A stretch of DNA of 55,691 nt from an uncultured Coriobacteriia bacterium (GTDB lineage Bacteria > Actinomycetota > Coriobacteriia > Coriobacteriales > QAMH01). The DNA is taken from positions 1 to 55,691 of the forward strand of contig CABSKV010000001.1 in NCBI GenBank assembly GCA_902478425.1, written 5' to 3'. The notes under the pieces were generated by a model that saw only the letters and a program-made list of their open reading frames with translations, was not told the origin of the DNA and did not search any database. How positions within the stretch are numbered: position 1 is the first letter of the stretch; each line of letters opens with the position of its first letter. Positions 1 through 55,691 of the stretch are shown piece after piece. The translations under genes were made by a program, and so were the position numbers.

Positions 1-48
1 CGAGATCTAGTACGGTCTCGTGGGCTCGGAGATGTGTATAAGAGACAG
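1..48. other. Illumina Nextera adapter remnant (assembly/trim artefact, not genomic)
   Basis: nt 1-6 are CGAGAT, the 3' end of P7 (...CATACGAGAT). nt 7-14 are CTAGTACG in the 8-nt i7 index slot (N702 from memory). nt 15-48 are GTCTCGTGGGCTCGGAGATGTGTATAAGAGACAG, the Nextera read-2 adapter including the 19-nt mosaic end. It translates to the well-known artefact peptides MYKRQ (+) and LIHISEPTRP (-) seen at the ends of ORFs 34..1497 and 7..4068. Confidence 0.97.
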
Positions 49-1497
49 GCGTTCAGCCTGCGTGAGGTTGGCGAGTTCGGCACGTCCTCGCTCATCACGC
101 GCACGACGAATGACATCCAGCAGCTCGAGCGCTTCGCCCACATGACGATGACCATTGCGATGATGTCGCCCATCATGTTCGTCGGCGCGGCCCTCATGGC
201 GTTCCAGAAGAGCGTCGAGCTGTCGATCGCCGTCTTCGCGGCCATCCCCATCATGGCGATTATCGTGGCGATCGTCATGAAGTTCACCATCCCGCTGCTG
301 CGCTCCCTGCAGGCCCGCATCGACGACCTCAACCGCGTCACGCGCGAGGGGCTGACGGGCATCCGCGTCATCAGGGCATACAACAAGGAGGACTTCGAGG
401 AAAGGCGCTTCTCGATCGCCAACAAGGTCCTCGCCGACACCAACGTCTCCGTCGCACGTCGCATGTCGGTGCTCATGCCGCTCATCGGCTTCGTCCTCGA
501 CATGGTGATCATCGTCATCGTCTGGGTGGGCGGCCAGCTCGTCGACCTGGGCAGCTTCCAGGCAGGCGATTTGATGGCCATCATCCAGTACGCCATGCTC
601 CTGCTCATGTCGGTGATGATGCTCTCGATGATCTTCATGATCTGGCCGCGTGCCCAGGCTGCCGCCGAGCGTATCACGGCCGTGCTGCAATGCGAGCCGA
701 CCGTCCATGACCCTGACGATGACGAGCGCGCCGAGATTCCCGCAGCCGCGCACGCGCATACGCTGCGCTTCGAGGACGTGGGCTTTTGCTTCGAGGGCGC
801 TGACGAGCCGACGCTCGACGGCATCGACTTCACGCTCGAGGCTGGCAAGACCTATGCGCTCATCGGCGCGACCGGCTCGGGCAAGAGCGTGCTCGTCGAC
901 CTCATCGAGCGTTTCTACGACCCGACACGCGGCCGCATTCTGCTCGACGGCGTCGACATCTCGTGCATCCCGCAAGCCGAGCTGCGTTCGCTCATCTCGT
1001 ACGCGCCGCAGAAGACCACGCTGTTCACGGGAACGATTGCCGACAACATCCGCTACGGCAACATGGGCGCAAGCGACGAGGAGGTCATCGAGGCGGCACG
1101 CGAGGCGGCGGCCTATGACTTCATCATGGAAAAGCCCGAGGGCTTCGAGACCCAGGTCACGCAGGCAGGCGGTGGCTTGTCCGGCGGCCAGAAGCAGCGC
1201 ATCGCCATAGCCCGCGCGCTGGCCAAGAAGGCCGGCCTCTACGTCTTCGACGATTCGTTTTCCGCGCTCGACTTCAAGACAGACGCGCAGGTGCGCGCCA
1301 ACCTCAAGCGTGCGACGAAGGGCGCGACCGTGCTCATCGTGGCGCAGCGTGTCGCCGTCGCGATGGATGCCGATATGGTCATCGTGCTTGACGAGGGCCG
1401 TATCGACTCGATTGGCACGCACGAGGAGCTGCTCGGCGCGAGCGAGGTCTACCACGAGATCGTCGCCTCCCAGATCACGGATGAGGAGGCGAGGTAG
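49..1497 (+). CDS. ABC exporter, fused permease/ATP-binding subunit (5'-partial at contig edge)
   Basis: This is ORF 34..1497 minus the adapter-derived codons. Hydrophobic TM segments are followed by an NBD with Walker A GATGSGKS, signature LSGGQKQR and Walker B LYVFDDSFSALD. The N-terminus is missing. Confidence 0.9.
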   Translation, partial: AFSLREVGEFGTSSLITRTTNDIQQLERFAHMTMTIAMMSPIMFVGAALMAFQKSVELSIAVFAAIPIMAIIVAIVMKFTIPLLRSLQARIDDLNRVTREGLTGIRVIRAYNKEDFEERRFSIANKVLADTNVSVARRMSVLMPLIGFVLDMVIIVIVWVGGQLVDLGSFQAGDLMAIIQYAMLLLMSVMMLSMIFMIWPRAQAAAERITAVLQCEPTVHDPDDDERAEIPAAAHAHTLRFEDVGFCFEGADEPTLDGIDFTLEAGKTYALIGATGSGKSVLVDLIERFYDPTRGRILLDGVDISCIPQAELRSLISYAPQKTTLFTGTIADNIRYGNMGASDEEVIEAAREAAAYDFIMEKPEGFETQVTQAGGGLSGGQKQRIAIARALAKKAGLYVFDDSFSALDFKTDAQVRANLKRATKGATVLIVAQRVAVAMDADMVIVLDEGRIDSIGTHEELLGASEVYHEIVASQITDEEAR

Positions 1498-1500
1498 CCG

Positions 1501-3393
1501 ATGTCGCCCCAGCATCCCAATCCGATGCAAGCTGGCCGCAAGGGCGGCCCCCGTGGTCCTCATGGCCCACACGGACCCCATGGCGGCGCGCCGGTCGAGA
1601 AGGCGAAGAACGCCAAGGGTACGGTTCGGCGTCTGCTCACCTTCATCAAGCCCGAGATTCCCAAGATCGTCCTCGTCTTGGTCTGCGCCGTCATCGCCAC
1701 CTTGTTCGATATCCTCTGCCCGCGGCAGCTCGGCATGGCCACGACCGAGATATTCCGCGCCGGTGTCGCGATCGCCAACGGCGAGGTGGGCGCGGGCGTG
1801 AATTTCGAGCTCCTCAAGGAGATACTGCTCATCCTCATCATCTTGTACGTGTGCTATCAGGTGTTCACGTACCTGCAGGCCTTCGTCATGGCGCGCGTCG
1901 CGCAAAACGTCGTCTACTCGCTGCGCCAGCAGACCGAGGAAAAGCTCAACCGCATTCCGCTGTCCTACTACGACTCGCATTCGAAGGGCGACATCCTCTC
2001 GCGCGTCGTCAACGACATCGACCTCATCTCGACGACCCTGCAAGACGGCATGACGCAGGCGCTCACCTCGGTCATCACCATCATCGGCGTCTTCATCATG
2101 ATGATGATCATGAGCCCGCTCGTCACGGTCATCGCGCTGTGCACGCTGCCGGTCTCCGTCGCCCTCACGGCCATCGTCGCCAAGCGCTCGCAGCGTTTCT
2201 TCCTCGCCCAGCAGACATCGCTCGGCATTCTCGACGCGCATATCGAGGAGACGTATGGCGGGCACACGGAGGTCAAGGCGTTCGCGCACGAGCAGGGTGC
2301 TATCGAGGATTTCGAGCGTATCAACAACGAGTACTTCGGACATGCCTGGCGCGCGCAGTTCGTCTCGGGCCTCATCCGCCCGCTCATGATCTTCGTGGGC
2401 AATCTCGCCTACATCGCCATCGTGTGCATCGGCGGATGGCAGGCCATCGTCGGCGCCATCACGGTTGGCGAGGTGCAGGCGTTCACGCAGTACATGCGCA
2501 ACTTCACGCGCCCCATCAGTCAGCTCGCGGGCATCATCAACACCTTCCAGGCCACGATTGCCGGCGCCGAGCGCGTCTTCGAGATCCTTGACCAGCCCGA
2601 GATGAGCGATGAGACCGGCCTGCTGCCCGACACGACGAAGGGCCGTGGTCACATCGAGTTCGAACACGTGCGCTTTGGCTATGACCCCGCCAAGCCCGTC
2701 ATTCACGATCTGTCGGTCGAGGTGCAGCCCGGCCAGATGGTCGCCATCGTGGGTCCCACAGGCGCGGGCAAGACGACGCTCGTCAACTTGCTCATGCGCT
2801 TCTACGAGATCGATGCGGGTGCAATCCTGCTCGACGGGCGCGATATCCGCAGCATCAAGCGCGATGAGCTGCGTGCCCACATGGGCATGGTGCTCCAGGA
2901 TACCTGGCTGTTCAACGGCACCATACGCGACAACATCGCCTATGGCGTTGACGAGGCAAGCGGCGAGGACATCGAGCGTGCCGCGCGTGCGGCCCACGTC
3001 GATCACTTCATCCACACGCTTCCCGACGGCTACGACACCGTCATCAACGAGGAGGCTTCCAACATATCGGCGGGCCAGCGCCAGCTCATCACCATCGCTC
3101 GCGCCCTGCTCGCCGACCCCGAAATCCTCATTCTCGACGAGGCGACCAGCTCCATCGACACGCGCACCGAGCGCCTCGTGCAGCATGCGATGACCGAGCT
3201 TGCGAGCACGCGCACGAGCTTCGTCATCGCGCATCGCCTGTCGACCATCCGCGACGCGGACGTGATTCTCGTGCTGAGGGAAGGCGACATCGTCGAGATG
3301 GGCACGCACGAGCAGCTCCTGCTGCAGGATGGCTTCTACGCCGAGCTTTACAACTCGCAGTTCAGCGATTGCATCGACGAGGTCGACTACTAA
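1501..3393 (+). CDS. ABC exporter, fused permease/ATP-binding subunit (partner of the upstream gene; heterodimeric type-1 exporter)
   Basis: The ATG lies 3 nt after the upstream stop with SD GAGGAGG. A TM domain is followed by Walker A GPTGAGKTT, signature ISAGQRQL, Walker B ILILDEATSSID and H-loop AHRLST. The N-terminus carries a GPRGPHGPHGPHGG repeat. Confidence 0.93.
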   Translation: MSPQHPNPMQAGRKGGPRGPHGPHGPHGGAPVEKAKNAKGTVRRLLTFIKPEIPKIVLVLVCAVIATLFDILCPRQLGMATTEIFRAGVAIANGEVGAGVNFELLKEILLILIILYVCYQVFTYLQAFVMARVAQNVVYSLRQQTEEKLNRIPLSYYDSHSKGDILSRVVNDIDLISTTLQDGMTQALTSVITIIGVFIMMMIMSPLVTVIALCTLPVSVALTAIVAKRSQRFFLAQQTSLGILDAHIEETYGGHTEVKAFAHEQGAIEDFERINNEYFGHAWRAQFVSGLIRPLMIFVGNLAYIAIVCIGGWQAIVGAITVGEVQAFTQYMRNFTRPISQLAGIINTFQATIAGAERVFEILDQPEMSDETGLLPDTTKGRGHIEFEHVRFGYDPAKPVIHDLSVEVQPGQMVAIVGPTGAGKTTLVNLLMRFYEIDAGAILLDGRDIRSIKRDELRAHMGMVLQDTWLFNGTIRDNIAYGVDEASGEDIERAARAAHVDHFIHTLPDGYDTVINEEASNISAGQRQLITIARALLADPEILILDEATSSIDTRTERLVQHAMTELASTRTSFVIAHRLSTIRDADVILVLREGDIVEMGTHEQLLLQDGFYAELYNSQFSDCIDEVDY

Positions 3394-3432
3394 CGGGCAA
3401 GACAAGAGTCGCCTGCCCGGCGGCTGTCTTTT
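3394..3432 (+). terminator. Candidate intrinsic terminator after the ABC pair
   Basis: Nested imperfect stems (CGGGCA/TGCCCG and AGACA/TGTCT) are followed by TCTTTT, immediately after the stop codon. Confidence 0.35.
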
Positions 3433-3486
3433 CCATAGCGTATAATTCGCGAGACGAATCTGCTTTTCGATGCATGGAGGGATGCA

Positions 3487-4152
3487 TTGATACGCGTTGC
3501 CGCTTTCGATCTGGACGGAACGATCATAGACGGGGAGTCGCCGCTCAAGCTCACGACGAGCTTGCTGCGCCATCGTCAGCTGCCCATACACAAGGCCTTC
3601 CTCATGGGCATCTGGGGCATTCGCTATCGTCTGCGCCTGCCGCTCGTCGAGTCTACGCCCCGCGAGCTCCTGTTCTCGGCGCTCACCGAGCCGACGGTCG
3701 AGGAAGTCGATGCCGAGATCATGGATGTGTTCGAGCGCCGCATTCGCAAGCGCATACGCCCCGGTGCCGTGCGCGAGATCGAGCGTTGCCGCGAGGACGG
3801 CATGAAGATCGTCCTGGCATCCGCCTCCTTCAAGCCCATCACCACGACGATCGTCGAGGAGTTTGGCTTTGACGGCCAGGTCTCGACCATCATGGAGGAG
3901 AAGGACGGTCATTACACCGGTCGCGTCGTCGGCGTGCCCGTGCAGGGGCGCGAGAAGTTGCGCCTGCTCGTCCAGCTCTGCAACGACATGTTCGGCCCGG
4001 GTAATTGGGTGCTCGAGCGCGCCTATAGCGACCATTACAGCGACATTCCCATGCTCGAGCATGCACACGAGGTCACGGTCGTCGACCCGGACAAGAAGCT
4101 CGAGCGCATCGCCAAGAGGCGTGGCTGGGAGATTGTCGACTGGGATTCGTGA
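3487..4152 (+). CDS. HAD-IB family hydrolase (SerB-like phosphatase fold)
   Basis: Carries HAD motif I FDLDGTIID, a later SAS motif and a C-terminal D-rich motif (YSDHYSD). It uses a TTG start. Confidence 0.8.
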   Translation: MIRVAAFDLDGTIIDGESPLKLTTSLLRHRQLPIHKAFLMGIWGIRYRLRLPLVESTPRELLFSALTEPTVEEVDAEIMDVFERRIRKRIRPGAVREIERCREDGMKIVLASASFKPITTTIVEEFGFDGQVSTIMEEKDGHYTGRVVGVPVQGREKLRLLVQLCNDMFGPGNWVLERAYSDHYSDIPMLEHAHEVTVVDPDKKLERIAKRRGWEIVDWDS

Positions 4153-5006
4153 TCATGGATCTCTCGGCTGCAAGGCTCGACGCATTCACCGAGACCGTCT
4201 GGGAGCAGGGGCGCGAGCTCTATCGCGACCTGCCCTGGCGCAATACCTACGATCCCTATGCAATCTTTCTTTCCGAGGTCATGCTCCAACAGACCCAGGT
4301 CTCGCGCGTCATGGGCCGCTGGGAGCAGTGGCTCGACACGTTTCCGACCATCGCCGACCTCGCCGCTGCACCATTGCCGCCGGTACTCGAGTTGTGGCAG
4401 GGCATGGGCTATAACCGCCGAGCGCTCAACCTCAAGCGCTGCGCCGAGGAAGTCGTCGCCACGTATGGCGGCGAGATCCCGAGCGACAAGAAGGCGCTGT
4501 TGGCCTTGCCCGGCATCGGCCCTTCGACATCTGCAGGTGTGCGCATATTTGCATTCCAGCAGCCTGACATGTACCTCGAGACGAACGTACGCGCCGTGTT
4601 CATCCACGAGTTCTTCGACGAGCACGAAGTCGTGAGCGACAAGCAACTCATCCCGCTCGTCGAGGCGACCTGTCCCGCCGACGAGCGCGTGCGCGATTGG
4701 TACTACGCTCTGCTCGACTATGGTGCGCACCTGAAGAAGACGATGGTCAACCCCACGCGCAAGAGCAAGCACTACACGCGCCAGTCCAAGTTCGAGGGAA
4801 GCCATCGGCAAAAGCGCGCCTATCTGCTGCGGCGCGTCATAGACGATGCCCTGACGAGCGAGGAGCTGGCGCGTGACCTAGCGCAAAGCGAGCAGGAGGC
4901 GGGGCGCGAGGCACCTTCGCTCGAGGAGACCCGCGCCATACTCGCCGAGCTCGAACGCGAGGGTTTCATCGTGCGTCAGGGGGATGCGTGGCTGTGCGCG
5001 GAATAG
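4149..5006 (+). CDS. HhH-GPD DNA glycosylase, MutY-like but without the Fe-S cluster loop or NUDIX domain
   Basis: LPWRNTYDPYAIFLSEVMLQQTQV, GMGYNRRALNL and LPGIGPSTS (HhH-GPD) align with the MutY N-domain. No Cys-X6-C-X2-C-X5-C motif is present. The start is either GTG 4149 (overlapping the upstream stop) or ATG 4155. Confidence 0.8.
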   Translation: MIMDLSAARLDAFTETVWEQGRELYRDLPWRNTYDPYAIFLSEVMLQQTQVSRVMGRWEQWLDTFPTIADLAAAPLPPVLELWQGMGYNRRALNLKRCAEEVVATYGGEIPSDKKALLALPGIGPSTSAGVRIFAFQQPDMYLETNVRAVFIHEFFDEHEVVSDKQLIPLVEATCPADERVRDWYYALLDYGAHLKKTMVNPTRKSKHYTRQSKFEGSHRQKRAYLLRRVIDDALTSEELARDLAQSEQEAGREAPSLEETRAILAELEREGFIVRQGDAWLCAE

Positions 5007-5068
5007 CCGAAGGCGCAGCTGTGCTAGAATGCCCAGTCAACGCAAGCTAAACGAAGGTATTCACGTAC

Positions 5069-5917
5069 ATGTCTCAATGCAAACCGACTTACGCATTTCT
5101 TGGTCCCATCGGAACCTTTTCCGACATGGCGGTGCGCGCGCTCGTCGAGCGCGGCTCGCTGCCCGCCGATTACGAGCCGCTGCCCTGCGAATCGCTCCCC
5201 GAGGTCTTCGAGGCCGTCGAGCGCGGCAAGGCGGAGTACGGCATCGTCCCCATCGAGAACTCGCTCGAGGGTTCGGTCACGGCCGTCCTCGACGCGTTTG
5301 CCTTCACCTCGCGCGCGGAGATTCTGGGAGAAATCGCCATCGACATCCACCAGGCGCTCCTGCTCAATCCGGATGCCACGCTCGATGATGTGACGACCAT
5401 CGCCTCGCACACCCAGGGCATCGGGCAGTGCCGTCGCTGGATTAACCAGAACCTTCCCGGACGCCAGCTGCGTCTCGCCAATTCGACGGCCGCAGCCGCC
5501 GAGATGGCCGCCGCCGACAAGACCGTCGCCGCCATTGCAGCGCCGCTTGCCGCCGAGATCTGCGGCATCAACGTCTACGAGGAAGCCATCGAGGACAACC
5601 TGAGCAGCCAGACGCGTTTCGTCATCATCGGCAAGGGCCCGGTCGCGCACGAGGGTCCGGGCAAGAGTACGCTCGCGCTCTTCATGAACGCCGACCGTCC
5701 GGGCACGCTGCAGATGATCCTGTCGGAGCTCTTCTTCGCCGGCGTCAACCTCACGATGGTCCAGTCGCGCCCGACCAAGCAGGACCTGGGCGACTACATG
5801 TTCTTCATGGATATCGACGGATACGCCGACGATCCCAATATCCAGATCGCGCTCAACTGCCTGCGCATGAAGATGCGCGAGGTCAAGGTCATCGGCTCGT
5901 ATCCACGCAGCGTCTGA
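5069..5917 (+). CDS. pheA: Prephenate dehydratase
   Basis: Has a PDT domain (AFLGPIGTFSDMA, TRF motif region) plus a C-terminal ACT domain (LALFMNADRPGTLQMIL, ESRP-like SRPTK). Confidence 0.9.
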   Translation: MSQCKPTYAFLGPIGTFSDMAVRALVERGSLPADYEPLPCESLPEVFEAVERGKAEYGIVPIENSLEGSVTAVLDAFAFTSRAEILGEIAIDIHQALLLNPDATLDDVTTIASHTQGIGQCRRWINQNLPGRQLRLANSTAAAAEMAAADKTVAAIAAPLAAEICGINVYEEAIEDNLSSQTRFVIIGKGPVAHEGPGKSTLALFMNADRPGTLQMILSELFFAGVNLTMVQSRPTKQDLGDYMFFMDIDGYADDPNIQIALNCLRMKMREVKVIGSYPRSV

Positions 5918-5938
5918 GAATGCCGTATACTTACCCAC

Positions 5939-7099
5939 ATGCAAACGTGGATACACTACTTGCTAATCTTTGCCATTGCCTTTGCCGCGACGGCCGCCTT
6001 CGTTCCTCCCGTCAGGCGCTTCGCGACGGCACGTGGCATCGTCGATGAGCCCGGTCCGCGCCGCGTCAATCGCAGGCCCGTTCCGCGCATGGGCGGCATC
6101 GCCATGTTCGGCGGTCTGCTCGTCGCCATCATCATCGAATACATCGGCGAGCGCACCGGCTTCTGGAACGGCCCCCTCTACATTCCGGGCGAGGTGAACA
6201 TCAGGTCCCTCGGCGTGCTCATCGGGCTTGCCTTCATCGTGATCGTGGGCATCATCGATGACGTGCGCAACCTCGGGGCGGGCGTGAAGTTCGTCGGCCA
6301 GGTGATCGCGTCATGCATCATCGCGGGTACGGGCACGGTTCTGCATGCGTTTCAGATTCCCGGTTCCGCGCTTGTCATCGACTTCGGGATTTGGGCCTAT
6401 CCCATCACGGTCATATACCTCGTCTGCTTCATCAACATCATCAACCTCATCGACGGCCTCGACGGCCTGGCCGCTGGCATCACGGGCATGGCGGCAATCA
6501 CGCTCTTCATCATGTTCATGACGCTGCAGCAGACCGAGGCCGCGCTGCTCGCGGCAATCACCGCTGCGGTGGCCGGTGCCTTTCTCATCTATAACTTCTA
6601 CCCGGCAAGCATCTTCATGGGCGATTCCGGCTCGATGCTACTCGGCTTGCTACTCGGCTCGGTCTCCCTGGTGGGCACCACGCGCCTGCTTTCGGTGACG
6701 CTGCTCATCGTTCCCATCATCGTGGCGCTCATCCCCATCATCGACACGGCTGCTGCCATCGTGCGTCGCCTGCGCAAGCACGAGTCGATCGCCACGCCCG
6801 ATGCCGGCCACATTCACCACCGCCTGCTCCTGCGCGGCTACTCGCAGCGCAAGGCGGTGCTGCTCATCTACTTGTGGACGGCCATACTCTGCATCGGCAC
6901 CCTGCTCATGTGGGTGCTCGGCGGCGCGGCCAAGCTGGTGATCTTCATCTTGCTGCTCATCGCCTCGGCCATCATCGTCTATAAGATCGGCCTGTTTGAT
7001 CCGGTGCGCCAGCGTCACGGCCGCGGTGACGTCGTGTACGACACCAATGGCATCGATCCCGAACACGAGCCACCCCATGACGAGCACCCCGGAGCATAG
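5939..7099 (+). CDS. Glycosyltransferase family 4, polyprenyl-phosphate HexNAc-1-phosphate transferase (WecA/TagO/MraY family)
   Basis: Polytopic membrane protein with the motifs IIDDVRNL, NLIDGLDGLA and FMGDSGS. Confidence 0.88.
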   Translation: MQTWIHYLLIFAIAFAATAAFVPPVRRFATARGIVDEPGPRRVNRRPVPRMGGIAMFGGLLVAIIIEYIGERTGFWNGPLYIPGEVNIRSLGVLIGLAFIVIVGIIDDVRNLGAGVKFVGQVIASCIIAGTGTVLHAFQIPGSALVIDFGIWAYPITVIYLVCFINIINLIDGLDGLAAGITGMAAITLFIMFMTLQQTEAALLAAITAAVAGAFLIYNFYPASIFMGDSGSMLLGLLLGSVSLVGTTRLLSVTLLIVPIIVALIPIIDTAAAIVRRLRKHESIATPDAGHIHHRLLLRGYSQRKAVLLIYLWTAILCIGTLLMWVLGGAAKLVIFILLLIASAIIVYKIGLFDPVRQRHGRGDVVYDTNGIDPEHEPPHDEHPGA

Positions 7100-9005
7100 C
7101 AACACCCCTGATCTGCGCGAGCAGCTCAAGAGCGTGCCCGAGAGCCCGGGCTGCTATTTGTGGAAGAACGCCGAGGGCGAGATACTCTACGTCGGCAAGG
7201 CCGTTGACCTGCGCGCGCGCATGATGCAGTACGTCTCCGGGCAAGACGAGCGCCTCAAGATCCCGTTCATGATGGAGCAGGTCGCCTCCTTCGACTACAT
7301 CGTGGTGAACAACGAGACCGAATCCCTCGTGCTCGAGAAAAACCTCATCCAGCAGTACAACCCGCCCTTCAACGTCGACTATCGCGACAACAAGAGCTAT
7401 CCGTTCATCGCCATCACCAAGAGCGCGGCCTATCCGGCCATCAAGTTCACGCGCGAGAAGCACAAGAGCGGCACGCGCTACTTCGGGCCCTACACCGATG
7501 CGCGGGCGGCGCGCGAGACCATCGACACCGTGCGGCGCATCGTGCCCATCTGCGCGGTGACCTGCGAGCAATACCGCAAGATGACGCGCATGATCGAGGC
7601 GGGGCGTTGGCCGACGCCCGACGACAAGGCCTGTTTCGCCTATCACATCGGCAAGGGCACGGGGCCGTGCTGCGCGGCCATCACGCCCGAGGAATACGCT
7701 CCGCTCGTCGCTCGCGTCGAGCGCTTTCTGGCTGGCGAGCGCGATGAGTTCGTGGGCGAGCTCGAGGCCGAGATGAAGGAGGCGGCAGCCGAGCTCGACT
7801 TCGAGCACGCCGCCCGTGCGCGCGATCGCCTCGAGGCCACCAAGGCGCTGCAGGAAAAGCAGAAGGCGGTGCTCTCGCGTCCGCTCAACATCGATGTCAT
7901 CGGGTTCTTCCGCGAGGAGACCATTGCCGCCGCTCACGTCTTCGTCGTGCGTAACGGCCGCATCATCATCAGCAACGACTTCGTGCTCGACAAGGGCCTC
8001 AACGTCCCCGAGGCAGACCTCGTGGGCCAGTTTCTCTCCAAGTACTATGACCAGACGACCGAGTTGCCGCACGAGGTGGTCATCGCCGAGCACCTGCCCG
8101 AAGAAGTGACGCGTCCGCTCGAGCAATGGCTCACCGAACGGCTCGCGAGCCCGCATGGCGCCAAAGTGCACGTCGTCGTGCCCGAGCGCGGCGAGCGCAG
8201 CCAACTACTCGAGCTCGCGGCGCTCAATGCCAAGCACGCGCTCATGCGTCATAAGATGCGCACGCGCTACGACGAGGAGCGCATCGATTTGGCGTTGCTG
8301 CAGCTCGAAAGCGCGCTCGCGCTACCCGAGCCGCCCATGCGCATCGAGTGCTTCGACATCTCGACCATCCACGGCAACTACTCGGTTGCCTCGATGGTCG
8401 TCTTCACGGGCGGCAAGCCCGACAAATCGCAGTACCGCCGCTTCAAGATTCGCAAGGAATACGGTGAGGCAAACGACTTTGCCATGATGAGCGAGGTGCT
8501 GCGTCGCCGCTATGCGCCCGAGCGCATGGAAGACGAGCGCTTTGGCAGCCGCCCTGACCTGCTCATACTCGACGGCGGCAAGCCACAGCTCACGGCTGCC
8601 ATCAACGAGCTATCCGAGCTCGGTCTTGACATCCCCATGGCAGGCCTGGCCAAGAAGGACGAGGAGCTCTACGTACCCTGGGACGATACGGGCCCGGTCG
8701 TGCTGCCAAGCGGCAGCCCCTCGCTCTACCTCGTCAAGCACGTGCGTGACGAGGCGCACCGCTTCGCTATCACCTTCCATCGCGAGCTGCGCGACAAGGG
8801 CATGGTCGCCTCCATCCTCGATGACGTGCCCGGCTTGGGTCCCAAGCGCCGCAAGCAGCTCCTCAAGCACTTCGGCAGCGTCAAGCGCATGCGCGAAGCA
8901 AGTCTTGAGGAGATCGAGGCCGTGCCGGGTATACCCAAGCAGGTCGCCGAAGACCTCTACGCCGTCATCCTCGATTTCGACGCCGAGCATGGGTCCGATA
9001 GCTAA
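7077..9005 (+). CDS. uvrC: Excinuclease ABC subunit C
   Basis: Has a GIY-YIG N-domain (PGCYLWKNAEGEILYVGKAVDLRARM), a UVR domain (LDFEHAARARD), an endonuclease domain and a C-terminal HhH2 (PGLGPKRRKQLLKHFGS). The ORF opens at 6996 inside the upstream gene; ATG 7077 (or 7047) is the more plausible start. Confidence 0.92.
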   Translation: MTSTPEHSNTPDLREQLKSVPESPGCYLWKNAEGEILYVGKAVDLRARMMQYVSGQDERLKIPFMMEQVASFDYIVVNNETESLVLEKNLIQQYNPPFNVDYRDNKSYPFIAITKSAAYPAIKFTREKHKSGTRYFGPYTDARAARETIDTVRRIVPICAVTCEQYRKMTRMIEAGRWPTPDDKACFAYHIGKGTGPCCAAITPEEYAPLVARVERFLAGERDEFVGELEAEMKEAAAELDFEHAARARDRLEATKALQEKQKAVLSRPLNIDVIGFFREETIAAAHVFVVRNGRIIISNDFVLDKGLNVPEADLVGQFLSKYYDQTTELPHEVVIAEHLPEEVTRPLEQWLTERLASPHGAKVHVVVPERGERSQLLELAALNAKHALMRHKMRTRYDEERIDLALLQLESALALPEPPMRIECFDISTIHGNYSVASMVVFTGGKPDKSQYRRFKIRKEYGEANDFAMMSEVLRRRYAPERMEDERFGSRPDLLILDGGKPQLTAAINELSELGLDIPMAGLAKKDEELYVPWDDTGPVVLPSGSPSLYLVKHVRDEAHRFAITFHRELRDKGMVASILDDVPGLGPKRRKQLLKHFGSVKRMREASLEEIEAVPGIPKQVAEDLYAVILDFDAEHGSDS

Positions 9006-9099
9006 AAGCGTGACGGTTCGCGCGTGGACAAGCGACGGGCCATCATCACGCACTCGCGGTATACTGTGAGCTCCTGCAATTTCGATAAAGGGGAGTCTT

Positions 9100-10017
9100 A
9101 TGGCCCAGCAAGACGCTGTCGAAGAGCTCGATCCATCGACGCTCGGTCCCGACCTCATCGTTATCACGGGCATGTCCGGCGCGGGCCGTACCGAGGCCAT
9201 GCACACCTTCGAGGACCTTGGCTATTTCTGCATCGACAATCTGCCGCCGTCGCTACTCCTTAATCTCGTGAGTCTCGCCGGTCTCAACGTCGGTTCCTCG
9301 CGCAAGCTCGCCGTCGTGTGCGATCTGCGCGCCCAGGAGTTCTTCCCGGAGCTCGCTCGCGAGCTCGACAAGCTCGACGAGATGGGCATTACCACCAAGG
9401 TGCTCTTTCTCGATTCGACAGATGAGCAACTGTTGAATCGTTACAAGGCGACGCGCCGCCGTCATCCGCTTTGCGAGGGCAACATGTCGATTCTCGATGG
9501 CATTCGCAAAGAGCGCAGCCTGCTCGCCGAAGCGCGTGATCAGGCCGACTACGTGCTCGACACGAGCATCACGCGCCCCCAGGAGACTCGCGCCAAGATT
9601 CGTGCGCTTTTTGCCTCCGAAAACGATCTCGACGAGATGCGCATCTCGGTTTACTCCTTCGGTTTCAAGCATGGTGCTCCCATCGATGCCGATATCGTCA
9701 TCGATGTGCGCTTCTTGCCCAACCCCTACTACGATAAGAAGCTACGTACCAAGACGGGTCTTGATCACGAAGTCTCCGAGTTCGTGCTCGGACAGCCCGA
9801 GACGGAGCGTTTCCTCACGCGCTGGTACGCGTTGCTCGACGACATCATTCCCGGCTACATCCAGGAGGGCAAGCAGTACCTCACCATCGGCGTGGGTTGC
9901 ACGGGCGGTCAGCACCGCAGCGTCGCACTTGCCACCGTGACTGGCCAACATCTCTCCCAGGCGGGCTATCGCGTGAACACCACCCATCGCGACTTGGCGC
10001 TCGCCGAGGTCAACTAG
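9100..10017 (+). CDS. rapZ: RNase adapter protein RapZ (P-loop NTPase YvcJ family)
   Basis: Contains ITGMSGAGRTEAMHTFEDLGYFCIDNLP and a C-terminal GCTGGQHRSV motif. SD is AGGGGAG. Confidence 0.93.
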   Translation: MAQQDAVEELDPSTLGPDLIVITGMSGAGRTEAMHTFEDLGYFCIDNLPPSLLLNLVSLAGLNVGSSRKLAVVCDLRAQEFFPELARELDKLDEMGITTKVLFLDSTDEQLLNRYKATRRRHPLCEGNMSILDGIRKERSLLAEARDQADYVLDTSITRPQETRAKIRALFASENDLDEMRISVYSFGFKHGAPIDADIVIDVRFLPNPYYDKKLRTKTGLDHEVSEFVLGQPETERFLTRWYALLDDIIPGYIQEGKQYLTIGVGCTGGQHRSVALATVTGQHLSQAGYRVNTTHRDLALAEVN

Positions 10018-10026
10018 GAGGCTGTC

Positions 10027-11064
10027 ATGAATCGAACGAACGCTGTTGTCATAGGCGGCGGCACGGGCGCGCCTGCCTCCATCCGCACTCTGCTCGACAT
10101 GGGCTGCAAGGTTTCCTCGGTCGTGGCCATGGTCGATGACGGTGGCTCCACCGGCATCTTGCGCGAGCGCGGCGGCGTGATCCCGCCCGGTGACATCCGC
10201 AAGTGCATCAGCGCGATGTCGGCAAACTATGACGGCATTCTCGCGCGCGCCTTTCGTCATCGCTTCGATTACCTCGACAATCACTCGCTTGGCAACCTCA
10301 TCCTCACGGCCATTGCCGACGAGACCAATTCCTTCCCCGATGCGATTCGCGTGTGCGAGGGCCTCATCGAGGCGCGTGGCCACGTGTATCCTTCGACCCT
10401 GCACGACGTGAGCCTCTACGGCCTGACCAACGACGGCACCGAGCTCGAGGGCCAGGCGGTCATCAGCGATGCCGATTGCAGCATGCGCTACGTCTCGCTG
10501 CATCCGGCTGATGCCCAGGCCTATCCGGCGGCGCTGCGCGTCATACGCGAGGCGAACTTCATCGTGCTCGGTCCGGGCTCGCTGTTCACCTCGATCATCC
10601 CCAACCTGCTCGTCCCTGGCGTCGTCGAGGCGATACGCGAGGCGCATGACCGCAAGGACGACCCCGCATGCACGGTGTTCGTCTGCTCGCTTGCCGACAT
10701 GCAGGGCGAGACCTGGGGCATGAACTGCTACGACTACGTCGACGCGCTCACGCGCCATGGCATGCGCGGCCTTCTCGACATCGCGCTCATCCACCGCAAC
10801 GCCGAGTCGAGCCCGATGGCAAGCGGCGTCTTTCCCACGCTCACCGATTACTCCGATGCGCGCAAGTACACGAGGGGACGCAGAGCGGGCAAGCTCGCCC
10901 ATGTCGAGGCAAGCGACGAGCTCGTGAACAAGGTCAAGGAGCTTGGCGTGCAGCCCATGGTGCGCGATCTTGTCGATCCGGTACGTCCCACCTGGCATGA
11001 CCGCGAGAAGCTCGCCAAGGCGTTTCAGGAGGTGCTGGCGGCGTGTCATTCACGTCAGAGGTGA
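10027..11064 (+). CDS. yvcK: Gluconeogenesis factor YvcK (CofD-like, UPF0052)
   Basis: Contains VVIGGGTGAPASIRTLL, DDGGSTG and IVLGPGSLFTSIIPNLLVPG. It sits in the conserved rapZ-yvcK-whiA order. Confidence 0.9.
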   Translation: MNRTNAVVIGGGTGAPASIRTLLDMGCKVSSVVAMVDDGGSTGILRERGGVIPPGDIRKCISAMSANYDGILARAFRHRFDYLDNHSLGNLILTAIADETNSFPDAIRVCEGLIEARGHVYPSTLHDVSLYGLTNDGTELEGQAVISDADCSMRYVSLHPADAQAYPAALRVIREANFIVLGPGSLFTSIIPNLLVPGVVEAIREAHDRKDDPACTVFVCSLADMQGETWGMNCYDYVDALTRHGMRGLLDIALIHRNAESSPMASGVFPTLTDYSDARKYTRGRRAGKLAHVEASDELVNKVKELGVQPMVRDLVDPVRPTWHDREKLAKAFQEVLAACHSRQR

Positions 11065-11969
11065 AAGACGAGCTGTCTCGCATCGAGCCAACGTGCTCCC
11101 AATGCGACCGCGCCGAGCTTTCCGCGCTCATTCGCATCGAGGGTACGCTCACCATCAGCGGCGATGGCCCGCGTCTCGAGCTTGCGACCGAGACGGGAAG
11201 CGTCGCGCGCACGGCAATCCGCCTGCTCCACAGCGTCTACGAGCTCGCCACCAACCTCACCGTGCGCCGTAGCATCTTGCACAAGACGCATAACTACCTC
11301 ATCACCGTGCCGCCGCAGGCCGGGCTCACCGATGCCCTGCACGACATGGGCATTCTGGGTGCGTCGGGCTTCGAGGGAGGCATCCGCCCCGAGCTCGTCG
11401 AGAACGCCTGCTGCGCCGGAGCCTATCTGCGCGGCGCGTTTCTGGGTGGCGGCTACATCGCCGACCCGCGTGGCGCCTTTCACTTCGAGCTGGCCGGCCC
11501 GTCCGAGGAGCTCATCGCTGCCTGTCTCGAACTCATGCGCGAGCATGGCATACGCGCGCGCTACATCCGCCGTCACAACATGTACGTGATATACATAAAG
11601 GGTATCGAGCAGATCATTGCATTGCTTGCCTTCATAGGCGCGCATCAAAGCGCGCTTGCCATCGAGAACGCACGCGTCATCAAGTCGGTGCGCAACGACA
11701 CGAATCGCAGGGTCAATGCCGAGATAGCCAACCAGGTCAAATCGACGAAGGCATCGCTGCAGCAAATCGAGTGCATTCGTCGTCTCGTCGGGCAAAAGGG
11801 CATCGAGGCGATTCCCGAATCGCTGCGCGAGGTCGCCCTGTTGCGCATCAAGCACCCGGACGCCACGGTCAAGGAGCTTGGCGAGCTAGCTGACCCACCG
11901 CTGTCCAAGAGCGCGGTGTATCACCGCATGCGACGCATCGCGGCGATGATTGACGACAATGAGGGGTAA
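11043..11969 (+). CDS. whiA: DNA-binding protein WhiA
   Basis: Begins VSFTSEVKDELSRI from a GTG start, has a LAGLIDADG-like middle region and a C-terminal HTH (KELGELADPPLSKSAVYHRMRRI). It overlaps yvcK by 22 nt. Confidence 0.93.
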   Translation: MSFTSEVKDELSRIEPTCSQCDRAELSALIRIEGTLTISGDGPRLELATETGSVARTAIRLLHSVYELATNLTVRRSILHKTHNYLITVPPQAGLTDALHDMGILGASGFEGGIRPELVENACCAGAYLRGAFLGGGYIADPRGAFHFELAGPSEELIAACLELMREHGIRARYIRRHNMYVIYIKGIEQIIALLAFIGAHQSALAIENARVIKSVRNDTNRRVNAEIANQVKSTKASLQQIECIRRLVGQKGIEAIPESLREVALLRIKHPDATVKELGELADPPLSKSAVYHRMRRIAAMIDDNEG

Positions 11970-12023
11970 CGCTCCCGTATAATGGCTGAAACGCATCAGG
12001 GCTCAGGAGAAAGGGCATGACAC

Positions 12024-13283
12024 ATGGGTGAGGCACTGGAGAAGGCGAAGAAGGCGCGCATCGCGTCGCGTGAGCTGGCGAAGACGAGCTCGCAGCAGCG
12101 TTGCGACGCGCTCAACAGGATGGCCGACGCACTCGTCGAACATGCCCCGGAGATCCTCGCGGCCAACGAGGCCGATATGGATGCGGCCCGCGAGAAGGGG
12201 ACGCCCGGCCCGCTGCTCGATCGCCTCATGCTCTCGAATGAACGTATCGACGGTATTGCAGATGGCCTGCGCCAGGTCGCGGCCCAGCCCGAGGTGCTTG
12301 GCGAGGTCCTCGAGGGAAGCGAACTCTACAACGGCTTGCGCATGATCAAGTACCGCGTGCCCCTCGGCGTCGTCGCGATGATCTACGAGGCACGACCCAA
12401 CGTCACCGCCGATGCCGCCGGCCTGTGCATCAAGACGGGCAACGCCTGTATCCTGCGCGGCGGCAGTCTTGCCCAGCATTCCTGCCTTTCCATCTCGCAC
12501 GTACTTTCGCAGGCGGCGGCCAGCGTTGGCTTGCCTGCCGATTGCATCCAGAGCATCGAGGACCCGAGCCGCGAGGCAACCAATGAGCTCATGAGCCTCG
12601 CCGGCCTGGTTGACGTGCTCATCCCGCGTGGCGGTGCGGGCCTCATCCAGCACTGCGTGAAGAACGCGACCGTTCCCGTCATCGAGACCGGTACGGGCAA
12701 CTGCCACGTCTACATCCACGCGCAGGCAAACCCCGCCTATGTCGAGCCCATCATCATGAACGCCAAAACCCAGCGTCCTGGCGTTTGCAACGCCTGCGAG
12801 AGCCTGCTCATCGACGAGGAGGTCGCCGAGGTCTTTCTCCCGACACTGCTCATGGCACTCGCACGCGCGGGCGTGACCATCCATGCCGATGCGCCGGCTG
12901 CCGCCATCGCCGCGGCACATGGCGTCGAGGTCGTCGCGGCGACCGACGAGGATTGGGGTACCGAATATCTCGACATGGAGATAAGCGTCAAGTGCGTGAC
13001 GGGCGTCGATGAAGCAATTGCGCATATCAACGCATATGGCACGGGACATTCCGAGAGCATCATCTCCCAGGACGTGAGCGCCGTCGATCGTTTCCAGCGC
13101 GAGGTCGATGCAGCGGTCGTCTATGCCAACGCCTCGACGCGCTTTACCGATGGCGGCGAGTTTGGCCTGGGCGCCGAGATCGGCATCAGCACGCAGAAGC
13201 TGCATGCACGTGGCCCCATGGGGGCGGCTGCCCTCACGTCGGTCAAGTATCTCGTGAGCGGCGAGGGCCAGGTCAGAGGCTAG
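12024..13283 (+). CDS. proA: Glutamate-5-semialdehyde dehydrogenase (gamma-glutamyl phosphate reductase)
   Basis: Full-length aldehyde-dehydrogenase fold with VIYEARPNVT-like IYEARPNVTAD, the catalytic NACESLL region and GTGHSE. SD is AGGAGAAAGGG. Confidence 0.95.
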   Translation: MGEALEKAKKARIASRELAKTSSQQRCDALNRMADALVEHAPEILAANEADMDAAREKGTPGPLLDRLMLSNERIDGIADGLRQVAAQPEVLGEVLEGSELYNGLRMIKYRVPLGVVAMIYEARPNVTADAAGLCIKTGNACILRGGSLAQHSCLSISHVLSQAAASVGLPADCIQSIEDPSREATNELMSLAGLVDVLIPRGGAGLIQHCVKNATVPVIETGTGNCHVYIHAQANPAYVEPIIMNAKTQRPGVCNACESLLIDEEVAEVFLPTLLMALARAGVTIHADAPAAAIAAAHGVEVVAATDEDWGTEYLDMEISVKCVTGVDEAIAHINAYGTGHSESIISQDVSAVDRFQREVDAAVVYANASTRFTDGGEFGLGAEIGISTQKLHARGPMGAAALTSVKYLVSGEGQVRG

Positions 13284-13286
13284 AAC

Positions 13287-13898
13287 GTGCGCGAACGCAT
13301 CGGCATCATGGGCGGGACCTTCGATCCCGTGCACAACGGGCATCTCGTCATCGCGAAAAGCGTCGCCGAGCAGCTTGGCCTTGACCGCGTGCTCTTCATC
13401 CCCGCGGGCAATCCCAATTTCAAGCAGGGGCAAAGGCTCGCCTCGGCAGCCGACCGCGCGCACATGGTCGAGCTTGCCATCGAAGGCGAAGCGCTCTTCG
13501 AGCTCGACCTGCGCGAGGTCGAGCGGCCTGGCATCACCTATACGGCTGACACGCTTGAAGAGCTCGCGCAGTGCTACGAAGGCACCCAACTCTTCTTCAT
13601 CATGGGCACCGATTCTGCCATCACGCTGCCCGATTGGAAGCGCGCGGCTGACGTGGCGCGCCTGTGCACGATCGTCGTGGCGAAGCGCCCGGGGCAGTCA
13701 ACGCAGCAGGTGCGCGATGCGCTTGCGGCAAGCTCCATCGATTTCGACATCGTCTATCTCGACGTTCCCCAAGTCGATGTATCCTCGACCCAGCTGCGCG
13801 AGCAGATCGCACAGGGGCAGGATGTGAGCGATATGATTCCTCCTTCCGTCGCGGCGTTTCTCGCCGAGACGGGGCTGTACCAGAGCATGCAAGGCTGA
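13287..13898 (+). CDS. nadD: Nicotinate-nucleotide adenylyltransferase
   Basis: Contains GIMGGTFDPVHNGHL (the (H/T)xGH motif) and SSTQLRE. The GTG start lies 4 nt after the proA stop. Confidence 0.93.
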   Translation: MRERIGIMGGTFDPVHNGHLVIAKSVAEQLGLDRVLFIPAGNPNFKQGQRLASAADRAHMVELAIEGEALFELDLREVERPGITYTADTLEELAQCYEGTQLFFIMGTDSAITLPDWKRAADVARLCTIVVAKRPGQSTQQVRDALAASSIDFDIVYLDVPQVDVSSTQLREQIAQGQDVSDMIPPSVAAFLAETGLYQSMQG

Positions 13899-13912
13899 AA
13901 GAGAGACAAAAC

Positions 13913-14548
13913 GTGAAGAAAGACAAGAAGCTTCTGAAGCGCGTGACCAAGGCGGTGGACAAGCGCCTGTCGGGCAAACGCCTCGATCACGTGCATTCGG
14001 TATCCAAGTGCGCTGCCAAGCTTGCGCGCATGTACGGAGTAGACGAATACGATGCGCGCATCGCGGGGCTGCTGCATGACTGGGACAAGCTGCTGACCGA
14101 CGACGAGCTTCCGGCGCGCCTCGACGAGCTGGGCATCGAGCGCCCCGAGCACATCGAGTACCTGTATCCCGTGCTGCATTCCTTCACGGGTGCCGCGGCC
14201 GTCAAGCGCGAGTTTCCCGAGCTGAGCGATGAGATCATCAGCGCCATCCGCAAGCACACGCTCGGAGACTTCGAGATGAGCGACCTGGACATCATCATCT
14301 TCACCGCCGACATGATCGAGCCGCTTCGGCAGACCAAGGGACGTCCGCAGATCAAGCGTCTGCGCAAGATGGCGGGCAAGGTTCCGCTCGACGAGCTCTA
14401 CTTCGAGGCCTACGCGACCACGATGGTCTCGCTCATCGAGCGCAAGCGCTTCATCGACCCAATCGCACTCGACATCTGGAACAGCCTGGTCGAGCGTCAC
14501 CATCCCATCGACAAGTCGCGTCAGGGCGACCCCGACGTCGTCTTGTAA
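13913..14548 (+). CDS. yqeK: HD-domain hydrolase YqeK (bis(5'-nucleosyl)-tetraphosphatase family)
   Basis: HD motif LLHDWDK in the conserved nadD-yqeK-rsfS order. ORF 13664.. overlaps nadD; GTG 13913 after GAAAGAGAG avoids that overlap. Confidence 0.85.
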   Translation: MKKDKKLLKRVTKAVDKRLSGKRLDHVHSVSKCAAKLARMYGVDEYDARIAGLLHDWDKLLTDDELPARLDELGIERPEHIEYLYPVLHSFTGAAAVKREFPELSDEIISAIRKHTLGDFEMSDLDIIIFTADMIEPLRQTKGRPQIKRLRKMAGKVPLDELYFEAYATTMVSLIERKRFIDPIALDIWNSLVERHHPIDKSRQGDPDVVL

Positions 14549-14602
14549 TACAATTCGCTATCATTGACGCAAGCAAACTTGCACGTCCGTAAAGGGGGCA
14601 CG

Positions 14603-15052
14603 TTGACCGAGCACAGCGCATTCAAGGAGCAGGCACTCGTTGCCGCGCGCGCCATCGACGAGAAGAAGGGAACCGATATCGTCATCCAGGACGTGTCAGA
14701 CCTTCTCAACGTCACCGACTATTTCGTCATCTGCACCGCGGCGAACAATCGTCGCGTCGACGCGATTGCCGAGGAGGTCGAGGAGCAGCTCTTCAAGGAG
14801 TTCGGCGTCAAGCCCGTGAGCATCGAGGGCCTCGATGAGAGCGAGTGGGTGCTCATGGATTACGGCCCCATCGTCGTGCACATCTTCCAGCCCGGCCCAC
14901 GCGACTATTACCGCCTCGAACAGCTTTGGGATGCGGCTCCGACCGTGGACGTCGCGCTCGCCGGTATCGAGGATCCCGTCTACACCGAGCGCATCGCGCA
15001 TCTGCTCGAGCGCGCTGACGCGAATGCCCAGGACGCGGCAAGCGAGGAATAG
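14603..15052 (+). CDS. rsfS: Ribosome silencing factor RsfS
   Basis: Contains KKGTDIVIQDVSDLLNVTDYFVICTAANNRRVDAIAEEV and WVLMDYGPIVVHIF. TTG 14603 is preceded by AAAGGGGG. The maximal ORF starts at TTG 14564. Confidence 0.88.
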   Translation: MTEHSAFKEQALVAARAIDEKKGTDIVIQDVSDLLNVTDYFVICTAANNRRVDAIAEEVEEQLFKEFGVKPVSIEGLDESEWVLMDYGPIVVHIFQPGPRDYYRLEQLWDAAPTVDVALAGIEDPVYTERIAHLLERADANAQDAASEE

Positions 15053-15055
15053 CCC

Positions 15056-16423
15056 ATGAGTGCGAGGACGGTCTGCGCGGCGCTCGTCTGCAAGGCGACG
15101 TACCATATGCTGCGCCTGCTCGGGCGCGGTGGCACCTCACTGCCGGGCAAGCTCGCGCTCAAGATCGATCCGGAGTACCTGCACGAGCTGAGCCGTGGCG
15201 TGCGCACCATCGTCATCACGGGCACCAACGGCAAGACGACGTCCACGCATATCGTCGCCCAGGCGCTCGAGAACATGGGCGAGCAGGCCTTCTACAACCG
15301 CAGCGGCGCGAACCTCATCCAGGGCATCACGACCGAGTTCGCCATCCGCTCCAGCATCACCGGCAAGCCACGCTACAAGCTTGCCGCCATCGAGTGCGAC
15401 GAGGGCGCATTGCGCCGCGTCTGCAAGCAGCTTGACCCGGACGTGCTCGTCATCACGAACGTCTTTCGCGACCAGCTCGACCGCTATGGCGAGGTCACTC
15501 ATACGCTCGAGAACATCATGGCAGGCGTGACGAACTCCCCGCATGCGACGCTGTGCCTCAACGCCGACGATTCCATGGTCGCCTCCATTGCCCAGAAGGT
15601 CGATAACGAGGTGATCTTCTACGGGGTGAGCTGCGAGATTTATCCCGAGCGCGTATCCGACCTCTCAGACGCGACGCATTGCATCAGGTGCGGATCCGAG
15701 TACGAATACGACTACGTCACGTTTGCGCATCTGGGCGGGTTTCGCTGCCCGGCCTGCGGCTATGCTCGTCCCACTCCCATGGTCGCGGTGGAAAGGATAC
15801 TCGAGCGCCGAAGCGATAGCTGCGTGCTCGAGATCAGCGTCGATGGCGTGAGCTCGGTCGTGCCGGTCGACGTGCCCGCGAGCTACGATATCTACAATTG
15901 CGCATGCGTTGTCGCGGGCCTTCTGGCCTTCGGCTTCCCCAAGGAACGGGCTTTCGAGGCGCTTGGCAAGTTCAAGCACGGCTTTGGCCGCTCCGAGGTC
16001 TTCGACGTGAACGGCACCAAGGTGCGCCTCATGCTCATGAAGAATCCCGCGGGCTGCAACCAGATCATCAACCTGCTCCTCAACGAGACTGACGAGGACA
16101 TGGGCCTCGTGTGCATCCTCAACGACCAGGAATGCGACGGCACGGACGTCTCGTGGATCTACGACGCCGGCTGGGAGGCGATTTGCGCGCACAAGAGCAC
16201 CGCTATCTGCAGCGGTGATCGTGCCGAGGACATGGCGCTGCGCCTCAAGTACGCTGGCATGCCCGCGTCAGGCATTCGCATCGTGCACGACTACGGCGCG
16301 CTCATCGACGAGCTCGGACGCATGGACCATTCCGTGACCGTCGTCGCCAACTACTCGGCGATGCTCGGCTTTCGCGCTAAGGCCGCAAGCGTGCTCGGCC
16401 TTGCAGGATTTTGGGAGGGCTAG
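15056..16423 (+). CDS. murT: Lipid II isoglutaminyl synthase, Mur-ligase-like subunit MurT
   Basis: Mur-ligase P-loop TGTNGKTTST, a Zn-ribbon (CIRCGSEYEY...FRCPACG) and a C-terminal DUF1727-like domain. It is directly followed by gatD. Confidence 0.88.
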   Translation: MSARTVCAALVCKATYHMLRLLGRGGTSLPGKLALKIDPEYLHELSRGVRTIVITGTNGKTTSTHIVAQALENMGEQAFYNRSGANLIQGITTEFAIRSSITGKPRYKLAAIECDEGALRRVCKQLDPDVLVITNVFRDQLDRYGEVTHTLENIMAGVTNSPHATLCLNADDSMVASIAQKVDNEVIFYGVSCEIYPERVSDLSDATHCIRCGSEYEYDYVTFAHLGGFRCPACGYARPTPMVAVERILERRSDSCVLEISVDGVSSVVPVDVPASYDIYNCACVVAGLLAFGFPKERAFEALGKFKHGFGRSEVFDVNGTKVRLMLMKNPAGCNQIINLLLNETDEDMGLVCILNDQECDGTDVSWIYDAGWEAICAHKSTAICSGDRAEDMALRLKYAGMPASGIRIVHDYGALIDELGRMDHSVTVVANYSAMLGFRAKAASVLGLAGFWEG

Positions 16424-16426
16424 GGC

Positions 16427-17185
16427 ATGGCCGACGAGAAGATGCACATCACGATCGGGCACCTCTACCCCGATCTCCTCAATCTCTACGGGGATCGTGG
16501 CAACACGATCACGCTTGCCAGGCGTTGCGAATGGCGCGACATCGACGCGCGCGTAATCGACCTAGGTGCCGGCCAGGACGCCGACTTCGAGGACATCGAC
16601 CTCTTCTTCATCGGCGGCGGTCAGGACTTCGATCAGCGTACCCTGCTCGCCGATTTGGGTGTGGGCGTCGCGGGCTCGAAGGCGACTCGCCTGCAGCAGT
16701 CCATCGAAGCTGACGTTCCCGTGCTCGCGATATGCGGTGGCTACCAGATTCTCGGTGAGTACTACCTCGACCACGAGGGACAGATGGCGAAGTTCATCGG
16801 CGTGCTTCCCATGTACACCGAGGCGGGTGATACGCGCCTCATCGGCAATATCGCCTTCCGCGCAGATGCCATCGAGGGGGCGCCCGTGGTCATCGGATTC
16901 GAGAACCACGCGGGTCGCACGCATTTGCGAGAGGGCGCGATTCCGCTCGGTACGGTGCTGAAGGGCTATGGCAACAACGGCGAGGACGGCACCGAGGGGC
17001 TGCGCTATCGCAACGTCATCGCGACCTACAGCCACGGCCCGCTGCTGCCCAAGAATCCGCGAATCGCGGATACGCTCATCGAACTCGCGTTGCGCCGTCG
17101 CTATCCCGAGGCGAAACTTCAGCCGCTTGATGACGCGCTCGAAAACGCCGCACATGATACTATGGAGCAAAGACTAATCTCATAG
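16427..17185 (+). CDS. gatD: Lipid II isoglutaminyl synthase, glutaminase subunit GatD (CobQ-type amidotransferase)
   Basis: Begins ITIGHLYPDLLNLYGDRGN and has the catalytic Cys in LAICGGYQILG. The start lies 4 nt after murT. Confidence 0.88.
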   Translation: MADEKMHITIGHLYPDLLNLYGDRGNTITLARRCEWRDIDARVIDLGAGQDADFEDIDLFFIGGGQDFDQRTLLADLGVGVAGSKATRLQQSIEADVPVLAICGGYQILGEYYLDHEGQMAKFIGVLPMYTEAGDTRLIGNIAFRADAIEGAPVVIGFENHAGRTHLREGAIPLGTVLKGYGNNGEDGTEGLRYRNVIATYSHGPLLPKNPRIADTLIELALRRRYPEAKLQPLDDALENAAHDTMEQRLIS

Positions 17186-17206
17186 TCGCTTAATCGGAGG
17201 GGAACC

Positions 17207-18538
17207 ATGGAGCAGACCAACTACAGCGGAAGGTACTTCCGCACGAGCTACGGCGATATCAAGGGGTCGAAGGGCTGGTTCGGCAAGATCTGCCTGCTCG
17301 GCCTCATCGAGTTCATTCCCATCTTCGGTCAGATGACCGTATATGGCTATGCGTGGGAGTGGGCGCATAAGGCCGCCTGGGGTGTCGACACGCCCATGCC
17401 CAAGAAGATCTACAGCCGTCCGGGCAGCAAGATGCTGCGCTGGGGTTGGTTCGCGCTCGTCATCGCGTTTCTCATCGCGCTCATCCCGGGCATCGTCATG
17501 TCGATTGGCAGCTGGCTCAGCTCGATGGGCATGGAAACCGGCATCTACACGGCAACAGGCCGCTACATGGTGGTCACGCCGGGCAACTTCGGCTTTGCCG
17601 CCCTCGGTTGGGTCGTCAACGTCATCGGCATCGTACTCGCCGTCTTCGCCTGCGTCATCAGCTGGGTGGGCACCATCCGCATGACCATGTACGATCGTCT
17701 TGGCACGGGCTTGCAGCTCGGCAAGATCTGGGCCATGATCAAACAGGACTTCGGTGGCATCATGCGCATCTTCGGTATGGTGATTCTCTTCGAGATCGTC
17801 GGCGGCATCATCATCGGCATCATCGTGGCAATCATCCTCGCGCTCGTGCTTGGCGCGACGCTTACCCCGATTATCATCATGGCGAGTAGCGGCGGTTATT
17901 CCGATTCCGCCATTGTCGGCTACCTCGTGACGCTCGTCATGACCATGCTGCCGCTGTTCCTTCTGATCTCCTACGTCTGGTTCGTCTACTCCGTGTTCGT
18001 CCAGCTACTGCTTGCCAGGGCCGTCGGTTACTGGACGCGCCAGTTCAACGTGGCTGCTTGGGGCACCAAGGACGATCCGCTGCCCTTCGAAGTTGCAGGC
18101 GGTCAGCCCGATGCGCCGCGTCCTCCGCACGCACCTGCGGGCGCTCCTGAGGCTCCTGCGCCGCCCGCGGGCGAGCCGGTGAACGCTGCCGTAGCTCCCG
18201 AGGCCCCAGTCGAGGTTCCTCCTGCGCTCAATCCGGTCGATGTCGCCGAGGCACTTGACGCCGAGCCTGAGCTGCCTGCATCCGATGCGGCTGATGGCAA
18301 CGTGAGCGATGAGGCAACGCATGTCGACGTCGTTGATCCTGGGCTGGCAGAGCCCGAGGAGGCAGCGGCTGGCATTATCGCCGCGGAAGAAGATGCGGAA
18401 CATCCTGAGGCTGCACTCGAAACGGGTAATGACGCAAAGGATGCGGATGCGTCGCCGTTTATCGATGATGTCGATCCCAACCTTGTCGCCTCCGAAGAAG
18501 AGGAGATGACGGAGCGTCAGTCTGAGGACAAGCTCTAG
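17207..18538 (+). CDS. Polytopic membrane protein (DUF4013-like N-domain) with a ~150-aa Pro/Ala/Glu/Asp-rich C-terminal tail
   Basis: SD GGAGGGG. The N-terminus reads GWFGKICLLGLIEFIPIFGQMTVYGYAWEW and is followed by about 6 hydrophobic helices. The tail reads PDAPRPPHAPAGAPEAPAPPAGEP...EEEEMTERQSEDKL. Confidence 0.7.
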   Translation: MEQTNYSGRYFRTSYGDIKGSKGWFGKICLLGLIEFIPIFGQMTVYGYAWEWAHKAAWGVDTPMPKKIYSRPGSKMLRWGWFALVIAFLIALIPGIVMSIGSWLSSMGMETGIYTATGRYMVVTPGNFGFAALGWVVNVIGIVLAVFACVISWVGTIRMTMYDRLGTGLQLGKIWAMIKQDFGGIMRIFGMVILFEIVGGIIIGIIVAIILALVLGATLTPIIIMASSGGYSDSAIVGYLVTLVMTMLPLFLLISYVWFVYSVFVQLLLARAVGYWTRQFNVAAWGTKDDPLPFEVAGGQPDAPRPPHAPAGAPEAPAPPAGEPVNAAVAPEAPVEVPPALNPVDVAEALDAEPELPASDAADGNVSDEATHVDVVDPGLAEPEEAAAGIIAAEEDAEHPEAALETGNDAKDADASPFIDDVDPNLVASEEEEMTERQSEDKL

Positions 18539-18572
18539 AGGGCAAAAGCGCCATCCGCTTAGCATATTTTTA

Positions 18573-18601
18573 TTGCTTTCATGTCGCACCACGAGTATTC
18601 T
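18573..18601 (+). promoter_or_regulatory. Candidate sigma-70-type promoter for rplM-rpsI
   Basis: TTGCTT-N17-TATTCT sits in a locally AT-rich stretch about 75 nt upstream of the rplM start. Confidence 0.4.
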
Positions 18602-18674
18602 TAACGGGTTCGCTTTCAGAGCCCCGTGAAACTCTGTGATTGAACAACATGGTAGTTTAGTTGGAGGAACACAC

Positions 18675-19109
18675 GTGAAGACCTACTATGCGAAGCCCGG
18701 CGAAGTCCAGCGCGAGTGGCTTCTGGTCGATGCGACCGACATGACCCTTGGTCGTCTTGCTTCCGCCGTTGCGCAGATCCTGCGCGGCAAGAACAAGCCG
18801 ACCTACACGCCGCATGTTGATACGGGCGATTTCGTGATCGTCGTCAACTGCGACAAGATCAAAGTGACTGGCGCCAAGGTCACCGACAAGGTGTACACCC
18901 GCATCACGGGTTATCCCGGCGGCGTGCGTCAGGAGACCTTCCAGGAGGCAATGGAGAAGCATCCCGAGCGCGTCATCGAGCACGCCGTCAAGGGCATGCT
19001 CCCCAAGAACACGCTCGGACGTCAGATGGGCAAGAAGCTCAAGGTCTATGCAGGCCCCGAGCATCCGCATCAGGCGCAGAATCCCCGCAAGATTGACCTG
19101 GAGGCATAA
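18675..19109 (+). CDS. rplM: 50S ribosomal protein L13
   Basis: Begins [20 protein letters not shown] from a GTG start 8 nt after GGAGG. The ORF-track start at 18636 lies upstream of the SD. Confidence 0.95.
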
Positions 19110-19112
19110 CCC

Positions 19113-19514
19113 ATGGCAGATACCAAGAAAGAAGCCATCTACTATGGCACCGGTCGCCGCAAGAACGCCGTAGCGCGCGTTCGCCTCGTTCCCGGCACCG
19201 GCAAGGTCACCGTCAACAAGCGCGATGCCGAGGACTACTTCGGCCGCAAGGCGCTCGTCGAGTACGCGACCTCTCCCTTCACCGTGACGGGTACCGCCAA
19301 GCACTTCGACGTCATCGCCACCCTCAATGGCGGCGGCATCTCGGGCCAGGCTGGCGCCCTGCGCCACGGCATCGCCCGCGCCCTGCTCGAAGCCGGCGAT
19401 TATCGTGCCGAGCTCAAGAAGGCCGGCTTTCTCACGCGCGACCCGCGTATGGTCGAGCGCAAGAAGTACGGTCTCAAGAAGGCCCGCAAGCGCCCGCAGT
19501 TCTCCAAGCGCTAA
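19113..19514 (+). CDS. rpsI: 30S ribosomal protein S9
   Basis: Contains [16 protein letters not shown] and ends in [12 protein letters not shown]. Confidence 0.96.
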
Positions 19515-19534
19515 GTTTTGAGAAACATGCATGC

Positions 19535-19566
19535 AAAAGGGGACTCGCATCGCGAGTCCCCTTTTT
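19535..19566. terminator. Bidirectional intrinsic terminator between convergent rpsI and the hydrogenase protease gene
   Basis: A 10-bp stem (GGGGACTCGC/GCGAGTCCCC) is flanked by AAAA upstream and TTTTT downstream. Confidence 0.75.
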
Positions 19567-19571
19567 GTTGG

Positions 19572-20129
19572 CTACAGTTCGATCTCCAGCAGCTCCAGCA
19601 CTGCATCGACCGCATAGGGTACGGCGGCCTTCACCTCGGGTGTCAAATCGATGGTGAAATCCCGCGGGCAGATGTCCCTCTTCTGCACGCCCACGCAACG
19701 GATGTCGCAGTCGTGTCCTGCGAGGCGCGCGTTGTTGAGCACGTCCGAGACGCGCATGTCGTGCAGCGAGTGCATGATGCTATAGGCAGCCATATCCTCG
19801 GGCGTGAAGGTGTAGCAGGTGCCCGGTGCGGCATCTGCCCCGCAATCCACCGCGTCCACGACGACGAGACGATCGAAGTCGCGTATGTAGGGGATGAGGC
19901 TCATGCCCATGGTCCCGGCATCCATGACGGGAATGCGCTTGTCGGCGTCATCCTCGTCATGGGCATCGTATTCGCGGAATGTTTCCATCAGCATGCGCGC
20001 ATGCTGCTCGTCAAAGGTCTCGCGGGCCGTGTCGTAATCGGTTAGCACCTTGGCCATGTACGAGCCAAAGCCCTCGTCGAGCATGAGCATGTTTCCCACG
20101 CAGACGACCATCTGCTTTATATCTTCCAC
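19572..20129 (-). CDS. hyaD: [NiFe]-hydrogenase maturation endopeptidase (HyaD/HybD family)
   Basis: VVCVGNMLMLDEGFG is the conserved GN...DEG metal-binding motif. The maximal ORF opens at TTG 20165, overlapping aroK. GTG 20129 (AAAGGG 7 nt upstream) or ATG 20111 are the more plausible starts. Confidence 0.85.
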   Translation of the reverse strand: MEDIKQMVVCVGNMLMLDEGFGSYMAKVLTDYDTARETFDEQHARMLMETFREYDAHDEDDADKRIPVMDAGTMGMSLIPYIRDFDRLVVVDAVDCGADAAPGTCYTFTPEDMAAYSIMHSLHDMRVSDVLNNARLAGHDCDIRCVGVQKRDICPRDFTIDLTPEVKAAVPYAVDAVLELLEIEL

Positions 20130-20148
20130 GACATTCCCTTTCTTGCGT

Positions 20149-20670
20149 TTACATATACGGAGCAAGCTCTGCCGTGAGCTTCTCGACGGATTCGAGCGTG
20201 CTCAGCCCATCGAGCGTGACGGTGAGATCGGCCGCCTTCTCGTAGAGCGGTCGCCGCTCCGCATAGAGGTCTTCGAGCGTGCTTCCCCGATGGATGACGA
20301 CGCCGCGGTCAAGCAGATCCGGCTGCAGGCGACGCGTGATCTCGTCGAGGCTCAAATCGAGGAAGACGATCGTTCCGAGAGCGTGGAGGTTTGCGACGGC
20401 CTCGCTTCCGTATACGGCCGAGCCGCCCGTCGCGATGATGTGATGCGCGCAGCTCAAGTTAGCGAGCAGCTTGTTTTCGCAGGCGATGAACCCCTCGATG
20501 CCGCGCTCTTCCAGAATCTCCGAGAGCAGCATGTCCTCGCTCTCCTGGATGAGCAAGTCGGTATCGACGAAGCGATAGCCAAGCTTCTTGGCAAGCACGA
20601 CGCCGAGCGTGCTCTTGCCGGCACCGGGCATGCCAATGAGCGTGATGTTGTCGTTCGTGGCAATGGGCAA
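20149..20670 (-). CDS. aroK: Shikimate kinase
   Basis: Contains ITLIGMPGAGKSTLGVVLAKKLGYRFVDTDLLIQ. It uses a TTG start preceded by GAGGAAGGA. Confidence 0.9.
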   Translation of the reverse strand: MPIATNDNITLIGMPGAGKSTLGVVLAKKLGYRFVDTDLLIQESEDMLLSEILEERGIEGFIACENKLLANLSCAHHIIATGGSAVYGSEAVANLHALGTIVFLDLSLDEITRRLQPDLLDRGVVIHRGSTLEDLYAERRPLYEKAADLTVTLDGLSTLESVEKLTAELAPYM

Positions 20671-20714
20671 CGTCTATCCTTCCTCTAGCTTGCGACATTC
20701 TAGCGTAATGCGGC

Positions 20715-20747
20715 AAAAAAGAGGGCCCGCGAAACTCGCGGGCCCTC
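20715..20747 (-). terminator. Intrinsic terminator after the hydrogenase structural genes
   Basis: An 11-bp stem (GAGGGCCCGCG/CGCGGGCCCTC) with a 5-nt loop is followed on the minus strand by TTTTTT. It lies 25 nt after the cytochrome b stop. Confidence 0.8.
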
Positions 20748-20771
20748 CAAGCATCGTATGGCGAGAAGCGC

Positions 20772-21503
20772 CTACTCCTTCTCGAGGACCACCTTGTCCT
20801 CCATGACGATAATCTCCTCGTCCATCGGATCGTAGCCGGAGATGTTGTGAGTCTCCAGGCTGTAGGTCAGACCACCATGCGGCTTGGTGCCAAGCAGCAT
20901 TACCTTGGTCGGATCGATGCCCTCGATGTTGGCGAGGTAGATGTGGATGAGCGTGAAGCAGATGAAGAAGAACATCATGAAGTAGTGAATGACGCGCACC
21001 TTCATCAGACCGCCGACGAGCGTGGTGAAGCCAGCGAAGAACGGGATGTTCATCGTCGGCGCCCACAGGCAGAAGCCCGTGTAGCCCATGAAGAAGATGG
21101 CCACTGCGATGAGCAGGTAGGACAGCTTCTGCGGCACACCGTACTTGCCGCCCAGCGGATGCTCCTTCTTGAAGAAGAGGTAGTACTTGATCCACGGCCA
21201 GAGCTGGTGACGGTTGTCCTTCTGGGGGAAGAACGTGTACATGTCGAGCTTGGTCTCGCGGGTGCCGTAGGCCGGAGCGGACTTCACGAAGCCGGCAGCG
21301 ACGATACGGAAGACGAGGTTGATGAGAATCACGAACGCGCAGAACATGTGCACGCCACGAGCGACGCCCATCAGACCCGGTACGACCGGGTAGTGGATCT
21401 CGATACCCGAAAGGATAAGGAGAAGCATACAGATGAGGTTGACCCAGTGGGTAAAGCGGAAGATGAACGGATGCGCCTCAGGATAGTGTACGAGATGTGC
21501 CAT
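20772..21503 (-). CDS. hyaC: [NiFe]-hydrogenase cytochrome b subunit (HyaC-like membrane anchor)
   Basis: Begins MAHLVHYPEAHPFIFRFTHWVN and has 4 TM helices with conserved His. ATG 21503 follows GGGGAGG and lies 3 nt after the large-subunit stop. The ORF-track extension to 21590 overlaps hyaB. Confidence 0.88.
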   Translation of the reverse strand: MAHLVHYPEAHPFIFRFTHWVNLICMLLLILSGIEIHYPVVPGLMGVARGVHMFCAFVILINLVFRIVAAGFVKSAPAYGTRETKLDMYTFFPQKDNRHQLWPWIKYYLFFKKEHPLGGKYGVPQKLSYLLIAVAIFFMGYTGFCLWAPTMNIPFFAGFTTLVGGLMKVRVIHYFMMFFFICFTLIHIYLANIEGIDPTKVMLLGTKPHGGLTYSLETHNISGYDPMDEEIIVMEDKVVLEKE

Positions 21504-21505
21504 GA

Positions 21506-23227
21506 TTATCGACCTCCCCAAGGACTCGTGTGCATCTTGAACTCGCGGCCCGTCTTGGGCTCGACGATGTGGACCGCGCAGGCAACGCACGGGTCATAGC
21601 CGTGGACGATGCGCAGCGCGTTGATGGGAGCCTCGATGTTGGCGATGGGCGTACCAAGGAGACCCTGCTCGATGGTGCCAAGCACGCCATGCTCGTCACG
21701 CGGCGAGATGTTCCACGTGGTGGGGACGACCTCCTGATAGTGCGTGATGAGGTTGCCGGAAAGCGTCTCGGTGTGGTAGAGAGCGCCACGCGGAGCCTCC
21801 CAGAAGCCCTCGCCCAGGCCCGTGTCGCGGACACGCTCGGCGAACCAGGGGTTGCCCTCGATGGCGCCGGCCTCGATGAGACCGAGGAGCTCGATGAGCT
21901 CGCCGCACCAGTCGATCATGTAGCCGGCAACGGCGGAAGCCTCGATGGGGCGGGCGGCCAGACGGCCGAGCGCGGAGTTGAGGGACATGATGCTGCTTGC
22001 GTCAACCGGAAGCTTCAGGCCCGTGAGAACGGCATTGACACCCGCGATGATCTCGGGGTTGCCGCTCATGTAGGAGACGAGCACGCGAGCGAGCGGGCCG
22101 ACCTCCATGGGCTCGCCGTTGTAGCGCGGAGCCTTGGACCAGGTGTACTTGTCGTTGACGATCTCGGCAGCGGCATCCTTGTAGTAGCCGGGGAACTTCT
22201 CGGGAAGCTCGGTCACGCCGACCGTGGGATGCAGCGGCTCGCCGCTGTCCTTGTAGTAGGCATGCGTCGTGCCCTCGGTGATGTAGGCACCGTCGAACTG
22301 CTCGAGCACGGGGGCGCCGCTCTTCATGCGGACGATGCCCGCGGGGAAGAAGCGGTCGTCGAGCTCGCGCGACGGACGGTCGAAGACGCCGTAGGCCATG
22401 AAGTTGCCATGCTTGTTGTTGCCGATGGTCACGACATCGTTGAGGTAGACGCTCGCGATGGCGATGGCATCGGGGATCATGACGTTGTCGACCCAGTCCT
22501 TGAGTTTCTTGGCGCGGAACAGGATGTCGTCGAGCTTCTCGACGCTCGGATACCAGGCGGTGCCACCGGGGATCGAGGTCTGGACGTGCGGCATCTTGCC
22601 ACCGATGATCGCGGAGATCTCGTCGGCGGTTGCCTGCATGTCGATGGCCTCGATGTAGTGGGCCGTGGCGATGAGGTCGACCTCAGCCGGAAGCTTGTAG
22701 GCCTCGGGAGCCAGGCCGTCCATGAACCAGCCGCCGGACAGCCAGGAGTACTGGCCGTTCTCGGCAAACTTGACGAGACGATCCTTGAGAGCCGCGAAGT
22801 CGGTCTGGGCAAGGCCCAGCGTCTCGCACAGCTCGTAGGTCTTCTTGATGTCAGCCTCGACTGCGTGCAGCGGGTTGACGTAGTCAAGTGCGCTCAGCTG
22901 ATAGAACCACAGGATGTGGCTGTGCATGAACTGCGCACCCTCGATGAGGTTGCGGACCAGGCGACCACCGTTGGGAATCTGGATGCCGTAGGCTTCCTCA
23001 GCCGCGAAGACGGAGGTGTGGCAGTGGGAGACGGGGCAGACGCCGCAGACGCGCTGGGCGAGCATGGCCGCGTCATAGGGATCGCGTCCCTCGGCGATGA
23101 GCTCGAGGCCGCGGAACAGACCGCCGGAAACCCAAGCGTCGGTGACGACGCCGTTCTCGACTTCCATCTCGACGCGCAGATGGCCCTCGATGCGGTCAAC
23201 CGGATCGATAATAGAATGCTTAGCCAT
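21506..23227 (-). CDS. hyaB: [NiFe]-hydrogenase large subunit, group 1 (membrane-bound uptake type)
   Basis: N-terminal RIEGHLRVEMEV and RVCGVCPVSH (the L1 CxxC motif) plus C-terminal DPCVACAVH followed by a cleavable extension. Confidence 0.95.
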   Translation of the reverse strand: MAKHSIIDPVDRIEGHLRVEMEVENGVVTDAWVSGGLFRGLELIAEGRDPYDAAMLAQRVCGVCPVSHCHTSVFAAEEAYGIQIPNGGRLVRNLIEGAQFMHSHILWFYQLSALDYVNPLHAVEADIKKTYELCETLGLAQTDFAALKDRLVKFAENGQYSWLSGGWFMDGLAPEAYKLPAEVDLIATAHYIEAIDMQATADEISAIIGGKMPHVQTSIPGGTAWYPSVEKLDDILFRAKKLKDWVDNVMIPDAIAIASVYLNDVVTIGNNKHGNFMAYGVFDRPSRELDDRFFPAGIVRMKSGAPVLEQFDGAYITEGTTHAYYKDSGEPLHPTVGVTELPEKFPGYYKDAAAEIVNDKYTWSKAPRYNGEPMEVGPLARVLVSYMSGNPEIIAGVNAVLTGLKLPVDASSIMSLNSALGRLAARPIEASAVAGYMIDWCGELIELLGLIEAGAIEGNPWFAERVRDTGLGEGFWEAPRGALYHTETLSGNLITHYQEVVPTTWNISPRDEHGVLGTIEQGLLGTPIANIEAPINALRIVHGYDPCVACAVHIVEPKTGREFKMHTSPWGGR

Positions 23228-23229
23228 GT

Positions 23230-24492
23230 TTACTCACCCTCCTCGATGTCAACGATGACCTGCTCTTCGACGACAGGTACGGTGGAGGGCTCCTTCTTGC
23301 CGTGCTTGATATCCCACTCGCGCTCCTTCTCGAACGGAGCACCGCCCTTGGTACGGCCCGTGGCCTTCATGCCGATGCCGTGGATGACGAGGGCGGCGGT
23401 CAGAAGACCGGTGACGCCAAGCGCGATCGGGGTCGGCTGGAAGGCGATGCTGCCGAGCCTGAGGGTCTTGAGGCGACCCAGGAACGGGGAGTCGACGTCA
23501 ATCCAGTTGCGGACCGTGGTGCGAGGATCGCCATTGCAGCAGCCGATGCAGGGAGCGCCGGAGGCGACGCACCAGCTCACGCGGCGGTTCCAGCGAACCT
23601 GTGGGCAGTTGGCCTTGGTCTGCGGACCCTTGCAGCCCAGAGCGTACAGGCAGTAGCCCTTGGCCTCTTCCTCGCTACCGAACTCGTAGACGAACTCGCC
23701 GTTCTCGAAGTGACCACGACGCTCACAGTTGTCATGGATGGTCTGGCCATACATGTTGGACGGCATGTTGAACTCGTTGAGGCCGGCAACAACGGACTCG
23801 GGGCCCAGCAGCAGGTACTGGACGATGACCGCGACCAGGTTGGCGGGATTGACAGGACAAGAGGGAAGGTTGACGACCGGAGTCGACACGCCATTGTCCT
23901 TAAGGTACTTCTGGATACCCTCGGCATCGCCCGGGTTGGGGTATGCCGCGCAGAAGCCACCGTCGACGGCGCAGGAGCCTGCGGCGATAACGACAGCTGC
24001 GTCCTTGCAGGTGTGGAGCAGATGGCTCTCGTGCGGAGCGCAGGTGGGGGCACCGGCGATGCGCAGGATCTCACCATCGTAGCGGGTCATGACGGCGCCC
24101 TCGATGACGACGACGTACTTGCCCTTGGCTGCCTCGATCGTCTCCTCGCGGGCCTCTTCGAGGGAGTAGCCAGCGGCGGCGGAGAGGGTCTCGGCGTAGT
24201 TGAGCGCGAGATACTCGAGGATCAGCGTAGCCGGATCGGGATTGTCAGCCTGCGCAAAGGACTCGGTGCAGCCGGTGCAGGAGCCAAGCTCCATCCAGAT
24301 GACCGGCGCGAGACCGCCTTCGCCCAAACCTCCATCCGTACCGATGAGGGAGTTGCTCTCGATGGCTTCAGCAACGTCAGCAGCCGTTACGCCTTCAATG
24401 CCGATTGCAGCTGCAATCGTGCCACAGAAGCCGAGAAAGGCGCGACGTGTCAAACCACGCGACTCAAGCGACTCGATAAACGAATCTTGCAT
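23230..24492 (-). CDS. hyaA: [NiFe]-hydrogenase small subunit with Tat signal and C-terminal TM anchor
   Basis: Twin-arginine signal SRGLTRRAFLGFCG, Fe-S Cys ligands (GSCTGCTESF, CPVNP, GAPCIGCC) and a C-terminal helix LGVTGLLTAALVIHGIG. ATG 24492 lies 6 nt after GGAGG. Confidence 0.93.
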   Translation of the reverse strand: MQDSFIESLESRGLTRRAFLGFCGTIAAAIGIEGVTAADVAEAIESNSLIGTDGGLGEGGLAPVIWMELGSCTGCTESFAQADNPDPATLILEYLALNYAETLSAAAGYSLEEAREETIEAAKGKYVVVIEGAVMTRYDGEILRIAGAPTCAPHESHLLHTCKDAAVVIAAGSCAVDGGFCAAYPNPGDAEGIQKYLKDNGVSTPVVNLPSCPVNPANLVAVIVQYLLLGPESVVAGLNEFNMPSNMYGQTIHDNCERRGHFENGEFVYEFGSEEEAKGYCLYALGCKGPQTKANCPQVRWNRRVSWCVASGAPCIGCCNGDPRTTVRNWIDVDSPFLGRLKTLRLGSIAFQPTPIALGVTGLLTAALVIHGIGMKATGRTKGGAPFEKEREWDIKHGKKEPSTVPVVEEQVIVDIEEGE

Positions 24493-24690
24493 AGATACCT
24501 CCATCTTCCAATCAAACTCGCCGCGCGTGCCCCTCACACGAAATCGCAGCGAAGCTATGACACCGAACCTACTATAGAGAAAGCTCTTTCTGTTACAAAG
24601 CTCAAACGATTCGCAAACAATTTACGGGCGGTTTTGAGCCGTAAACGGGGGATAGTATTCTAGAATGGTTTACACGGCATACGGATAAAG

Positions 24691-25173
24691 ATGACAGGCA
24701 GGCGGCACGTGAAAAAGGAACGCACATACATCGCCAAGAATCGCAAGGCGCTGCACGATTACTTCGTCGAGGATCGCATCGAAGCGGGCATCGTGCTCAC
24801 AGGCACCGAGGTACGCTCGCTGCGCGAGAATTCGGCGCAGCTGCGCGATTGCTTCATCACGATCCGCAAGGGCGAGGCGTGGCTTAACGGCGTGCATATC
24901 GCCCCGTATAGCAACGGCTCCATCTTCAACGTCGAGCCCGAGCGCCGCCGCAAGCTGCTCCTACACAAGAAGGAGATCCTCAAGCTCGAGCAAGAGGCCT
25001 CCCAGCAGGGCTACTCGCTCATTCCGCTATCCATGTACTTTTCCGAGGAAGGTCGCGTGAAGGTCGAGGTCGGCGTTTGCAAGGGCAAGAAGCTCTACGA
25101 CAAGCGTGCCTCCATCAAGGAGCGCGACGCCAAGCGCGAAATCGCGCGCTCCATGAAGAACAGCAACCGTTAG
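24691..25173 (+). CDS. smpB: SsrA-binding protein
   Basis: Contains IAKNRKALHDYFVEDRIEAGIVLTGTEVRSLR and a KRKLLLHKKEI-type basic C-tail. Confidence 0.93.
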   Translation: MTGRRHVKKERTYIAKNRKALHDYFVEDRIEAGIVLTGTEVRSLRENSAQLRDCFITIRKGEAWLNGVHIAPYSNGSIFNVEPERRRKLLLHKKEILKLEQEASQQGYSLIPLSMYFSEEGRVKVEVGVCKGKKLYDKRASIKERDAKREIARSMKNSNR

Positions 25174-25175
25174 CA

Positions 25176-25208
25176 AATGAGACAAACGCTCAGTCTCGCT
25201 GTCTCATT
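25176..25208. repeat. 33-nt palindromic intergenic repeat (AATGAGACA-N15-TGTCTCATT), copy A
   Basis: AATGAGACAAACGCTCAGTCTCGCTGTCTCATT. It is identical to copy B at 45381-45413 except for the 3 central nucleotides, and lies between convergent smpB and rdgB. Confidence 0.65.
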
Positions 25209-25227
25209 TGTTGCAGGAACCGCTTTG

Positions 25228-25833
25228 TTAGTGTGATTCGAATTCGCGGATGAAGGCGTGCAGTGCCTCGCCACGATGCGAGATGGCGTCCTTTTGCTCG
25301 CTGGGCACTTCGGCCGTGGTCAACTTGCCATCAAAGGCGTCGGCGAAGAAGAGCGGGTCGTAGCCAAAGCCGTTGCTGCCGCGCTCCTCGTAGCCGATCT
25401 TTCCCTTGCAGCTGCCATGCGCCACGATTTCGGAATCGTCCGTGTCGACGAAAACGAGCGTGCACACGAAACGTGCGGTGCGCTCGTCATCGGGCACGTC
25501 GGCTAGCAGCTCGAGCAGCTTGGCGTTGTTGTCGGCATCGGTCGCGTCTTCGCCCGCGAATCGACTCGAAAAGACGCCGGGTGCGCCGTCGAGCGCGTCG
25601 ACGACCAGTCCACTGTCATCGGCGAGTGCGGGAAGCCCCGTGTTGTCGCGCGCGGCCAGCGCCTTGATGCGCGCGTTGCCCTCGAAGTCGTCGGCATCCT
25701 CCACGGGCTCGGGATAGCTGCCACAGTCCTTGAGGCTCACGAACTCCCAGCCCGTCACCGGCGTGAGCATGCGGGAAATCTCCTCGAGCTTGTGGGCGTT
25801 ATTCGTCGCGATGACGACTTTCTTCGTGGCCAT
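25228..25833 (-). CDS. rdgB: dITP/XTP pyrophosphatase (RdgB/HAM1 family)
   Basis: Contains VVIATNNAHKLEEI, GFGYDPLF and ISHRGEA. ATG 25833 follows GGAGGAG. The ORF-track extension to 26469 overlaps rph. Confidence 0.9.
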   Translation of the reverse strand: MATKKVVIATNNAHKLEEISRMLTPVTGWEFVSLKDCGSYPEPVEDADDFEGNARIKALAARDNTGLPALADDSGLVVDALDGAPGVFSSRFAGEDATDADNNAKLLELLADVPDDERTARFVCTLVFVDTDDSEIVAHGSCKGKIGYEERGSNGFGYDPLFFADAFDGKLTTAEVPSEQKDAISHRGEALHAFIREFESH

Positions 25834-25835
25834 GC

Positions 25836-26570
25836 CTACTCCTCCAAGGCTCTTCTTTGGTCTTCGAGCAGCTCGTCGATCCCGAAGGTCGCGACATCGA
25901 GCATCTTGTCGAGCTTCGCGCGATCGAACGAGCACTGCTCGCCCGTGCCCTGGATCTCGATGATCTCGCCGCGCGCGTTCATGATGAGGTTGAGGTCGAC
26001 CTCGGCGCGCGAGTCCTCCTGGTAGTCGAGGTCGAGCAGGATGCGCCCGTCCACCTGGCCGACGCTGATGGCGGCAACCTGGTCGATGATGGGGCTCGTC
26101 TTGATCTTGCCGGCGTTCTGCCACATCTCGAGCGCGTCGTGCAGCGCGACCCACGCTCCCGTGATGGCCGCCGTACGCGTGCCGCCGTCTGCCTGCAGCA
26201 CGTCGCAGTCGACGGTGAAGGTGACCTCGCCGCCCAAGCCGGTCATGTCGACCGCCGAGCGCAGACTGCGCCCGATGAGACGCTCGATTTCCATGCTGCG
26301 GCCCTTGCGCGTAAGGTGTTCGCGCGACGTGCGTTTGGCGGTTGACGCCGGAAGCATCGCGTACTCGGCGGTAATCCAGCCGGCACCTGCCCCCTTGCGC
26401 CATGCCTTGACACGCTCCTCGATGCTCACCGCGCACAGGACCTTGGTGGCACCGGTCTCGATGAGGCACGAGCCGGGAACGTTATCGAGAAAGTGGCGCG
26501 TGATCTTCGTCGGGCGCTTTTCCTCGGGACCGCGCCCATAGGAGCGTCCCAAACCGATGTTGACTGTCAT
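25836..26570 (-). CDS. rph: Ribonuclease PH
   Basis: Contains GSCLIETGATKVLCAV, ITAEYAMLPASTAKR and DCDVLQADGGTRTAAITGA. SD is AGGAGA. Confidence 0.93.
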   Translation of the reverse strand: MTVNIGLGRSYGRGPEEKRPTKITRHFLDNVPGSCLIETGATKVLCAVSIEERVKAWRKGAGAGWITAEYAMLPASTAKRTSREHLTRKGRSMEIERLIGRSLRSAVDMTGLGGEVTFTVDCDVLQADGGTRTAAITGAWVALHDALEMWQNAGKIKTSPIIDQVAAISVGQVDGRILLDLDYQEDSRAEVDLNLIMNARGEIIEIQGTGEQCSFDRAKLDKMLDVATFGIDELLEDQRRALEE

Positions 26571-26582
26571 GGTTTCTCCTGC

Positions 26583-27443
26583 CTAGAGGTCTTGAACATC
26601 CACGTAGCTGAGGTCTTCGATGGGGTAGCCCAGGATATGCCCGCCGATGTTGCGGAAGTCGTCCAGGTCGGCGCCCGTCGTGAAGAAGCTGCTGTGCTGC
26701 GGCACCGAGCCGTCGGCCAGGTGCCCGCGATAGGTGAGCGTCTCGACGACCTCCTTGGCCGTCTCTTCGGAGGACGAGACGATCGCGACATCCTCGCCCA
26801 CGGCTTGCTGGATGAGCGGAGCCAGCACGGGGTAATGCGTGCAGCCCAGCACGAGCGTGTCGACGCCTGCCTTCTTGATGGGGTCGAGGTAGTCGCGTGC
26901 GATCGACTGGAACGCCGGGCGCAGGTACACGTCGCTCGCCTCGGCCGTGAGGCGCTCGATGGGGCTGTTGGAGCGTCGGATGCCGTCTTCGACGATTTCG
27001 ACGAAGAGCGGCGTTGCCGAAGAGAACGCGGTCACGCCCGCATCGAGGTTGCGAATCGTGTCCGGGTAGATGCCCGAGTCGATGGTCGCCTGCGTGGCGA
27101 TGACGCCGACGCGGCGGTTGCGCGTCATGCGCACGGCACCGCGCGCCCCGGGCTCGACCACGCCGATGACCGGGACGTCAAACTCCATCTGGGCAAGCGC
27201 GAGGCCCGCCGCCGTTGCCGTGTTGCAGGCGATGATGATGAGCTTCACGTCATGCTTTGAGAGCCAAGTGCCGATCTGGTGCACGAAGCCGCGCACTTCG
27301 CGCAGGTCACGCGGGCCATACGGACAGCGTGCCGTATCGCCGAAGAAGATGAGCGATTCCTGCGGCAAGCGCTCGTGAATGGCGCGTGCGACGGTGAGAC
27401 CGCCGAATCCGGAATCGAATATGCCGATGGGAGCGTTATTCAT
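26583..27443 (-). CDS. murI: Glutamate racemase
   Basis: Contains PIGIFDSGFGGLTVARAI, IIACNTATA and LGCTHYP. Confidence 0.93.
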   Translation of the reverse strand: MNNAPIGIFDSGFGGLTVARAIHERLPQESLIFFGDTARCPYGPRDLREVRGFVHQIGTWLSKHDVKLIIIACNTATAAGLALAQMEFDVPVIGVVEPGARGAVRMTRNRRVGVIATQATIDSGIYPDTIRNLDAGVTAFSSATPLFVEIVEDGIRRSNSPIERLTAEASDVYLRPAFQSIARDYLDPIKKAGVDTLVLGCTHYPVLAPLIQQAVGEDVAIVSSSEETAKEVVETLTYRGHLADGSVPQHSSFFTTGADLDDFRNIGGHILGYPIEDLSYVDVQDL

Positions 27444-27450
27444 AGCCGCA

Positions 27451-29244
27451 CTATCTTACCGCATCGGCGAACTCGTCGACGAGCTCGTCGAAGTAGGCGA
27501 GCGCCTGCGCCGTCGGCTCGGGCGTGGTCATGTCCACCCCGGCGCCCTTGAGCAGCTCGATGGGCGTCTTGCTCGACCCGCCCGAGAGGAATCCCAGGTA
27601 ATCGGCCACGGCGGACGCACCCTCCTTCAAGATGCGATTCGACAGCGCGATGGCCGCCGAGAATCCCGTCGCGTACTGATACACGTAGTACTGGTAGTAA
27701 AAGTGCGGGATGCGCGCCCATTCGACGGCGATCTGGTCATCCACGACGATGTCGGGGCCGTAATAGCTGGCGTTCAGCTCGCGGTATATCTCGCCGAGCG
27801 CCTCGGCGGTGATACCCTCGCCGCGCGCGGCGATCTCGTTGAAGGCAAGCTCGAATTCGGCAAACATCGTCTGGCGGTACAGCGTGCCCTTGAACTGCTC
27901 GAGGAAGTGGTTGAGGATGTAGGCGCGCTCGCGCGGGTCGGTGCGCGTCTTGAGCAGATGCTGCGTGAGGAGCGCCTCGTTGACGGTCGAGGCGACCTCG
28001 GCCACGAAGATCACGTAATCGGAATAGACGGACGGCTGGGTTTTGCAGCTCAGATAGGTGTGGATGGAGTGGCCCATCTCGTGGATGAGCGTGAAGACGT
28101 CATCGAGCTGCCCCTGGAAGTTCATGAGGATGACCGGATGCATGCCGTAGCCACCGGCGGAATACGCGCCGCTGCGCTTGCCAGGTGTCTCGTATACGTC
28201 GATCCAGCGCATCGACAGGCCCTCGCGCACGATTTCGAGGTAGTCCTCGCCCAACGGCTCGAGCGCTTCGAGGATGAGGTCGCACGCTTCCTCGTAGGTG
28301 AACTCCATGTCGACATCCTCGACAATGGGCACGTAGAGGTCATAGAAATGCAGCTCGTCAACGCCCAACACCTGCTTGCGCAGCTCGACGTACTTGTGCA
28401 TGGGTGCGAAATGCTCGTGTACGCACGAAATGAGGTTAGTGTAGACCTCGGTGGGTACCTCGTTTTGGTCGAGGCAATACTCGAGTGCCGTGGGATATTT
28501 GCGTGCATCCGTGTAGAACTTGAGCTGCTTTGCCTGTGCTCCCAGGGTCGCGGCAGCCGTGTTGCGGAACTGCTCGTATGCCGCGTACAGGGAGGTATAG
28601 GCCGACTTACGCAGCACGCGGTCATCCGACATCATGAGCGGGACGTAGCTGCCATGCGTGACGGGGTGGGTCTCGCCTTGCGCGTCGATGGCATCCTCGA
28701 ACGTGAGGTCGGCATCGTTGAAGAGCGAGAAGATGTGCTCGGGCTGCATGGCCATGTCCTGCGCGCGGGCAAGCAGCTCTTCCTCGGCATCGCCCAGAAT
28801 GTGGCCGCGCTGGCGAAAGACCATGTGCAGGGCACGACGGTATAGCTCGAGTTCGGGGCAGGTGACGAAGAATTGCTCCATCTGCGCATCGTCGAGCTTG
28901 AGGAGCTCGGGGGCAAACCAGCTCGTGGCGCTCGACACCTCCGTGTAGACGGAGATGACCTGCGCGGAGTAATCCTGATAGGTCGCCTTGCGCGTGTCCT
29001 CGTCGAGCTTGCGCTGCGCGTAGTTCACGAGCTTGCCGAGCTCCACGCCCGCCTCGTCGCTCAGCTGCAAGTAGGCAAGGAGCTCCTCGGGCGATTGCGA
29101 GATCTTGCCGCGATACGCCGCGAGTTTGGTTGCGCAGCCCTTCGCTTCCTCGAGCGCAGCGAGGAACGTCTCGTCATCGGCGTAGATGCTGGAGAGGTCC
29201 CAGCGATAGCGCTCGTCGATTTCATCACGCGATTGATATGCCAT
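27451..29244 (-). CDS. pepF: Oligoendopeptidase F (M3B family)
   Basis: Carries the zinc motif HEMGHSIH and matches M3B across its full length and layout. Confidence 0.92.
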   Translation of the reverse strand: MAYQSRDEIDERYRWDLSSIYADDETFLAALEEAKGCATKLAAYRGKISQSPEELLAYLQLSDEAGVELGKLVNYAQRKLDEDTRKATYQDYSAQVISVYTEVSSATSWFAPELLKLDDAQMEQFFVTCPELELYRRALHMVFRQRGHILGDAEEELLARAQDMAMQPEHIFSLFNDADLTFEDAIDAQGETHPVTHGSYVPLMMSDDRVLRKSAYTSLYAAYEQFRNTAAATLGAQAKQLKFYTDARKYPTALEYCLDQNEVPTEVYTNLISCVHEHFAPMHKYVELRKQVLGVDELHFYDLYVPIVEDVDMEFTYEEACDLILEALEPLGEDYLEIVREGLSMRWIDVYETPGKRSGAYSAGGYGMHPVILMNFQGQLDDVFTLIHEMGHSIHTYLSCKTQPSVYSDYVIFVAEVASTVNEALLTQHLLKTRTDPRERAYILNHFLEQFKGTLYRQTMFAEFELAFNEIAARGEGITAEALGEIYRELNASYYGPDIVVDDQIAVEWARIPHFYYQYYVYQYATGFSAAIALSNRILKEGASAVADYLGFLSGGSSKTPIELLKGAGVDMTTPEPTAQALAYFDELVDEFADAVR

Positions 29245-29292
29245 GATTCACCGCTTTCCTGATGTTTTGGTGTTGCAAGACATTGTAGATAT

Positions 29293-29329
29293 AAAAAGAC
29301 GGACTATCCCCCTGAGAAGATAGTCCGTC
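29293..29329 (-). terminator. Intrinsic terminator downstream of ssrA
   Basis: An 11-bp stem (GACGGACTATC/GATAGTCCGTC) is followed on the minus strand by TTTTT. It lies 13 nt after the tmRNA CCA end. Confidence 0.75.
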
Positions 29330-29341
29330 ATCTTCTTGTAT

Positions 29342-29724
29342 TGGTGGAGGTGCGGAGAATCGAACTCCGGTCCACGATAATCCTGCGAAAGGTGTCTCCA
29401 AGCTCAGTCGATGTTCGAATAGGAAACCGCCAGGCACACCGACAAGCGAGCGCGGCTTCCCGCCGGTTCGATCTTAGCCCGGGGCATACCGACTACGTCC
29501 CCGGGAGCAACCTCCTGAAAATGATCCCGTGCAGATGTCAGAGGTTTAGCATCTGGTTGGGAGGGCTGAACCTAAATTAGGCAGCCAGGGCGACAGGCTG
29601 AGCCTGCGCACCCTTGAAAGAAACAACTTTGCCAGTTAATTGGCTTTACCCCTGTTTAACGTGGCGAGGAGACCACGGCCTGCTGCCCTTCGCTCAAACT
29701 ATCCTGTCGAAACCAGTCACCCCC
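29342..29724 (-). ncRNA. ssrA: tmRNA (SsrA), 383 nt including encoded CCA
   Basis: On the minus strand the 5' end GGGGGTGACTGGTTTCGACAGG pairs with the 3' end ...CACCTCCACCA, giving an acceptor stem with a G3:U wobble. The T-arm is GGAGTTCGATTCTCC. The internal tag ORF GGC AAA GTT ... GCC CTG GCT GCC TAA encodes ...PVALAA. Confidence 0.94.
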
Positions 29725-29916
29725 AGTTTCAAACCCTTTTCAAGGAACGTGCCCGCATCAAGCGGGCTATCCAGTATACGCCCCGCTCAGCGGGACTTCA
29801 ACAAAATGTGTAGCGTGCGCATGACATGAGCAAAACATTTGCATAACCTCCACCGAACTTCTTCCCACAAACGCGTGCGAGTCTGATAGACTTTGCAACT
29901 GCGCGAAACGCGCCAG

Positions 29917-29992
29917 GCCGATGTAGCTCAGCTGGTAGAGCACCGCACTCGTAATGCGGGGGTCAAGAGTTCGAGTCTCTTCGTCGGCACCA
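29917..29992 (+). tRNA. tRNA-Thr (anticodon CGT), CCA encoded
   Basis: Folds into a cloverleaf by hand: acceptor GCCGATG/CGTCGGC, D-arm GCTC/GAGC, anticodon arm CCGCA-CTCGTAA-TGCGG and T-arm AAGAG-TTCGAGT-CTCTT, followed by ACCA. Confidence 0.95.
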
Positions 29993-30002
29993 CCAAAACC
30001 CA

Positions 30003-30026
30003 GGGCCCGCGTCGCGGGCCTTTTTG
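30003..30026 (+). terminator. Intrinsic terminator after tRNA-Thr
   Basis: Stem GGCCCGC/GCGGGCC followed by TTTTTGTT. Confidence 0.75.
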
Positions 30027-30041
30027 TTCTAGGAGGCATCC

Positions 30042-30800
30042 ATGGCGTTCTCACTCGACGATCTTGCGGCACACTACGCGCAGCTTCCCGAGGCAGGCGG
30101 CCTCGATAGTCGCTGCGAGATGTTCGTCCCCGGCGGCCTGAACGACCAGACCGTCCTCGACCTGGCATGCCGTCGTGGCCTGGGCGTCTACAAGCTCTCC
30201 GACCACGTGGGTCCGGCCGGCCATGTCATCGGCGTCGATTGGCGCGAGTCCTTCATCGAGCGCGCCCGCGAAGGCGAGGCCCATGCTGTCGAGAAGAACA
30301 AGCTCACCAAAAGCAACATGGAGTTCGTCGTCACCTATCCCGAGATGATCGACCAGATCGGCATCGAGGAGGGTAGCCTCGACTACGTCTACGTCAACAG
30401 CGCCCTCAACCTCTTCTACGATCCGGCGCACGTCATCAAGCTCATCGGCCGCCTGCTCGTGCCGGGCGGCAAGCTCGTGTGCCAGACGGTACTCGCCACG
30501 ACACCGCGCGACAAGCAGGTCATCGCCGAGGCGCGCGCAATCGGAAACGTCGTCCAGGCGGCTCCGAATCGCAAGAACTTCGCGCTCTGGCTGCATAACG
30601 CCGGCATGGACATGCCCACCTACGAGACGCTCGAGGCGCGTCCCATCCAGCCCTGCGACGCCGTGGCCGCAGACGGGCAGGCGCCCGTTGTCGAGACGGA
30701 CGAGGACGCGCGCTTCACGAGCTGCGTCGTGAACGTCGAGAAGCTCGGCGGCTTCGACTACCAGGCCTTCCTGCTCAAGGACATGAGCGATTTTCGCTAG
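30042..30800 (+). CDS. Class I SAM-dependent methyltransferase (first gene of the MoxR/vWA/LRR operon)
   Basis: SD AGGAGG lies 5 nt upstream. Motif I VLDLACRRGLG, post-I VIGVDW, motif II LDYVYVNSAL and motif III LLVPGGKLV are present. It is paralogous to the C-terminal domain of the 34815..37061 product. Confidence 0.85.
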   Translation: MAFSLDDLAAHYAQLPEAGGLDSRCEMFVPGGLNDQTVLDLACRRGLGVYKLSDHVGPAGHVIGVDWRESFIERAREGEAHAVEKNKLTKSNMEFVVTYPEMIDQIGIEEGSLDYVYVNSALNLFYDPAHVIKLIGRLLVPGGKLVCQTVLATTPRDKQVIAEARAIGNVVQAAPNRKNFALWLHNAGMDMPTYETLEARPIQPCDAVAADGQAPVVETDEDARFTSCVVNVEKLGGFDYQAFLLKDMSDFR

Positions 30801-30802
30801 AG

Positions 30803-33088
30803 ATGGGCTGGGGTAGGGAAATGCCGGTTATGACTGGTGGCCTTGACGCCGAAGGCGACGAGGAGTTCTCGAGAATCAAGGAAGTGGCTGTCGTGGCTCT
30901 GAGCGATGGATTGAGAAGCGTCGAGGAAGTCGAGCGCATGCAGGAGATCTTCGCGCGCAACCACGACGAACACGAGCGTCTCGTTCGCGAGGATGCGGCT
31001 GCGTGCTCGGAGGAGCGCGCGCTTATGCTCGATGACGGCACGCTGTGGGAGTACGTGACCGTGCATGACGAGTACGTGCGCATCATCGGCTGCAAGACCG
31101 ACACCGTCACGCTCGAGATTCCCGCCACCATCGAGGACAAGCCGGTGGCCGAGCTAGCCGTCGATGCGTGCTCGTATCTCGAGTCGGTGCGCGAGATCAT
31201 CTGCTCGCCGCAGATCGAGAAGATCGGCAACTGCGCGTTTCGCGCGTGCACGAAGCTCGAACGCCTCGTCTTGCCCCGCAACGTCGAGACCTACGACTCG
31301 TCGTGGGTGCGTGGCTGCCGCAAGCTGTCCGAGCTCACCTTGCCCGGCATGCTCGCGCGCGTCACGTCGAGCATCTTCGACGAGGGACAGCTGGGCACGC
31401 TCGTCATCGGCTTTGCCACCTACGACTTCGCACCGGGCCTCTTTGCCCAGGGCAAGCTCGAGAGCATCCGCATCGATGACGAGAACCCCTACATCACGAC
31501 CGATGGCAAGGCCATCTTCGCGCACGAAGGCACGCATCTGCGCGTGTTGGCGCTGTCTTGCGAGCGCTACGCCGTGCCCGATGGCTGCCAGGTCATCGAG
31601 AAGAAGGCCTTCGCGAATCGCTCCGAGCTCTACGAAGTCGATCTTCCCGACACCATCACCACGATCGAGGACTACGCGTTCTCCTATTCGGGTCTCGAGA
31701 GCTTCACGTCCCCGCGCGACCTGCGCACCATCGGCGAGCGCGCCTTCTTCCGCTGCCGCAAGCTCACCCAGGTCACCCTCGACGAAGGGCTCGTGTCCAT
31801 CGGCGACGACGCGTTCACCGGGACGGGCATCGAGACCTTGCGCGTGCCCGCGACGCTCGAGACGCTGGGCAATAGCATCGCGGCCGACACCAAGCTCAGC
31901 TTCTCCGGAGATGATGCGGGCTTTTCCATCGCCGCAGGCGGCATTCTCGAAATCGACCGCGAGGGCGGCCTGTATCGCAACACGCCCGAGGGCAAGCACT
32001 TCGTGCATCTGCTCGACGACAAGGCGCGTGAGTACACGGTGCAGCCCGGCACGATCGAAATCGAGCCGCACGCCTTCGCGCATCATGCGCACGTCACGAA
32101 GGTCATGCTGCCCGAGGGCTTGCTGCGCATCGGGGGTGCGGCCTTCCGCGATTGCCACGAGCTTGCCATCGCCGACTTTCCCTCGACACTCGAGGAGGTG
32201 GGCGACGAGGCCTTCCTCGACACCTCGCTTTCGCGCGCCTTCATTCCCCGCAACCTTAGGCGCCTTGGCAATACCGCGCTCATCACGCATGGCGCGCACA
32301 ACGGTGACGAGGCCCCCTCCCTCACGAGCATCGGCGTCGAGGAGGGCAACGAGCGCTTCTATTCCGTCCCCGGTCTGCTCATCGAGCGTCACGACGACGG
32401 CTCGCACGTCGTCGTCTACGCCGACGGCACCGAGAGCGTGCGCATCCCCGAGGACGTGACCGTCATCGACCCATACGCCTTCGGCGGAGCACGCCATCTG
32501 CGCGAGCTGTTCCTGAGCGACCGCATCCGTCGCGTCGGCATGCGCGGCTTGAGCCTCGACTGCTTCGTCGAGCACTTCCACATCGACCTCGACGAACCCC
32601 ACGAGGGTCACGCCTGCTTCGACTTCTACTTCCCCGATGCACCGCGTAGCGTGCACGAGATCCAGCTGGCGTTCAACCTGAGCAGCTCGGTCGACCTGGC
32701 ACGCATCTTCAAGCACTACGACAGCGCGATCGTTAACATGCACGAATTCGACAAGCAGGCGAGTATCGCAGGCGACGATTTCGACGTATATGGCCAAGCC
32801 AAACTCGCGATCGAGCGTCTCTCCGATCCCATCCTCATGAGCAGCACCAACAAGATCATGCTCACGCAGGTTCTCACGAAGAACCTCGAGGAGGTATGCG
32901 AGGCGATCGCGCGCCACGACGACCGCTCATTAATTGATGAGCTTATTGAACTGGATGTTCTGAACAAGGATAATCTTCTCGATGTCATCGACCACATCGG
33001 CAAATTGCAGGATGCGGCGATGACCGGGTACTTGCTCGAAATCAAGCGGCGCATGTTCCAGCGCAGCGCCGTGGACTTCGACCTATAG
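30803..33088 (+). CDS. Cytoplasmic BspA-type leucine-rich-repeat (LRR_5) protein with helical C-terminal domain
   Basis: There is no signal peptide or TM segment, and the N-terminus is acidic. Units such as IEKIGNCAFRACTKLERLVLPRNVETY, IEKKAFANRSELYEVDLPDTITTIEDYAFSYSGLESFTSP and IGERAFFRCRKLTQVTLDEGLVSIGDDAF repeat many times. The start is uncertain (ATG 30803, 30821 or 30830). Confidence 0.8.
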   Translation: MGWGREMPVMTGGLDAEGDEEFSRIKEVAVVALSDGLRSVEEVERMQEIFARNHDEHERLVREDAAACSEERALMLDDGTLWEYVTVHDEYVRIIGCKTDTVTLEIPATIEDKPVAELAVDACSYLESVREIICSPQIEKIGNCAFRACTKLERLVLPRNVETYDSSWVRGCRKLSELTLPGMLARVTSSIFDEGQLGTLVIGFATYDFAPGLFAQGKLESIRIDDENPYITTDGKAIFAHEGTHLRVLALSCERYAVPDGCQVIEKKAFANRSELYEVDLPDTITTIEDYAFSYSGLESFTSPRDLRTIGERAFFRCRKLTQVTLDEGLVSIGDDAFTGTGIETLRVPATLETLGNSIAADTKLSFSGDDAGFSIAAGGILEIDREGGLYRNTPEGKHFVHLLDDKAREYTVQPGTIEIEPHAFAHHAHVTKVMLPEGLLRIGGAAFRDCHELAIADFPSTLEEVGDEAFLDTSLSRAFIPRNLRRLGNTALITHGAHNGDEAPSLTSIGVEEGNERFYSVPGLLIERHDDGSHVVVYADGTESVRIPEDVTVIDPYAFGGARHLRELFLSDRIRRVGMRGLSLDCFVEHFHIDLDEPHEGHACFDFYFPDAPRSVHEIQLAFNLSSSVDLARIFKHYDSAIVNMHEFDKQASIAGDDFDVYGQAKLAIERLSDPILMSSTNKIMLTQVLTKNLEEVCEAIARHDDRSLIDELIELDVLNKDNLLDVIDHIGKLQDAAMTGYLLEIKRRMFQRSAVDFDL

Positions 33089-33103
33089 GGGGAGGGCCGA
33101 GGC

Positions 33104-34783
33104 GTGGCGCAGATCACCGACGAGAAGACCGAGCGCTTCAACCGTGCCGCCCGCCTCGCAACTGACATCATCGAGGAATGTCGCGTCCAGCTCATGCTGA
33201 AGTTCCGCTTCCTCGACTTGGCGCTGTGGCGCATGGAGCTCGTCCCGGTGCATTCCCGCGCCCGCTACCCCCTTTCGACGGACGGTACGAACATCTACTT
33301 CGAGCCCTATAGCGTCTTGGCGCGCTTCGAGGAGTCCTTCGACGAGGCGGTGCGCGACTACCTGCACCTCATCTTGCACTGCATCTTCCGTCACCCGTAC
33401 AACCGCGACCACCTGGGCAACCGGGAGGCATGGTCGTTGGCGTGCGATGTCATCGTCGAGAGCGTCGCGATGGAGATGTGCGCGACGCGCTTCACGAGCG
33501 AGCAAGACGCCGACCGCGAGCAATACCTCTCGCAGATCAAGCAGACGATCGGCGCGTTCATGCCGGCCAAGCTCTACCATCTGTTCGACCGCATCATGAA
33601 GAACCCCGAGGGGGCCACGTACTTCAATTACTCGAAGAGCAACATCGTCGAGATGCAGGCGCTGTTCGAGCGCGACAACCACGAGTCGTGGCCGGCCTTC
33701 AACGATTCCGAGGGCGAGGAGAAGCCCGGCGACATCGAGGAGATCGGCGAGGAAGACGAAAGCGCCGAGGAGTCCGCGGACACGAACGCCCAGGACCTGC
33801 AGGCGACAAGCGATATGGAGTCGAGCCAGACCGATACGTCCGACCAGAAGGTGGAGGGTAGCGACGACGGCGATGACGAGCAGGCGTCCGAAGACGACGA
33901 GGGCGAAGATGCCAGCTCGAACGCCGATGGGTCGAGCTTGGACACCTCCAACGACGAGCTCGAGGGCTCGAGCAGCGAGGATGATGCCGACGAGCAGGTC
34001 AACGACGAGACCGCCCACGAGGAGAAGGAGTGGGAGGAGATAAGCCGCCAGATCGAGATGAACCTCGAGACCTTCTCCAAAGAATGGGGCGACGAGGCGC
34101 GCGACCTGATCTCGAGTCTCGCCATCGCCAACCGCAAGACCTACGATTACAGCGACTTTCTGCGACGCTTTGCCACGGTGTCCGAGGACATGCGCATCAA
34201 CGACGACGAGTTCGACTACATCTTCTACACCTACGGCATGAAGCTCTACGGCAACATGCCGCTCGTCGAGCCGCTCGAGTACAAGGAGACCAAGCGCGTG
34301 CGTGACTTCGTCATCGCCATCGACACCTCCGAGTCCGTGAGTGGCAACCTGTGCAAGCGCTTCATCGAGCACACCTTCGACATCCTCATGCAGTCCGAGG
34401 AGTTCGGCAGCAAGGTGAACATCCACATCATCCAATGTGATGCGAAGGTGCAGTCCGACACCAAGATCTCGAACCCCGAGCAGCTCAAGGATTACCTCGC
34501 CAACTTCTACGTGCGCGGATTCGGTGGCACCGACTTCAGGCCGGTGTTCGACTACGTCTCCGACTTGCAGGACCGCGGCGAGCTCGAGGACCTGCAGGGG
34601 CTGCTGTACTTCACCGATGGCCTGGGCTACTACCCCGACAAGATGCCGCCGTACGATGTCGCGTTCGTCTTCATCGACAATGGCGAGACGCATCTGCCGA
34701 GCGTGCCGCCGTGGGCCATGCGCGTGGTGATCGACGAGGATGGCATCAACCGATTCAAGAGCGCCGAGCGCGCCCATTCGTGA
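33104..34783 (+). CDS. DUF2201-type protein: zincin-like N-domain (degenerate HExxH), acidic linker and vWA domain with MIDAS
   Basis: GTG start 8 nt after GGGGGAGGG. H88-LIL-H92-x4-H97 occupies the position of the HExxH motif. Residues ~200-312 are D/E/S-rich low complexity. The vWA core reads FVIAIDTSESVSG (DxSxS MIDAS). Confidence 0.8.
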   Translation: MAQITDEKTERFNRAARLATDIIEECRVQLMLKFRFLDLALWRMELVPVHSRARYPLSTDGTNIYFEPYSVLARFEESFDEAVRDYLHLILHCIFRHPYNRDHLGNREAWSLACDVIVESVAMEMCATRFTSEQDADREQYLSQIKQTIGAFMPAKLYHLFDRIMKNPEGATYFNYSKSNIVEMQALFERDNHESWPAFNDSEGEEKPGDIEEIGEEDESAEESADTNAQDLQATSDMESSQTDTSDQKVEGSDDGDDEQASEDDEGEDASSNADGSSLDTSNDELEGSSSEDDADEQVNDETAHEEKEWEEISRQIEMNLETFSKEWGDEARDLISSLAIANRKTYDYSDFLRRFATVSEDMRINDDEFDYIFYTYGMKLYGNMPLVEPLEYKETKRVRDFVIAIDTSESVSGNLCKRFIEHTFDILMQSEEFGSKVNIHIIQCDAKVQSDTKISNPEQLKDYLANFYVRGFGGTDFRPVFDYVSDLQDRGELEDLQGLLYFTDGLGYYPDKMPPYDVAFVFIDNGETHLPSVPPWAMRVVIDEDGINRFKSAERAHS

Positions 34784-34814
34784 TAAGACGGTCTCGAAGG
34801 AAAGGATTCAGGCC

Positions 34815-37061
34815 ATGAACATTGCCGACGCAAAGGAACAGATCAAGGATACCGTCGAGGCGTACCTCCTCAAGGACGAGGCGGGGATGTACAAGATCAA
34901 CCCCGCACGCCAGCGCCCGATCTTTCTCATCGGCGCGCCGGGCATCGGCAAGACCGCCATCATGGAGCAGATCGCCCAGGAGCTGCAAATCGGCATCGTC
35001 TCGTATTCGATGACGCACCACACGCGCCAGAGCGCGCTTGGCCTGCCGCGCATCGTGCATAACGATTTCGAGGGCTTCGAGTACGATTCCTCCGAGTACA
35101 CGATGAGCGAGATCGTGTCCTCGATCTACGATTACATGGGCGAGACGGGACTGCGCGCCGGCATCCTCTTCCTCGACGAGATCAACTGCGTCTCGGAGAC
35201 GTTGTACCCTTCCATGCTCCAGTTCCTGCAGTTCAAGACCTTCGGGCGTCATCGCGTTCCGCATGATTGGATCATCGTCTGCGCGGGCAATCCGCCCGAG
35301 TACAACAAGTCGGTGCACGAGTTCGATATCGTCACGCTCGACCGCCTGCGCGAAATCGAGGTCGAGCCCGAGTACGCCGCATGGAAGCGTTATGCCGCGC
35401 AAAAGGGCATCCACCCAGCTGTCACCACGTTCCTGGAGGCCAAACCCGATTGCTTCTACCTCGTGCAGTCCAAGCCCGGCGGTGGCAAGAGCTTCGTCAC
35501 GGCGCGCGGATGGGAGGATCTGGCCGAGGCCATCGCGTTGTACGAGGAGATGGGCAAGCCGATCAACCGCGACCTCATTGGGCAGTTCTTGCGTGACGAC
35601 GAGATCGCGGATAGCTTCTCGGTGTACTACAACCTCTTCGACAAGTACCGCTCCGATTACCAGATCATGAACATACTATCTGGTGCGGCGGGACTCGACA
35701 TCATTAATCGTGCTCGCGCCGCCGAGTTCGACGAGCGCGTCGCCTTGCTGGGCCTCATGCTCGATGCGGTCGCGAATGCATGTGCGCATGCACTTGAACA
35801 GGAGGAGGTCGTCATCTCGTTGCGCGATATCCTGCGCGACGCGAAGCCGGCTCTGCTCGACGGAGCGTCCATCGACGAGACGGTTGGCATCGTCGCCTCG
35901 ACGCGTGAGCAGGCACTTGCGCGCAAGGTCGCGTCCGGCACGGCAAAGCCCAGCTACGAGCGCAAGGAAAGCCTCGTCATCGTCAAGCTCAAGCACCTCA
36001 TGGAGCAGTGCAGGCTCGCGGGCACCGTGGTCGGCGAGGAGGCGTTCGCGACCATCAGCGATGCGTATCGCGAGGAGGTCAACGCGATTGACCCGCTCGT
36101 GAAGACCGCCGACAGCCAGATGACCAACGCGATTAAGTTCATCGAGGAGGCCTGGGGCAACGGCCGCGAGATGCTCGTCACGGTGGCCGAGCTCACGACG
36201 CGCCAGACGACCACGCAGTTCATCGCGCATTACGGCAACGAGGCCTACTACGCGCATAATGACGAGCTGCAGGTCGACGAGCATAGACGCAGCCTGTCCG
36301 AGCGCGTGCGCACGCTCGACATCAACGCCGAGGAGGCCATGCAACCGGGCGAGACTGCCGCGGCGGGTGGCCAGACGATAGCCGAGTACTACGGCGGCAA
36401 GCAGTTCGAGTACGGGTTTGCATCCATGAGCAAGATGACCCTGCCCGATGCAGCACAGCTCAAGGGCAAGACGGTGCTCGACGTGGCATGCAGGCGCGGC
36501 AAGGGCTGCTTCAAGTTTAGCGCGAAGGTGGGCGGTACGGGCCGCGTCATCGGCGTGGATTGGTCGCCGAGCTACATCGCCGAGGCGATCGAGGATTCCG
36601 AGCGCGCCTGGCGCAAGAACAACCTCAAGGCTAACAACATGGACTTCAAGGTTGCCTATCCCGAAGACCTCATGGAGGCTGGCATCGGCGAGGGCACGGT
36701 CGACGTCGTCTACATCAACAACGTGATGACGCTGCTCTACGACCAGGGCAAGGCGCTCGAGGAGTTCTACCGCGTGCTCAAGCCGGGCGGACTGCTCATC
36801 TGCGAGACGATCGTCTCGGATGTCACGCGCGACGCGGCCGTGGTCGAGAAGGCGCGCGGCATCGGCAACAGCATCCAGGCGGCGCTTCCCGAAGACGAGC
36901 TGCGCGCTCAGATGAAGGCGGCGGGCTTTAAGGACCTGGAGGTCATCGATTCGTATCCGGTCGATGCCGACCGTGGCTTCACGTCGAGCACGGTCGTCGA
37001 GACCGTCCCCTCGACCGAGACCGTCCGCTTCGAGGCAGTGGCGTTCAACGCACGTAAGTAG
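34815..37061 (+). CDS. MoxR/AAA_5-class AAA+ ATPase fused to a C-terminal class I SAM methyltransferase domain
   Basis: ATG 34815 follows AAGGAAAGGA; the ORF-track start at 34740 overlaps the upstream gene. Walker A is GAPGIGKT, Walker B is ILFLDEIN, and IIVCAGNPPEYN is the sensor-1 region. A helical middle is followed from about nt 36465 by VLDVACRRGKG...VIGVDW...LKPGGLLI. Confidence 0.8.
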   Translation: MNIADAKEQIKDTVEAYLLKDEAGMYKINPARQRPIFLIGAPGIGKTAIMEQIAQELQIGIVSYSMTHHTRQSALGLPRIVHNDFEGFEYDSSEYTMSEIVSSIYDYMGETGLRAGILFLDEINCVSETLYPSMLQFLQFKTFGRHRVPHDWIIVCAGNPPEYNKSVHEFDIVTLDRLREIEVEPEYAAWKRYAAQKGIHPAVTTFLEAKPDCFYLVQSKPGGGKSFVTARGWEDLAEAIALYEEMGKPINRDLIGQFLRDDEIADSFSVYYNLFDKYRSDYQIMNILSGAAGLDIINRARAAEFDERVALLGLMLDAVANACAHALEQEEVVISLRDILRDAKPALLDGASIDETVGIVASTREQALARKVASGTAKPSYERKESLVIVKLKHLMEQCRLAGTVVGEEAFATISDAYREEVNAIDPLVKTADSQMTNAIKFIEEAWGNGREMLVTVAELTTRQTTTQFIAHYGNEAYYAHNDELQVDEHRRSLSERVRTLDINAEEAMQPGETAAAGGQTIAEYYGGKQFEYGFASMSKMTLPDAAQLKGKTVLDVACRRGKGCFKFSAKVGGTGRVIGVDWSPSYIAEAIEDSERAWRKNNLKANNMDFKVAYPEDLMEAGIGEGTVDVVYINNVMTLLYDQGKALEEFYRVLKPGGLLICETIVSDVTRDAAVVEKARGIGNSIQAALPEDELRAQMKAAGFKDLEVIDSYPVDADRGFTSSTVVETVPSTETVRFEAVAFNARK

Positions 37062-37084
37062 GGCAACGTCTCTGAGACGTTGCC
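37062..37084 (+). terminator. Candidate terminator hairpin right after the operon stop
   Basis: A 10-bp stem (GGCAACGTCT/AGACGTTGCC) starts 1 nt after TAG. Only a weak T tract (TCATTT) follows. Confidence 0.5.
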
Positions 37085-37101
37085 TCATTTCGCTGGATGA
37101 C

Positions 37102-37130
37102 AAAAAGGGGCGGCCCATGTGGACCGCCCC
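37102..37130 (-). terminator. Intrinsic terminator for the minus-strand paaK-like operon
   Basis: Stem GGGGCGG..CCGCCCC plus 2 inner pairs, followed on the minus strand by TTTTT. Confidence 0.7.
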
Positions 37131-37159
37131 TGCGCGACTACCGAGTCAAAGAGCCGTTT

Positions 37160-37813
37160 CTAGAACTTCGCGTACTTCTTGAGGTTACCCTCGAGCTTCC
37201 CGATGAATTTTCTGGCCGTGTCGGAGAGCTCCGCGTCCTTCTTCACGATGTAGCCCAGATGCAGCGTTACGTCTGTGTCGAGGCGCACCGTGGCCAGCGA
37301 GGATCCATCGGAGATGCCGACGAGAATGCCGCTTGTCACCGTGTAGCCGTTGAGTGCGACGATGAGCTCGGAGAGCGATGCGCGATCCGTGCATGCGATG
37401 CTCTTGCGGCGATGCTCATCGGCAAGCGCCTCCTCGGCGAAATAGACCGGGGCATCCTCCTCCTGCTCGAAGTAGATGTACGGGAAGTCCTCGAGCTGGT
37501 CGAGCGTGAGCGATTCGGCGTTTACGAACGGATGGCTCTTGGGCAACGCGACACGTGGTGTCGACTCAATGAGTTCGACGAATTCCACGCCAGCCTCGTC
37601 AAACGCCTTCTCGAGCCCGTCTTTCGAGCGTGTCGTCTCGACGAGCACGCCGATCTCGCTCTCTCCGTCTGCGACGTCCTCGATGACGCGCTTGGTCGTG
37701 CGGTCGCGCAGCGCATACTCGTAATCATCGCCGCCAAGTGCGAGGACGAGCGCCGCGAAGGATTGAACATCGAACAGGTAATGCTGTCCGGAAATGGCGA
37801 ATTTCTTGGTCAT
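37160..37813 (-). CDS. Stand-alone LysR-type effector-binding (substrate-binding) domain protein with no HTH
   Basis: This 217-aa protein aligns along its whole length with residues ~88-300 of the LysR regulator at 39337..40263 (shared SxQHYxF, SxIG, LxLDxLEDxPxxxFEQ, DRAxL, GYTxxxGIL, TDxTxxxGY). There is no N-terminal wHTH. SD is AAGGGA. Confidence 0.75.
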   Translation of the reverse strand: MTKKFAISGQHYLFDVQSFAALVLALGGDDYEYALRDRTTKRVIEDVADGESEIGVLVETTRSKDGLEKAFDEAGVEFVELIESTPRVALPKSHPFVNAESLTLDQLEDFPYIYFEQEEDAPVYFAEEALADEHRRKSIACTDRASLSELIVALNGYTVTSGILVGISDGSSLATVRLDTDVTLHLGYIVKKDAELSDTARKFIGKLEGNLKKYAKF

Positions 37814-37831
37814 GGTATATCCCTTGCCTTC

Positions 37832-39175
37832 CTACGCGTCCTGGTTGCGCTCGTCGATGAAGCGCTTGGCCTTGTGCTCACTTGAGGTGCCCAGCTTGTC
37901 GGTGTCGAACACGAGCACCTTGGCCGGCCGGACGCCGGTATGCGTCTTGAGTTCGTTCTCGACGCGCTTGGCAATCTCATCGTACGCCTCGTCGGAGCCA
38001 AACGCACGCTCGACGGAGACTTCGTAACGCGTCGTGTAGTTCTCGTCGTACACGCGGATGAGGTACTCGCCCGACAGCCCCTTGTCGTTGCGCACGATGT
38101 ATTCGATGTCGCTGGGGAACACGTTGACGGCGCTCACGATGAACATCTCGTCCTTGCGGCCCTGGATGTAGATGCGGGTCATGGTGCGGCCGCACTCGCA
38201 GGTCTCGCGGTTGACATGACCGATGTCGCCGCTGCGGAAGCGGATCATCGGACGCGCGCGCTTCTTGAGCGTGGTGTAGACGATTTCGCCGCGCTCACCA
38301 TCGGGCAGGACCTCGCCCGTGACGGGATCGACGACCTCGACGAGAATCTGGTCCTCGATGATGTGCAGGCCGTCCTTGGCGTCGCACATGGCAGCGCAGG
38401 CGCCGTAGATGTCAGATAGGCCGAAGAAGTCGTAGACGCTCGCGTCCCAGATCTCCTCGATGGCCTTGCGCGTTGACTCGATGGAGCCGCCGGGCTCCCC
38501 GGATATGATGATGTGCTTGAGCGAGGCGAAGTCCGTCTTGGGGTCATAGCCTTTCTCGATGGCCTTCTGGCCGAGCTGCCAGGCATATGAGGGCGACGAC
38601 CAGAAGAAGGTGGGCTGATACTGCTTCATCGCCCACAGCAGGCGATCGCTCGGAACAGCGCCGACCCAGATGCCGAGCGCGCCGAGCTCCTGGGCGCCGA
38701 TGACGCAAGGGCCGCCGACGTAGAGCGCGAAGTTCATGCCGTGCAGGTAGCGATCGTTGGGACGCATGCCTGCCTGCCAGAACAAGCGGCTTTCGGCTTT
38801 CATGAAGTCCTCGAAATCACCTTGGGTAAAGGGGCTCATCGTGGGCACGCCGGTCGAACCCGAGGAAGTGGCCATGTAGACGACGTCGTCTTCGGGCACA
38901 CCGCACAGCTCGCCAAAGAAGCTGCCGACACCTTGCGTGTCACGCTCCGTCTGCTTGTTGATGAAGGGGAACTTCTCCAGGTCGGCGAGGGTCTCGATTT
39001 CGGGCGAGACACCAGCCTCATCCCAGGCGCGCTTGTAATACGGGCAGTTGTCGTAGGCGAATTTCAGCTCGTCTTTGAGATAGCCAAGCTGCAACTCCTC
39101 AAGCTGCTCGCGCGGCATGGTCTCGATCTCTTTGTCGTAGTACTCTTGGTCATATGGAACGTTCTTCTTTGCCAT
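37832..39175 (-). CDS. Phenylacetate-CoA ligase family protein (PaaK / coenzyme F390 synthetase-like adenylating enzyme)
   Basis: AMP-binding P-loop TSSGSTGVPT, SGEPGG, and a C-terminal domain ending in the KAKRFIDER motif. SD is AAGGAG. Confidence 0.88.
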   Translation of the reverse strand: MAKKNVPYDQEYYDKEIETMPREQLEELQLGYLKDELKFAYDNCPYYKRAWDEAGVSPEIETLADLEKFPFINKQTERDTQGVGSFFGELCGVPEDDVVYMATSSGSTGVPTMSPFTQGDFEDFMKAESRLFWQAGMRPNDRYLHGMNFALYVGGPCVIGAQELGALGIWVGAVPSDRLLWAMKQYQPTFFWSSPSYAWQLGQKAIEKGYDPKTDFASLKHIIISGEPGGSIESTRKAIEEIWDASVYDFFGLSDIYGACAAMCDAKDGLHIIEDQILVEVVDPVTGEVLPDGERGEIVYTTLKKRARPMIRFRSGDIGHVNRETCECGRTMTRIYIQGRKDEMFIVSAVNVFPSDIEYIVRNDKGLSGEYLIRVYDENYTTRYEVSVERAFGSDEAYDEIAKRVENELKTHTGVRPAKVLVFDTDKLGTSSEHKAKRFIDERNQDA

Positions 39176-39287
39176 GCCGAGCTCCTTTCGTGTGTTATCG
39201 ATCTTGCTCTCGGATAGACGTCCGCTATTTCACCACTCTTTCGAACGTTTGCATAGAACTTTGACCATGCGTAGTTTCGATACCTTG

Positions 39288-39302
39288 CTATTGATAAAAT
39301 AG
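39288..39302. promoter_or_regulatory. Candidate LysR box (T-N11-A dyad) in the divergent paaK-like/lysR intergenic region
   Basis: CTATTGATAAAATAG is CTATT-N5-AATAG and contains T-N11-A. It sits in the most AT-rich stretch of the window, 35 nt upstream of the lysR ATG. Confidence 0.3.
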
Positions 39303-39336
39303 ATTACTAGGCGATATATGCAATTGAAGGGAAACT

Positions 39337-40263
39337 ATGACACTCCAACAGCTTCGCTATCTCATCGCGATAGCCGAAACCGGCTCCATGAGCGCGGCGG
39401 CAAAGCAGATGTACGCATCACAATCGAATCTCTCGATTGCCGTCAAGGAACTCGAGCGCGAATTCGGCATCGACATATTCACGCGCACCAATCGTGGCGT
39501 GGCGCTCACGAACGAAGGAAACGAGCTGCTTGCCTACGCGCGGCAGATCGTCGAGCAGGCGAACATACTCGAGGAGCATTACGCGAGCAAGAGCCACGAG
39601 GCGCGCTTCTCGGTTTCGACACAGCATTACGCGTTCTGCGTCCGCGCGTTCATCGACACGGTGGACAGCTGCGATGACGAGGAATACGACTTCATCATGC
39701 GCGAGGCAGCGACTGGCGAGATTATCGACGACGTGCGCACGCATCGCTCCGACATTGGCATTCTCTACATCGATCGGCACAACGCCCGCGTGCTCAGAAG
39801 CGCGTTCGAGGATGCACAGCTCACGTTCACGCCGCTCTTCGAGGCACCCGTCAACGTCTTCGTGGGCGAGCATCATCCGCTGGCGCAGCGCTCGCTTCTC
39901 AAGCTGGACGAGCTCGAAGATTACCCACGCTACTCGTTCGAGCAGGGCGTCGCCAATTCCTTCTTCTTCTCCGAAGAACCGCTTTCCGAGGTACCGCACA
40001 AGCGCAAGATACGCATCTCCGACCGTGCCACGCTCACGAGTTTGCTCACCGACTTCGATGGCTACACGCTCTCGACGGGCATACTCACACCCGAGATGCA
40101 GGACGGCATCGTCACCATACCGCTCGACACCGACATCACCATGACCGTCGGATACCTCATCCACAAGGAGCGTGTGCTTGACGGCTTGCTCGCGACGTAC
40201 ATCGACAACCTGCGCGCCGTCATCAAGAGCAACCCGCTCGTTGCGAGGTATCTGGGCGAGTGA
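39337..40263 (+). CDS. LysR-family transcriptional regulator
   Basis: N-terminal wHTH (MTLQQLRYLIAIAETGSMSAAAKQMYASQSNLSIAVKELEREFGIDIFTR) plus a LysR substrate-binding domain. Confidence 0.92.
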   Translation: MTLQQLRYLIAIAETGSMSAAAKQMYASQSNLSIAVKELEREFGIDIFTRTNRGVALTNEGNELLAYARQIVEQANILEEHYASKSHEARFSVSTQHYAFCVRAFIDTVDSCDDEEYDFIMREAATGEIIDDVRTHRSDIGILYIDRHNARVLRSAFEDAQLTFTPLFEAPVNVFVGEHHPLAQRSLLKLDELEDYPRYSFEQGVANSFFFSEEPLSEVPHKRKIRISDRATLTSLLTDFDGYTLSTGILTPEMQDGIVTIPLDTDITMTVGYLIHKERVLDGLLATYIDNLRAVIKSNPLVARYLGE

Positions 40264-40312
40264 GTTGCGGTACCATATCGGGTTAACCAAAACGTCAACG
40301 AATGAGGCAGCT

Positions 40313-41548
40313 ATGACCGAGCAATTCGATAACCGCGAGCTAATCATCGAGTACCTCGAATCGGGGTGCAAGGGCGGCGATATGGGTTACATCGGCGTCG
40401 AGATCGAGCAGTTCGTGCTCGACGAAGACGGCGACCGCGTGCCCTACATCGAGAAGCATGGCCGCCTGGGCGTGCGTGATATCCTCGAGCAGCTGAGCCC
40501 GTATTACTCCGAGGTCGTGCGCAACGAAGAAGGTGACATTCTCTCGCTGTTCCGCCTCGATTCCAACGTGACCATCGAGCCTGCCGCGCAGCTCGAGCTT
40601 TCCATCTCGCCCATGCTCTCGCTTGCCGGTGTCGAGAACGAGTACGACAACTTCGCGCTGCGCATGAAGCAGATCCTCAAGCCCTTTGACTACACGCTCG
40701 TGCCGCTGGGCTACGACCCCAAGAACCACGCGGCCGATCTGCCCATCATCCCCAAGCCGCGCTATCACTTCATGGACGAGTACTTCTCGAAGCTGCCAGG
40801 CATGCACGCCGAGCGCATGATGCGTGCGACCACCTCGATGCAGGTTTCCATCGACTTCGCGAGCGAGGCCGATGCCGTGCGAAAGCTGCGCATCGCCACG
40901 CTGCTTGGCCCCGTCTTCTCGTACCTGCTCGACAACGTGCCCGTCTTCGAGGGCGAACCCAACTCCACGCCACTTCGTCGCATGAAGGTGTGGCGCGAGG
41001 TCGATCCCGTGCGCTGCGGTGCCATTCCCGGTCTCTTCGACGAGGGTTTCGGCTTTGCCGCCTACGCGGATTGGCTGCTCTCCGTTCCGCCCATCTTCAT
41101 CACGCGCCCTGACGTGCATTCCACGGGAACGATGACCGCTGCCGAGGCATATGCCGATGCACCCATGACCAAAGCCGACATCGAGCACTTGATGAGCATG
41201 GTGTGGCCCGACGTGCGTCTCAAACGTTACGTTGAGATTCGCCAGGGCGATTCGGTTCCCTTCGACGTCGCGCTCGGGTATGCTGCGCTCATCAAAGGTG
41301 TCTTCTACGGCGAGACCAACCTCGACATCATCGAGCACGCGCTCGGGGTGGGCGAGGACGGCATCTGGCCCTATACCGAGCAAAGCGTCGAAGATGCCAT
41401 CGACGCCGTCATTGCCGACGAGCTCGATGCCGTGATCTACGGCCGCACGCTCGAGGACTGGATCGGCCTGCTCTTCCAGGTCGCGCCCGATGGCTTGGGC
41501 GTCGAGGCGGAGTACCTCGAGCCGCTCATGGACTTCAAGGGGATCTAG
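40313..41548 (+). CDS. Glutamate--cysteine ligase, plant/proteobacterial GCS2-type (or EgtA-like)
   Basis: Contains IEPAAQLELS, PKPRYHFMDEY, MQVSIDF and WPDVRLKRYVEIRQGD, which match the GCS2 family layout. ATG 40313 is used; the ORF-track start at 40172 overlaps lysR. Confidence 0.78.
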   Translation: MTEQFDNRELIIEYLESGCKGGDMGYIGVEIEQFVLDEDGDRVPYIEKHGRLGVRDILEQLSPYYSEVVRNEEGDILSLFRLDSNVTIEPAAQLELSISPMLSLAGVENEYDNFALRMKQILKPFDYTLVPLGYDPKNHAADLPIIPKPRYHFMDEYFSKLPGMHAERMMRATTSMQVSIDFASEADAVRKLRIATLLGPVFSYLLDNVPVFEGEPNSTPLRRMKVWREVDPVRCGAIPGLFDEGFGFAAYADWLLSVPPIFITRPDVHSTGTMTAAEAYADAPMTKADIEHLMSMVWPDVRLKRYVEIRQGDSVPFDVALGYAALIKGVFYGETNLDIIEHALGVGEDGIWPYTEQSVEDAIDAVIADELDAVIYGRTLEDWIGLLFQVAPDGLGVEAEYLEPLMDFKGI

Positions 41549-41549
41549 C

Positions 41550-42959
41550 ATGGCGGGAACCTTCACCGACCAGGTTCGCATACAGGTCAAGTCCGGCAAC
41601 GGCGGCGCGGGCTGCACCTCGTTTCGTCGCGAAGCACACGTCCCCAAGGGCGGGCCGGACGGCGGCGACGGCGGACGCGGCGGCGACATCATCATCGTCG
41701 CGGATGCTACGGTCTCCACGCTCATCGATTACCGCTACAAGCACCACTTCAAGGCGCAGAAGGGCACGCATGGCCAGGGCAAGCGCATGCATGGCGCAAA
41801 CGGCGAGGATCTCACCCTCAAGGTGCCCGTGGGCACGGTCGTGCGCCTGCTCGATGAGGATCTCGAGCCGTGCGAGGAAATTGCCGACCTCACCCATAAC
41901 GGCGAGCGCGTGATCGTCGCCAAGGGCGGTCGCGGCGGCCGTGGCAACACGCATTTCGTCACGCCGACGAGACGCGCCCCGTCGTTTTCCGAGCTTGGTG
42001 AGCCGACCGAGCCGTTCTGGATCGAGCTCGAGATGAAGCTCATGGCCGATGCCGCGCTCGTGGGCATGCCGTCGGTGGGCAAGAGCTCGCTCATCGCCTG
42101 CATGTCGGCTGCGCGCCCCAAGATCGCCGATTATCCGTTCACCACGCTCACACCCAATCTGGGTATGGTGCGCTACGGTGACCTGAGCTTCACGGTAGCA
42201 GACGTCCCCGGTCTCATCGAGGGCGCAGCCGAGGGCAAGGGCCTGGGTCACGAGTTCTTGCGTCATGTCGAGCGCACAGCCCTCATCTTGCATGTCGTCG
42301 ATCTGACGGGTGGCCTCGAGGGACGCGATCCTGTCGAGGATTACGAGATCATCAAGCGGGAGCTGGAACTCTATGCGCCCGAACTTGCCGATCGCCCCGT
42401 CATCGTCGTGGGCAACAAGGTCGACGTGCCCGGCACCGAGGAAAACCTCGAGCGCTTACGTGCGCACGTGAGAGCCGAGAGCGAGGAGCTCTCCGAGCGT
42501 CTGCTCGACGAAGGTATCGACATCGCCAATCCCATCCCGTTTTTCGCGGTGAGCGCCGTGACGCAAACGGGCATCGACTCGCTCATCGCGGCAACCGCGA
42601 CCGAGGTCCATCGCTTGCGTGAGCAAGCGGCCGAAGACCCGATGCCCGAGTACGACCAGATCTGGGAGCACAGGCGTCTCGAGCGTGATCGCTCCATCGA
42701 GGTCGAGGAAGAGGAGCCGCATGCGTGGCGCGTGCGCGGCAAGGGCGTCGAGCGCATGGTCGTCCAGACCGAGTGGGACAACGACGAGGCCGTCGCCTTC
42801 CTGCAGCGCCGCATGGAGCGAGCCGGCGTCGAGCGTGCGCTTACCGCCGCCGGGGCGCATGCCGGCGACGAGGTGCGCATCATGGACATCGCCTTCGAGT
42901 TCGAGCCTGCGGGCTGGGGCGATGACGAGTTCGACAACATCATTGATCGAGAGGGCTAG
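41550..42959 (+). CDS. obg: GTPase Obg/CgtA
   Basis: Gly-rich Obg fold (FTDQVRIQVKSGNGGAGCTSFRREAHVPKGGPDGGDGGRGGDI), G1 motif GMPSVGKSS, G3 motif DVPGLIEGA and a C-terminal OCT domain. Confidence 0.95.
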   Translation: MAGTFTDQVRIQVKSGNGGAGCTSFRREAHVPKGGPDGGDGGRGGDIIIVADATVSTLIDYRYKHHFKAQKGTHGQGKRMHGANGEDLTLKVPVGTVVRLLDEDLEPCEEIADLTHNGERVIVAKGGRGGRGNTHFVTPTRRAPSFSELGEPTEPFWIELEMKLMADAALVGMPSVGKSSLIACMSAARPKIADYPFTTLTPNLGMVRYGDLSFTVADVPGLIEGAAEGKGLGHEFLRHVERTALILHVVDLTGGLEGRDPVEDYEIIKRELELYAPELADRPVIVVGNKVDVPGTEENLERLRAHVRAESEELSERLLDEGIDIANPIPFFAVSAVTQTGIDSLIAATATEVHRLREQAAEDPMPEYDQIWEHRRLERDRSIEVEEEEPHAWRVRGKGVERMVVQTEWDNDEAVAFLQRRMERAGVERALTAAGAHAGDEVRIMDIAFEFEPAGWGDDEFDNIIDREG

Positions 42960-42962
42960 ACG

Positions 42963-44033
42963 ATGAAGCGCGTGGTAATCAAGATCGGTTCGTCCACCCT
43001 CGTGAAGGATGGCAAGGTTGATGCCGTCTTCGTGGGGCACCTCGCTTCCGAGTGCGCCAACCTCATGCATGACGAGGACATCCAGCCTATCATCGTGTCT
43101 TCGGGCTCCATCGCGCTGGGTCTCGAAGTGCTCGGCATTCATGGCGAACGCCCCGATGACATGCCCACGCTGCAGGCCGCGGCCTCGATCGGGCAGGTCG
43201 GCCTCATCCGCCAATACACCGATACCTTCGCCTGCTTCGGCGTGACGGTGGGCCAGATCCTCATGACGCGCGCGACTACCGGTCAACGCGAGTCGTACCT
43301 GCACGCGCGCGATACCATCGAGCGCCTACTCGAGCTCGGTGTGGTGCCCATCATCAACGAGAACGACACCGTTGCCGTCGAGGAGATTCGCTTCGGCGAC
43401 AACGACACGCTCGCGGCTATGGTCGCGACATCCGTGAATGCTGATCTTGTGGTCCTGCTGAGTGACATCGACGGCCTGTACACGGCCGATCCGCGCAAGA
43501 ACGAAGATGCCGAGCTGCTCAATACCGTGAGCAAGATGAGCGAGGAAATCGAGAACGGCGCCGGTGGCGTTGGCAGTCGCAGTGGTTCGGGCGGCATGCT
43601 CACCAAGATCGCGGCCGCACGCGTGCTCATGGCGGCGGGCATTCCGATGGTCATCTGCGAGGGGCATCGTCGCGAAGCCATCACCGATGCGGTGCACGGA
43701 CGCCAGGTCGGCACGACCTTCTTCGACGAGAGCTCGAACGGCCTTGCGGCGCGCAAGTCCTGGATTGCGCTTGGCGGCAAGGTGAAGGGCCGCGTCGCCT
43801 GTGACGATGGTGCCTGCAATGCGCTGCTCAACCACGGGGGCTCGCTGCTGCCCGTGGGCATCGCTTCTGTCGAAGGCTCGTTTGCGGCGGGCGACCCGGT
43901 CGACGTCGTCGACTTGCAGGGTCGCATCATCGGTCGTGGACTTGCCGGCTATGCGGCCTCCGAGCTCGAGGGCCTGCTCGGCAAGCATGGCGAGCGCGAA
44001 TTCATCAACCGAGACGAACTCGTCATCTTCTAG
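42963..44033 (+). CDS. proB: Glutamate 5-kinase
   Basis: Contains VVIKIGSSTL, INENDTVAVEEIRFGDNDTLAA and a C-terminal PUA domain. Confidence 0.95.
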   Translation: MKRVVIKIGSSTLVKDGKVDAVFVGHLASECANLMHDEDIQPIIVSSGSIALGLEVLGIHGERPDDMPTLQAAASIGQVGLIRQYTDTFACFGVTVGQILMTRATTGQRESYLHARDTIERLLELGVVPIINENDTVAVEEIRFGDNDTLAAMVATSVNADLVVLLSDIDGLYTADPRKNEDAELLNTVSKMSEEIENGAGGVGSRSGSGGMLTKIAAARVLMAAGIPMVICEGHRREAITDAVHGRQVGTTFFDESSNGLAARKSWIALGGKVKGRVACDDGACNALLNHGGSLLPVGIASVEGSFAAGDPVDVVDLQGRIIGRGLAGYAASELEGLLGKHGEREFINRDELVIF

Positions 44034-44065
44034 ATGAGACAAATATCGCCGGGGCATTTTTGTCT
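44034..44065. repeat. Palindromic repeat, copy C (degenerate; inverted relative to copy D)
   Basis: ATGAGACAAATATCGCCGGGGCATTTTTGTCT starts at the base after the proB stop. It matches the reverse complement of copy D over this 32-nt core apart from 1 mismatch; beyond it the 3' arm has decayed. Confidence 0.55.
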
Positions 44066-44134
44066 TGTCCGCTATTATCCGCCCGGCGAATACGGCTGCT
44101 CTGTGTCAAGGAGTCCCTGACCCGTGGCGCACGG

Positions 44135-44171
44135 AATGAGACAAAAATGCCCCGGCGGTATTTGTCTCATT
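44135..44171. repeat. Palindromic repeat, copy D (AATGAGACAAA-N15-TTTGTCTCATT)
   Basis: AATGAGACAAAAATGCCCCGGCGGTATTTGTCTCATT has 11-bp perfect arms. The arms are shared with copies A and B, but the loop differs. Confidence 0.65.
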
Positions 44172-44304
44172 TCGACCGAAGACGCGAAGCGCCGTAGCGG
44201 AGAAATCTCGCCACTATCCCGTCAGCCGAAGCGATACGGCGGGGCTATCTTCGAACCGCTATACTTATGCCGTTATGTAACCTTTCAGGGAAGGTGAATC
44301 TGGA

Positions 44305-45309
44305 ATGTCTCTCAAAATCGGCATCAATGGTTTTGGCCGCATCGGCCGTCTGGTTTTCCGTCTTGCTGAGCTCGACCCCGATGTCGAGGTCGTTGCCATC
44401 AACAACCCCAGCGACCTTGAGTGTGCCGCCTATCTGACCAAGTATGATTCCAGCCAGGGTCGTGTCTTCGAGGAGTGCTTCGCCGAGGAAGGCGCCCTCG
44501 TCGTCGATGGTCACAGGGTCAAGGCATTCCAGACGCGCGAGCCCAAGGAGCTCGACTGGGCTTCCGTTGGCGCAGAGGTCGTCATCGAGTCCACGGGTCG
44601 CCTCAAGACCGGCGAGGCCTGCCAGGTGCATCTCGACAACGGCGCCAAGAAGGTCGTCATCTCCGCCCCGGGCACGGATGTGGACGCGACCATCGTCATG
44701 GGCGTCAACCAGGACATCTACGATCCGGCGACGATGAACATCGTCTCCAATGCCTCGTGCACCACGAACTGCCTTGCGCCGTTTGCCAAGGTCCTCAACG
44801 ACAGCTTCGGCATCAAGCGCGGCCTCATGAACACCATTCACGCCTATACCAACGACCAGAAGATCCTCGACGTGCACCACAAGGACTTCCGTCGTTCGCG
44901 CGCTGCGGCGCTTTCCATGATTCCCACCTCCACGGGTGCTGCCAAGGCCGTTGGCCTGGTGCTTCCCAGCCTGCAGGGCAAGCTCGACGGTTTCGCGACG
45001 CGCGTTCCCACGCCGACAGGCTCGATGGTCGACCTCACGGCCGAGCTTGAGAAGGACGTCACGGTCGACGAGATCAACGCCGCGATGAAGGCTGCCGCCG
45101 AGGGCCCCATGAAGGGCATCCTCGAGTACTGCGTCGACCCCATCGTCAGCTGCGACATCATCGGCGACCTGCACTCCTCGATCTTCGACTCCAAGCTCAC
45201 CAAGGTGCTCGGCGGCGAGGGCAACTTCGTCAAGTGCATTTCCTGGTACGACAACGAGATGGGCTACTCCGCCCGTTGCGTCGACCTGGCCAAGTTCCTC
45301 GTGGCATAG
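44305..45309 (+). CDS. gap: Type I glyceraldehyde-3-phosphate dehydrogenase
   Basis: Contains IGINGFGRIGRLVFR and the active site SNASCTTNCLAP, followed by WYDNEMGYS. Confidence 0.96.
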   Translation: MSLKIGINGFGRIGRLVFRLAELDPDVEVVAINNPSDLECAAYLTKYDSSQGRVFEECFAEEGALVVDGHRVKAFQTREPKELDWASVGAEVVIESTGRLKTGEACQVHLDNGAKKVVISAPGTDVDATIVMGVNQDIYDPATMNIVSNASCTTNCLAPFAKVLNDSFGIKRGLMNTIHAYTNDQKILDVHHKDFRRSRAAALSMIPTSTGAAKAVGLVLPSLQGKLDGFATRVPTPTGSMVDLTAELEKDVTVDEINAAMKAAAEGPMKGILEYCVDPIVSCDIIGDLHSSIFDSKLTKVLGGEGNFVKCISWYDNEMGYSARCVDLAKFLVA

Positions 45310-45334
45310 ACGCTGCAGGAAATCCGATCTTAGG

Positions 45335-45365
45335 GAGGGGGGTCTCGCGCTCCCCTTCTTGTTTT
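45335..45365 (+). terminator. Candidate intrinsic terminator after gap
   Basis: A G-rich/C-rich 7-bp stem (GGGGGGT/GCTCCCC, including wobbles) is followed by TTCTTGTTTT. Confidence 0.45.
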
Positions 45366-45380
45366 GAGAGTGAGACAGAA

Positions 45381-45413
45381 AATGAGACAAACGCTCGCAC
45401 TCGCTGTCTCATT
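45381..45413. repeat. 33-nt palindromic intergenic repeat, copy B
   Basis: AATGAGACAAACGCTCGCACTCGCTGTCTCATT is preceded by a partial arm GTGAGACAG. It lies between gap and rsmI. Confidence 0.65.
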
Positions 45414-45444
45414 CCGCAGGTCACGAGCGTAGGGAGGCGAAAAG

Positions 45445-46281
45445 ATGACCGGCAAGCTGACCATAGTCCCCACGCCGCTCGGCAATCTGGGCGATATGAC
45501 CGCTCGCGCGCTCGAAGCGCTCGAACAGGCCGACGTCGTCTGCGCCGAGGACACGCGCGTTACCGGCAAACTGCTTGCGCATTTCGGCATCCAGGCACGT
45601 CTCGAGCGATGCGACGAGAACGTCATCGCCTCCAAGACCCCTGCGCTCATCGCACGCATGCGCGAGGGCGAGCAGATTGCGTTTTGCTCGGATGCGGGCA
45701 TGCCCGGCATCAGCGACCCCGGCAGCGTCCTCGTTGATGCGGCGCGCGATGCCAGCGTCCCCGTCGACGTGCTGCCTGGCCCCAGCGCCGTGATAACCGC
45801 GCTGGTGAGCTCCGGCTTCAAGCATAACGCCTTCTACTTTGGTGGCTTCTTGCCGCGCAAGGATGCCGAGCGCACTCGACTGCTCGAGTCACTGGCAGCC
45901 CTCGATGCCGCGCTCGTCTTCTACGAGTCGCCCCATCGTGTCGCCGCTGCCGTCGAGAGCATTGCTCAGGCGTATGGCGAAAGGCCAGTCGCATTGTGCC
46001 GCGAGTTGACGAAGCTGCACGAGGAGGTGCTGCGGCTGCCCGCAACCGAGCTCGCGCATAACCTGGCTGCGCGCGACGCCATCAAAGGCGAGGTCGTCCT
46101 CGTGATCGCGCCGCCGGACGTTCGGGCGCAGCAGGAGGCCTCACTCGATGACCCTGCCCTACACGAGCACATCGCCGCCGAGCTGACCGCCGGCACGCCC
46201 AAGTCGGCACTCGCCAAGGAGCTCGCCCGCGAGCTCGACCTCCCCAAAAACAAGCTCTACGACCTCATCTTGGGGATGTAA
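45445..46281 (+). CDS. rsmI: 16S rRNA (cytidine1402-2'-O)-methyltransferase
   Basis: Tetrapyrrole-methylase fold, with LTIVPTPLGNLGDMTARALEALEQADVVCAEDTR and SDAGMPGISDPG. Confidence 0.92.
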   Translation: MTGKLTIVPTPLGNLGDMTARALEALEQADVVCAEDTRVTGKLLAHFGIQARLERCDENVIASKTPALIARMREGEQIAFCSDAGMPGISDPGSVLVDAARDASVPVDVLPGPSAVITALVSSGFKHNAFYFGGFLPRKDAERTRLLESLAALDAALVFYESPHRVAAAVESIAQAYGERPVALCRELTKLHEEVLRLPATELAHNLAARDAIKGEVVLVIAPPDVRAQQEASLDDPALHEHIAAELTAGTPKSALAKELARELDLPKNKLYDLILGM

Positions 46282-46331
46282 GCCGCTATAATCTCCCCCA
46301 GCATATCCGTACGAGTGAGGACCGATATCCT

Positions 46332-47876
46332 ATGACCAAAGACAGCTTCTACGTCACCACGCCCATCTACTACGTCAACGGAGAGCCACACATCGGCACC
46401 GCGTACACCACCGTCGCGGCCGATGCCACCGCGCGTTTCGCGCGCATGGACGGGCGCGATGTCTTCTTCCTCACCGGCATGGACGAGCATGGCGAGAAGG
46501 TCGCCGAGGCGGCCGCCGAGCACGGCATGACGCCGCAGGAGTGGTGCGACAGCCAGGTCACGCAATTTACCGACCTGTGGCGCGACCTCGACATCACCAA
46601 CGACGATTTCATCCGCACGACGCAGCCGCGTCACGTCAAGGGCGTCCAGGACTTCATGCAGAAGCTCTATGACAATGGCTACCTCTACAAGGGCACTTAC
46701 GACGGCTACTACTGCACGCCGTGCGAGACGCAGTTCACCGAAGGCGACCTGGTTGACGGCAAGTGCCCCGATTGTGGGCGTGAGGTCAAGGTCATCCATG
46801 AGGAGAACTGGTTCTTCAAGCTCTCCGAGTTTGACGACAAGTTGCTCGCGTACTACGACGAACACCCCAACTTCATCCGCCCGCAGATTCGCGAAAACGA
46901 GATCCGCTCCTTCATCGAAGGCGGCATGCATGACCTATCCGTGAGCCGCACGGCGTTTGACTGGGGCATTCCGCTGCCGTTCGACCCCGATCACGTCACC
47001 TACGTGTGGGTCGACGCGCTCATCAACTACCTCACCGCGCTCGGCTATGGCAGCGACGACACCACGCTGCTCGAGCGTTACTGGCCGGCGAACTTCCACT
47101 TCGTCGGCAAGGACATCATCCGTTTTCACTGCGTGATCTGGCCGGCCATGCTCATGGCCGCTGGCATGGAGTGCCCGCGCCACGTCTTCGCGCACGGCTT
47201 CCTGATGGCCGCTGACGGCTCCAAGATGAGCAAGTCGAAGGGCAACGCGCTCTATCCGCGCGACCTCATCGAGCGCTATGGCGTCGATGCCTACCGCTAC
47301 TACTTCCTGAGCGACGTGACCTTCGGCTCGGACGGCAACATCGGCTATGACCGCATCACGCAGGTCTACAACGCTGATCTGGCCAACACCTACGGCAACT
47401 TGTTCAGCCGCGTGAGCAACATGGTGATCAAGTACTTCGATGGCCAGGTACCCGAGGTTCCCGTCGAATTCGGCCTGGAGGAAAATCCGCTCTCGGAGAT
47501 TGCCGGGGGGCTCTACGGCCGCTATGCGGCATGCATGAACGACATCGACTTCGGAGGAGCAGCCGCGCAAGTCATGGAGCTTCTGCATCGCGCAAACCTC
47601 TACGTCGAGGAAAGCGCTCCGTGGAATCTCGCCAAAAGCGAGGAGACCCAGGGCGAGCTGGCGTTCGTGCTCTACAACGCGCTGGAGACGTGCCGCATCG
47701 CCGCGCTGCTCCTTGCCCCCTTCATGCCCAATACGTCGACAGAGCTGTGGAGGCGCCTGGGCCTGGGTGACCCATGCGCTGTCGACAACGCCGCCGAGCT
47801 TGCGCTGTGGGGCGGCCTTCCCGCCGGCAACGAGGTCACCAAGGGCGACGCCCTCTTCCCGCGTCTCGAGAAGTAA
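46332..47876 (+). CDS. metG: Methionine--tRNA ligase
   Basis: Contains YVTTPIYYVNGEPHIGTAYTT (HIGH), Zn-knuckles CTPCE and CPDCG, and KMSKS. Confidence 0.95.
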   Translation: MTKDSFYVTTPIYYVNGEPHIGTAYTTVAADATARFARMDGRDVFFLTGMDEHGEKVAEAAAEHGMTPQEWCDSQVTQFTDLWRDLDITNDDFIRTTQPRHVKGVQDFMQKLYDNGYLYKGTYDGYYCTPCETQFTEGDLVDGKCPDCGREVKVIHEENWFFKLSEFDDKLLAYYDEHPNFIRPQIRENEIRSFIEGGMHDLSVSRTAFDWGIPLPFDPDHVTYVWVDALINYLTALGYGSDDTTLLERYWPANFHFVGKDIIRFHCVIWPAMLMAAGMECPRHVFAHGFLMAADGSKMSKSKGNALYPRDLIERYGVDAYRYYFLSDVTFGSDGNIGYDRITQVYNADLANTYGNLFSRVSNMVIKYFDGQVPEVPVEFGLEENPLSEIAGGLYGRYAACMNDIDFGGAAAQVMELLHRANLYVEESAPWNLAKSEETQGELAFVLYNALETCRIAALLLAPFMPNTSTELWRRLGLGDPCAVDNAAELALWGGLPAGNEVTKGDALFPRLEK

Positions 47877-48943
47877 TGGGCTACAACGACTTCAAACACT
47901 TCGACGAACGTGACGCGCTCTTTCGCAACTCAAAGGGCAAGGTCAAGCCTGCTCCCGAATTGCCGTACGGTACGCTTGTTGCCGACACGCATTGTCACCT
48001 GGGCATGTTTCCCGAACCGGGGCTCGCGCTTGCGCAGGCGGCGGCCCATAGCGTCGACTTCATCTGCTGCATGACCGATCCGACAAGACCCGAGCTTGAC
48101 GGCGACGACGGAGACGTGACGCGACGGACGGCGCGTGATACCTACGACGGGCTCGGCTCGTGGTTCGATGATGCTGCGGCATTGCTCGAGGAGTGGGGGA
48201 TGGCCCAGGCCATCATGCCGCGCGTACGCTTTGCCTGCGGTGTGCATCCGCACAACGCCAAGTACTTCGAGGAAGCGCGCGAGGAGCTGGAAGAGCTGCT
48301 CGCCCGTCCCGAGACGAGCTGTCTGGGCGAGGTGGGGCTCGATTACCATTACGACTTCAGCCCGCGCGACGTGCAGCGCGAGGTCTTTGCCGAGCAGCTG
48401 TCAATTGCCATCGAAAAGGACCTTCCCGTGAGTCTGCACCTGCGCGAGGCCCATGACGACGCGCTCGCCATCTTGCGCGAGACGGGCGTCCCCAAGGCCG
48501 GCTGCATCGTGCACTGCTTCAACCTCGATGCCCAAACGCTGGCTCCCTTCCTCGAACTCGGTTGCTACGTCGCCTTTGGCGGGCCGCTCACCTTCAAGAA
48601 GAGCTGGGAGACGCGCGCGGCCGCTCTCGACGTGCCGCTGGACCGTCTTCTTACCGAAACCGATGCTCCCTATATGGCTCCCGAGCCTTTGCGCGGCACG
48701 GTCTGCACGCCGAGCCAGACTGTCTTCACCTTGCGCGAGCTGCTCGATTGCTTTGGATATGCGGGGGACGAGCGCGCCTTCGAGCTTTTGCAGCCCCGGC
48801 AAAGCGACATCGAGAACGGGGCCGTGGCGCCGGTGACGTCGATGCCAGACTATGTGACCCTGCAACGGGGGCTCACCGAGGCGCAGTTCTCCGAACGCGT
48901 CTTCCAGAACGCCCTCGACGTACTCGACGCGAAGCGTGTCTGA
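47876..48943 (+). CDS. TatD-family metal-dependent hydrolase
   Basis: The ATG overlaps the metG TAA (TAATG). Motifs VADTHCHL, GEVGLDYHY, SLHLREA, VHCF and ETDAPYM are present. It sits in the conserved metG-tatD-ksgA context. Confidence 0.88.
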   Translation: MGYNDFKHFDERDALFRNSKGKVKPAPELPYGTLVADTHCHLGMFPEPGLALAQAAAHSVDFICCMTDPTRPELDGDDGDVTRRTARDTYDGLGSWFDDAAALLEEWGMAQAIMPRVRFACGVHPHNAKYFEEAREELEELLARPETSCLGEVGLDYHYDFSPRDVQREVFAEQLSIAIEKDLPVSLHLREAHDDALAILRETGVPKAGCIVHCFNLDAQTLAPFLELGCYVAFGGPLTFKKSWETRAAALDVPLDRLLTETDAPYMAPEPLRGTVCTPSQTVFTLRELLDCFGYAGDERAFELLQPRQSDIENGAVAPVTSMPDYVTLQRGLTEAQFSERVFQNALDVLDAKRV

Positions 48944-48954
48944 GAGGAGCCTCC

Positions 48955-50109
48955 ATGGCGAAGAAGTCAAGAAGGCAGAAACTTCCGACCGAGAGGGACT
49001 TCGAGAGGCTGAATGCTCCCAAACCGGCAAGGCCGGAGCCCGTCGAGGAACAAGCTCCGGTCGATGAGCCGGATTCCGAGGAGGACGTTCCCGTCGCGCA
49101 GGATGTCGAGCCAGATGACGGCACGAATGCGGACGATGTGGCAGCTGCCGAGGCAGACGAGGCAATCGAGACTACGCCGGTCTATAACGTCGATGGCGGC
49201 GTGTCCGTATCGCTGGCAGGCGATGTCACGGGCGCACAGGCGCACGAGGGCGAGCATTCCGATGAGCCGGAAGAGGAGCTTGACGAGCAAGCTCGCGAAC
49301 AGCCTGGTGGCGATTCCGGGGGGCGCCTCGCGGAGGGTTTCGCCGAAGAGCCCGAAGAGCCCGTAGACGAGTCCGTGGACGAGCCTATCGTCGTCGATGA
49401 TGTCACTGGCGAGCCATCCGACAATCCGGCCCCCGATGTGTCCGAAAAGCAGTCCGAGCCCGAGGAAACCTTCGTCGGTCGTGGTACGGCCATGGAGGAC
49501 GGGGAAGAGCCCGGCGACGAATCCGACGAGACCGAAGAGGAGTCCAGGCGACCCGAGGTTCTGATTCTCGTGGGCTCGCCGCACGCGGATGGCAAATCCG
49601 CGCTCTTCGGACGCAAACTTTCCGAATACCTGCGTCTGTCGGGTGCTGCCGTCACGCTCTACGAAATCGCCAAGTATCCCGTTGCGGCATGCACGGGTTG
49701 TGGAGTATGTAGCGAGACGGGGTTGTGTTGCATCAAGGGCGATGCCTGGAACGTCCTGTCCCGCCACATGGAGTCCTGCTCGGCGCTCGTCGTCATCGCC
49801 CCCGTCTACTTTGCCGGCCCCTCGGGCTGGCTCAAGGCGGCGCTCGACCGCTGCCAGGTGTACTGGGCACGCAAGTATGTGCTCAAGGACTGGATTCCGC
49901 GTAAGCGACCAGCGCACCTTCTCGTCATTGGCGATGGAGGAGACCCCTATGGCAGCGAGCCTCTCGAGACCATTTGCACCTCGGCGCTCAATTGCGCGAA
50001 CCTGCGTATCGTGCCCGAGCGCATCACGCGCATGATCGGCGACCAGTTTGACCTGCGCCATGCCGTCACCCTGGCTGGCCAGGTCATGGCAAGCATCGGG
50101 CGGGAATGA
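48955..50109 (+). CDS. Iron-sulfur flavoprotein-like (flavodoxin-fold NADPH-FMN reductase family) protein with a ~190-aa acidic N-terminal extension
   Basis: ATG 48955 follows GAGGAG; the ORF-track start at 48562 overlaps tatD. The C-terminal domain reads ILVGSPHADGKS with a compact Cys motif C-TG-C-GV-C-SETGL-C, then VIAPVYFAGPSGWLKAALDR. Confidence 0.75.
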   Translation: MAKKSRRQKLPTERDFERLNAPKPARPEPVEEQAPVDEPDSEEDVPVAQDVEPDDGTNADDVAAAEADEAIETTPVYNVDGGVSVSLAGDVTGAQAHEGEHSDEPEEELDEQAREQPGGDSGGRLAEGFAEEPEEPVDESVDEPIVVDDVTGEPSDNPAPDVSEKQSEPEETFVGRGTAMEDGEEPGDESDETEEESRRPEVLILVGSPHADGKSALFGRKLSEYLRLSGAAVTLYEIAKYPVAACTGCGVCSETGLCCIKGDAWNVLSRHMESCSALVVIAPVYFAGPSGWLKAALDRCQVYWARKYVLKDWIPRKRPAHLLVIGDGGDPYGSEPLETICTSALNCANLRIVPERITRMIGDQFDLRHAVTLAGQVMASIGRE

Positions 50110-50993
50110 CGATGCCGTATTCGACGCTGGCTAATCCGCGTGCGACCAAGGGTGTCCTGCAGGAGTTTGGCTTGAGCGCCAAGCATGCACTCGGCCAGAA
50201 CTTCCTCGTGGATGATAACGTCATCGGCAATATCCTGCGTCTTGCCCGACTCGACGAACCGCAGTCAGGCGAAGAGCTACCCACGCTGCTCGAGATTGGT
50301 CCGGGAATCGGCACGCTCACCATTGCGCTGCTCGAACGCGCCAAGCTCATCGCCGTCGAGCGCGATGCCGATCTTATCGACGTGCTCGCGCAGACGACGA
50401 TGGACCTATCTCATCGCTTTGCGCTCATTCAAAAGGATGCTCTCAAATTGACGCGTGACGAGGTCGAGCAGGCTGCCGCCGCACTTGATGCGCCCATGCC
50501 GCATCAGCTCGTCTCGAATCTGCCTTACGGTATTGCCGCGACCGTGGTGCTTGATTGGCTGGAGCGCTTCGAGTTTCTCGATGCCATGACGGTCATGGTG
50601 CAAAGCGAGGTCGCCGATCGCATGTGCGCCGAGGTGGGCACCAAGAACTATGGCGCCTATACGGTCAAATTGCGTTTGCGCGCACACGTGGTGGATCGTT
50701 TCCAGGTGCCGCCGAGCTGCTTCATGCCCGCTCCGCATGTCGAAAGTGCCGTCATCCGCATCGAACGCAACGAGGACGCGCCCGCGCCCGAACTGCTCGC
50801 AGCGGCTTGTGATTTGGCTGACGCGGCATTCGCCCAGCGCCGCAAGACCATTCGCAACTCAATGAGCAGCCGCTATCCCAAGGAAATCGTCGACCACCTT
50901 CTCGCCGCCTGCGACATTTCGCCCACCACGCGCGGCGAGACATTGGAGCCCGAAACCTATCTCCAAATGGCCTGCGTTCTGCTAGCCCAGTAA
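50106..50993 (+). CDS. rsmA: 16S rRNA (adenine1518/1519-N6)-dimethyltransferase
   Basis: Contains HALGQNFLVDDNV, EIGPGIGTLT and SNLPYGIA. Its ATGA overlaps the upstream stop. Confidence 0.93.
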   Translation: MTMPYSTLANPRATKGVLQEFGLSAKHALGQNFLVDDNVIGNILRLARLDEPQSGEELPTLLEIGPGIGTLTIALLERAKLIAVERDADLIDVLAQTTMDLSHRFALIQKDALKLTRDEVEQAAAALDAPMPHQLVSNLPYGIAATVVLDWLERFEFLDAMTVMVQSEVADRMCAEVGTKNYGAYTVKLRLRAHVVDRFQVPPSCFMPAPHVESAVIRIERNEDAPAPELLAAACDLADAAFAQRRKTIRNSMSSRYPKEIVDHLLAACDISPTTRGETLEPETYLQMACVLLAQ

Positions 50994-51006
50994 ACGGGCG
51001 TCTGGG

Positions 51007-51110
51007 CGCACTGGCAAGCTGCTAAGCGGAGGTCCAAGGGAGCGCGCCGTAAAGACCGCGAAGCGGGCTGTCTGGAAGCGACCGTCGGAGCGATGCAGCT
51101 TGCCAGTGCG
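51007..51110. repeat. Long-range perfect 16-bp inverted repeat in the GT2 leader
   Basis: CGCACTGGCAAGCTGC (51007-51022) is the exact reverse complement of GCAGCTTGCCAGTGCG (51095-51110). The spacer is 72 nt. Confidence 0.9.
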
Positions 51111-51206
51111 AGCCGCATATTGGTTGCGAGAGAAAGTCCGCAATTCGCTCGCCTGAATGCCTCCTTAACTTCACGTGCGCATACTGTGAAGCGATTGGCG
51201 CTTGCT

Positions 51207-51236
51207 ATTCGCTTGCATTACAATGCAACAGCGAAT
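51207..51236. promoter_or_regulatory. Candidate operator: 16-bp perfect palindrome TTGCATTACAATGCAA flanked by ATTCGC/GCGAAT
   Basis: Positions 51213-51228 form a perfect palindrome, and the outer arms extend the dyad (with a 2-nt CA offset on the 3' side). It lies about 40 nt upstream of the GT2 ATG. Confidence 0.3.
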
Positions 51237-51273
51237 CTGCAGACAATACCTGGAGGGGTAGCGCAGCGGGAAT

Positions 51274-52749
51274 ATGGCGACATTCGTCAACACCTTTAAC
51301 CTGTTTCTGTTCTTCGTATTCAGCCTTTGCTACATGTACCAGGCCGTTTATGCCGTCATCGTCTTGGTGAAGGATCATCGGCGCAAGGTCACGCACGTGC
51401 AAGATGCGCCTCTGCACAAGTTCGCGGTGATGATTGCCGGTCGCAACGAGGAGGCCGTCATCGGCGAGCTCGTGCGCAGCATCAAGAACCAGGATTACCC
51501 CGAAGAGCTCATCGACATCTTCGTCATCGCCGACAACTGCACCGATAACACGGCGCAGGTTGCCGAGGAGGCGGGTGCCGAGGTGCTCGTGCGCAATGAC
51601 CGGCTGGTCGTCGGCAAGAGCCATGCGCTCGACTTCGCCCTCAACCGCATCCGCGTGCTCTATGGCGATTGTTCCGGTCGCACCGACTACGATGCGTACT
51701 TCGTCTTCGATGCCGACAACGTGCTCGACCCTGGCTTCGTCGCCGCCATGAATCGCGGCGTAAATCGTGGCTACCAGGTACTCACTTGCTACCGCAACTC
51801 AAAGAACTACGATTCCAACTGGATTTCCGCCGGCAGCGCGCTTTGGTTCCTGCGCGAGGCAAAGTTCCTCTCAAACGCGCGTTACATGATGGGCAACTCG
51901 TGTGCTATCAGCGGCACGGGCTTCATGATCAGCGCCGATATCCTCGAGTCCAATGGCGGCTGGATTCACCATCTGCTCACCGAGGACATCGAGTTCTCGA
52001 CCGACTGCATCGCGCATGGTATCCGCATCGGTTACTGTGCCGATGCCTACGTCTACGACGAGCAGCCCACGACCATGAAGGATTCCTGGCGTCAGCGCAT
52101 GCGTTGGGCAAAGGGCTTCTACCAGGTGCTGCTCAAGTACGGCTCCTTCCTCTTCAACGGCATTTTCCGCGGCAAGCAGGGACGCTTTGCCTGCTATGAC
52201 ATGTTCATGACCATTGCCCCGGCCATGCTGCTCACCTTGGCAGGCGTCGCCGTCAATCTCGTGTTCTGCCTGACGGGCATCGTGCAGATGGCCGGTATCG
52301 CCGCATCGGTGCAGACAGTCGCTGCGAGCACGTCGGGAGCTGCGGGTCTTGCGGCAAGCGATCCCAATTGGTTCTCGATGGCAACTGGCATGATGAGCGG
52401 CTCCATGTTCGAAGGAGACCCGCTGAGTTCCTTTAACGCGAGCCAGGTATCGACCGTGTTGGCCTACGCCGAGGCGCGCGCGACCATCGTCACCTCGGTT
52501 CTCTCGCTCGCCGGGTGCTTCCTGAGCTTTGCGGTCGTCATGCTCGTGTTCGGCACGCTTACGACCATCACCGAGTGGAATCACATCCACGCGAAGAACT
52601 CCGACAAGATCAAGTACCTCTTCACGTTCCCCATCTTCATGCTCACTTACGTCCCCATCGCCCTCATTGCCGTATTCAAGAAGGTCGAGTGGAAGCCGAT
52701 CACGCATAACGTCGTGCGTTCGGTTGCTGACGTCGTGAGTAAGGGATAA
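51274..52749 (+). CDS. Membrane-embedded family-2 glycosyltransferase (processive synthase type: IcaA/PgaC/cellulose-synthase-like)
   Basis: An N-terminal TM helix, a GT-A core (AGRNEEAVIGELVRSIKNQDYP, VIADNCTDNT, FDADN, TEDIEFS), the Q-R-M-R-W motif and about 4 C-terminal TM helices. Confidence 0.85.
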   Translation: MATFVNTFNLFLFFVFSLCYMYQAVYAVIVLVKDHRRKVTHVQDAPLHKFAVMIAGRNEEAVIGELVRSIKNQDYPEELIDIFVIADNCTDNTAQVAEEAGAEVLVRNDRLVVGKSHALDFALNRIRVLYGDCSGRTDYDAYFVFDADNVLDPGFVAAMNRGVNRGYQVLTCYRNSKNYDSNWISAGSALWFLREAKFLSNARYMMGNSCAISGTGFMISADILESNGGWIHHLLTEDIEFSTDCIAHGIRIGYCADAYVYDEQPTTMKDSWRQRMRWAKGFYQVLLKYGSFLFNGIFRGKQGRFACYDMFMTIAPAMLLTLAGVAVNLVFCLTGIVQMAGIAASVQTVAASTSGAAGLAASDPNWFSMATGMMSGSMFEGDPLSSFNASQVSTVLAYAEARATIVTSVLSLAGCFLSFAVVMLVFGTLTTITEWNHIHAKNSDKIKYLFTFPIFMLTYVPIALIAVFKKVEWKPITHNVVRSVADVVSKG

Positions 52750-52777
52750 TCAATCCTTTGCGAATCGAGGAGGCGAA

Positions 52778-53074
52778 ATGAGCAAGCTCAGCCACATCGA
52801 GGATGTGGAGCGACGCGCACAGCAAGAACAAGTGCGTGATGCCCAGGAGCCCCAACCAGACTTTGCGGATCACGGTGCTCCAGAACCACAGGCCGCTCAA
52901 CGTGATTTTACTTCCGAGCAGGGCGATATGAGTGCCGAGCAGGAAGAGGAATTTCACGGGCTCGACTCGACTCAGCCAATGGGAGCAGGACATAAGGCGT
53001 TAATTGTCATTGCAGTTGTCGTCGTCATTGTCGCAATACTGTATATTGTCAATAGCTGGATTCATTTCATATAG
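52778..53074 (+). CDS. Small hypothetical protein: acidic N-terminus plus one C-terminal TM helix
   Basis: SD GAGGAGG lies 5 nt upstream. The 98-aa product carries LIVIAVVVVIVAILYIV near its C-terminus. No homolog was recognised. Confidence 0.5.
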   Translation: MSKLSHIEDVERRAQQEQVRDAQEPQPDFADHGAPEPQAAQRDFTSEQGDMSAEQEEEFHGLDSTQPMGAGHKALIVIAVVVVIVAILYIVNSWIHFI

Positions 53075-53082
53075 GGGCACAT

Positions 53083-54210
53083 ATGGACAAGCGCGAAAAC
53101 GACGAGCAGAGCGAAGTTGAGATTCACCTCTTCACGGAAGAGGACTTCAACGACGATCATGAGGTCGAGGAAACCGTTAAGGAAGATATAACGGTCGACT
53201 TCGGCGAGGCCGCCGAGTCCATGCTCGATGACATCAAGTCCGACAGCTCCTATACCATGCATGCCTCGGTGAGCGACGACGACTTTGAGCCGGGCGAGGT
53301 GTCCTCCGATGACGTTGTCAATGTCGACGATGTCATTGTGGATCATGGCGAGGGCGAACGCCTTGCCGAAAACGCCGATCTGGACGAGCTTCCCGATTCC
53401 ATCAACATCACCGAGCAGGAGACGATTGCATACGTCGAGGACGACGAAGAGGAAGTTTCGGCCGAACGCGCTGCGCGTAGCAGACGCCGTCTGCGCAACT
53501 TGCTTTTTTTCTTCATCATAATCTTGCTGGTGCTCATCGCCGTGATCGGCTTGTTCATCTGGCGCAATAGCACGCCCCCTGACGTCAAGCAGCCAGATTC
53601 CGATGTCCTGCAGACTTCCACGGCCGGTACGAACGCGACGCAGTTCCAGGCAATCGAGGCTGACCGTATCCCCGATCTGGTCACGTACTTTGGCATGACG
53701 CCGGAGGCGGCCGCCGAGGCAAGTGGCAGCTCGATTTCCCTTGACGCCGAAGCGACGCGCGCTACGGACGCGAGCTTGCCCAACGTCGTGAAGACGCGCA
53801 ACGGCTGGCTTGTGGGTTCCAATGGCGAGACGCTCGCAAGCATCACCTTCGGCCTCAACGGGGAAGGCAACATCAACTACATCTTCGCGTCGTTCGACCT
53901 CGACGCCTTTGGCGTGGCCGATGCCAAGTTCGACGAGCTCGCTGCTTCCAAGATAGTCGCCTCCTCCATACTCGAGGGCATTGGGCTGGATAAGGCCGCC
54001 GTCGAATCTGCGCAACTCACCATCACCGAGAACCCCCAGGCAGTGCTTTCGCGCGATACCTCCGGCCAGGAAGTCGCCGAGTTCACGGGCCCCACTAACA
54101 TCGAGGGCGGTCCCGCGACCTGGAAGGTGACCGAAACCTACGACCATACGGCAGGTGTCACCCTTGGCGATAACAGCGTCATTCGCACGTTGAGCGTCGA
54201 CCTGCGATAA
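53083..54210 (+). CDS. Hypothetical bitopic membrane protein (acidic ~135-aa N-terminal region, one TM helix, ~210-aa extracytoplasmic domain)
   Basis: The start lies 8 nt after the previous stop. It contains RRRLRNLLFFFIIILLVLIAVIGLFIW. No family was recognised. Confidence 0.6.
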   Translation: MDKRENDEQSEVEIHLFTEEDFNDDHEVEETVKEDITVDFGEAAESMLDDIKSDSSYTMHASVSDDDFEPGEVSSDDVVNVDDVIVDHGEGERLAENADLDELPDSINITEQETIAYVEDDEEEVSAERAARSRRRLRNLLFFFIIILLVLIAVIGLFIWRNSTPPDVKQPDSDVLQTSTAGTNATQFQAIEADRIPDLVTYFGMTPEAAAEASGSSISLDAEATRATDASLPNVVKTRNGWLVGSNGETLASITFGLNGEGNINYIFASFDLDAFGVADAKFDELAASKIVASSILEGIGLDKAAVESAQLTITENPQAVLSRDTSGQEVAEFTGPTNIEGGPATWKVTETYDHTAGVTLGDNSVIRTLSVDLR

Positions 54211-54233
54211 GCACGAGATAGGCAAATTATTCC

Positions 54234-54262
54234 TTGCATGTGCCCATGGGCACGTGTAAACT
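54234..54262 (+). promoter_or_regulatory. Candidate promoter of infC-rpmI-rplT with a 14-bp perfect palindrome in the spacer
   Basis: TTGCAT-N17-TAAACT. The spacer contains GTGCCCATGGGCAC (54240-54253), which is self-complementary. Confidence 0.4.
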
Positions 54263-54374
54263 ATGCGTCCGTATCTACGAAGTGAAGGTGCGCAAGCTAC
54301 CTTCCACCTTTCGACGAGCAAGCGCTCAGTTGTCTGGTCACTTACAATTCGCCCCTCGGGGGTCTTTGTGTGTG

Positions 54375-54407
54375 CCTGTCGGCTGAATGCAGCTCGGCAG
54401 GTTTTTT
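54375..54407 (+). terminator. Leader terminator/attenuator hairpin immediately upstream of the infC SD
   Basis: CCTGTCGGCTG-AATG-CAGCTCGGCAGG forms 7+4 bp with a 1-nt bulge, then TTTTTT. The AGGAGG SD begins 4 nt later. Confidence 0.55.
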
Positions 54408-54424
54408 ATTAGGAGGTGTTTGTC

Positions 54425-54979
54425 ATAGCAGCTCAAGACACACGGATCAACGGTGAGATTCATGCGCCGCAGCTTCTCGTCATCGGTGTCGATGGCACCA
54501 AGTACGAGATGGCCAACGATGCGGCACAACGCTTTGCCGAAGACCAGGGTCTCGATCTGGTAGAGGTCGCTCCCAACGCCGACCCGCCCGTTTGCCGCGT
54601 CATGGATTACGGCAAGTACAAGTACGAGCAGGCGGTCAAGGCCAAGAAGGCGCGCAAGAACCAGACCAAGATCGAAGTCAAGGAGATGAAGTTCCGCCCC
54701 AAGATCGACACGGGCGATTACGAGACCAAGAAGGGCCACGTGCTTCGTTTCCTTTCCAAGGGCAACAAGGTCAAGATCACCATCATGTTCCGCGGTCGCG
54801 AGATGGCCCATCCCGAGCAGGGTCTGACCATTCTCGAGAGGCTCGCTGACGACCTCAAGGACCTCGCCGTCGTAGAACAGCAGCCAAAGATGGAGGGGCG
54901 CAACATGCACATGATGGTCGCGCCGCTTCTCAAGGACGCACGCAAGAATTCCACCAAGGAAAGCGAAGACAAGGAGTAA
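54425..54979 (+). CDS. infC: Translation initiation factor IF-3 (probable non-canonical ATA start)
   Basis: Contains [33 protein letters not shown] and a C-domain ([12 protein letters not shown]). An in-frame TAG lies at 54410. The only codons between it and the conserved N-domain are GAG, GTG (54416, inside the SD), TTT, GTC, ATA and following sense codons, none of them ATG. ATA 54425 lies 8 nt after AGGAGG. Confidence 0.9.
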
Positions 54980-54984
54980 GCACC

Positions 54985-55182
54985 ATGCCTAAGATGAAGA
55001 CCCACAAGGGCACTGCCAAGCGCTTCCGCACCACGGGGTCGGGCAAGATCATGCGTGGCAAGGCATTCAAGAGCCACATCATGACCAAGAAGTCCCAGAA
55101 GCGTAAGCGCAACTTCCGTCACGAGACCGAGGTTGCCCCCGCCGACGTGAAGGTCATCAAGAAGAATCTGGGCAAGGCGTAA
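54985..55182 (+). CDS. rpmI: 50S ribosomal protein L35
   Basis: Begins [26 protein letters not shown] is AAGGAG. Confidence 0.96.
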
Positions 55183-55230
55183 AGCGCGCAAGCCCGTATC
55201 CGTTTCAGTTGTTAGTAGGAGTTGATAAAC

Positions 55231-55587
55231 ATGGCACGTGTCAAGCGCGCAGTTAACGCCAAGAAGAAGCGCCGCACCGTATTCAAACGCGCAAAGGGTT
55301 ACTACGGCGCCAAGTCCCGTCAGTATCGCGCCGCCAAAGAGCAGGTCCAGCATTCGCTGCAGTACGCCTACCGCGACCGTCGCAACAAGAAGCGCGAGAT
55401 TCGCCGTCTGTGGATCACCCGCATCAACGCGGCCGCGCGCATCCATGGCCTGTCCTATTCGGTCTTCATGCATGGCCTCAAGGTTGCCGGCATCGAGCTC
55501 GATCGCAAGGTGCTCGCCGACATGGCCGTCAACGACCCGCAGGGCTTTGCCGAGCTGTGCAAGATCGCCCAGAAGGCCGCTGCATAG
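55231..55587 (+). CDS. rplT: 50S ribosomal protein L20
   Basis: Begins [33 protein letters not shown]. The ATG lies 9 nt after AGGAG. The ORF-track start at 55222 (TTG) sits immediately 3' of the SD, too close to use it. Confidence 0.96.
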
Positions 55588-55618
55588 ATCCGCGAAGCGA
55601 CTTATTTGCCAGAAGCGA

Positions 55619-55649
55619 GGCGCCCCTTTCCATGGGGCGTCTTCTTTTT
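55619..55649 (+). terminator. Intrinsic terminator after rplT
   Basis: An 8-bp stem (GGCGCCCC/GGGGCGTC) with a 7-nt loop is followed by TTCTTTTT. Confidence 0.7.
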
Positions 55650-55691
55650 GCTACGTTTCTCGCCTCCTGGCTACTGCAAGCCGTCACAGCT

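What the first reader, a model, noticed from the sequence alone, without database searches (positions are those of the whole stretch)
25176..25208. Twin 33-nt palindromic intergenic elements (AATGAGACA-N15-TGTCTCATT), 20 kb apart, differing only in the 3 central bases
Seen: 25176-25208 reads AATGAGACAAACGCTCAGTCTCGCTGTCTCATT and 45381-45413 reads AATGAGACAAACGCTCGCACTCGCTGTCTCATT. Thirty of 33 positions are identical, with 9-bp perfect terminal arms, and the only differences lie at the centre of the loop. Both sit just downstream of stop codons (smpB/rdgB convergent gap; gap-rsmI gap). Copy B is preceded by a partial extra arm (GTGAGACAG).

Together with copies C and D at 44034-44171, this gives four members in 55 kb.

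Inference: this is a REP/BIME-like family, which could act as a protein-binding site, an mRNA 3'-end stabiliser, a terminator helper or a target for a REP-associated transposase encoded elsewhere. I do not recognise this motif.
Basis: seen in the sequence. Interest (0 to 1): 0.6.

Follow-up and report, generated by a model that had tools for sequence, protein, structure and literature searches.

The report
REP hairpin repeats with their transposase
The two 33-base palindromes belong to a family of about 80 small hairpin repeats that sit between genes in this gut Coriobacteriia genome and match the repeats bracketing its single REP-type tyrosine transposase gene, so this is a sound new example of a known kind of miniature mobile DNA in a phylum where the papers I read do not report it.

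Summary
Window 25176-25208 and 45381-45413 are 33-nt AATGAGACA-N15-TGTCTCATT palindromes, 30/33 identical. 44033-44171 is an inverted doublet of a 37-nt sister family.

Genome-wide (1.53 Mb MAG) there are 83 copies with at most 2 arm mismatches. 81 are intergenic (P = 3e-78), typically about 15 nt after a stop codon. Twelve form doublets with an exact 20-nt spacer, and the inverted doublets fold into about 33-bp hairpins, like REPINs.

Contig C83 carries the genome's only Y1/HUH transposase gene. It has HFH and RYIHHNP motifs, and its closest fold match is E. coli TnpA_REP (4ER8). REP doublets in inverted orientation bracket it, which is a REPtron.

Most genomes of the genus keep this gene at the same locus, each flanked by repeats with near-identical arms (one base changed in two species) but a species-specific centre. 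Across Coriobacteriia, 7/7 genomes with at least 8 copies have the transposase, against 8/26 with none.

Differences from classical REPs: no GTAG/CGTC tag, and a transposase with a C-terminal HTH-like tail (TIRYT / subclass-2.1-like).

The parts
25176..25208 (.). REP family A, master sequence (AATGAGACA-AACGCTCAGTCTCGC-TGTCTCATT). It lies in the convergent smpB/rdgB gap, 2 nt after the smpB stop codon.
   Evidence: There are 12 identical copies in the genome. It folds as a 9-11-bp stem with a large loop: DNA -9.6 kcal/mol, z = -4.6. The same element sits at the orthologous site in G011. A B-like hairpin sits there in G001 and an N17 doublet in G006.
45381..45413 (.). REP subfamily A' (centre GCGAGTGCGAGCGTT on the minus strand). 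It lies in the gap-rsmI spacer.
   Evidence: Three copies are identical and about 6 belong to the A' type, including C83:2258 beside the transposase gene and C83:1809. The orthologous spacer holds other REP varieties in 7 congeners and no REP in G002, G012, G001 or G008.
45370..45378 (+). Partial extra arm GTGAGACAG just upstream of copy A'.
   Evidence: Similar partial arm duplications occur at C44:11230, C56:3740 and C78:600. G002 keeps only GAGTGACA at this place, without a REP.
45337..45364 (+). Terminator-like hairpin plus T-run of gap. It is separate from the REP and upstream of it.
   Evidence: A similar hairpin stands alone in the G002 spacer.
44033..44069 (.). REP family B, left and degenerate copy (GATGAGACA-N19-TGTCTTGTC). 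It begins on the G of the proB TAG stop codon.
   Evidence: It is the reverse complement of 44135-44171.
44135..44171 (.). REP family B, right copy (AATGAGACAAAA-ATGCCCCGGCGGT-ATTTGTCTCATT).
   Evidence: about 20 B copies genome-wide. Together with 44033-44069 it folds into one long hairpin, 44034-44170, DNA -46.3 kcal/mol, which is a REPIN-like inverted doublet.

Best explanation
The two 33-nt palindromes are copies of a REP (repetitive extragenic palindrome) family. The genome's single RAYT-type Y1/HUH tyrosine transposase, encoded on contig C83 (2361-3113, 250 aa), most likely maintains the family.

Shown:
- There are about 63 copies of the 33-nt family (A/A') and about 20 of a 37-nt sister family (B) that shares the 9-bp arms.
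- They are almost exclusively intergenic and sit close to gene 3' ends.
- They occur singly or as doublets with an exact 20-nt spacer. The inverted doublets form about 33-bp hairpins.
- The transposase gene is bracketed by two REP doublets in inverted orientation.
- The same gene at the same locus in sister species is bracketed by repeats with near-identical arms and a species-specific centre.
- The arms and the CGAGACTGA half of the centre are almost invariant, whereas the other 5 nt of the centre vary freely.

Inferred, by analogy with E. coli TnpA_REP and IS200/IS605 enzymes:
- On transiently single-stranded DNA each REP folds into a hairpin.
- The enzyme recognises the hairpin foot (arms) and the conserved half of the loop.
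- It cleaves and rejoins through a 5'-phosphotyrosine link to Tyr118, using the HUH pair His59/His61. This copies, excises or swaps REPs.
- The C-terminal HTH-like tail may add duplex-DNA contacts.

Effects on the host, such as hairpins at mRNA 3' ends or donated TGA stop codons, are by-products or secondary uses.
For: 1. Abundance. There are 58-61 exact pattern hits in 1.53 Mb against 0 for the reversed control, and 83 copies with at most 2 arm mismatches. The 9-mer arm is about 33 times over-represented.

2. Location. 81/83 copies are intergenic while 90% of the genome is coding, binomial P = 3.2e-78. In tandem gaps the median distance is 15 nt from the upstream stop and 77 nt from the downstream start.

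3. Doublets. Twelve doublets have exactly 20 nt between the units. The inverted ones fold into 30-33-bp stems, -24 to -36 kcal/mol.

4. REPtron. The only Y1_Tnp gene of the genome is C83:2361-3113. Pfam PF01797 gives E = 1.6e-15 and NCBIfam REP_Tyr_transpos gives E = 6.6e-17. It is flanked by REPs at 2258 and 2311 (both '-') and at 3115 and 3168 (both '+').

5. Fold. The AlphaFold model (pLDDT 83.5) matches 4ER8, TnpA_REP bound to a REP hairpin, best: E = 8.5e-7, target TM 0.70. IS200/IS608/ISDra2 transposases follow at about 3e-4. The profile search also ranks 4ER8 first. HUH, Y-x3-NP and WSSY are invariant in 7 orthologues.

6. Comparative evidence.
- 11/13 congeners carry the repeats and 11/13 carry a Y1_Tnp hit.
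- G008 has neither. G009 has a divergent orthologue flanked by its own small REP family.
- The orthologues in G001, G005 and G006 are bracketed by inverted repeats with the same or one-base-changed arms and other centres. G007 and G012 show a doublet on one side only.
- The gene is syntenic between comF-like and nhaC-like genes.
- Class-wide, the transposase is present in 7/7 genomes with at least 8 copies against 8/26 with none, Fisher P = 0.0015.
- An independent case is G229, where a RAYT at 2908351-2909079 lies between arm-type REPs at 2908273 and 2909193.

7. Turnover. There are filled and empty orthologous sites, and different varieties at the same site.

8. Constraint. Positions 10-18 of the centre are conserved in 44-55 of 55 copies, while positions 19-23 are polymorphic.
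Against: - No transposition or cleavage event was observed. The presence/absence differences could also arise by deletion between short direct repeats. For example, ACGATGGGG flanks the 44-nt indel that separates G012 from G007.
- The repeats lack the unpaired GTAG or CGTC tag of the classical REP super-families.
- The protein scores below the NCBIfam equivalog cut-off (61.7 against 80 bits). It also carries a C-terminal HTH-like tail typical of TnpA_REP subclass 2.1/TIRYT, a group reported not to have REP-like hairpins nearby (PMC6006769).
- G011 has 47 copies but no detected transposase gene. This could be loss or an assembly gap.
- 8 of 26 genomes without arm-type repeats still have a homologue.
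- Gene calls come from a home-made caller.
Confidence: 0.85

Rival explanations
1. The hairpins exist mainly for the host, as transcription terminators or mRNA 3'-end protectors placed after genes. The link to the transposase gene would then be incidental.
For: The median distance from the upstream stop codon is 15 nt, and 22 copies lie in convergent gaps. The RNA folds reach -11 to -18 kcal/mol. E. coli REPs are known to stabilise upstream mRNA (established knowledge; abstract of PMC3733652).
Against: - There is no U-tract, and the loops are 15 nt, so the terminator scan does not call them.
- gap has its own terminator-like hairpin upstream of the REP, and in G002 that hairpin stands alone.
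- 10 copies lie in divergent (promoter) gaps and 2 lie inside ORFs.
- This model does not explain the conserved asymmetric loop half, the fixed 20-nt doublets, or the bracketing of a Y1 gene in several genera.
Confidence: 0.07
2. The elements are operator sites of a dimeric DNA-binding regulator. Two 9-bp half-sites at a fixed 15-bp spacing would define a large regulon.
For: The arms are perfectly conserved and the spacing is fixed. The transposase itself carries an HTH-like tail that could bind duplex arms.
Against: The sites cluster at gene 3' ends rather than promoters. They occur as doublets that form long hairpins. The centre is conserved on one side only. Copy number varies from 0 to 79 between congeners, and different varieties occupy the same site. 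These are features of a repeat population, not of a regulon.
Confidence: 0.03
3. The elements are miniature inverted-repeat elements or partner sites of an enzyme other than the Y1 protein. Candidates are a DDE transposase or the Vsr/DUF559-like nucleases that other notes of this scan report beside palindromic modules in Coriobacteriia.
For: Earlier notes of this scan describe nuclease-associated palindromic arrays in Coriobacteriia. These are unchecked leads. The arms look like short terminal inverted repeats.
Against: In this genome and its relatives the gene bracketed by these particular repeats is the Y1 gene. No target-site duplication is visible in the flanks. At 33 nt the element is far below the usual MITE size. 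Those nuclease modules are 57-100 bp and unrelated in sequence.
Confidence: 0.04

Closest known systems
REP/BIME (REPIN) elements with TnpA_REP (RAYT) in REPtrons of E. coli, Pseudomonas and Stenotrophomonas (PMC3333891, PMC3479197, PMC3116915)
   Same: - Imperfect palindromes of 20-40 nt.
- Tens to hundreds of dispersed extragenic copies.
- Singlets plus doublets, with inverted doublets forming long hairpins.
- A single-copy, vertically inherited Y1/HUH gene bracketed by the repeats in inverted orientation.
- 4ER8 is the best fold match.
   Different: - No GTAG tag at the hairpin foot.
- The invariant part is the 9-bp arm plus one half of the loop.
- The enzyme is 250 aa with a C-terminal HTH-like tail, against 165 aa, and scores below the NCBIfam equivalog cut-off.
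- The host is Actinomycetota (Coriobacteriia) and the copy number is modest (about 54 per Mb).
TIRtrons / TIRYT (Di Nocera 2013, PMC3733652), equated with TnpA_REP subclass 2.1 (Quentin 2018, PMC6006769)
   Same: - A long RAYT-like protein with a C-terminal HTH-type extension.
- The gene is flanked by inverted repeats.
- In some species the flanking repeats are self-complementary, moderately amplified and arranged in dimers or clusters.
- Related Coriobacteriia copies with the same arms carry GGGGACAG, which fits the TIR motif GGGGWSAS (G384 and G221).
   Different: - Quentin et al. found no REP-like hairpins near subclass 2.1 genes. Here the flanking repeats are clear hairpins, and they are amplified about 80-fold.
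- This genome's centre (CGAGACTGA) does not fit GGGGWSAS.
- I infer the subclass from length, tail and motifs. I did not run their classifier.
IS200/IS605 insertion sequences (IS608, ISDra2)
   Same: The Y1/HUH catalytic core is shared (PF01797). Subterminal DNA hairpins are recognised on single-stranded DNA. These are the second-best structural matches.
   Different: Here the gene is single-copy and sits at a fixed chromosomal locus. Only the hairpins are amplified. No tnpB is present, and the Y motif is the class-2 form Y-x3-NP.

Membership tests
REP elements (repetitive extragenic palindromes) | Short (20-40 nt) imperfect palindrome able to form a stem-loop | tested here: met
   The units are 33 and 37 nt with 9-12-bp stems. 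DNA folds reach -7.3 to -9.6 kcal/mol, z = -3 to -4.7.
REP elements (repetitive extragenic palindromes) | High copy number, dispersed over the chromosome | tested here: met
   83 copies lie on 45 of the 157 contigs, about 54 per Mb. The reversed-pattern control gives 0.
REP elements (repetitive extragenic palindromes) | Extragenic location | tested here: met
   81/83 copies lie outside called genes, P = 3e-78. The gene calls come from my own caller.
REP elements (repetitive extragenic palindromes) | Organisation in doublets or clusters (BIME/REPIN) | tested here: met
   There are 12 doublets with an exact 20-nt spacer. Six of them have units clearly in opposite orientation, and the inverted ones fold into about 30-33-bp hairpins. 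The window's B doublet also folds this way.
REP elements (repetitive extragenic palindromes) | Unpaired GTAG or CGTC tag at one end (the two super-families of Di Nocera 2013) | tested here: not met
   The flank profile shows A at -1 and T at +1, and a frequent CTGACCTGCGA 5' extension. There is no GTAG or CGTC at the hairpin foot.
REPtron (RAYT gene bracketed by its REPs) | Y1 transposase gene flanked by REPs in inverted orientation | tested here: met
   In C83 the REPs at 2258 and 2311 are '-' and those at 3115 and 3168 are '+', around the gene at 2361-3113. The same arrangement holds in G001, G005, G006 and G229.
REPtron (RAYT gene bracketed by its REPs) | Single copy, vertically inherited at a fixed locus | tested here: met
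   The genome has one PF01797 hit. The gene lies between comF-like and nhaC-like genes in G000, G001, G005, G007 and G012; in G006 only the comF-like side was matched.
RAYT / TnpA_REP protein family | HUH motif and the catalytic Tyr in a Y-x3-NP motif | tested here: met
   H59-F-H61 and R117-Y118-I-H-H-N122-P123 are invariant in 7 orthologues. They align to the same motifs of 4ER8.
RAYT / TnpA_REP protein family | Score above the NCBIfam equivalog cut-off (NF047646, 80 bits) | tested here: not met
   The score is 61.7 bits, E = 6.6e-17. The protein is related but outside the curated equivalog.
RAYT / TnpA_REP protein family | Fold closest to TnpA_REP rather than to IS200/IS605 TnpA | tested here: met
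   Foldseek ranks 4ER8_A first with E = 8.5e-7, target TM 0.70 and rmsd 2.7 Å. IS200, ISDra2 and IS608 score at or above 3e-4.
RAYT / TnpA_REP protein family | Binds, cleaves and rejoins its REP as single-stranded DNA | not testable with these tools
   This needs in vitro assays such as those of PMC3333891.
TIRYT / TnpA_REP subclass 2.1 | Long protein with a C-terminal HTH-type extension (Bac_DnaA_C, HTH_23 or HTH_28-like) | tested here: inconclusive
   The protein is 250 aa. Its conserved tail is G-[FL]-[ST]-[IV]-R-x-I-E-x-x-T-G-[IV]-G-R. The model shows helices at 192-249. Only sub-threshold HTH hits were found, including HTH_28, HTH_23, HTH_7 and Sigma70_r4_2 at E = 0.007-0.14.
TIRYT / TnpA_REP subclass 2.1 | Flanking inverted repeats with the motif GGGG[AT][CG]A[CG] | tested here: not met
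   The centre in this genome is (G/A)CGAGACTGA. The motif does occur in arm-type repeats of other genera, for example GGGGACAG in G384 and G221.

The most novel reading that the evidence does not exclude
HTH-bearing TnpA_REP enzymes (subclass 2.1 / TIRYT) are described in the literature as lacking REP-type hairpins. Under this reading they in fact maintain true REP/REPIN-like hairpin populations across Coriobacteriia.

The 8-9-bp arm (A)ATGAGACA would be a class-wide recognition module, perhaps read by the C-terminal HTH. The hairpin centre would co-evolve with each species' fast-evolving transposase allele: 50-57% protein identity against 80-88% in tblastx matches of the neighbouring genes.

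Because different varieties occupy the same orthologous sites in sister species, the enzyme may replace resident REPs in situ, giving concerted evolution, rather than only inserting at new sites.
Probability: 0.4. Interest if true: 0.6.

Novelty: new member of a known kind. Interest (0 to 1): 0.42.

Why it matters
REP/RAYT partnerships have been worked out almost entirely in Proteobacteria. The surveys I read list tagged REPs in 8 phyla, none of them Actinomycetota or Bacillota (PMC3733652). They also report that the HTH-bearing TnpA_REP subclass has no REP-like hairpins nearby (PMC6006769).

This genus of human-gut Atopobiaceae-like bacteria offers a compact natural series. It includes one closed genome and species-specific repeat varieties on constant arms, all around one syntenic transposase locus. 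That makes recognition determinants and repeat turnover directly testable.

There are practical points too:
- The repeats explain many conserved intergenic hairpins.
- They supply the stop codons of 16 gene calls.
- They mark variable linkers, for example in the comF-like gene.
- They should be masked before these genomes are searched for regulatory motifs or small RNAs.

Tried and rejected
- Rfam. Nothing relevant matched in 43900-45600.
- Single-sequence phmmer against PDB gave only spurious protein A hits. The 7-sequence profile and the fold search were needed.
- Second Y1 paralogue of the relatives (266 aa, HFHIVIK, RYVWRNPV). I checked its flanks in 5 genomes and found no arm-type repeats and no copy of the 46-nt element. 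It is therefore not the partner of family B.
- CRISPR-like reading of the 53-bp periodicity. Rejected, because there are only doublets, the spacers are related to one another, and inverted units occur.
- Orientation bias relative to transcription. None was found: 17 same against 13 opposite.
- Genome-wide empty-site survey against the sister species G011. I built a joined-flank query of 23 kb but abandoned it as too long to hand in. Four orthologous sites were compared by hand instead.
- Literature search for the motif letters returned only unrelated primer matches. No paper linking RAYTs to Coriobacteriia or Atopobiaceae was found in the library.
- Contig ends. None ends in an arm, so the repeats do not explain the MAG's fragmentation.

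Full report
**1. Observation**

The window reads AATGAGACAAACGCTCAGTCTCGCTGTCTCATT at 25176-25208 and AATGAGACAAACGCTCGCACTCGCTGTCTCATT at 45381-45413. The two are identical at 30 of 33 positions. They have perfect 9-bp arms and differ only at the three central bases.

A pattern search finds these two plus a 37-nt relative at 44135-44171. In 100 dinucleotide-preserving shuffles it finds none. A degenerate inverted partner of the 37-mer lies at 44033-44069 and begins on the last base of the upstream stop codon.

- SmpB ends at 25173.
- RdgB converges on it and ends at 25228.
- Glutamate 5-kinase (proB) ends at 44033.
- GAPDH runs from 44305 to 45309.
- RsmI starts at 45445.

**2. Genome-wide picture**

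The window lies in a 1.53-Mb, 157-contig, 61.5% G+C assembly that is 89.6% complete.

- The exact pattern occurs 58-61 times, and the reversed control gives 0.
- Allowing at most 2 arm mismatches gives 83 non-overlapping copies, about 54 per Mb.
- The 9-mer arm occurs 74 and 78 times on the two strands, against 2.3 expected. Nearly every arm has its partner 15 or 19 nt away.

There are two families.

- Family A has about 63 copies of 33 nt. Its consensus is AATGAGACA-(G/A)CGAGACTGA-SSNYY-TGTCTCATT.
- Family B has about 20 copies of 37 nt. Its consensus is AATGAGACAAAA-nTGCCCCGGCGn-TTTTGTCTCATT.

The window's first copy is the master sequence of family A, with 12 identical copies. The second belongs to a subfamily A' (centre GCGAGTGCGAG), with 3 identical copies and about 6 members in all. 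This explains the three-base difference.

Within family A the arms and centre positions 10-18 are nearly invariant (44-55 of 55 copies). Positions 19-23 are polymorphic. The conservation is therefore uneven across the element, which points to constraint and not only to recent copying.

**3. Position relative to genes**

I wrote a simple codon-statistics gene caller. It gives 1433 genes and 90% coding density, and its calls in the window agree with the NCBIfam hits.

- 81 of 83 copies are intergenic, binomial P = 3.2e-78.
- 49 lie in tandem gaps, 22 in convergent gaps and 10 in divergent gaps.
- In tandem gaps the median distance is 15 nt from the upstream stop and 77 nt from the downstream start.
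- Sixteen gene calls end at the TGA inside the arm (AATGA).
- Orientation, defined by the asymmetric centre, shows no bias relative to transcription: 17 same against 13 opposite.

**4. Doublets**

Twelve pairs have exactly 20 nt between the units, and the spacers are related to one another (around CAGGTACC).

Where the two units are inverted, the 86-nt unit folds into a near-perfect stem of about 33 bp with the spacer as loop. For example, C78:3828-3913 gives -34.6 kcal/mol. In the doublet, the 'loop' of a single unit is fully paired with its partner. This is the REPIN architecture.

The window's 44033-44171 is such an inverted doublet of family B, at -46.3 kcal/mol.

Single units fold with 9-11-bp stems. 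As DNA they reach -7.3 to -9.6 kcal/mol (z = -3.0 to -4.7), and as RNA -11 to -18.5 kcal/mol.

**5. The transposase**

A search of the genus with Pfam Y1_Tnp finds one hit in this genome, at C83:2394-2726. The ORF runs from 2361 to 3113 and encodes 250 aa.

- It carries HFH (His59, His61) and RYIHHNP (Tyr118).
- It matches PF01797 at E = 1.6e-15.
- It matches NCBIfam 'REP-associated tyrosine transposase' at E = 6.6e-17, but at 61.7 bits it is below the 80-bit equivalog cut-off.

The gene is bracketed by four family-A repeats. Those at 2258-2290 and 2311-2343 are in '-' orientation. Those at 3115-3147 and 3168-3200 are in '+' orientation. Each pair has a 20-nt spacer. This is the REPtron arrangement described for E. 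coli and other Proteobacteria (PMC3333891).

A profile of seven orthologues ranks E. coli TnpA_REP (4ER8) first in the PDB and aligns the HUH and Tyr motifs. An AlphaFold model (pLDDT 83.5) matches 4ER8 best, with E = 8.5e-7, target TM 0.70 and rmsd 2.7 Å. IS200, ISDra2 and IS608 transposases score about 400 times worse.

Residues about 190-250 form a helical tail with the invariant motif R-x-I-E-x-x-T-G-I-G-R. This tail gives only sub-threshold hits to several HTH families.

**6. Relatives**

The record titles of matching contigs place the genus among uncultured gut Coriobacteriia / Atopobiaceae. Neighbours in the hit list are labelled Parolsenella, Olsenella and Tractidigestivibacter.

Within the genus:
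- 11 of 13 genomes carry 5-79 exact copies, while 28 genomes of other genera in the same family and order carry none.
- 11 of 13 carry a Y1_Tnp hit, the orthologue in all of them.
- G008 has neither the repeats nor the gene.
- G009 has a divergent orthologue bracketed by its own 27-nt palindrome. That palindrome forms a small family of 5 copies, including inverted doublets.
- G011 has 47 repeats but no detected gene, through either loss or an assembly gap.

In G001, G005 and G006 the orthologue is bracketed by inverted repeats with the same arms, or arms changed at one base, and a different centre. In G007 and G012 only an inverted doublet on one side was detected.

The gene sits between the same comF-like and nhaC-like neighbours in G000, G001, G005, G007 and G012. 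In G006 only the comF-like side was matched within the locus. Yet the orthologues are only 50-57% identical in protein, whereas tblastx matches of the neighbours are 80-88% identical. The gene is 48.9% G+C against 61.5% for the genome.

Across 401 Coriobacteriia genomes the arm pair ATGAGACA...TGTCTCAT occurs in 16 genomes of 11 genera, in a patchy distribution. A full-length homologue (32-57% identity) is present in all 7 genomes with at least 8 copies, against 8 of 26 genomes with none. Fisher's test gives P = 0.0015.

In G229 a homologue at 2908351-2909079 lies between arm-type repeats at 2908273 and 2909193.

**7. Turnover at orthologous sites**

smpB/rdgB gap:
- G011 has the identical element.
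- G001 has a B-like hairpin.
- G006 has an inverted doublet of a 35-nt variety.

gap-rsmI spacer:
- Seven congeners have other varieties. The perfectly palindromic GTTGCTC-A-GAGCAAC occurs in G004, G005, G006 and G007.
- G002 has only the terminator-like hairpin plus GAGTGACA, which is an empty site.
- G012, G001 and G008 lack a REP.

Directly after the proB stop:
- G000 has the B doublet.
- G011 has the palindromic variety.
- Five other species have the AATGGGACA variety.

comF-like linker next to the transposase:
- G000, G001, G005, G006 and G012 each have their own variety at the same place.
- G012 and G007 differ by a 44-nt indel that contains the repeat and is bounded by ACGATGGGG direct repeats.

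These data show gain, loss and replacement. They do not show which mechanism caused them.

**8. Alternatives**

A primary terminator role is unlikely for three reasons.
- The elements lack a U-tract and are not called by the terminator scan.
- gap has its own terminator-like hairpin at 45337-45354 upstream of the REP.
- Ten copies lie in divergent gaps.

An operator or regulon reading does not fit the 3'-end location, the doublets or the variable copy number. No Rfam family matches.

**9. Comparison with the literature**

E. coli TnpA_REP binds, cleaves and recombines REP/BIME single strands (PMC3333891) and has been crystallised on a REP hairpin (PMC3479197). REPINs and single-copy RAYTs are described in Pseudomonas (PMC3116915).

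Di Nocera et al. found GTAG- or CGTC-tagged REPs in 8 phyla, not including Actinobacteria. They defined TIRtrons/TIRYTs as RAYT-like genes flanked by inverted repeats that are sometimes self-complementary, moderately amplified and dimeric (PMC3733652).

Quentin et al. place most TIRYTs in TnpA_REP subclass 2.1. These are long proteins with a C-terminal HTH, and the authors state that no REP-like sequences were found near those genes (PMC6006769).

The present enzyme has the length, the tail and the Y-x3-NP signature of that group, although I did not run their classifier. Its flanking repeats are nonetheless plain hairpins, amplified about 80-fold. The element has no GTAG or CGTC tag.

Earlier notes of this scan report similar hairpin-plus-RayT pairs in other Bacillota and Coriobacteriia genomes. 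I read them after reaching my interpretation and used them only as a pointer to the TIRYT/subclass-2.1 papers.

**10. Verdict**

These are REP-type repeats with a cognate RAYT-type transposase.

The system is a new member of a known kind. It is notable for its phylum, for the HTH-bearing enzyme and for the constant-arm, variable-centre design. Catalysis, mobility and any host function are inferred, not shown.

Noticed in passing
window 44167-44212: A further repeat, CATTTCGACCGAAGACGCGAAGCGCCGTAGCGGAGAAATCTCGCC, lies upstream of gap. It has only 3 copies in this genome but, judged from the match lists, tens of copies at 88-93% identity in most congeners. Related copies also lie in the gap-rsmI spacer of G012 and in the comF-like linker of G005, G006, G007 and G012. 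Its nature is unknown.
   Followed up: partly
own genome contig C83:1809-1841 (outside the window): A 33-nt A' repeat sits in frame inside the comF-like ORF (C83:1368-2237) and adds 11 codons (NETDARTRCLI) without a stop. The same linker hosts each species' own repeat variety in the relatives.
   Followed up: partly
own genome, 16 sites (e.g. C10:3083, C22:10114, C38:4857, C45:2528): The neighbouring gene call ends at the TGA inside the repeat arm (AATGA). The repeats therefore supply or overlap stop codons. At window 44033 the B copy overlaps the proB TAG by one base.
   Followed up: partly
relatives: G006:C1:380489-380938, G001:C1:207993, G005:C10:123672, G007:C1:12004, G009:C14:30501: A second Y1-like paralogue of 266-319 aa (HFHIVIK, RYVWRNPV) looks well conserved between species. 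It has no arm-type repeats in its flanks and was not found in this assembly. It may be a domesticated Y1 protein with another role.
   Followed up: partly
own genome contig C83:2361-3113: The transposase gene has 48.9% G+C against 61.5% for the genome and 63-65% for its neighbours. Its orthologues are only 50-57% identical in protein, while tblastx matches of the flanking genes are 80-88% identical. This suggests fast evolution or allele replacement at a fixed locus.
   Followed up: partly
window 45337-45364: The terminator-like hairpin of gap (GGGGGGTCTCGCGCTCCC followed by CTTCTTGTTT) is separate from the REP. A comparable hairpin stands alone in the same spacer of G002.
   Followed up: yes
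own genome contig C22:10922-10954: This is the only other copy scored as 'genic' by my gene caller. The ORF call there was not verified and may be spurious.
   Followed up: no

What the first reader, a model, noticed from the sequence alone, without database searches (positions are those of the whole stretch)
33104..34783. vWA partner protein has a degenerate zincin motif (HLILH rather than HExxH) and a chelatase-like acidic linker
Seen: where DUF2201_N proteins normally carry an HExxH-type zinc motif (from memory of the family), this protein reads Y-L-H88-L-I-L-H92-C-I-F-R-H97 (nt 33365-33394). The histidines are kept but the catalytic Glu is Leu. Residues ~200-312 (nt ~33701-34039) are almost pure D/E/S/G low complexity (EGEEKPGDIEEIGEEDESAEESADTNAQD...SSSEDDADEQVNDE). 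The vWA domain retains an intact MIDAS DxSxS (DTSES, nt 34322-34336).

Established knowledge: BchD and CobT, the vWA partners of the chelatase AAA+ motors, also have an acidic linker preceding the vWA/MIDAS domain. There it is thought to contact the ATPase ring.

Inference: this protein is more likely a metal-binding adaptor or pseudo-peptidase bridging the AAA+ ring and a client (perhaps the LRR protein) than an active protease.
Basis: partly seen in the sequence, partly recalled or inferred. Interest (0 to 1): 0.6.

Follow-up and report, generated by a model that had tools for sequence, protein, structure and literature searches.

The report
Glu-less zincin–vWA adaptor of AAA+ module
This gene encodes a two-domain adaptor: a protease-like domain that has lost its key catalytic glutamate, joined to a metal-dependent binding (vWA) domain; it sits in a widespread, unstudied three-gene ATPase module of gut bacteria, and the "broken" motif is a conserved signature of a whole subfamily, not a one-off defect.

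Summary
ORF 33104-34783 (559 aa) reads H88-L-I-L-H92-C-I-F-R-H97. It has a 113-aa linker with 42% D/E and a complete MIDAS (D407-x-S409-x-S411, T476, D505).

The loss is clade-wide. Among 148 50%-identity cluster representatives, only 3 have Glu at position 89. H88, H92, H97 and D115 are kept in 93-99%.

The clade has also gained E119 (138/148; canonical members have Asn). It keeps an invariant D191-x-H193-x-x-W196. The site is therefore maintained, not decaying.

Glu loss recurs in at least four other DUF2201_N lineages.

The gene always sits beside a ~500-aa AAA_5 ATPase (50/50 full loci), here fused to a methyltransferase. A cytoplasmic BspA-type LRR protein is adjacent in 48/50 loci; the other two carry an ankyrin or a DUF6273 protein.

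The acidic linker is real but varies widely (8-346 aa). Its likeness to BchD/CobT is analogy only.

Best reading (about 50%): a non-proteolytic, metal- and peptide-binding adaptor of an AAA+ remodelling machine. A re-wired active site is not excluded (about 23%).

The parts
33104..34783 (+). Whole ORF (559 aa, GTG start with SD): zincin-like N-domain, acidic disordered linker, helical region, conserved motif and vWA/MIDAS domain
33104..33700 (+). N-terminal DUF2201_N (zincin-like) domain, aa 1-199
   Evidence: Pfam 25.2 bits against a cut-off of 23.2. hhalign to canonical members 93.5%, E 2.2e-7. AF2 pLDDT 86. Best folds are minigluzincins, Spartan and phage 'metallopeptidase domain' proteins.
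33365..33394 (+). H88-L-I-L-H92-C93-I-F-R-H97: counterpart of HExxHxxxxH with the catalytic Glu replaced by Leu
   Evidence: In 148 representatives: H88 144, E at position 89 only 3, H92 147, C93 132, H97 138.
33446..33460 (+). D115-V-I-V-E119 on the helix after the motif. D115 is family-wide; E119 is clade-specific (canonical members have Asn).
   Evidence: D115 146/148, E119 138/148
33674..33691 (+). D191-N-H193-E-S-W196: invariant D-x-H-x-x-W at the end of the N-domain
   Evidence: D191 146/148, H193 148/148, W196 148/148
33701..34039 (+). Acidic low-complexity linker (aa 200-312), predicted disordered
34178..34303 (+). Most conserved stretch of the protein (aa 359-400, ..DDEFDYIFYTYG..LYGNMPLVEPLEYKE..), predicted with low confidence; candidate partner-docking motif
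   Evidence: 65% mean identity to the query across representatives, against 27% for the N-domain and 48% for vWA
34304..34771 (+). vWA-like domain (DUF2201, PF09967)
   Evidence: 48.1 bits. Foldseek probability 1.0 to VWF A2, integrin I and MDN1 MIDAS domains.
34322..34336 (+). MIDAS D407-T-S409-E-S411. It is completed by T476 (34529-34531) and D505 (34616-34618).
   Evidence: all invariant in 71 homologues
34740..37061 (+). Partner AAA_5-type AAA+ ATPase (about 500 aa) fused to an ArsM/UbiE-like SAM methyltransferase. The true start is probably near 34815.
30803..33088 (+). BspA-type LRR_5 protein with no signal peptide; the conserved third component of the module
30042..30800 (+). Free SAM methyltransferase, 38% identical to the methyltransferase domain fused to the ATPase; first gene of the operon

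Best explanation
The protein is the adaptor subunit of a cytoplasmic three-part machine. The three parts are an AAA_5/MoxR-like ATPase, this zincin-like/vWA protein, and a repeat protein (LRR, or rarely ankyrin).

Shown here:
- The N-domain is a homologue of the DUF2201_N zincin-like domain. The general-base Glu of HExxH is replaced by a hydrophobic or small residue throughout a large clade.
- H88, H92, H97 and D115 are retained.
- The C-terminal vWA domain has a complete MIDAS.
- The two domains are joined by a disordered acidic tether of variable length.
- The ATPase and repeat-protein genes are near-obligate neighbours.

Inferred:
- The N-domain still binds a metal (probably Zn) and uses the old substrate cleft to hold, not cut, a peptide segment.
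- The MIDAS-bound Mg2+ captures a carboxylate of a partner or client, as in CbbO, NorD or midasin.
- The AAA+ ring supplies ATP-driven remodelling, and the LRR or ankyrin protein provides target recognition.
- The acidic linker acts as a flexible spacer.
For: Homology and column assignment:
- Pfam places the N-domain in DUF2201_N.
- The MAFFT alignment and hhalign at 93.5%, E 2.2e-7 put L89 on the catalytic Glu. They also put H88/H92/H97/D115 on the invariant H/H/H/D of canonical members.

Clade-wide loss with retained ligands:
- 120 close homologues all lack Glu.
- Across 148 representatives, 3 have Glu at position 89, while H88 is kept in 144, H92 in 147, H97 in 138 and D115 in 146.
- Position 89 is chemically unconstrained (T, M, L, V, S, I, A, C), as expected for a position with no catalytic duty.

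Recurrent loss:
- Glu loss recurs elsewhere in the family without any compensating E119. The lineages are H[TS]xxHC...D...N, HHxxH, HQxxH and HLALH.
- The tree needs at least 7 state changes. This is the usual pattern of pseudo-enzyme evolution.

MIDAS and fold:
- The MIDAS is intact and invariant and the vWA fold is supported.

Context:
- An AAA gene is adjacent in 50/50 loci with at least 4 kb on both sides. An LRR gene is adjacent in 48/50, and ankyrin or DUF6273 proteins in the other two.

Precedent:
- Inactive peptidase domains fused to vWA proteins of MoxR systems have been read as peptide-binding or dominant-negative modules (PMC7159879).
Against: The site looks elaborated rather than merely retained:
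- E119 is gained specifically in this clade (138/148).
- D191 and H193 are invariant (146 and 148 of 148).
- C93 is present in 132/148.
This could mean a re-wired catalytic centre or a different metal chemistry.

Limits of the evidence:
- No coordinates were available, so ligand geometry was not inspected.
- No metal, binding or activity data exist.
- The PDB fold matches of the N-domain to zincins are below significance (best E 0.14).
- The MoxR assignment of the ATPase rests on a Pfam AAA_5 hit only. The bpMoxR model is below its cut-off, and a PDB profile search matched only the P-loop region.
Confidence: 0.5

Rival explanations
1. The N-domain is an active metallohydrolase with a re-wired active site. 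Three His residues bind Zn. The clade-specific E119, or the invariant D191/H193 pair, takes over the general-base or transition-state role of the lost Glu. The module would then be an AAA+-coupled protease acting in trans, with the LRR protein selecting or being the substrate.
For: - E119 replaces a canonical Asn exactly in the clade that lost E89: 135 of 148 representatives are 'no E89 plus E119', while canonical members have Asn.
- D191-x-H193-x-x-W196 is more conserved than the HxxxH itself. From my own knowledge, this recalls the Asp226/His231 pair that stabilises the transition state in thermolysin.
- The whole set of polar residues is under strong purifying selection across 35-99% identity.
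Against: - I know of no zincin that works without the motif Glu (own knowledge).
- Three clade members have both E89 and E119, so E119 is not simply a replacement.
- Other Glu-less DUF2201_N lineages keep Asn at position 119.
- The D-x-H-x-x-W motif also occurs in HExxH-bearing relatives (L116, L117, L134), so it is ancestral and not compensatory.
Confidence: 0.23
2. The protein is a metallochaperone or cofactor-insertion adaptor, in the manner of NorQ/NorD, CoxD/CoxE or the class I chelatases. The His/Cys/Asp-rich site would hold a metal ion that the AAA+ motor helps deliver to a client.
For: - Several characterised MoxR/vWA pairs mature metal centres (own knowledge; CoxE in PMC4240915, listed; chelatases in PMC7689651).
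- The conserved H88, H92, C93, H97, C114, D115, E119, D191 and H193 give more potential ligands than one catalytic Zn needs.
Against: - No metalloenzyme or CobN/BchH-like gene is conserved next to the module.
- The conserved third gene is a protein-binding repeat protein: LRR, ankyrin or DUF6273.
- C93 and C114 are not universal (132 and 113 of 148).
Confidence: 0.12
3. The N-domain is a purely structural relic with no metal and no ligand. Only the vWA domain and the conserved 359-400 motif matter.
For: The N-domain evolves fastest of the folded parts: 27% mean identity to the query across representatives, against 48% for the vWA domain and 65% for the motif.
Against: Near-invariance of eight polar residues clustered on the two 'active-site' helices and at the end of the domain is hard to explain without a functional site.
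Confidence: 0.08

Closest known systems
DUF2201_N/DUF2201 proteins (PF13203 + PF09967; 'predicted metal-dependent peptidase' plus vWA-like), including the jumbo-phage MoxR-vWA pair whose vWA protein has an N-terminal metallopeptidase domain (Iyer et al. 2021, PMC7824862)
   Same: Same two-domain architecture and the same adjacent AAA+ partner. Shared HxxxHxxxxH...D core. The best BFVD fold matches are phage 'metallopeptidase domain' and 'VWA-like' proteins.
   Different: Canonical and phage members carry HExxH and Asn at the E119 column and are assumed to be active. This clade lacks the Glu, has HC/E119, a long acidic linker and an LRR partner.
MoxR-vWA ternary conflict systems with catalytically inactive peptidase domains fused to the vWA protein (Kaur et al. 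2020, PMC7159879)
   Same: AAA+ ATPase plus vWA protein plus a third component. The vWA protein carries an inactive peptidase domain that is read as a peptide-binding or dominant-negative module.
   Different: There the dead peptidases are caspase- or trypsin-like and the third component is VMAP or a beta-propeller with effector domains. Here it is a zincin relic with an LRR or ankyrin protein. No effector is recognisable, the bpMoxR model is below its cut-off, and there is no PADLOC match.
BchD/ChlD and CobT, the vWA subunits of class I chelatases
   Same: C-terminal integrin-I/vWA domain with MIDAS, preceded by a flexible low-complexity linker. They work with an AAA+ motor (PMC7689651).
   Different: Their N-domain is AAA-like, not zincin-like. 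The BchD linker is described as proline-rich, whereas this one has 1 Pro in 113 residues. No CobN/BchH-type subunit lies in the operon. The linker length here is not conserved (8-346 aa).
CbbQ/CbbO, NorQ/NorD and midasin MIDAS-client systems
   Same: An AAA_5/MoxR-type motor with a vWA adaptor whose MIDAS is thought to grip a client carboxylate (own knowledge).
   Different: Those adaptors have no zincin-like domain and serve defined clients (Rubisco, NO reductase, pre-ribosome). No client is known here.
FtsH (AAA+ fused to an M41 HExxH zincin)
   Same: It couples an AAA+ motor to a zincin-fold domain.
   Different: FtsH has an intact HExxH, is a single polypeptide and is membrane-bound. Here the Glu is absent and the two functions are on separate cytoplasmic proteins.

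Membership tests
DUF2201_N (PF13203, zincin-like 'putative metallopeptidase domain') | Pfam HMM score at or above the gathering cut-off | tested here: met
   25.2 bits against 23.2 when aa 1-201 are scanned alone. It is not listed for the full-length protein and was missed by the whole-genome family scan, so membership is borderline and divergent.
DUF2201_N (PF13203) | Profile-level homology to canonical members, with the motif columns aligned | tested here: met
   hhalign A2 against A4: 93.5%, E 2.2e-7. H88/H92/H97/D115 fall on the invariant H/H/H/D.
DUF2201_N (PF13203) | Catalytic Glu of HExxH | tested here: not met
   L89 occupies the Glu column. Glu is present in 3/148 clade representatives, against about 32 of 48 Pfam-detected proteins from 652 genomes.
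DUF2201_N (PF13203) | Zincin-like fold | tested here: inconclusive
   AF2 N-domain model has pLDDT 86. The best PDB hits are the minigluzincins selecase and jannalysin (probability 0.98 but E 0.14, TM 0.5-0.63) and Spartan. BFVD hits to phage metallopeptidase-domain proteins reach E 2e-4.
vWA / DUF2201 (PF09967) | HMM score at or above the cut-off, and vWA fold | tested here: met
   48.1 bits against 26.4. Foldseek probability 1.0 to VWF A2, integrin I and MDN1 MIDAS domains.
vWA / DUF2201 (PF09967) | Complete MIDAS (DxSxS + T + D) | tested here: met
   D407, S409, S411, T476 and D505 are all invariant in 71 homologues.
Class I chelatase D/T subunit (BchD/CobT) | N-terminal AAA-like domain | tested here: not met
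   The N-domain is DUF2201_N; no AAA match was found.
Class I chelatase D/T subunit (BchD/CobT) | CobN/BchH-type catalytic partner | tested here: not met
   The operon genes are a methyltransferase, an LRR protein and an AAA-methyltransferase fusion. The conserved neighbours in 80 loci are AAA and LRR only. The rest of the genome was not searched.
MoxR-vWA ternary conflict systems (Kaur et al. 2020) | MoxR-clade ATPase | tested here: inconclusive
   AAA_5 scores 33.5 bits against 22. bpMoxR scores 23.0 against 27, below its cut-off. The PDB profile search matches only the P-loop region.
MoxR-vWA ternary conflict systems (Kaur et al. 2020) | VMAP or beta-propeller third component and effector domains | tested here: not met
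   The third gene is LRR_5, ankyrin or DUF6273. There is no PADLOC system match.
Active zincin metallopeptidases | HExxH (or HxxEH) with a general-base Glu | tested here: not met
   The motif is H-L-I-L-H. Activity itself is not testable with these tools.

The most novel reading that the evidence does not exclude
The Glu-less clade is not a dead peptidase. On this reading the zincin scaffold has been rebuilt into a new metal centre (H88/H92/H97 plus C93, D115, E119 and D191/H193). Its chemistry, or its metal-dependent peptide capture, would be gated by the AAA+ motor. The whole LRR/ankyrin-vWA-AAA+ module would be an undescribed cytoplasmic sensing or conflict system of gut Clostridia and Coriobacteriia, with the variable repeat proteins acting as sensors.
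Probability: 0.15. Interest if true: 0.75.

Novelty: new variant of a known kind. Interest (0 to 1): 0.45.

Why it matters
AAA+ (MoxR-like)/vWA pairs are common, yet a client or mechanism is known for only a few. This clade is large: 811 50%-identity clusters at E<=1e-30, and more than 593 species-level genomes.

It ties such a pair to a conserved Glu-less zincin domain and to cytoplasmic LRR or ankyrin proteins in abundant gut bacteria. I found no experimental literature: four papers mention DUF2201, all in passing.

The sharp signature (E89 lost, E119 gained, D191/H193 invariant) turns 'pseudo-peptidase or re-wired enzyme?' into a question that can be settled with a few point mutants. It also gives a better sequence definition for a subfamily that the Pfam model largely misses.

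Tried and rejected
- **PDB by sequence:** the single protein and the profile of 71 homologues gave no real match, only low-complexity hits to the acidic linker.
- **NCBIfam:** nothing for this protein.
- **PADLOC:** no defence-system match, only a spurious JetC hit on the linker.
- **Whole-genome PF13203 scan:** it missed the window's own gene, so Pfam-based tallies under-count the Glu-less clade.
- **Full-length fold search:** it returned only vWA hits, so a separate N-domain model was needed.
- **Classifying the ATPase with a PDB profile search:** only P-loop-region hits to Cdc48, FtsH and RuvB.
- **Idea that the acidic linker is tied to the methyltransferase fusion:** methyltransferase-bearing loci do have longer, more acidic linkers (median 105 aa and 38% D/E, against 77 aa and 28%). 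However, they form essentially one clade, and acidic linkers also occur without the methyltransferase (L037, L056, L062). The link is phylogenetically confounded and I dropped it.
- **Tandem repeats in the linker DNA:** none.
- **C93 as an essential nucleophile:** rejected, because 16 of 148 representatives lack it and a sister group has Asn there.
- **Phage homologues:** the only full-length hits are unannotated 4-15 kb 'Bacteriophage sp.' faecal contigs of doubtful assignment. Bona fide phages match only in the vWA domain.
- **His/Cys geometry in the model:** not inspected, because the tools return no coordinates.
Full report
**Observation**

ORF 33104-34783 (+) is the longest frame on its strand, and a GGGGGAGGG ribosome-binding site sits 6 nt before its GTG start. 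Its 559-aa product reads ...R84-D-Y-L-H88-L-I-L-H92-C-I-F-R-H97-P..., with H88 to H97 at nt 33365-33394, exactly as reported.

Residues 200-312 contain 26 Glu, 22 Asp and 17 Ser but only 3 Lys. That is 42% D/E, against 17% in the rest of the protein. The DNA has no tandem repeat, and AlphaFold gives pLDDT below 50 for residues 203-300.

The vWA part carries D407-T-S409-E-S411 (nt 34322-34336), plus T476 in GGTDF and D505 in FTDG. All five are invariant in 71 homologues.

Pfam finds DUF2201 (vWA-like) at 48.1 bits. It finds DUF2201_N at 25.2 bits, against a cut-off of 23.2, only when the N-terminal 201 residues are scanned alone.

**Is the family consensus HExxH?**

Yes. I collected PF13203 matches from 301 Actinomycetota and 351 Bacillota genomes.
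- The best-scoring members read GVWVHEVSHLLRDHH, FVLAHEMLHAALRHG or ALYHEICHLLRDH, that is HExxHxxxxH. One helix later comes N-x-A-x-D-x-x-x-N.
- In an alignment of 14 such sequences, H, E, H, H(+5), N, A and D are invariant.
- A profile-profile comparison of this protein's N-domain alignment with that canonical alignment gives 93.5% probability, E 2.2e-7. It places H88/L89/H92/H97 on H/E/H/H, D115 on the invariant Asp, and E119 on the canonical Asn.

**How often is the Glu lost?**

All 120 close homologues (51-99% identity, mostly Eggerthellaceae MAGs) read H[LM]xxHCxFRH.

An exhaustive phmmer search found 4,695 50%-identity clusters at E<=1e-3 and 811 at E<=1e-30. I aligned the best 150 without pre-filtering, and 148 of them have the N-domain. 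The counts in these 148 are:

| Position | Residue kept | Count |
|---|---|---|
| 88 | H | 144 |
| 89 | E | 3 (otherwise T 28, M 26, L 25, V 17, S 16, I 12, A 9, C 7) |
| 92 | H | 147 |
| 93 | C | 132 |
| 97 | H | 138 |
| 115 | D | 146 |
| 119 | E | 138 |

A further D191-x-H193-x-x-W196 motif at the end of the domain is present in 146, 148 and 148 of 148.

Among the Pfam-detected proteins of the two phylum samples, about 32 of 48 have HExxH. The rest fall into several separate Glu-less groups:
- HHxxH (L001/L002);
- HQxxH (L123/L125);
- H[TS]xxHC with Asn still at the E119 column (L114/115/118);
- HLALH (L016);
- the present clade.

A quick maximum-likelihood tree of 88 N-domains puts the present clade on one side of a branch (SH-aLRT 85) and needs at least 7 changes of the Glu state overall. 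The Pfam model under-detects this clade: it missed the window's own gene in a genome scan. The true Glu-less share is therefore higher than these tallies suggest.

**What this means for the motif**

The motif is not a decayed site. Eight polar residues on the motif helix (79-95), on the next helix (107-126) and at the end of the domain are held nearly constant over 35-99% identity. Meanwhile the former Glu position drifts freely among small and hydrophobic residues.

Two features argue for real loss of proteolysis:
- Glu is lost repeatedly in the family, including in a lineage that does not gain E119.
- Position 89 shows no chemical constraint.

Two features keep a re-wired site possible:
- E119 is gained specifically in this clade: 135 of 148 representatives combine 'no E89' with 'E119'.
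- D191 and H193 are invariant.

Against simple compensation, three clade members carry both E89 and E119. In addition, the D-x-H-x-x-W motif also occurs in HExxH-bearing relatives such as L116, L117 and L134.

**Fold**

- The full-length AF2 model (pLDDT 71) has a confident N-domain, a disordered linker and a vWA domain. Foldseek matches that vWA domain to VWF A2, integrin I, MDN1-MIDAS and Rpn10 domains at probability 1.0.
- An N-domain-only model (pLDDT 86, pTM 0.83) finds the minigluzincins selecase and jannalysin and the Spartan protease as best PDB hits. These are below significance (E 0.14 and worse; TM 0.5-0.63 on the target).
- In BFVD its best hits are phage 'metallopeptidase domain-containing' and 'VWA-like domain-containing' proteins (E 2e-4 to 1e-2), followed by M48, SprT-like and IrrE domains.

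The zincin-like fold is thus supported mainly through homology to DUF2201_N and only weakly by direct structure comparison. The tools return no coordinates, so the geometry of the His, Cys, Asp and Glu residues could not be inspected.

**Linker**

An acidic, disordered linker is a general feature, but its length and composition vary.
- The close clade has 92-127 aa with a median of 40% D/E.
- Across 68 of the 80 genome loci where the linker could be delimited, it ranges from 35 to 170 aa with 19-46% D/E, always exceeding K+R.
- Across the 150 representatives it ranges from 8 to 346 aa.

The comparison with BchD/CobT is analogy only. Those proteins have an AAA-like N-domain, and the linker before the BchD integrin-I domain is described as proline-rich (PMC7689651). 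This linker has one Pro in 113 residues.

The link between linker acidity and the methyltransferase fusion is confounded by phylogeny.

**Context**

The operon consists of four genes:
- a SAM methyltransferase (30042-30800);
- a BspA-type LRR_5 protein without a signal peptide (30803-33088);
- this gene;
- an AAA_5 ATPase fused to an ArsM/UbiE-like methyltransferase (34740-37061).

The best 80 come from Eggerthellaceae and other Coriobacteriia and from many Clostridia, including Lachnospiraceae, Oscillospiraceae, Ruminococcus and Mogibacterium.
- In the 50 loci with at least 4 kb on both sides, a ~500-aa homologue of the ATPase is adjacent in 50 and an LRR_5 gene in 48. Several loci have two to four LRR genes.
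- The two exceptions carry an ankyrin-repeat protein (L068; also L090) or a DUF6273/Zn-ribbon protein (L069) in the same position.
- The methyltransferase fusion is confined to one Eggerthellaceae group.
- Within Coriobacteriia the gene is patchy: 23 of 201 genomes and 13 of 93 genera, with up to three paralogues per genome.

No PADLOC defence model matches, no solved structure exists by sequence, and only four papers mention DUF2201, all in passing.

**Mechanism**

I commit to the following reading, at about 50%. The protein is a non-proteolytic adaptor of an AAA+ remodelling machine.
- The zincin-derived domain keeps a metal site and a peptide-binding cleft but cannot activate water in the canonical way.
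- The MIDAS grips a carboxylate of a partner or client.
- The ATPase supplies work.
- The LRR or ankyrin protein supplies recognition.
- The acidic linker is a flexible spacer.

The domain homology, the clade-wide Glu loss with retained ligands, the intact MIDAS and the gene linkage are shown. Metal binding, peptide holding, the MIDAS target and the role of the LRR protein are inferred.

There is a direct published precedent. Kaur et al. found that peptidase domains fused to the vWA proteins of MoxR ternary systems are mostly catalytically inactive. They proposed that these act as peptide-binding or dominant-negative modules (PMC7159879). Iyer et al. described jumbo-phage MoxR-vWA pairs with an N-terminal metallopeptidase on the vWA protein (PMC7824862).

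The rivals are:
- a re-wired active hydrolase using E119 or D191/H193 (about 23%);
- a metallochaperone in the NorQD/CoxDE/chelatase style (about 12%), weakened by the absence of any conserved metalloenzyme neighbour;
- a purely structural relic (about 8%), weakened by the conserved polar cluster.

**Verdict**

'Pseudo-peptidase adaptor' is the best reading, but the site is a maintained and modified subfamily signature rather than a degenerate motif, and the chelatase analogy is superficial.

This is a new variant of a known kind: a MoxR-like AAA+/vWA pair with a DUF2201-type zincin domain. It is of moderate interest because the module is widespread in gut bacteria, unstudied and now sharply defined.

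Noticed in passing
window 34178-34303 (aa 359-400): This is the most conserved stretch of the whole protein (..DDEFDYIFYTYG..LYGNMPLVEPLEYKE..). It has 65% mean identity to the query across 150 representatives, against 27% for the N-domain. AlphaFold predicts it with low confidence (pLDDT 41-49) just upstream of the vWA fold. It is likely a docking motif that folds on a partner.
   Followed up: partly
L068:10036-11682, L090:4543-6183, L069:10061-11773: In the few loci without an LRR gene, the same position after the ATPase holds an ankyrin-repeat protein (L068, L090) or a DUF6273/Zn-ribbon protein (L069). The third component is therefore an exchangeable protein-binding module.
   Followed up: partly
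L084:1514-6952: This is a 1,812-aa LRR_5 protein of the module that also carries DUF4132. From my own recollection, which I did not check, that domain is found next to the E. coli yehL (MoxR)/yehP (vWA) genes. This hints at a link to the YehL-type MoxR neighbourhood.
   Followed up: no
L056, L040, L078, L098, L081 (loci): Several loci carry two to four tandem, diverged LRR_5 genes around the vWA/AAA pair. This is consistent with diversification of the repeat component.
   Followed up: no
window 34740-37061 and 30042-30800: The methyltransferase fused to the ATPase and the free methyltransferase that opens the operon are 38% identical. Most relatives have only the fused copy. Linkers are longer and more acidic in methyltransferase-bearing loci, but this is confounded by phylogeny.
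   Followed up: partly
The genome search G761, G693, G757, G827; pairs L045/L061, L055/L062, L047/L063, L060/L078: Some Eggerthellaceae genomes hold two or three paralogous modules. One is a methyltransferase-fused type (about 50% identity to the query). The other is a methyltransferase-less type (about 40%). A third group has HxVLHNVFLH, with Asn in place of C93.
   Followed up: partly
phage records MT839739.1, MT837836.1 and others: Short, unannotated 'Bacteriophage sp.' contigs from human faeces encode near full-length homologues (36-39% identity). These may be bacterial fragments misfiled as phage, or the module may be mobile.
   Followed up: no

What the first reader, a model, noticed from the sequence alone, without database searches (positions are those of the whole stretch)
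34815..37061. AAA+ ATPase covalently fused to a methyltransferase whose paralog opens the same operon; both carry an atypical motif I (A-C-R-R-G-x-G)
Seen: the last ~200 residues of the ATPase protein align colinearly with the stand-alone methyltransferase at 30042-30800.
- ATPase C-terminus: GKTVLDVACRRGKGCFKFSAKVGGTGRVIGVDWSPSYIAEA...VDVVYINNVMTLLYD...VLKPGGLLICETIV...ARGIGNSIQAA...VRFEAVAFNARK
- Stand-alone protein: QTVLDLACRRGLGVYKLSDHVGPAGHVIGVDWRESFIERA...LDYVYVNSALNLFYD...LLVPGGKLVCQTVL...ARAIGNVVQAA...ARFTSCVVNVEKL

By eye roughly two in five positions are identical. In both, the canonical SAM-binding GxGxG is replaced by ACRRGxG.

Inference: the operon has kept one free and one motor-tethered copy of the same unusual methyltransferase. 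That suggests the enzyme works as a homo- or hetero-dimer at the ATPase, or that methylation is coupled to substrate remodelling. I do not recognise a MoxR-methyltransferase fusion among characterised MoxR proteins.
Basis: partly seen in the sequence, partly recalled or inferred. Interest (0 to 1): 0.7.

Follow-up and report, generated by a model that had tools for sequence, protein, structure and literature searches.

The report
MoxR ATPase fused to odd methyltransferase
A gut actinobacterium carries a real, conserved gene that joins a MoxR-type protein-remodelling ATPase to an unusual methyltransferase-like domain, inside a widespread but unstudied three-gene module, and a free sister copy of the methyltransferase was added to the operon only recently.

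Summary
Gene 34815-37061 (748 aa) is a MoxR-class AAA+ ATPase followed by a ~180-aa helical extension, a disordered linker and an ArsM-fold class I methyltransferase domain. This domain is 38% identical (E 8e-46) to the free methyltransferase at 30042-30800. Both carry A-C-R-R-G-x-G in place of GxGxG.

It is not an assembly artefact. At least 120 full-length protein clusters from independent Coriobacteriia/Eggerthellaceae assemblies share the architecture.

The interpretation needs re-framing:
- The conserved unit is a triad: a cytoplasmic LRR_5 protein, a DUF2201 VWA protein with an intact MIDAS site, and a ~500-aa MoxR-like ATPase. It is widespread in gut anaerobes.
- The methyltransferase fusion is a Coriobacteriia-only addition.
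- The free copy belongs to a sister family. In this clade it was inserted between tRNA-Thr and the LRR gene. Elsewhere it occurs away from the triad.

Both copies are under purifying selection. The arsenic-binding cysteines of ArsM are absent.

The most likely function is an ATP-driven client-remodelling machine that carries a tethered methyl-transfer or SAM-binding module. The client is unknown. In relatives, but not in this window, the operon includes an acetylene-hydratase/catechol-dehydroxylase-like molybdoenzyme.

I rate it a new variant of a known kind, of moderate interest.

The parts
29917..29992 (+). tRNA-Thr(CGT), directly upstream of the operon
   Evidence: ARAGORN. The same tRNA precedes the operon in L005, L007, L008, L014 and L027, and in L012, which lacks the free methyltransferase.
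30002..30022 (+). G+C-rich hairpin plus T-run (tRNA terminator-like), 20 nt before the ATG of the free methyltransferase. AGGAGG lies 7 nt upstream of that ATG.
   Evidence: Pattern scan and sequence. This is a consensus match only. No promoter-like site lies between the tRNA and the ATG.
30042..30800 (+). Free methyltransferase 'MT-A' (252 aa), ArsM-fold class I, sister family of the fused domain
   Evidence: Pfam Methyltransf_31 E 1e-16. 38% identity to fusion residues 522-748. dN/dS 0.13-0.31 against four relatives.
30165..30185 (+). Motif I of MT-A: A-C-R-R-G-L-G
   Evidence: Translation and family alignment.
30803..33088 (+). Cytoplasmic BspA-type LRR_5 protein (761 aa) with a conserved helical C-terminal domain ending ...DFDL. 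Third component of the triad.
   Evidence: Pfam LRR_5 E 2e-55. No signal peptide is evident on reading the N-terminus. Start lies 2 nt after the MT-A stop. Orthologues sit next to the VWA and ATPase genes. C-terminal conservation.
33104..34783 (+). DUF2201 VWA-like partner (559 aa): metallopeptidase-like N-domain (H88-x3-H92, no catalytic Glu), long acidic linker (~residues 200-310), VWA domain with intact MIDAS
   Evidence: Pfam DUF2201 E 2e-12. Invariant H88, H92, D407, T408, S409, S411, T476 and D505 across 6 orthologues down to 29% identity. phrog_1314 E 8e-29.
34322..34336 (+). MIDAS D-x-S-x-S (DTSES) of the VWA domain
   Evidence: Translation and alignment.
34815..35714 (+). Fusion protein residues 1-300: MoxR-class AAA+ module. 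Walker A GAPGIGKT at 34932-34955, Walker B D121-E122, sensor-1 N159, R177, R231.
   Evidence: Pfam AAA_5. These residues are invariant in 64 family members at 33-49% identity. AF2 model pLDDT 91.7. Best Foldseek matches are NorQ (E 8.5e-8) and CbbQ2. dN/dS 0.02-0.05.
35715..36263 (+). Residues ~301-483: all-helical extension shared with the ~500-aa methyltransferase-less family members
   Evidence: AF2 secondary structure with high confidence. Representatives of ~500 aa align over query residues 1-500.
36264..36449 (+). Residues ~484-545: low-confidence, length-variable linker
   Evidence: pLDDT <50 for residues 484-518. No consensus and variable length in 35 orthologues of 744-848 aa.
36450..37061 (+). 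Residues 546-748: ArsM-fold class I methyltransferase-like domain. Motif I ACRRGKG at 36486-36506, D582 at the end of beta-2. N636 and S686 replace the As-binding Cys174 and Cys224 of ArsM.
   Evidence: Pfam. PDB phmmer ArsM E 1e-13 with alignment. Foldseek ArsM/AS3MT E 6e-15, domain pLDDT >90. Conservation. dN/dS 0.08-0.14.
37106..37131 (.). Palindromic G+C-rich hairpin 45 nt after the stop codon. Probable end of the transcription unit, shared with the convergent gene at 37160-37813.
   Evidence: Terminator-like scan. Consensus match only.

Best explanation
The gene encodes the motor subunit of a conserved three-component module: LRR_5 protein + DUF2201 VWA protein + MoxR-class AAA+ ATPase.

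Shown here:
- The ATPase has all catalytic AAA+ residues and a NorQ/CbbQ-like fold.
- Its invariable neighbour is a VWA protein with an intact MIDAS site, a long acidic linker and a peptidase-like domain that keeps two His but lacks the catalytic Glu.
- An LRR_5 protein accompanies the pair in about two thirds of loci.
- In one Coriobacteriia lineage an ArsM-fold methyltransferase-like domain of a lineage-specific family (motif I [G/A/C]-[C/S]-R-[R/K]-G-x-G) is attached to the ATPase C-terminus through a flexible linker.
- In the window's clade a member of the sister family was inserted as a separate first gene.

Inferred by analogy with NorQ-NorD and CbbQ-CbbO:
- The ATPase forms a hexamer that grips the VWA protein.
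- ATP hydrolysis pulls on the VWA linker and so remodels a client held by the MIDAS site and/or the LRR adaptor.
- The six tethered methyltransferase domains act on that client, or on a ligand delivered to it, while it is held.
- The free paralogue has different residues at the two pocket positions that hold the As-binding cysteines in ArsM (N-N/S in the fused family, N-S/V-A in the free family). It therefore most likely performs a separate, accessory methylation rather than being an obligate partner.

The client is not identified. In several relatives the operon begins with an acetylene-hydratase/catechol-dehydroxylase-like molybdoenzyme, which is the best candidate client class in those genomes.
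For: - Architecture and paralogy.
- Real and conserved fusion.
- AAA+ catalytic residues invariant across 64 diverse members. Structure closest to NorQ/NorQD and CbbQ2.
- VWA MIDAS invariant.
- Triad statistics in 80 metagenome loci. VWA is adjacent in 34/34 loci with enough flank and LRR lies on the same strand in 23/34. Gene orders are LVA 26, VAL 19, VLA 3, LAV 2. The methyltransferase fusion appears in 1/80.
- At 50% clustering, one full-length fusion representative (P0098, 792 aa) heads the list. Several shorter listed proteins align to the MID/MT part of the query (P0122, P0123, P0128, P0131, P0262). Most of the 150 listed are ~500-aa proteins that align over query residues 1-500 and so lack the methyltransferase. 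Six of the eight longer ones scanned (532-627 aa) hit only AAA-type P-loop families; P0192 also hit Guanylate_kin and ATPase_2 over its P-loop, and P0178 ATPase_2.
- L030 has the same operon and a 69%-identical ATPase without the methyltransferase.
- Methyltransferase domain: ArsM fold, invariant pocket residues, purifying selection on both copies.
- Sister-family tree with bootstrap 100/81/100.
- Insertion of the free copy after tRNA-Thr.
- NorQD mechanism: VWA finger in the pore and linker remodelling (PMC13036017).
- Molybdoenzyme linkage in L001, L002/3, L016, L017, L030, and nearby in L005, L007, L009.
Against: - No biochemical data exist for any member.
- The central Gly of motif I is an invariant Arg, so SAM binding is unproven. 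The domain could be non-catalytic.
- The window itself has no molybdoenzyme homologue. Clustering of neighbouring ORFs across all loci held at that point (L001-L109, including the 80 metagenome loci) found no neighbour family, other than the triad, in more than 10 loci. The client is therefore unknown and may differ between lineages.
- The hexamer, the ATPase-VWA-LRR complex and methylation of a client are all inferred by analogy. None could be modelled here because no multimer prediction was available.
- A methyltransferase-less orthologue (L030) shows the domain is dispensable for the core function.
Confidence: 0.5

Rival explanations
1. The methyltransferase-like domains are pseudo-enzymes. 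The Arg-Arg substitution in the glycine loop abolishes SAM-dependent catalysis, and the domain serves as a ligand sensor (SAM/SAH or an anionic metabolite) or a docking scaffold that regulates the ATPase.
For: The central Gly of GxGxG is replaced by an invariant Arg in both families. The ArsM catalytic cysteines are lost. The domain is dispensable in L030.
Against: The acidic residue at the end of beta-2 (D582), the Y-P-E segment and the N-N / G-N-S-x-Q-A pocket residues are invariant. dN/dS is 0.08-0.14. Free-standing family members exist on their own in other genomic contexts, which fits an autonomous enzyme better than a docking module. From my own knowledge, bulky residues at the central motif I position occur in active enzymes (catechol O-methyltransferase, G-A-Y-C-G).
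Confidence: 0.2
2. The triad is a conflict/defence system of the MoxR-vWA 'ternary' type. The LRR protein senses an invader, the MoxR-VWA pair sets a threshold, and the methyltransferase (or the peptidase-like domain) is the effector.
For: The layout has three components, with a repeat protein as third partner. The LRR gene is the most divergent (29-43% identity where the AAA module keeps 74-83%) and varies in size and position. There is a weak bpMoxR hit. Distant ATPase + DUF2201-like pairs occur in 358 phage records. The general logic of such systems is described in PMC7159879.
Against: PADLOC returns only sub-family-level or generic matches: mad2 over the MT domains of both copies, weak IetA and mad8 over the P-loop of the fusion, and JetC over the VWA linker. 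bpMoxR is below its cut-off (23.1 vs 27). The third component is none of VMAP, iSTAND, FtsH or beta-propeller. The locus is single-copy in a syntenic chromosomal position across genera, with no mobile-element genes in the flanks. All genes are under strong purifying selection, including LRR at 0.10-0.16. No toxic effector domain is present.
Confidence: 0.12
3. The module is specifically a maturation/activation chaperone for an acetylene-hydratase/catechol-dehydroxylase-like bis-MGD molybdoenzyme, analogous to NorQD for NOR or CoxDE for CO dehydrogenase. The methyltransferase acts on that enzyme, its cofactor or its aromatic substrate.
For: In L001, L002/3, L016, L017 and L030 the Mo enzyme, three small ORFs and LRR-VWA-ATPase are arranged head to tail with short gaps. 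A paralogous enzyme lies just downstream in L005, L007 and L009. The closest solved structure is acetylene hydratase, E 5e-63. That clade holds the gut catechol dehydroxylases (PMC7028382). MoxR-VWA pairs typically mature metalloenzymes (PMC13036017).
Against: The window and its nearest relatives (L008, L014, L019) have no such gene nearby. Among the 80 broader loci it recurs only in L030 and weakly in L097. Eggerthellaceae encode many such enzymes, so some adjacency is expected by chance.
Confidence: 0.15
4. The fusion is an assembly or frameshift artefact joining two genes.
For: None found.
Against: At least 120 independent full-length clusters share the architecture. Thirteen genome loci (L007-L019) encode a full-length or contig-truncated fusion homologue, and in every locus with enough flank the VWA and LRR genes lie next to it. 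The exact protein occurs on two further contigs. The reading frame is continuous and under purifying selection across the junction: linker dN/dS 0.05-0.11.
Confidence: 0.01
5. The domain is an arsenite methyltransferase (ArsM), as the best NCBIfam and PDB matches suggest.
For: The best NCBIfam hit is PRK11873 arsenite methyltransferase, and the best PDB and Foldseek hits are ArsM/AS3MT.
Against: The score is 74.9 bits against a cut-off of 263. As(III)-binding Cys174 and Cys224 are replaced by invariant Asn and Ser in the fused family, and by Ser (Gly or Cys in a few members) and Val/Ala/Ser/Pro in the free family. A long branch separates both families from ArsM-like proteins. No ars genes are nearby.
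Confidence: 0.02

Closest known systems
NorQ-NorD (MoxR AAA+ / VWA pair that inserts non-haem iron into nitric oxide reductase)
   Same: It is the best structural match of the ATPase module (Foldseek E 8.5e-8). Both have an adjacent VWA partner with a MIDAS site and a linker. The published mechanism has a VWA finger in the hexamer pore and ATP-driven remodelling of the partner's linker (PMC13036017).
   Different: Only 14-17% identity. The ATPase here has an extra ~180-aa helical extension and a methyltransferase domain. The VWA partner is DUF2201 type with a peptidase-like N-domain. A third LRR_5 component is present. No nor genes are nearby.
CbbQ-CbbO Rubisco activase (MoxR AAA+ / VWA)
   Same: CbbQ2 is among the top structural matches (6l1q). 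It is also a motor plus VWA adaptor that remodels a dedicated enzyme client.
   Different: No Rubisco context, a different VWA family, and no enzymatic domain on CbbQ.
ArsM / AS3MT arsenite S-adenosylmethionine methyltransferases
   Same: They are the closest fold and sequence relatives of both methyltransferase copies, including the C-terminal subdomain.
   Different: The arsenic-binding cysteines are absent. Motif I is G-x-G-x-G in ArsM and x-C-R-R-G here. There is an insertion after helix B. Scores are far below family cut-offs. ArsM is not fused to an ATPase.
MoxR-vWA-centred ternary conflict systems (VMAP, iSTAND, FtsH, beta-propeller types; Kaur et al. 2020, PMC7159879)
   Same: The logic is MoxR + vWA + a third, often repeat-containing, protein. 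There is a weak bpMoxR similarity.
   Different: The third component is an LRR_5 protein, which is not among the four described classes. The paper mentions no methyltransferase (0 occurrences). The locus looks chromosomal, syntenic and conserved rather than hypervariable.
ATPase + 'metallopeptidase/HNH' gene pair of N4-like and other phages (phrog_1297 + phrog_1314)
   Same: It is a homologous two-gene pair: ATPase E 3e-35 and DUF2201-like protein E 8e-29, matched over its full length. tblastn finds it in 358 phage records.
   Different: Only ~23% identity. The phage pair has no LRR partner, no helical extension beyond ~360 aa and no methyltransferase. Its function in phages is also unknown.

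Membership tests
MoxR-class AAA+ ATPase (Pfam AAA_5) | Pfam AAA_5 match above the gathering score | tested here: met
   33.5 bits vs cut-off 22, residues 36-177.
MoxR-class AAA+ ATPase (Pfam AAA_5) | Walker A, Walker B, sensor 1, arginine finger and sensor 2 residues present and conserved | tested here: met
   G40, G43, G45, K46, T47, D121, E122, N159, R177 and R231 are invariant in 64 members at 33-49% identity.
MoxR-class AAA+ ATPase (Pfam AAA_5) | Fold closest to characterised MoxR proteins | tested here: met
   AF2 model pLDDT 91.7. Top 13 Foldseek PDB hits are NorQ/NorQD and CbbQ2, and CHU_0153 is also listed. TM normalised to target is 0.51-0.62.
MoxR-class AAA+ ATPase (Pfam AAA_5) | Genetically paired with a VWA protein carrying a MIDAS motif | tested here: met
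   VWA is adjacent in 34/34 loci with sufficient flank. DxSxS...T...D is invariant.
MoxR-class AAA+ ATPase (Pfam AAA_5) | Hexameric ring with ATPase and remodelling activity | not testable with these tools
   Needs biochemistry or cryo-EM.
Class I SAM-dependent methyltransferase | Rossmann-like methyltransferase fold and Pfam family match | tested here: met
   Methyltransf_31 at 67.4 bits (cut-off 27) for the fusion and 61.1 bits for MT-A. Foldseek ArsM/AS3MT E 6e-15 with domain pLDDT >90.
Class I SAM-dependent methyltransferase | Canonical glycine-rich motif I (G-x-G-x-G) | tested here: not met
   The central Gly is an invariant Arg, and the first Gly is A, C or G. Only the last Gly is kept.
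Class I SAM-dependent methyltransferase | Acidic residue at the end of beta-2 (binds the ribose hydroxyls) | tested here: met
   D582 is invariant and aligns with D115 of CmArsM. The free family has D (E in P0354).
Class I SAM-dependent methyltransferase | SAM binding and methyl transfer | not testable with these tools
   Requires ITC/DSF and activity assays.
Arsenite methyltransferase (ArsM/AS3MT) | NCBIfam family score above cut-off | tested here: not met
   PRK11873 scores 74.9 (fusion) and 61.3 (MT-A) against a cut-off of 263.
Arsenite methyltransferase (ArsM/AS3MT) | As(III)-binding cysteines (CmArsM Cys174, Cys224) | tested here: not met
   They align to N636 and S686 in the fusion, and to S and V in the window's MT-A. 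ArsM-like outgroups keep both Cys.
MoxR-vWA ternary conflict systems (Kaur et al. 2020) | Third component is VMAP, inactive STAND, FtsH or beta-propeller | tested here: not met
   The third gene is an LRR_5 protein. The paper's four classes are listed.
MoxR-vWA ternary conflict systems (Kaur et al. 2020) | bpMoxR profile above threshold, or a match to a specific defence-system model | tested here: not met
   bpMoxR scores 23.1 against a cut-off of 27. PADLOC gives only generic or weak matches: mad2 over the MT domains, IetA and mad8 over the P-loop of the fusion, and JetC over the VWA linker.
Metalloenzyme-maturation MoxR/VWA pairs (NorQD, CoxDE, CbbQO type) | Genetic linkage to the client enzyme | tested here: inconclusive
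   Linked to an Ahy/Cldh-like bis-MGD enzyme in L001, L002/3, L016, L017, L030, and nearby in L005, L007, L009. Not linked in the window or in the great majority of the 80 broader loci.

The most novel reading that the evidence does not exclude
The LRR_5 / DUF2201-VWA / MoxR triad is an uncharacterised, widespread ATP-driven maturation machine of gut anaerobes. The Coriobacteriia version has captured a new family of ArsM-fold methyltransferases, with an Arg-Arg motif I, to couple client unfolding with methylation. That would be a 'remodel-and-methylate' enzyme with no characterised precedent. It might be needed to activate acetylene-hydratase/catechol-dehydroxylase-type molybdoenzymes that shape gut metabolism of dietary and host catechols.
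Probability: 0.15. Interest if true: 0.75.

Novelty: new variant of a known kind. Interest (0 to 1): 0.5.

Why it matters
MoxR-VWA pairs are known as dedicated maturation or remodelling factors. None characterised so far carries an enzymatic domain on the motor. A methyltransferase tethered six-fold to such a ring would be a new way of coupling covalent modification to mechanical remodelling.

The underlying triad (LRR_5 + DUF2201 VWA + ~500-aa MoxR-like ATPase) is common in human-gut Clostridia and Coriobacteriia. It has distant relatives in N4-like phages and no literature.

In some Eggerthellaceae relatives it is operonic with a molybdoenzyme of the clade that includes gut catechol dehydroxylases. 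This offers a testable lead on how those medically relevant enzymes are matured.

The Arg-Arg motif I family is also a clean test case for how far the SAM-binding loop can diverge.

Tried and rejected
- Misassembly or frameshift: rejected.
- Arsenite methyltransferase: rejected on score and missing cysteines.
- Known defence system: PADLOC gave only generic or weak hits (mad2, IetA, mad8, JetC), none specific to a system.
- NCBIfam: no family for the ATPase, VWA or LRR proteins beyond generic or below-cut-off hits.
- Literature on DUF2201, PF09967 and PF13203: four incidental mentions, none functional. MoxR + methyltransferase + von Willebrand: nothing relevant.
- Other C-terminal fusions in the ATPase family. 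The 770-aa ORF in L033 is only an upstream in-frame extension. Eight longer representatives showed no non-ATPase domain; their only hits outside the AAA families were weak Guanylate_kin and ATPase_2 matches over the P-loop.
- Recurrent neighbours besides the triad, across all loci L001-L109: none of note.
- Recent duplication of the fused domain as the origin of MT-A: rejected by the tree.
- Methyltransferase of another type as a general partner: a TylF-type gene lies two genes upstream of the triad in Ventricola (L021/L022). My ArsM-type profile found no linked methyltransferase elsewhere. Other methyltransferase classes in the 80 loci were not screened.
- The genome-contig scan with a single protein reached only close relatives.
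- Geometry of R560/R561 in the predicted pocket could not be inspected, because model coordinates are not exposed.


Full report
**1. What is in the sequence**

Four genes lie head to tail on the + strand, directly after a tRNA-Thr(CGT) gene at 29917-29992:
- a 252-aa methyltransferase, here called MT-A (30042-30800);
- a 761-aa LRR_5 protein (30803-33088);
- a 559-aa DUF2201 VWA-like protein (33104-34783);
- a 748-aa protein (34815-37061).

The gaps between genes are 2, 15 and 31 nt. A hairpin follows at 37106-37131. The ATG at 34815 is the correct start. It has a GGAAAGGA ribosome-binding site, and all orthologues begin there.

Pfam places AAA_5 at residues 36-177 of the last protein and class I methyltransferase families at residues ~550-680. 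BLASTP of MT-A against it gives 38% identity over 232 aligned columns, E 8e-46. The two motifs read ACRRGLG and ACRRGKG.

**2. Not an artefact**

The fusion protein has at least 120 full-length homologous clusters. They are 55-98% identical, 744-848 aa long, and come from four data sources. All carry both domain types. Where named, they are from Eggerthellaceae, Coriobacteriales or Coriobacteriia and are called only 'methyltransferase domain-containing protein' or UbiE-like. Thirteen species-representative genome loci (L007-L019) encode a fusion homologue, full-length except where the contig ends. In every locus with enough flank the VWA and LRR genes lie next to it. The window is 99% identical to MAG UMGS650. 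The junction region is under purifying selection (linker dN/dS 0.05-0.11).

**3. The conserved unit is a triad, not a methyltransferase pair**

In every Coriobacteriia locus with enough flank, the fusion gene lies next to the VWA and LRR genes.

An exhaustive HMMER scan of representatives clustered at 50% identity gave these results:
- One full-length fusion representative (P0098, 792 aa) heads the list.
- A few shorter listed proteins match the MID/MT part of the query, as expected for fragments.
- Most of the 150 listed proteins are ~500 aa, 37-50% identical, and align over query residues 1-500. They have the ATPase plus the helical extension but no methyltransferase.
- Named examples come from Clostridiales, namely Candidatus Ventricola and Candidatus Scatomonas.

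Their contexts show DUF2201-ATPase pairs, with or without an LRR_5 gene.

I then took 80 metagenome loci of this broader family, with G+C content of 30-69%, and screened them with profiles:
- A VWA homologue is adjacent in 34 of 34 loci with enough flank.
- An LRR_5 protein lies on the same strand in 23 of 34.
- The gene order varies: LVA 26, VAL 19, VLA 3, LAV 2.
- Only one locus (L031) has the methyltransferase fusion.

Eight of the longer representatives carry no non-ATPase domain. L030 has the same operon as L002, and its ATPase is 69% identical, but it stops after the helical extension with no methyltransferase. The methyltransferase domain is therefore a lineage-specific, dispensable addition to an older module.

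**4. The components**

ATPase:
- Walker A, Walker B, sensor 1, R177 and R231 are invariant across 64 diverse members.
- With that alignment AlphaFold gives pLDDT 91.7.
- Foldseek's best PDB matches are NorQ and NorQ-NorD complexes, followed by CbbQ2.
- Residues ~301-483 form long helices. Residues 484-518 are predicted with pLDDT below 50, and the stretch up to ~545 has no consensus and varies in length among orthologues.

VWA protein:
- The MIDAS residues D407, T408, S409, S411, T476 and D505 are invariant.
- The N-domain keeps H88-x3-H92, but the position of the catalytic Glu of HExxH holds L, M or A.
- An acidic low-complexity linker separates the two domains.

LRR protein: I see no signal peptide on reading the N-terminus. 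It ends in a conserved helical domain with the tail ...DFDL.

PHROGs link the ATPase and VWA proteins to a phage gene pair (phrog_1297 and phrog_1314). tblastn finds that pair at ~23% identity in N4-like and other phages.

**5. The methyltransferase domains**

Both copies are closest to ArsM/AS3MT by sequence (E 1e-13; profile E 3e-23) and by fold (E 6e-15). Three things argue against an arsenite methyltransferase:
- They score far below the NCBIfam ArsM cut-off.
- The As(III)-binding Cys174 and Cys224 of CmArsM align with invariant N636 and S686 in the fused family. In the free family the Cys174 position is mostly Ser (Gly or Cys in a few members) and the Cys224 position is Val, Ala, Ser or Pro.
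- Motif I is [G/A/C]-[C/S]-R-[R/K]-G-x-G in both families, against G-[S/A]-G-[G/A]-G in ArsM-like proteins.

The ribose-binding Asp (D582) and several pocket residues are invariant.

A neighbour-joining tree places the fused and free families as reciprocally monophyletic sisters, with bootstrap 81 and 100 and joint support 100. A long branch separates them from ArsM-like proteins.

Both copies are under purifying selection, the free one more loosely (dN/dS 0.13-0.31 vs 0.08-0.14).

From my own knowledge, catechol O-methyltransferase (G-A-Y-C-G) shows that a bulky residue at the central motif I position is compatible with SAM binding. The atypical loop therefore does not by itself imply inactivity.

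**6. History of the free copy**

MT-A lies upstream of the LRR gene in two groups of loci. One is the window's close clade (L005-L009, L014), where the fusion is at least 91% identical. The other is the short contigs L027-L029, whose MT-A is 57% identical and is followed directly by an LRR gene.

L012, whose fusion is 74% identical, has tRNA-Thr directly before the LRR gene. MT-A was therefore inserted between them.

More divergent free-family members (45-52% identical) sit in unrelated contexts (L025, L110).

**7. Candidate client**

In L001, L002/3, L016, L017 and the methyltransferase-less L030, the triad follows a ~775-aa bis-MGD molybdoenzyme and three small ORFs with no family assignment, in what looks like one operon. 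The molybdoenzyme's closest solved relative is acetylene hydratase (E 5e-63).

A paralogous enzyme lies just downstream in L005, L007 and L009. Acetylene hydratase is the closest characterised relative of the gut catechol dehydroxylases (PMC7028382).

The window has no such gene, and neither do almost all of the broader loci. This is a lead, not a conclusion.

**8. Mechanism proposed**

By analogy with NorQ-NorD, where a VWA finger enters the pore and ATP-driven twisting remodels the partner's linker (PMC13036017), I propose the following:
- The ATPase forms a hexamer that engages the DUF2201 protein.
- The MIDAS site and/or the LRR adaptor hold a client.
- The tethered methyltransferase domains act on the client, or on a ligand, during remodelling.

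Shown: the components, their conservation, their linkage, the folds and the selection. Inferred: the complex, the direction of action and methyl transfer.

**9. Verdict**

The finding is real and the description accurate. I rate it a new variant of a known kind, namely a MoxR-VWA system with an LRR third component and a motor-tethered methyltransferase. No function is known, and interest is moderate.

Noticed in passing
L001:892-5943, L002:2381-6053, L016:1866-5475, L017:6-1335, L030:250-3853. Related copy at L005:13800-17046.: In relatives the triad is preceded, in one apparent operon, by an acetylene-hydratase/catechol-dehydroxylase-like bis-MGD molybdoenzyme. In L001 and L002 this enzyme has no Pfam Fe4S4-domain hit. 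It is followed by three small ORFs: one is a Cys-poor ferredoxin-like protein, and none has a family assignment. L001 adds a radical SAM gene. The window has no homologue.
   Followed up: partly
window 29917-30041; L012:5837-6086: tRNA-Thr(CGT) sits directly before the operon. A terminator-like hairpin lies only 20 nt before the MT-A start, and no promoter-like site lies between them. L012 has the same tRNA directly before the LRR gene. MT-A was therefore inserted at this junction, and its transcription may depend on read-through.
   Followed up: partly
phage records such as MW544066.1:11919-13013 (hit H8): 358 phage records (N4-like Salmonella and Pseudomonas phages, Vibrio phages and others) carry a distant homologue of the ATPase, about 23% identical in the listed examples. 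In Salmonella phage vB_SalP_TR2 (H8/H9) the features under the match are annotated 'NTPase | metallopeptidase' or 'ATPase | HNH endonuclease'. The Vibrio phage hits list only 'ATPase'. The 'HNH endonuclease' label of phrog_1314 looks like a mis-annotation of a DUF2201-type protein.
   Followed up: partly
L015:7439-9649 (- strand); L110:2076-3212: A Glu_synthase-domain protein with rubredoxin/rubrerythrin modules lies next to a CRRG-type methyltransferase in two unrelated arrangements. In L015 it is divergent from the fusion gene. In L110 it is directly downstream of a free family member. This may be a functional hint or a coincidence.
   Followed up: no
window 33365-33379 (VWA protein residues 88-92): The 'putative metallopeptidase' N-domain of the DUF2201 protein keeps H-x3-H. 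It has L, M or A where the catalytic Glu of HExxH would be, in all six orthologues down to 29% identity. It is probably a metal- or peptide-binding domain rather than a peptidase.
   Followed up: partly
window 33074-33085 (C-terminus of the LRR protein): The LRR_5 protein ends in a conserved helical domain and an acidic ...DFDL tail. D758 is invariant even in the Clostridiales homologue. This tail is a candidate ligand for the VWA MIDAS site.
   Followed up: no
L016 (CAVAWX010000003.1): The record is labelled Acidaminococcaceae. Its 67% G+C and Coriobacteriia-type gene order around the fusion suggest the contig was mis-binned.
   Followed up: no
window 37160-40263: Downstream and convergent are three genes: a 217-aa ORF with only a LysR substrate-binding domain, a phenylacetate-CoA-ligase-like AMP-binding enzyme (37832-39175), and a divergent full-length LysR regulator (39337-40263). 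In L005 and L007 this block is separated from the operon by a PucR-like regulator, a molybdoenzyme and an FKBP gene. That segment is missing in the window.
   Followed up: no
L021:3613-4494: In Candidatus Ventricola a TylF-type O-methyltransferase gene lies two genes upstream of a methyltransferase-less LRR-VWA-ATPase triad. This may be an independent methyltransferase association or chance adjacency.
   Followed up: no
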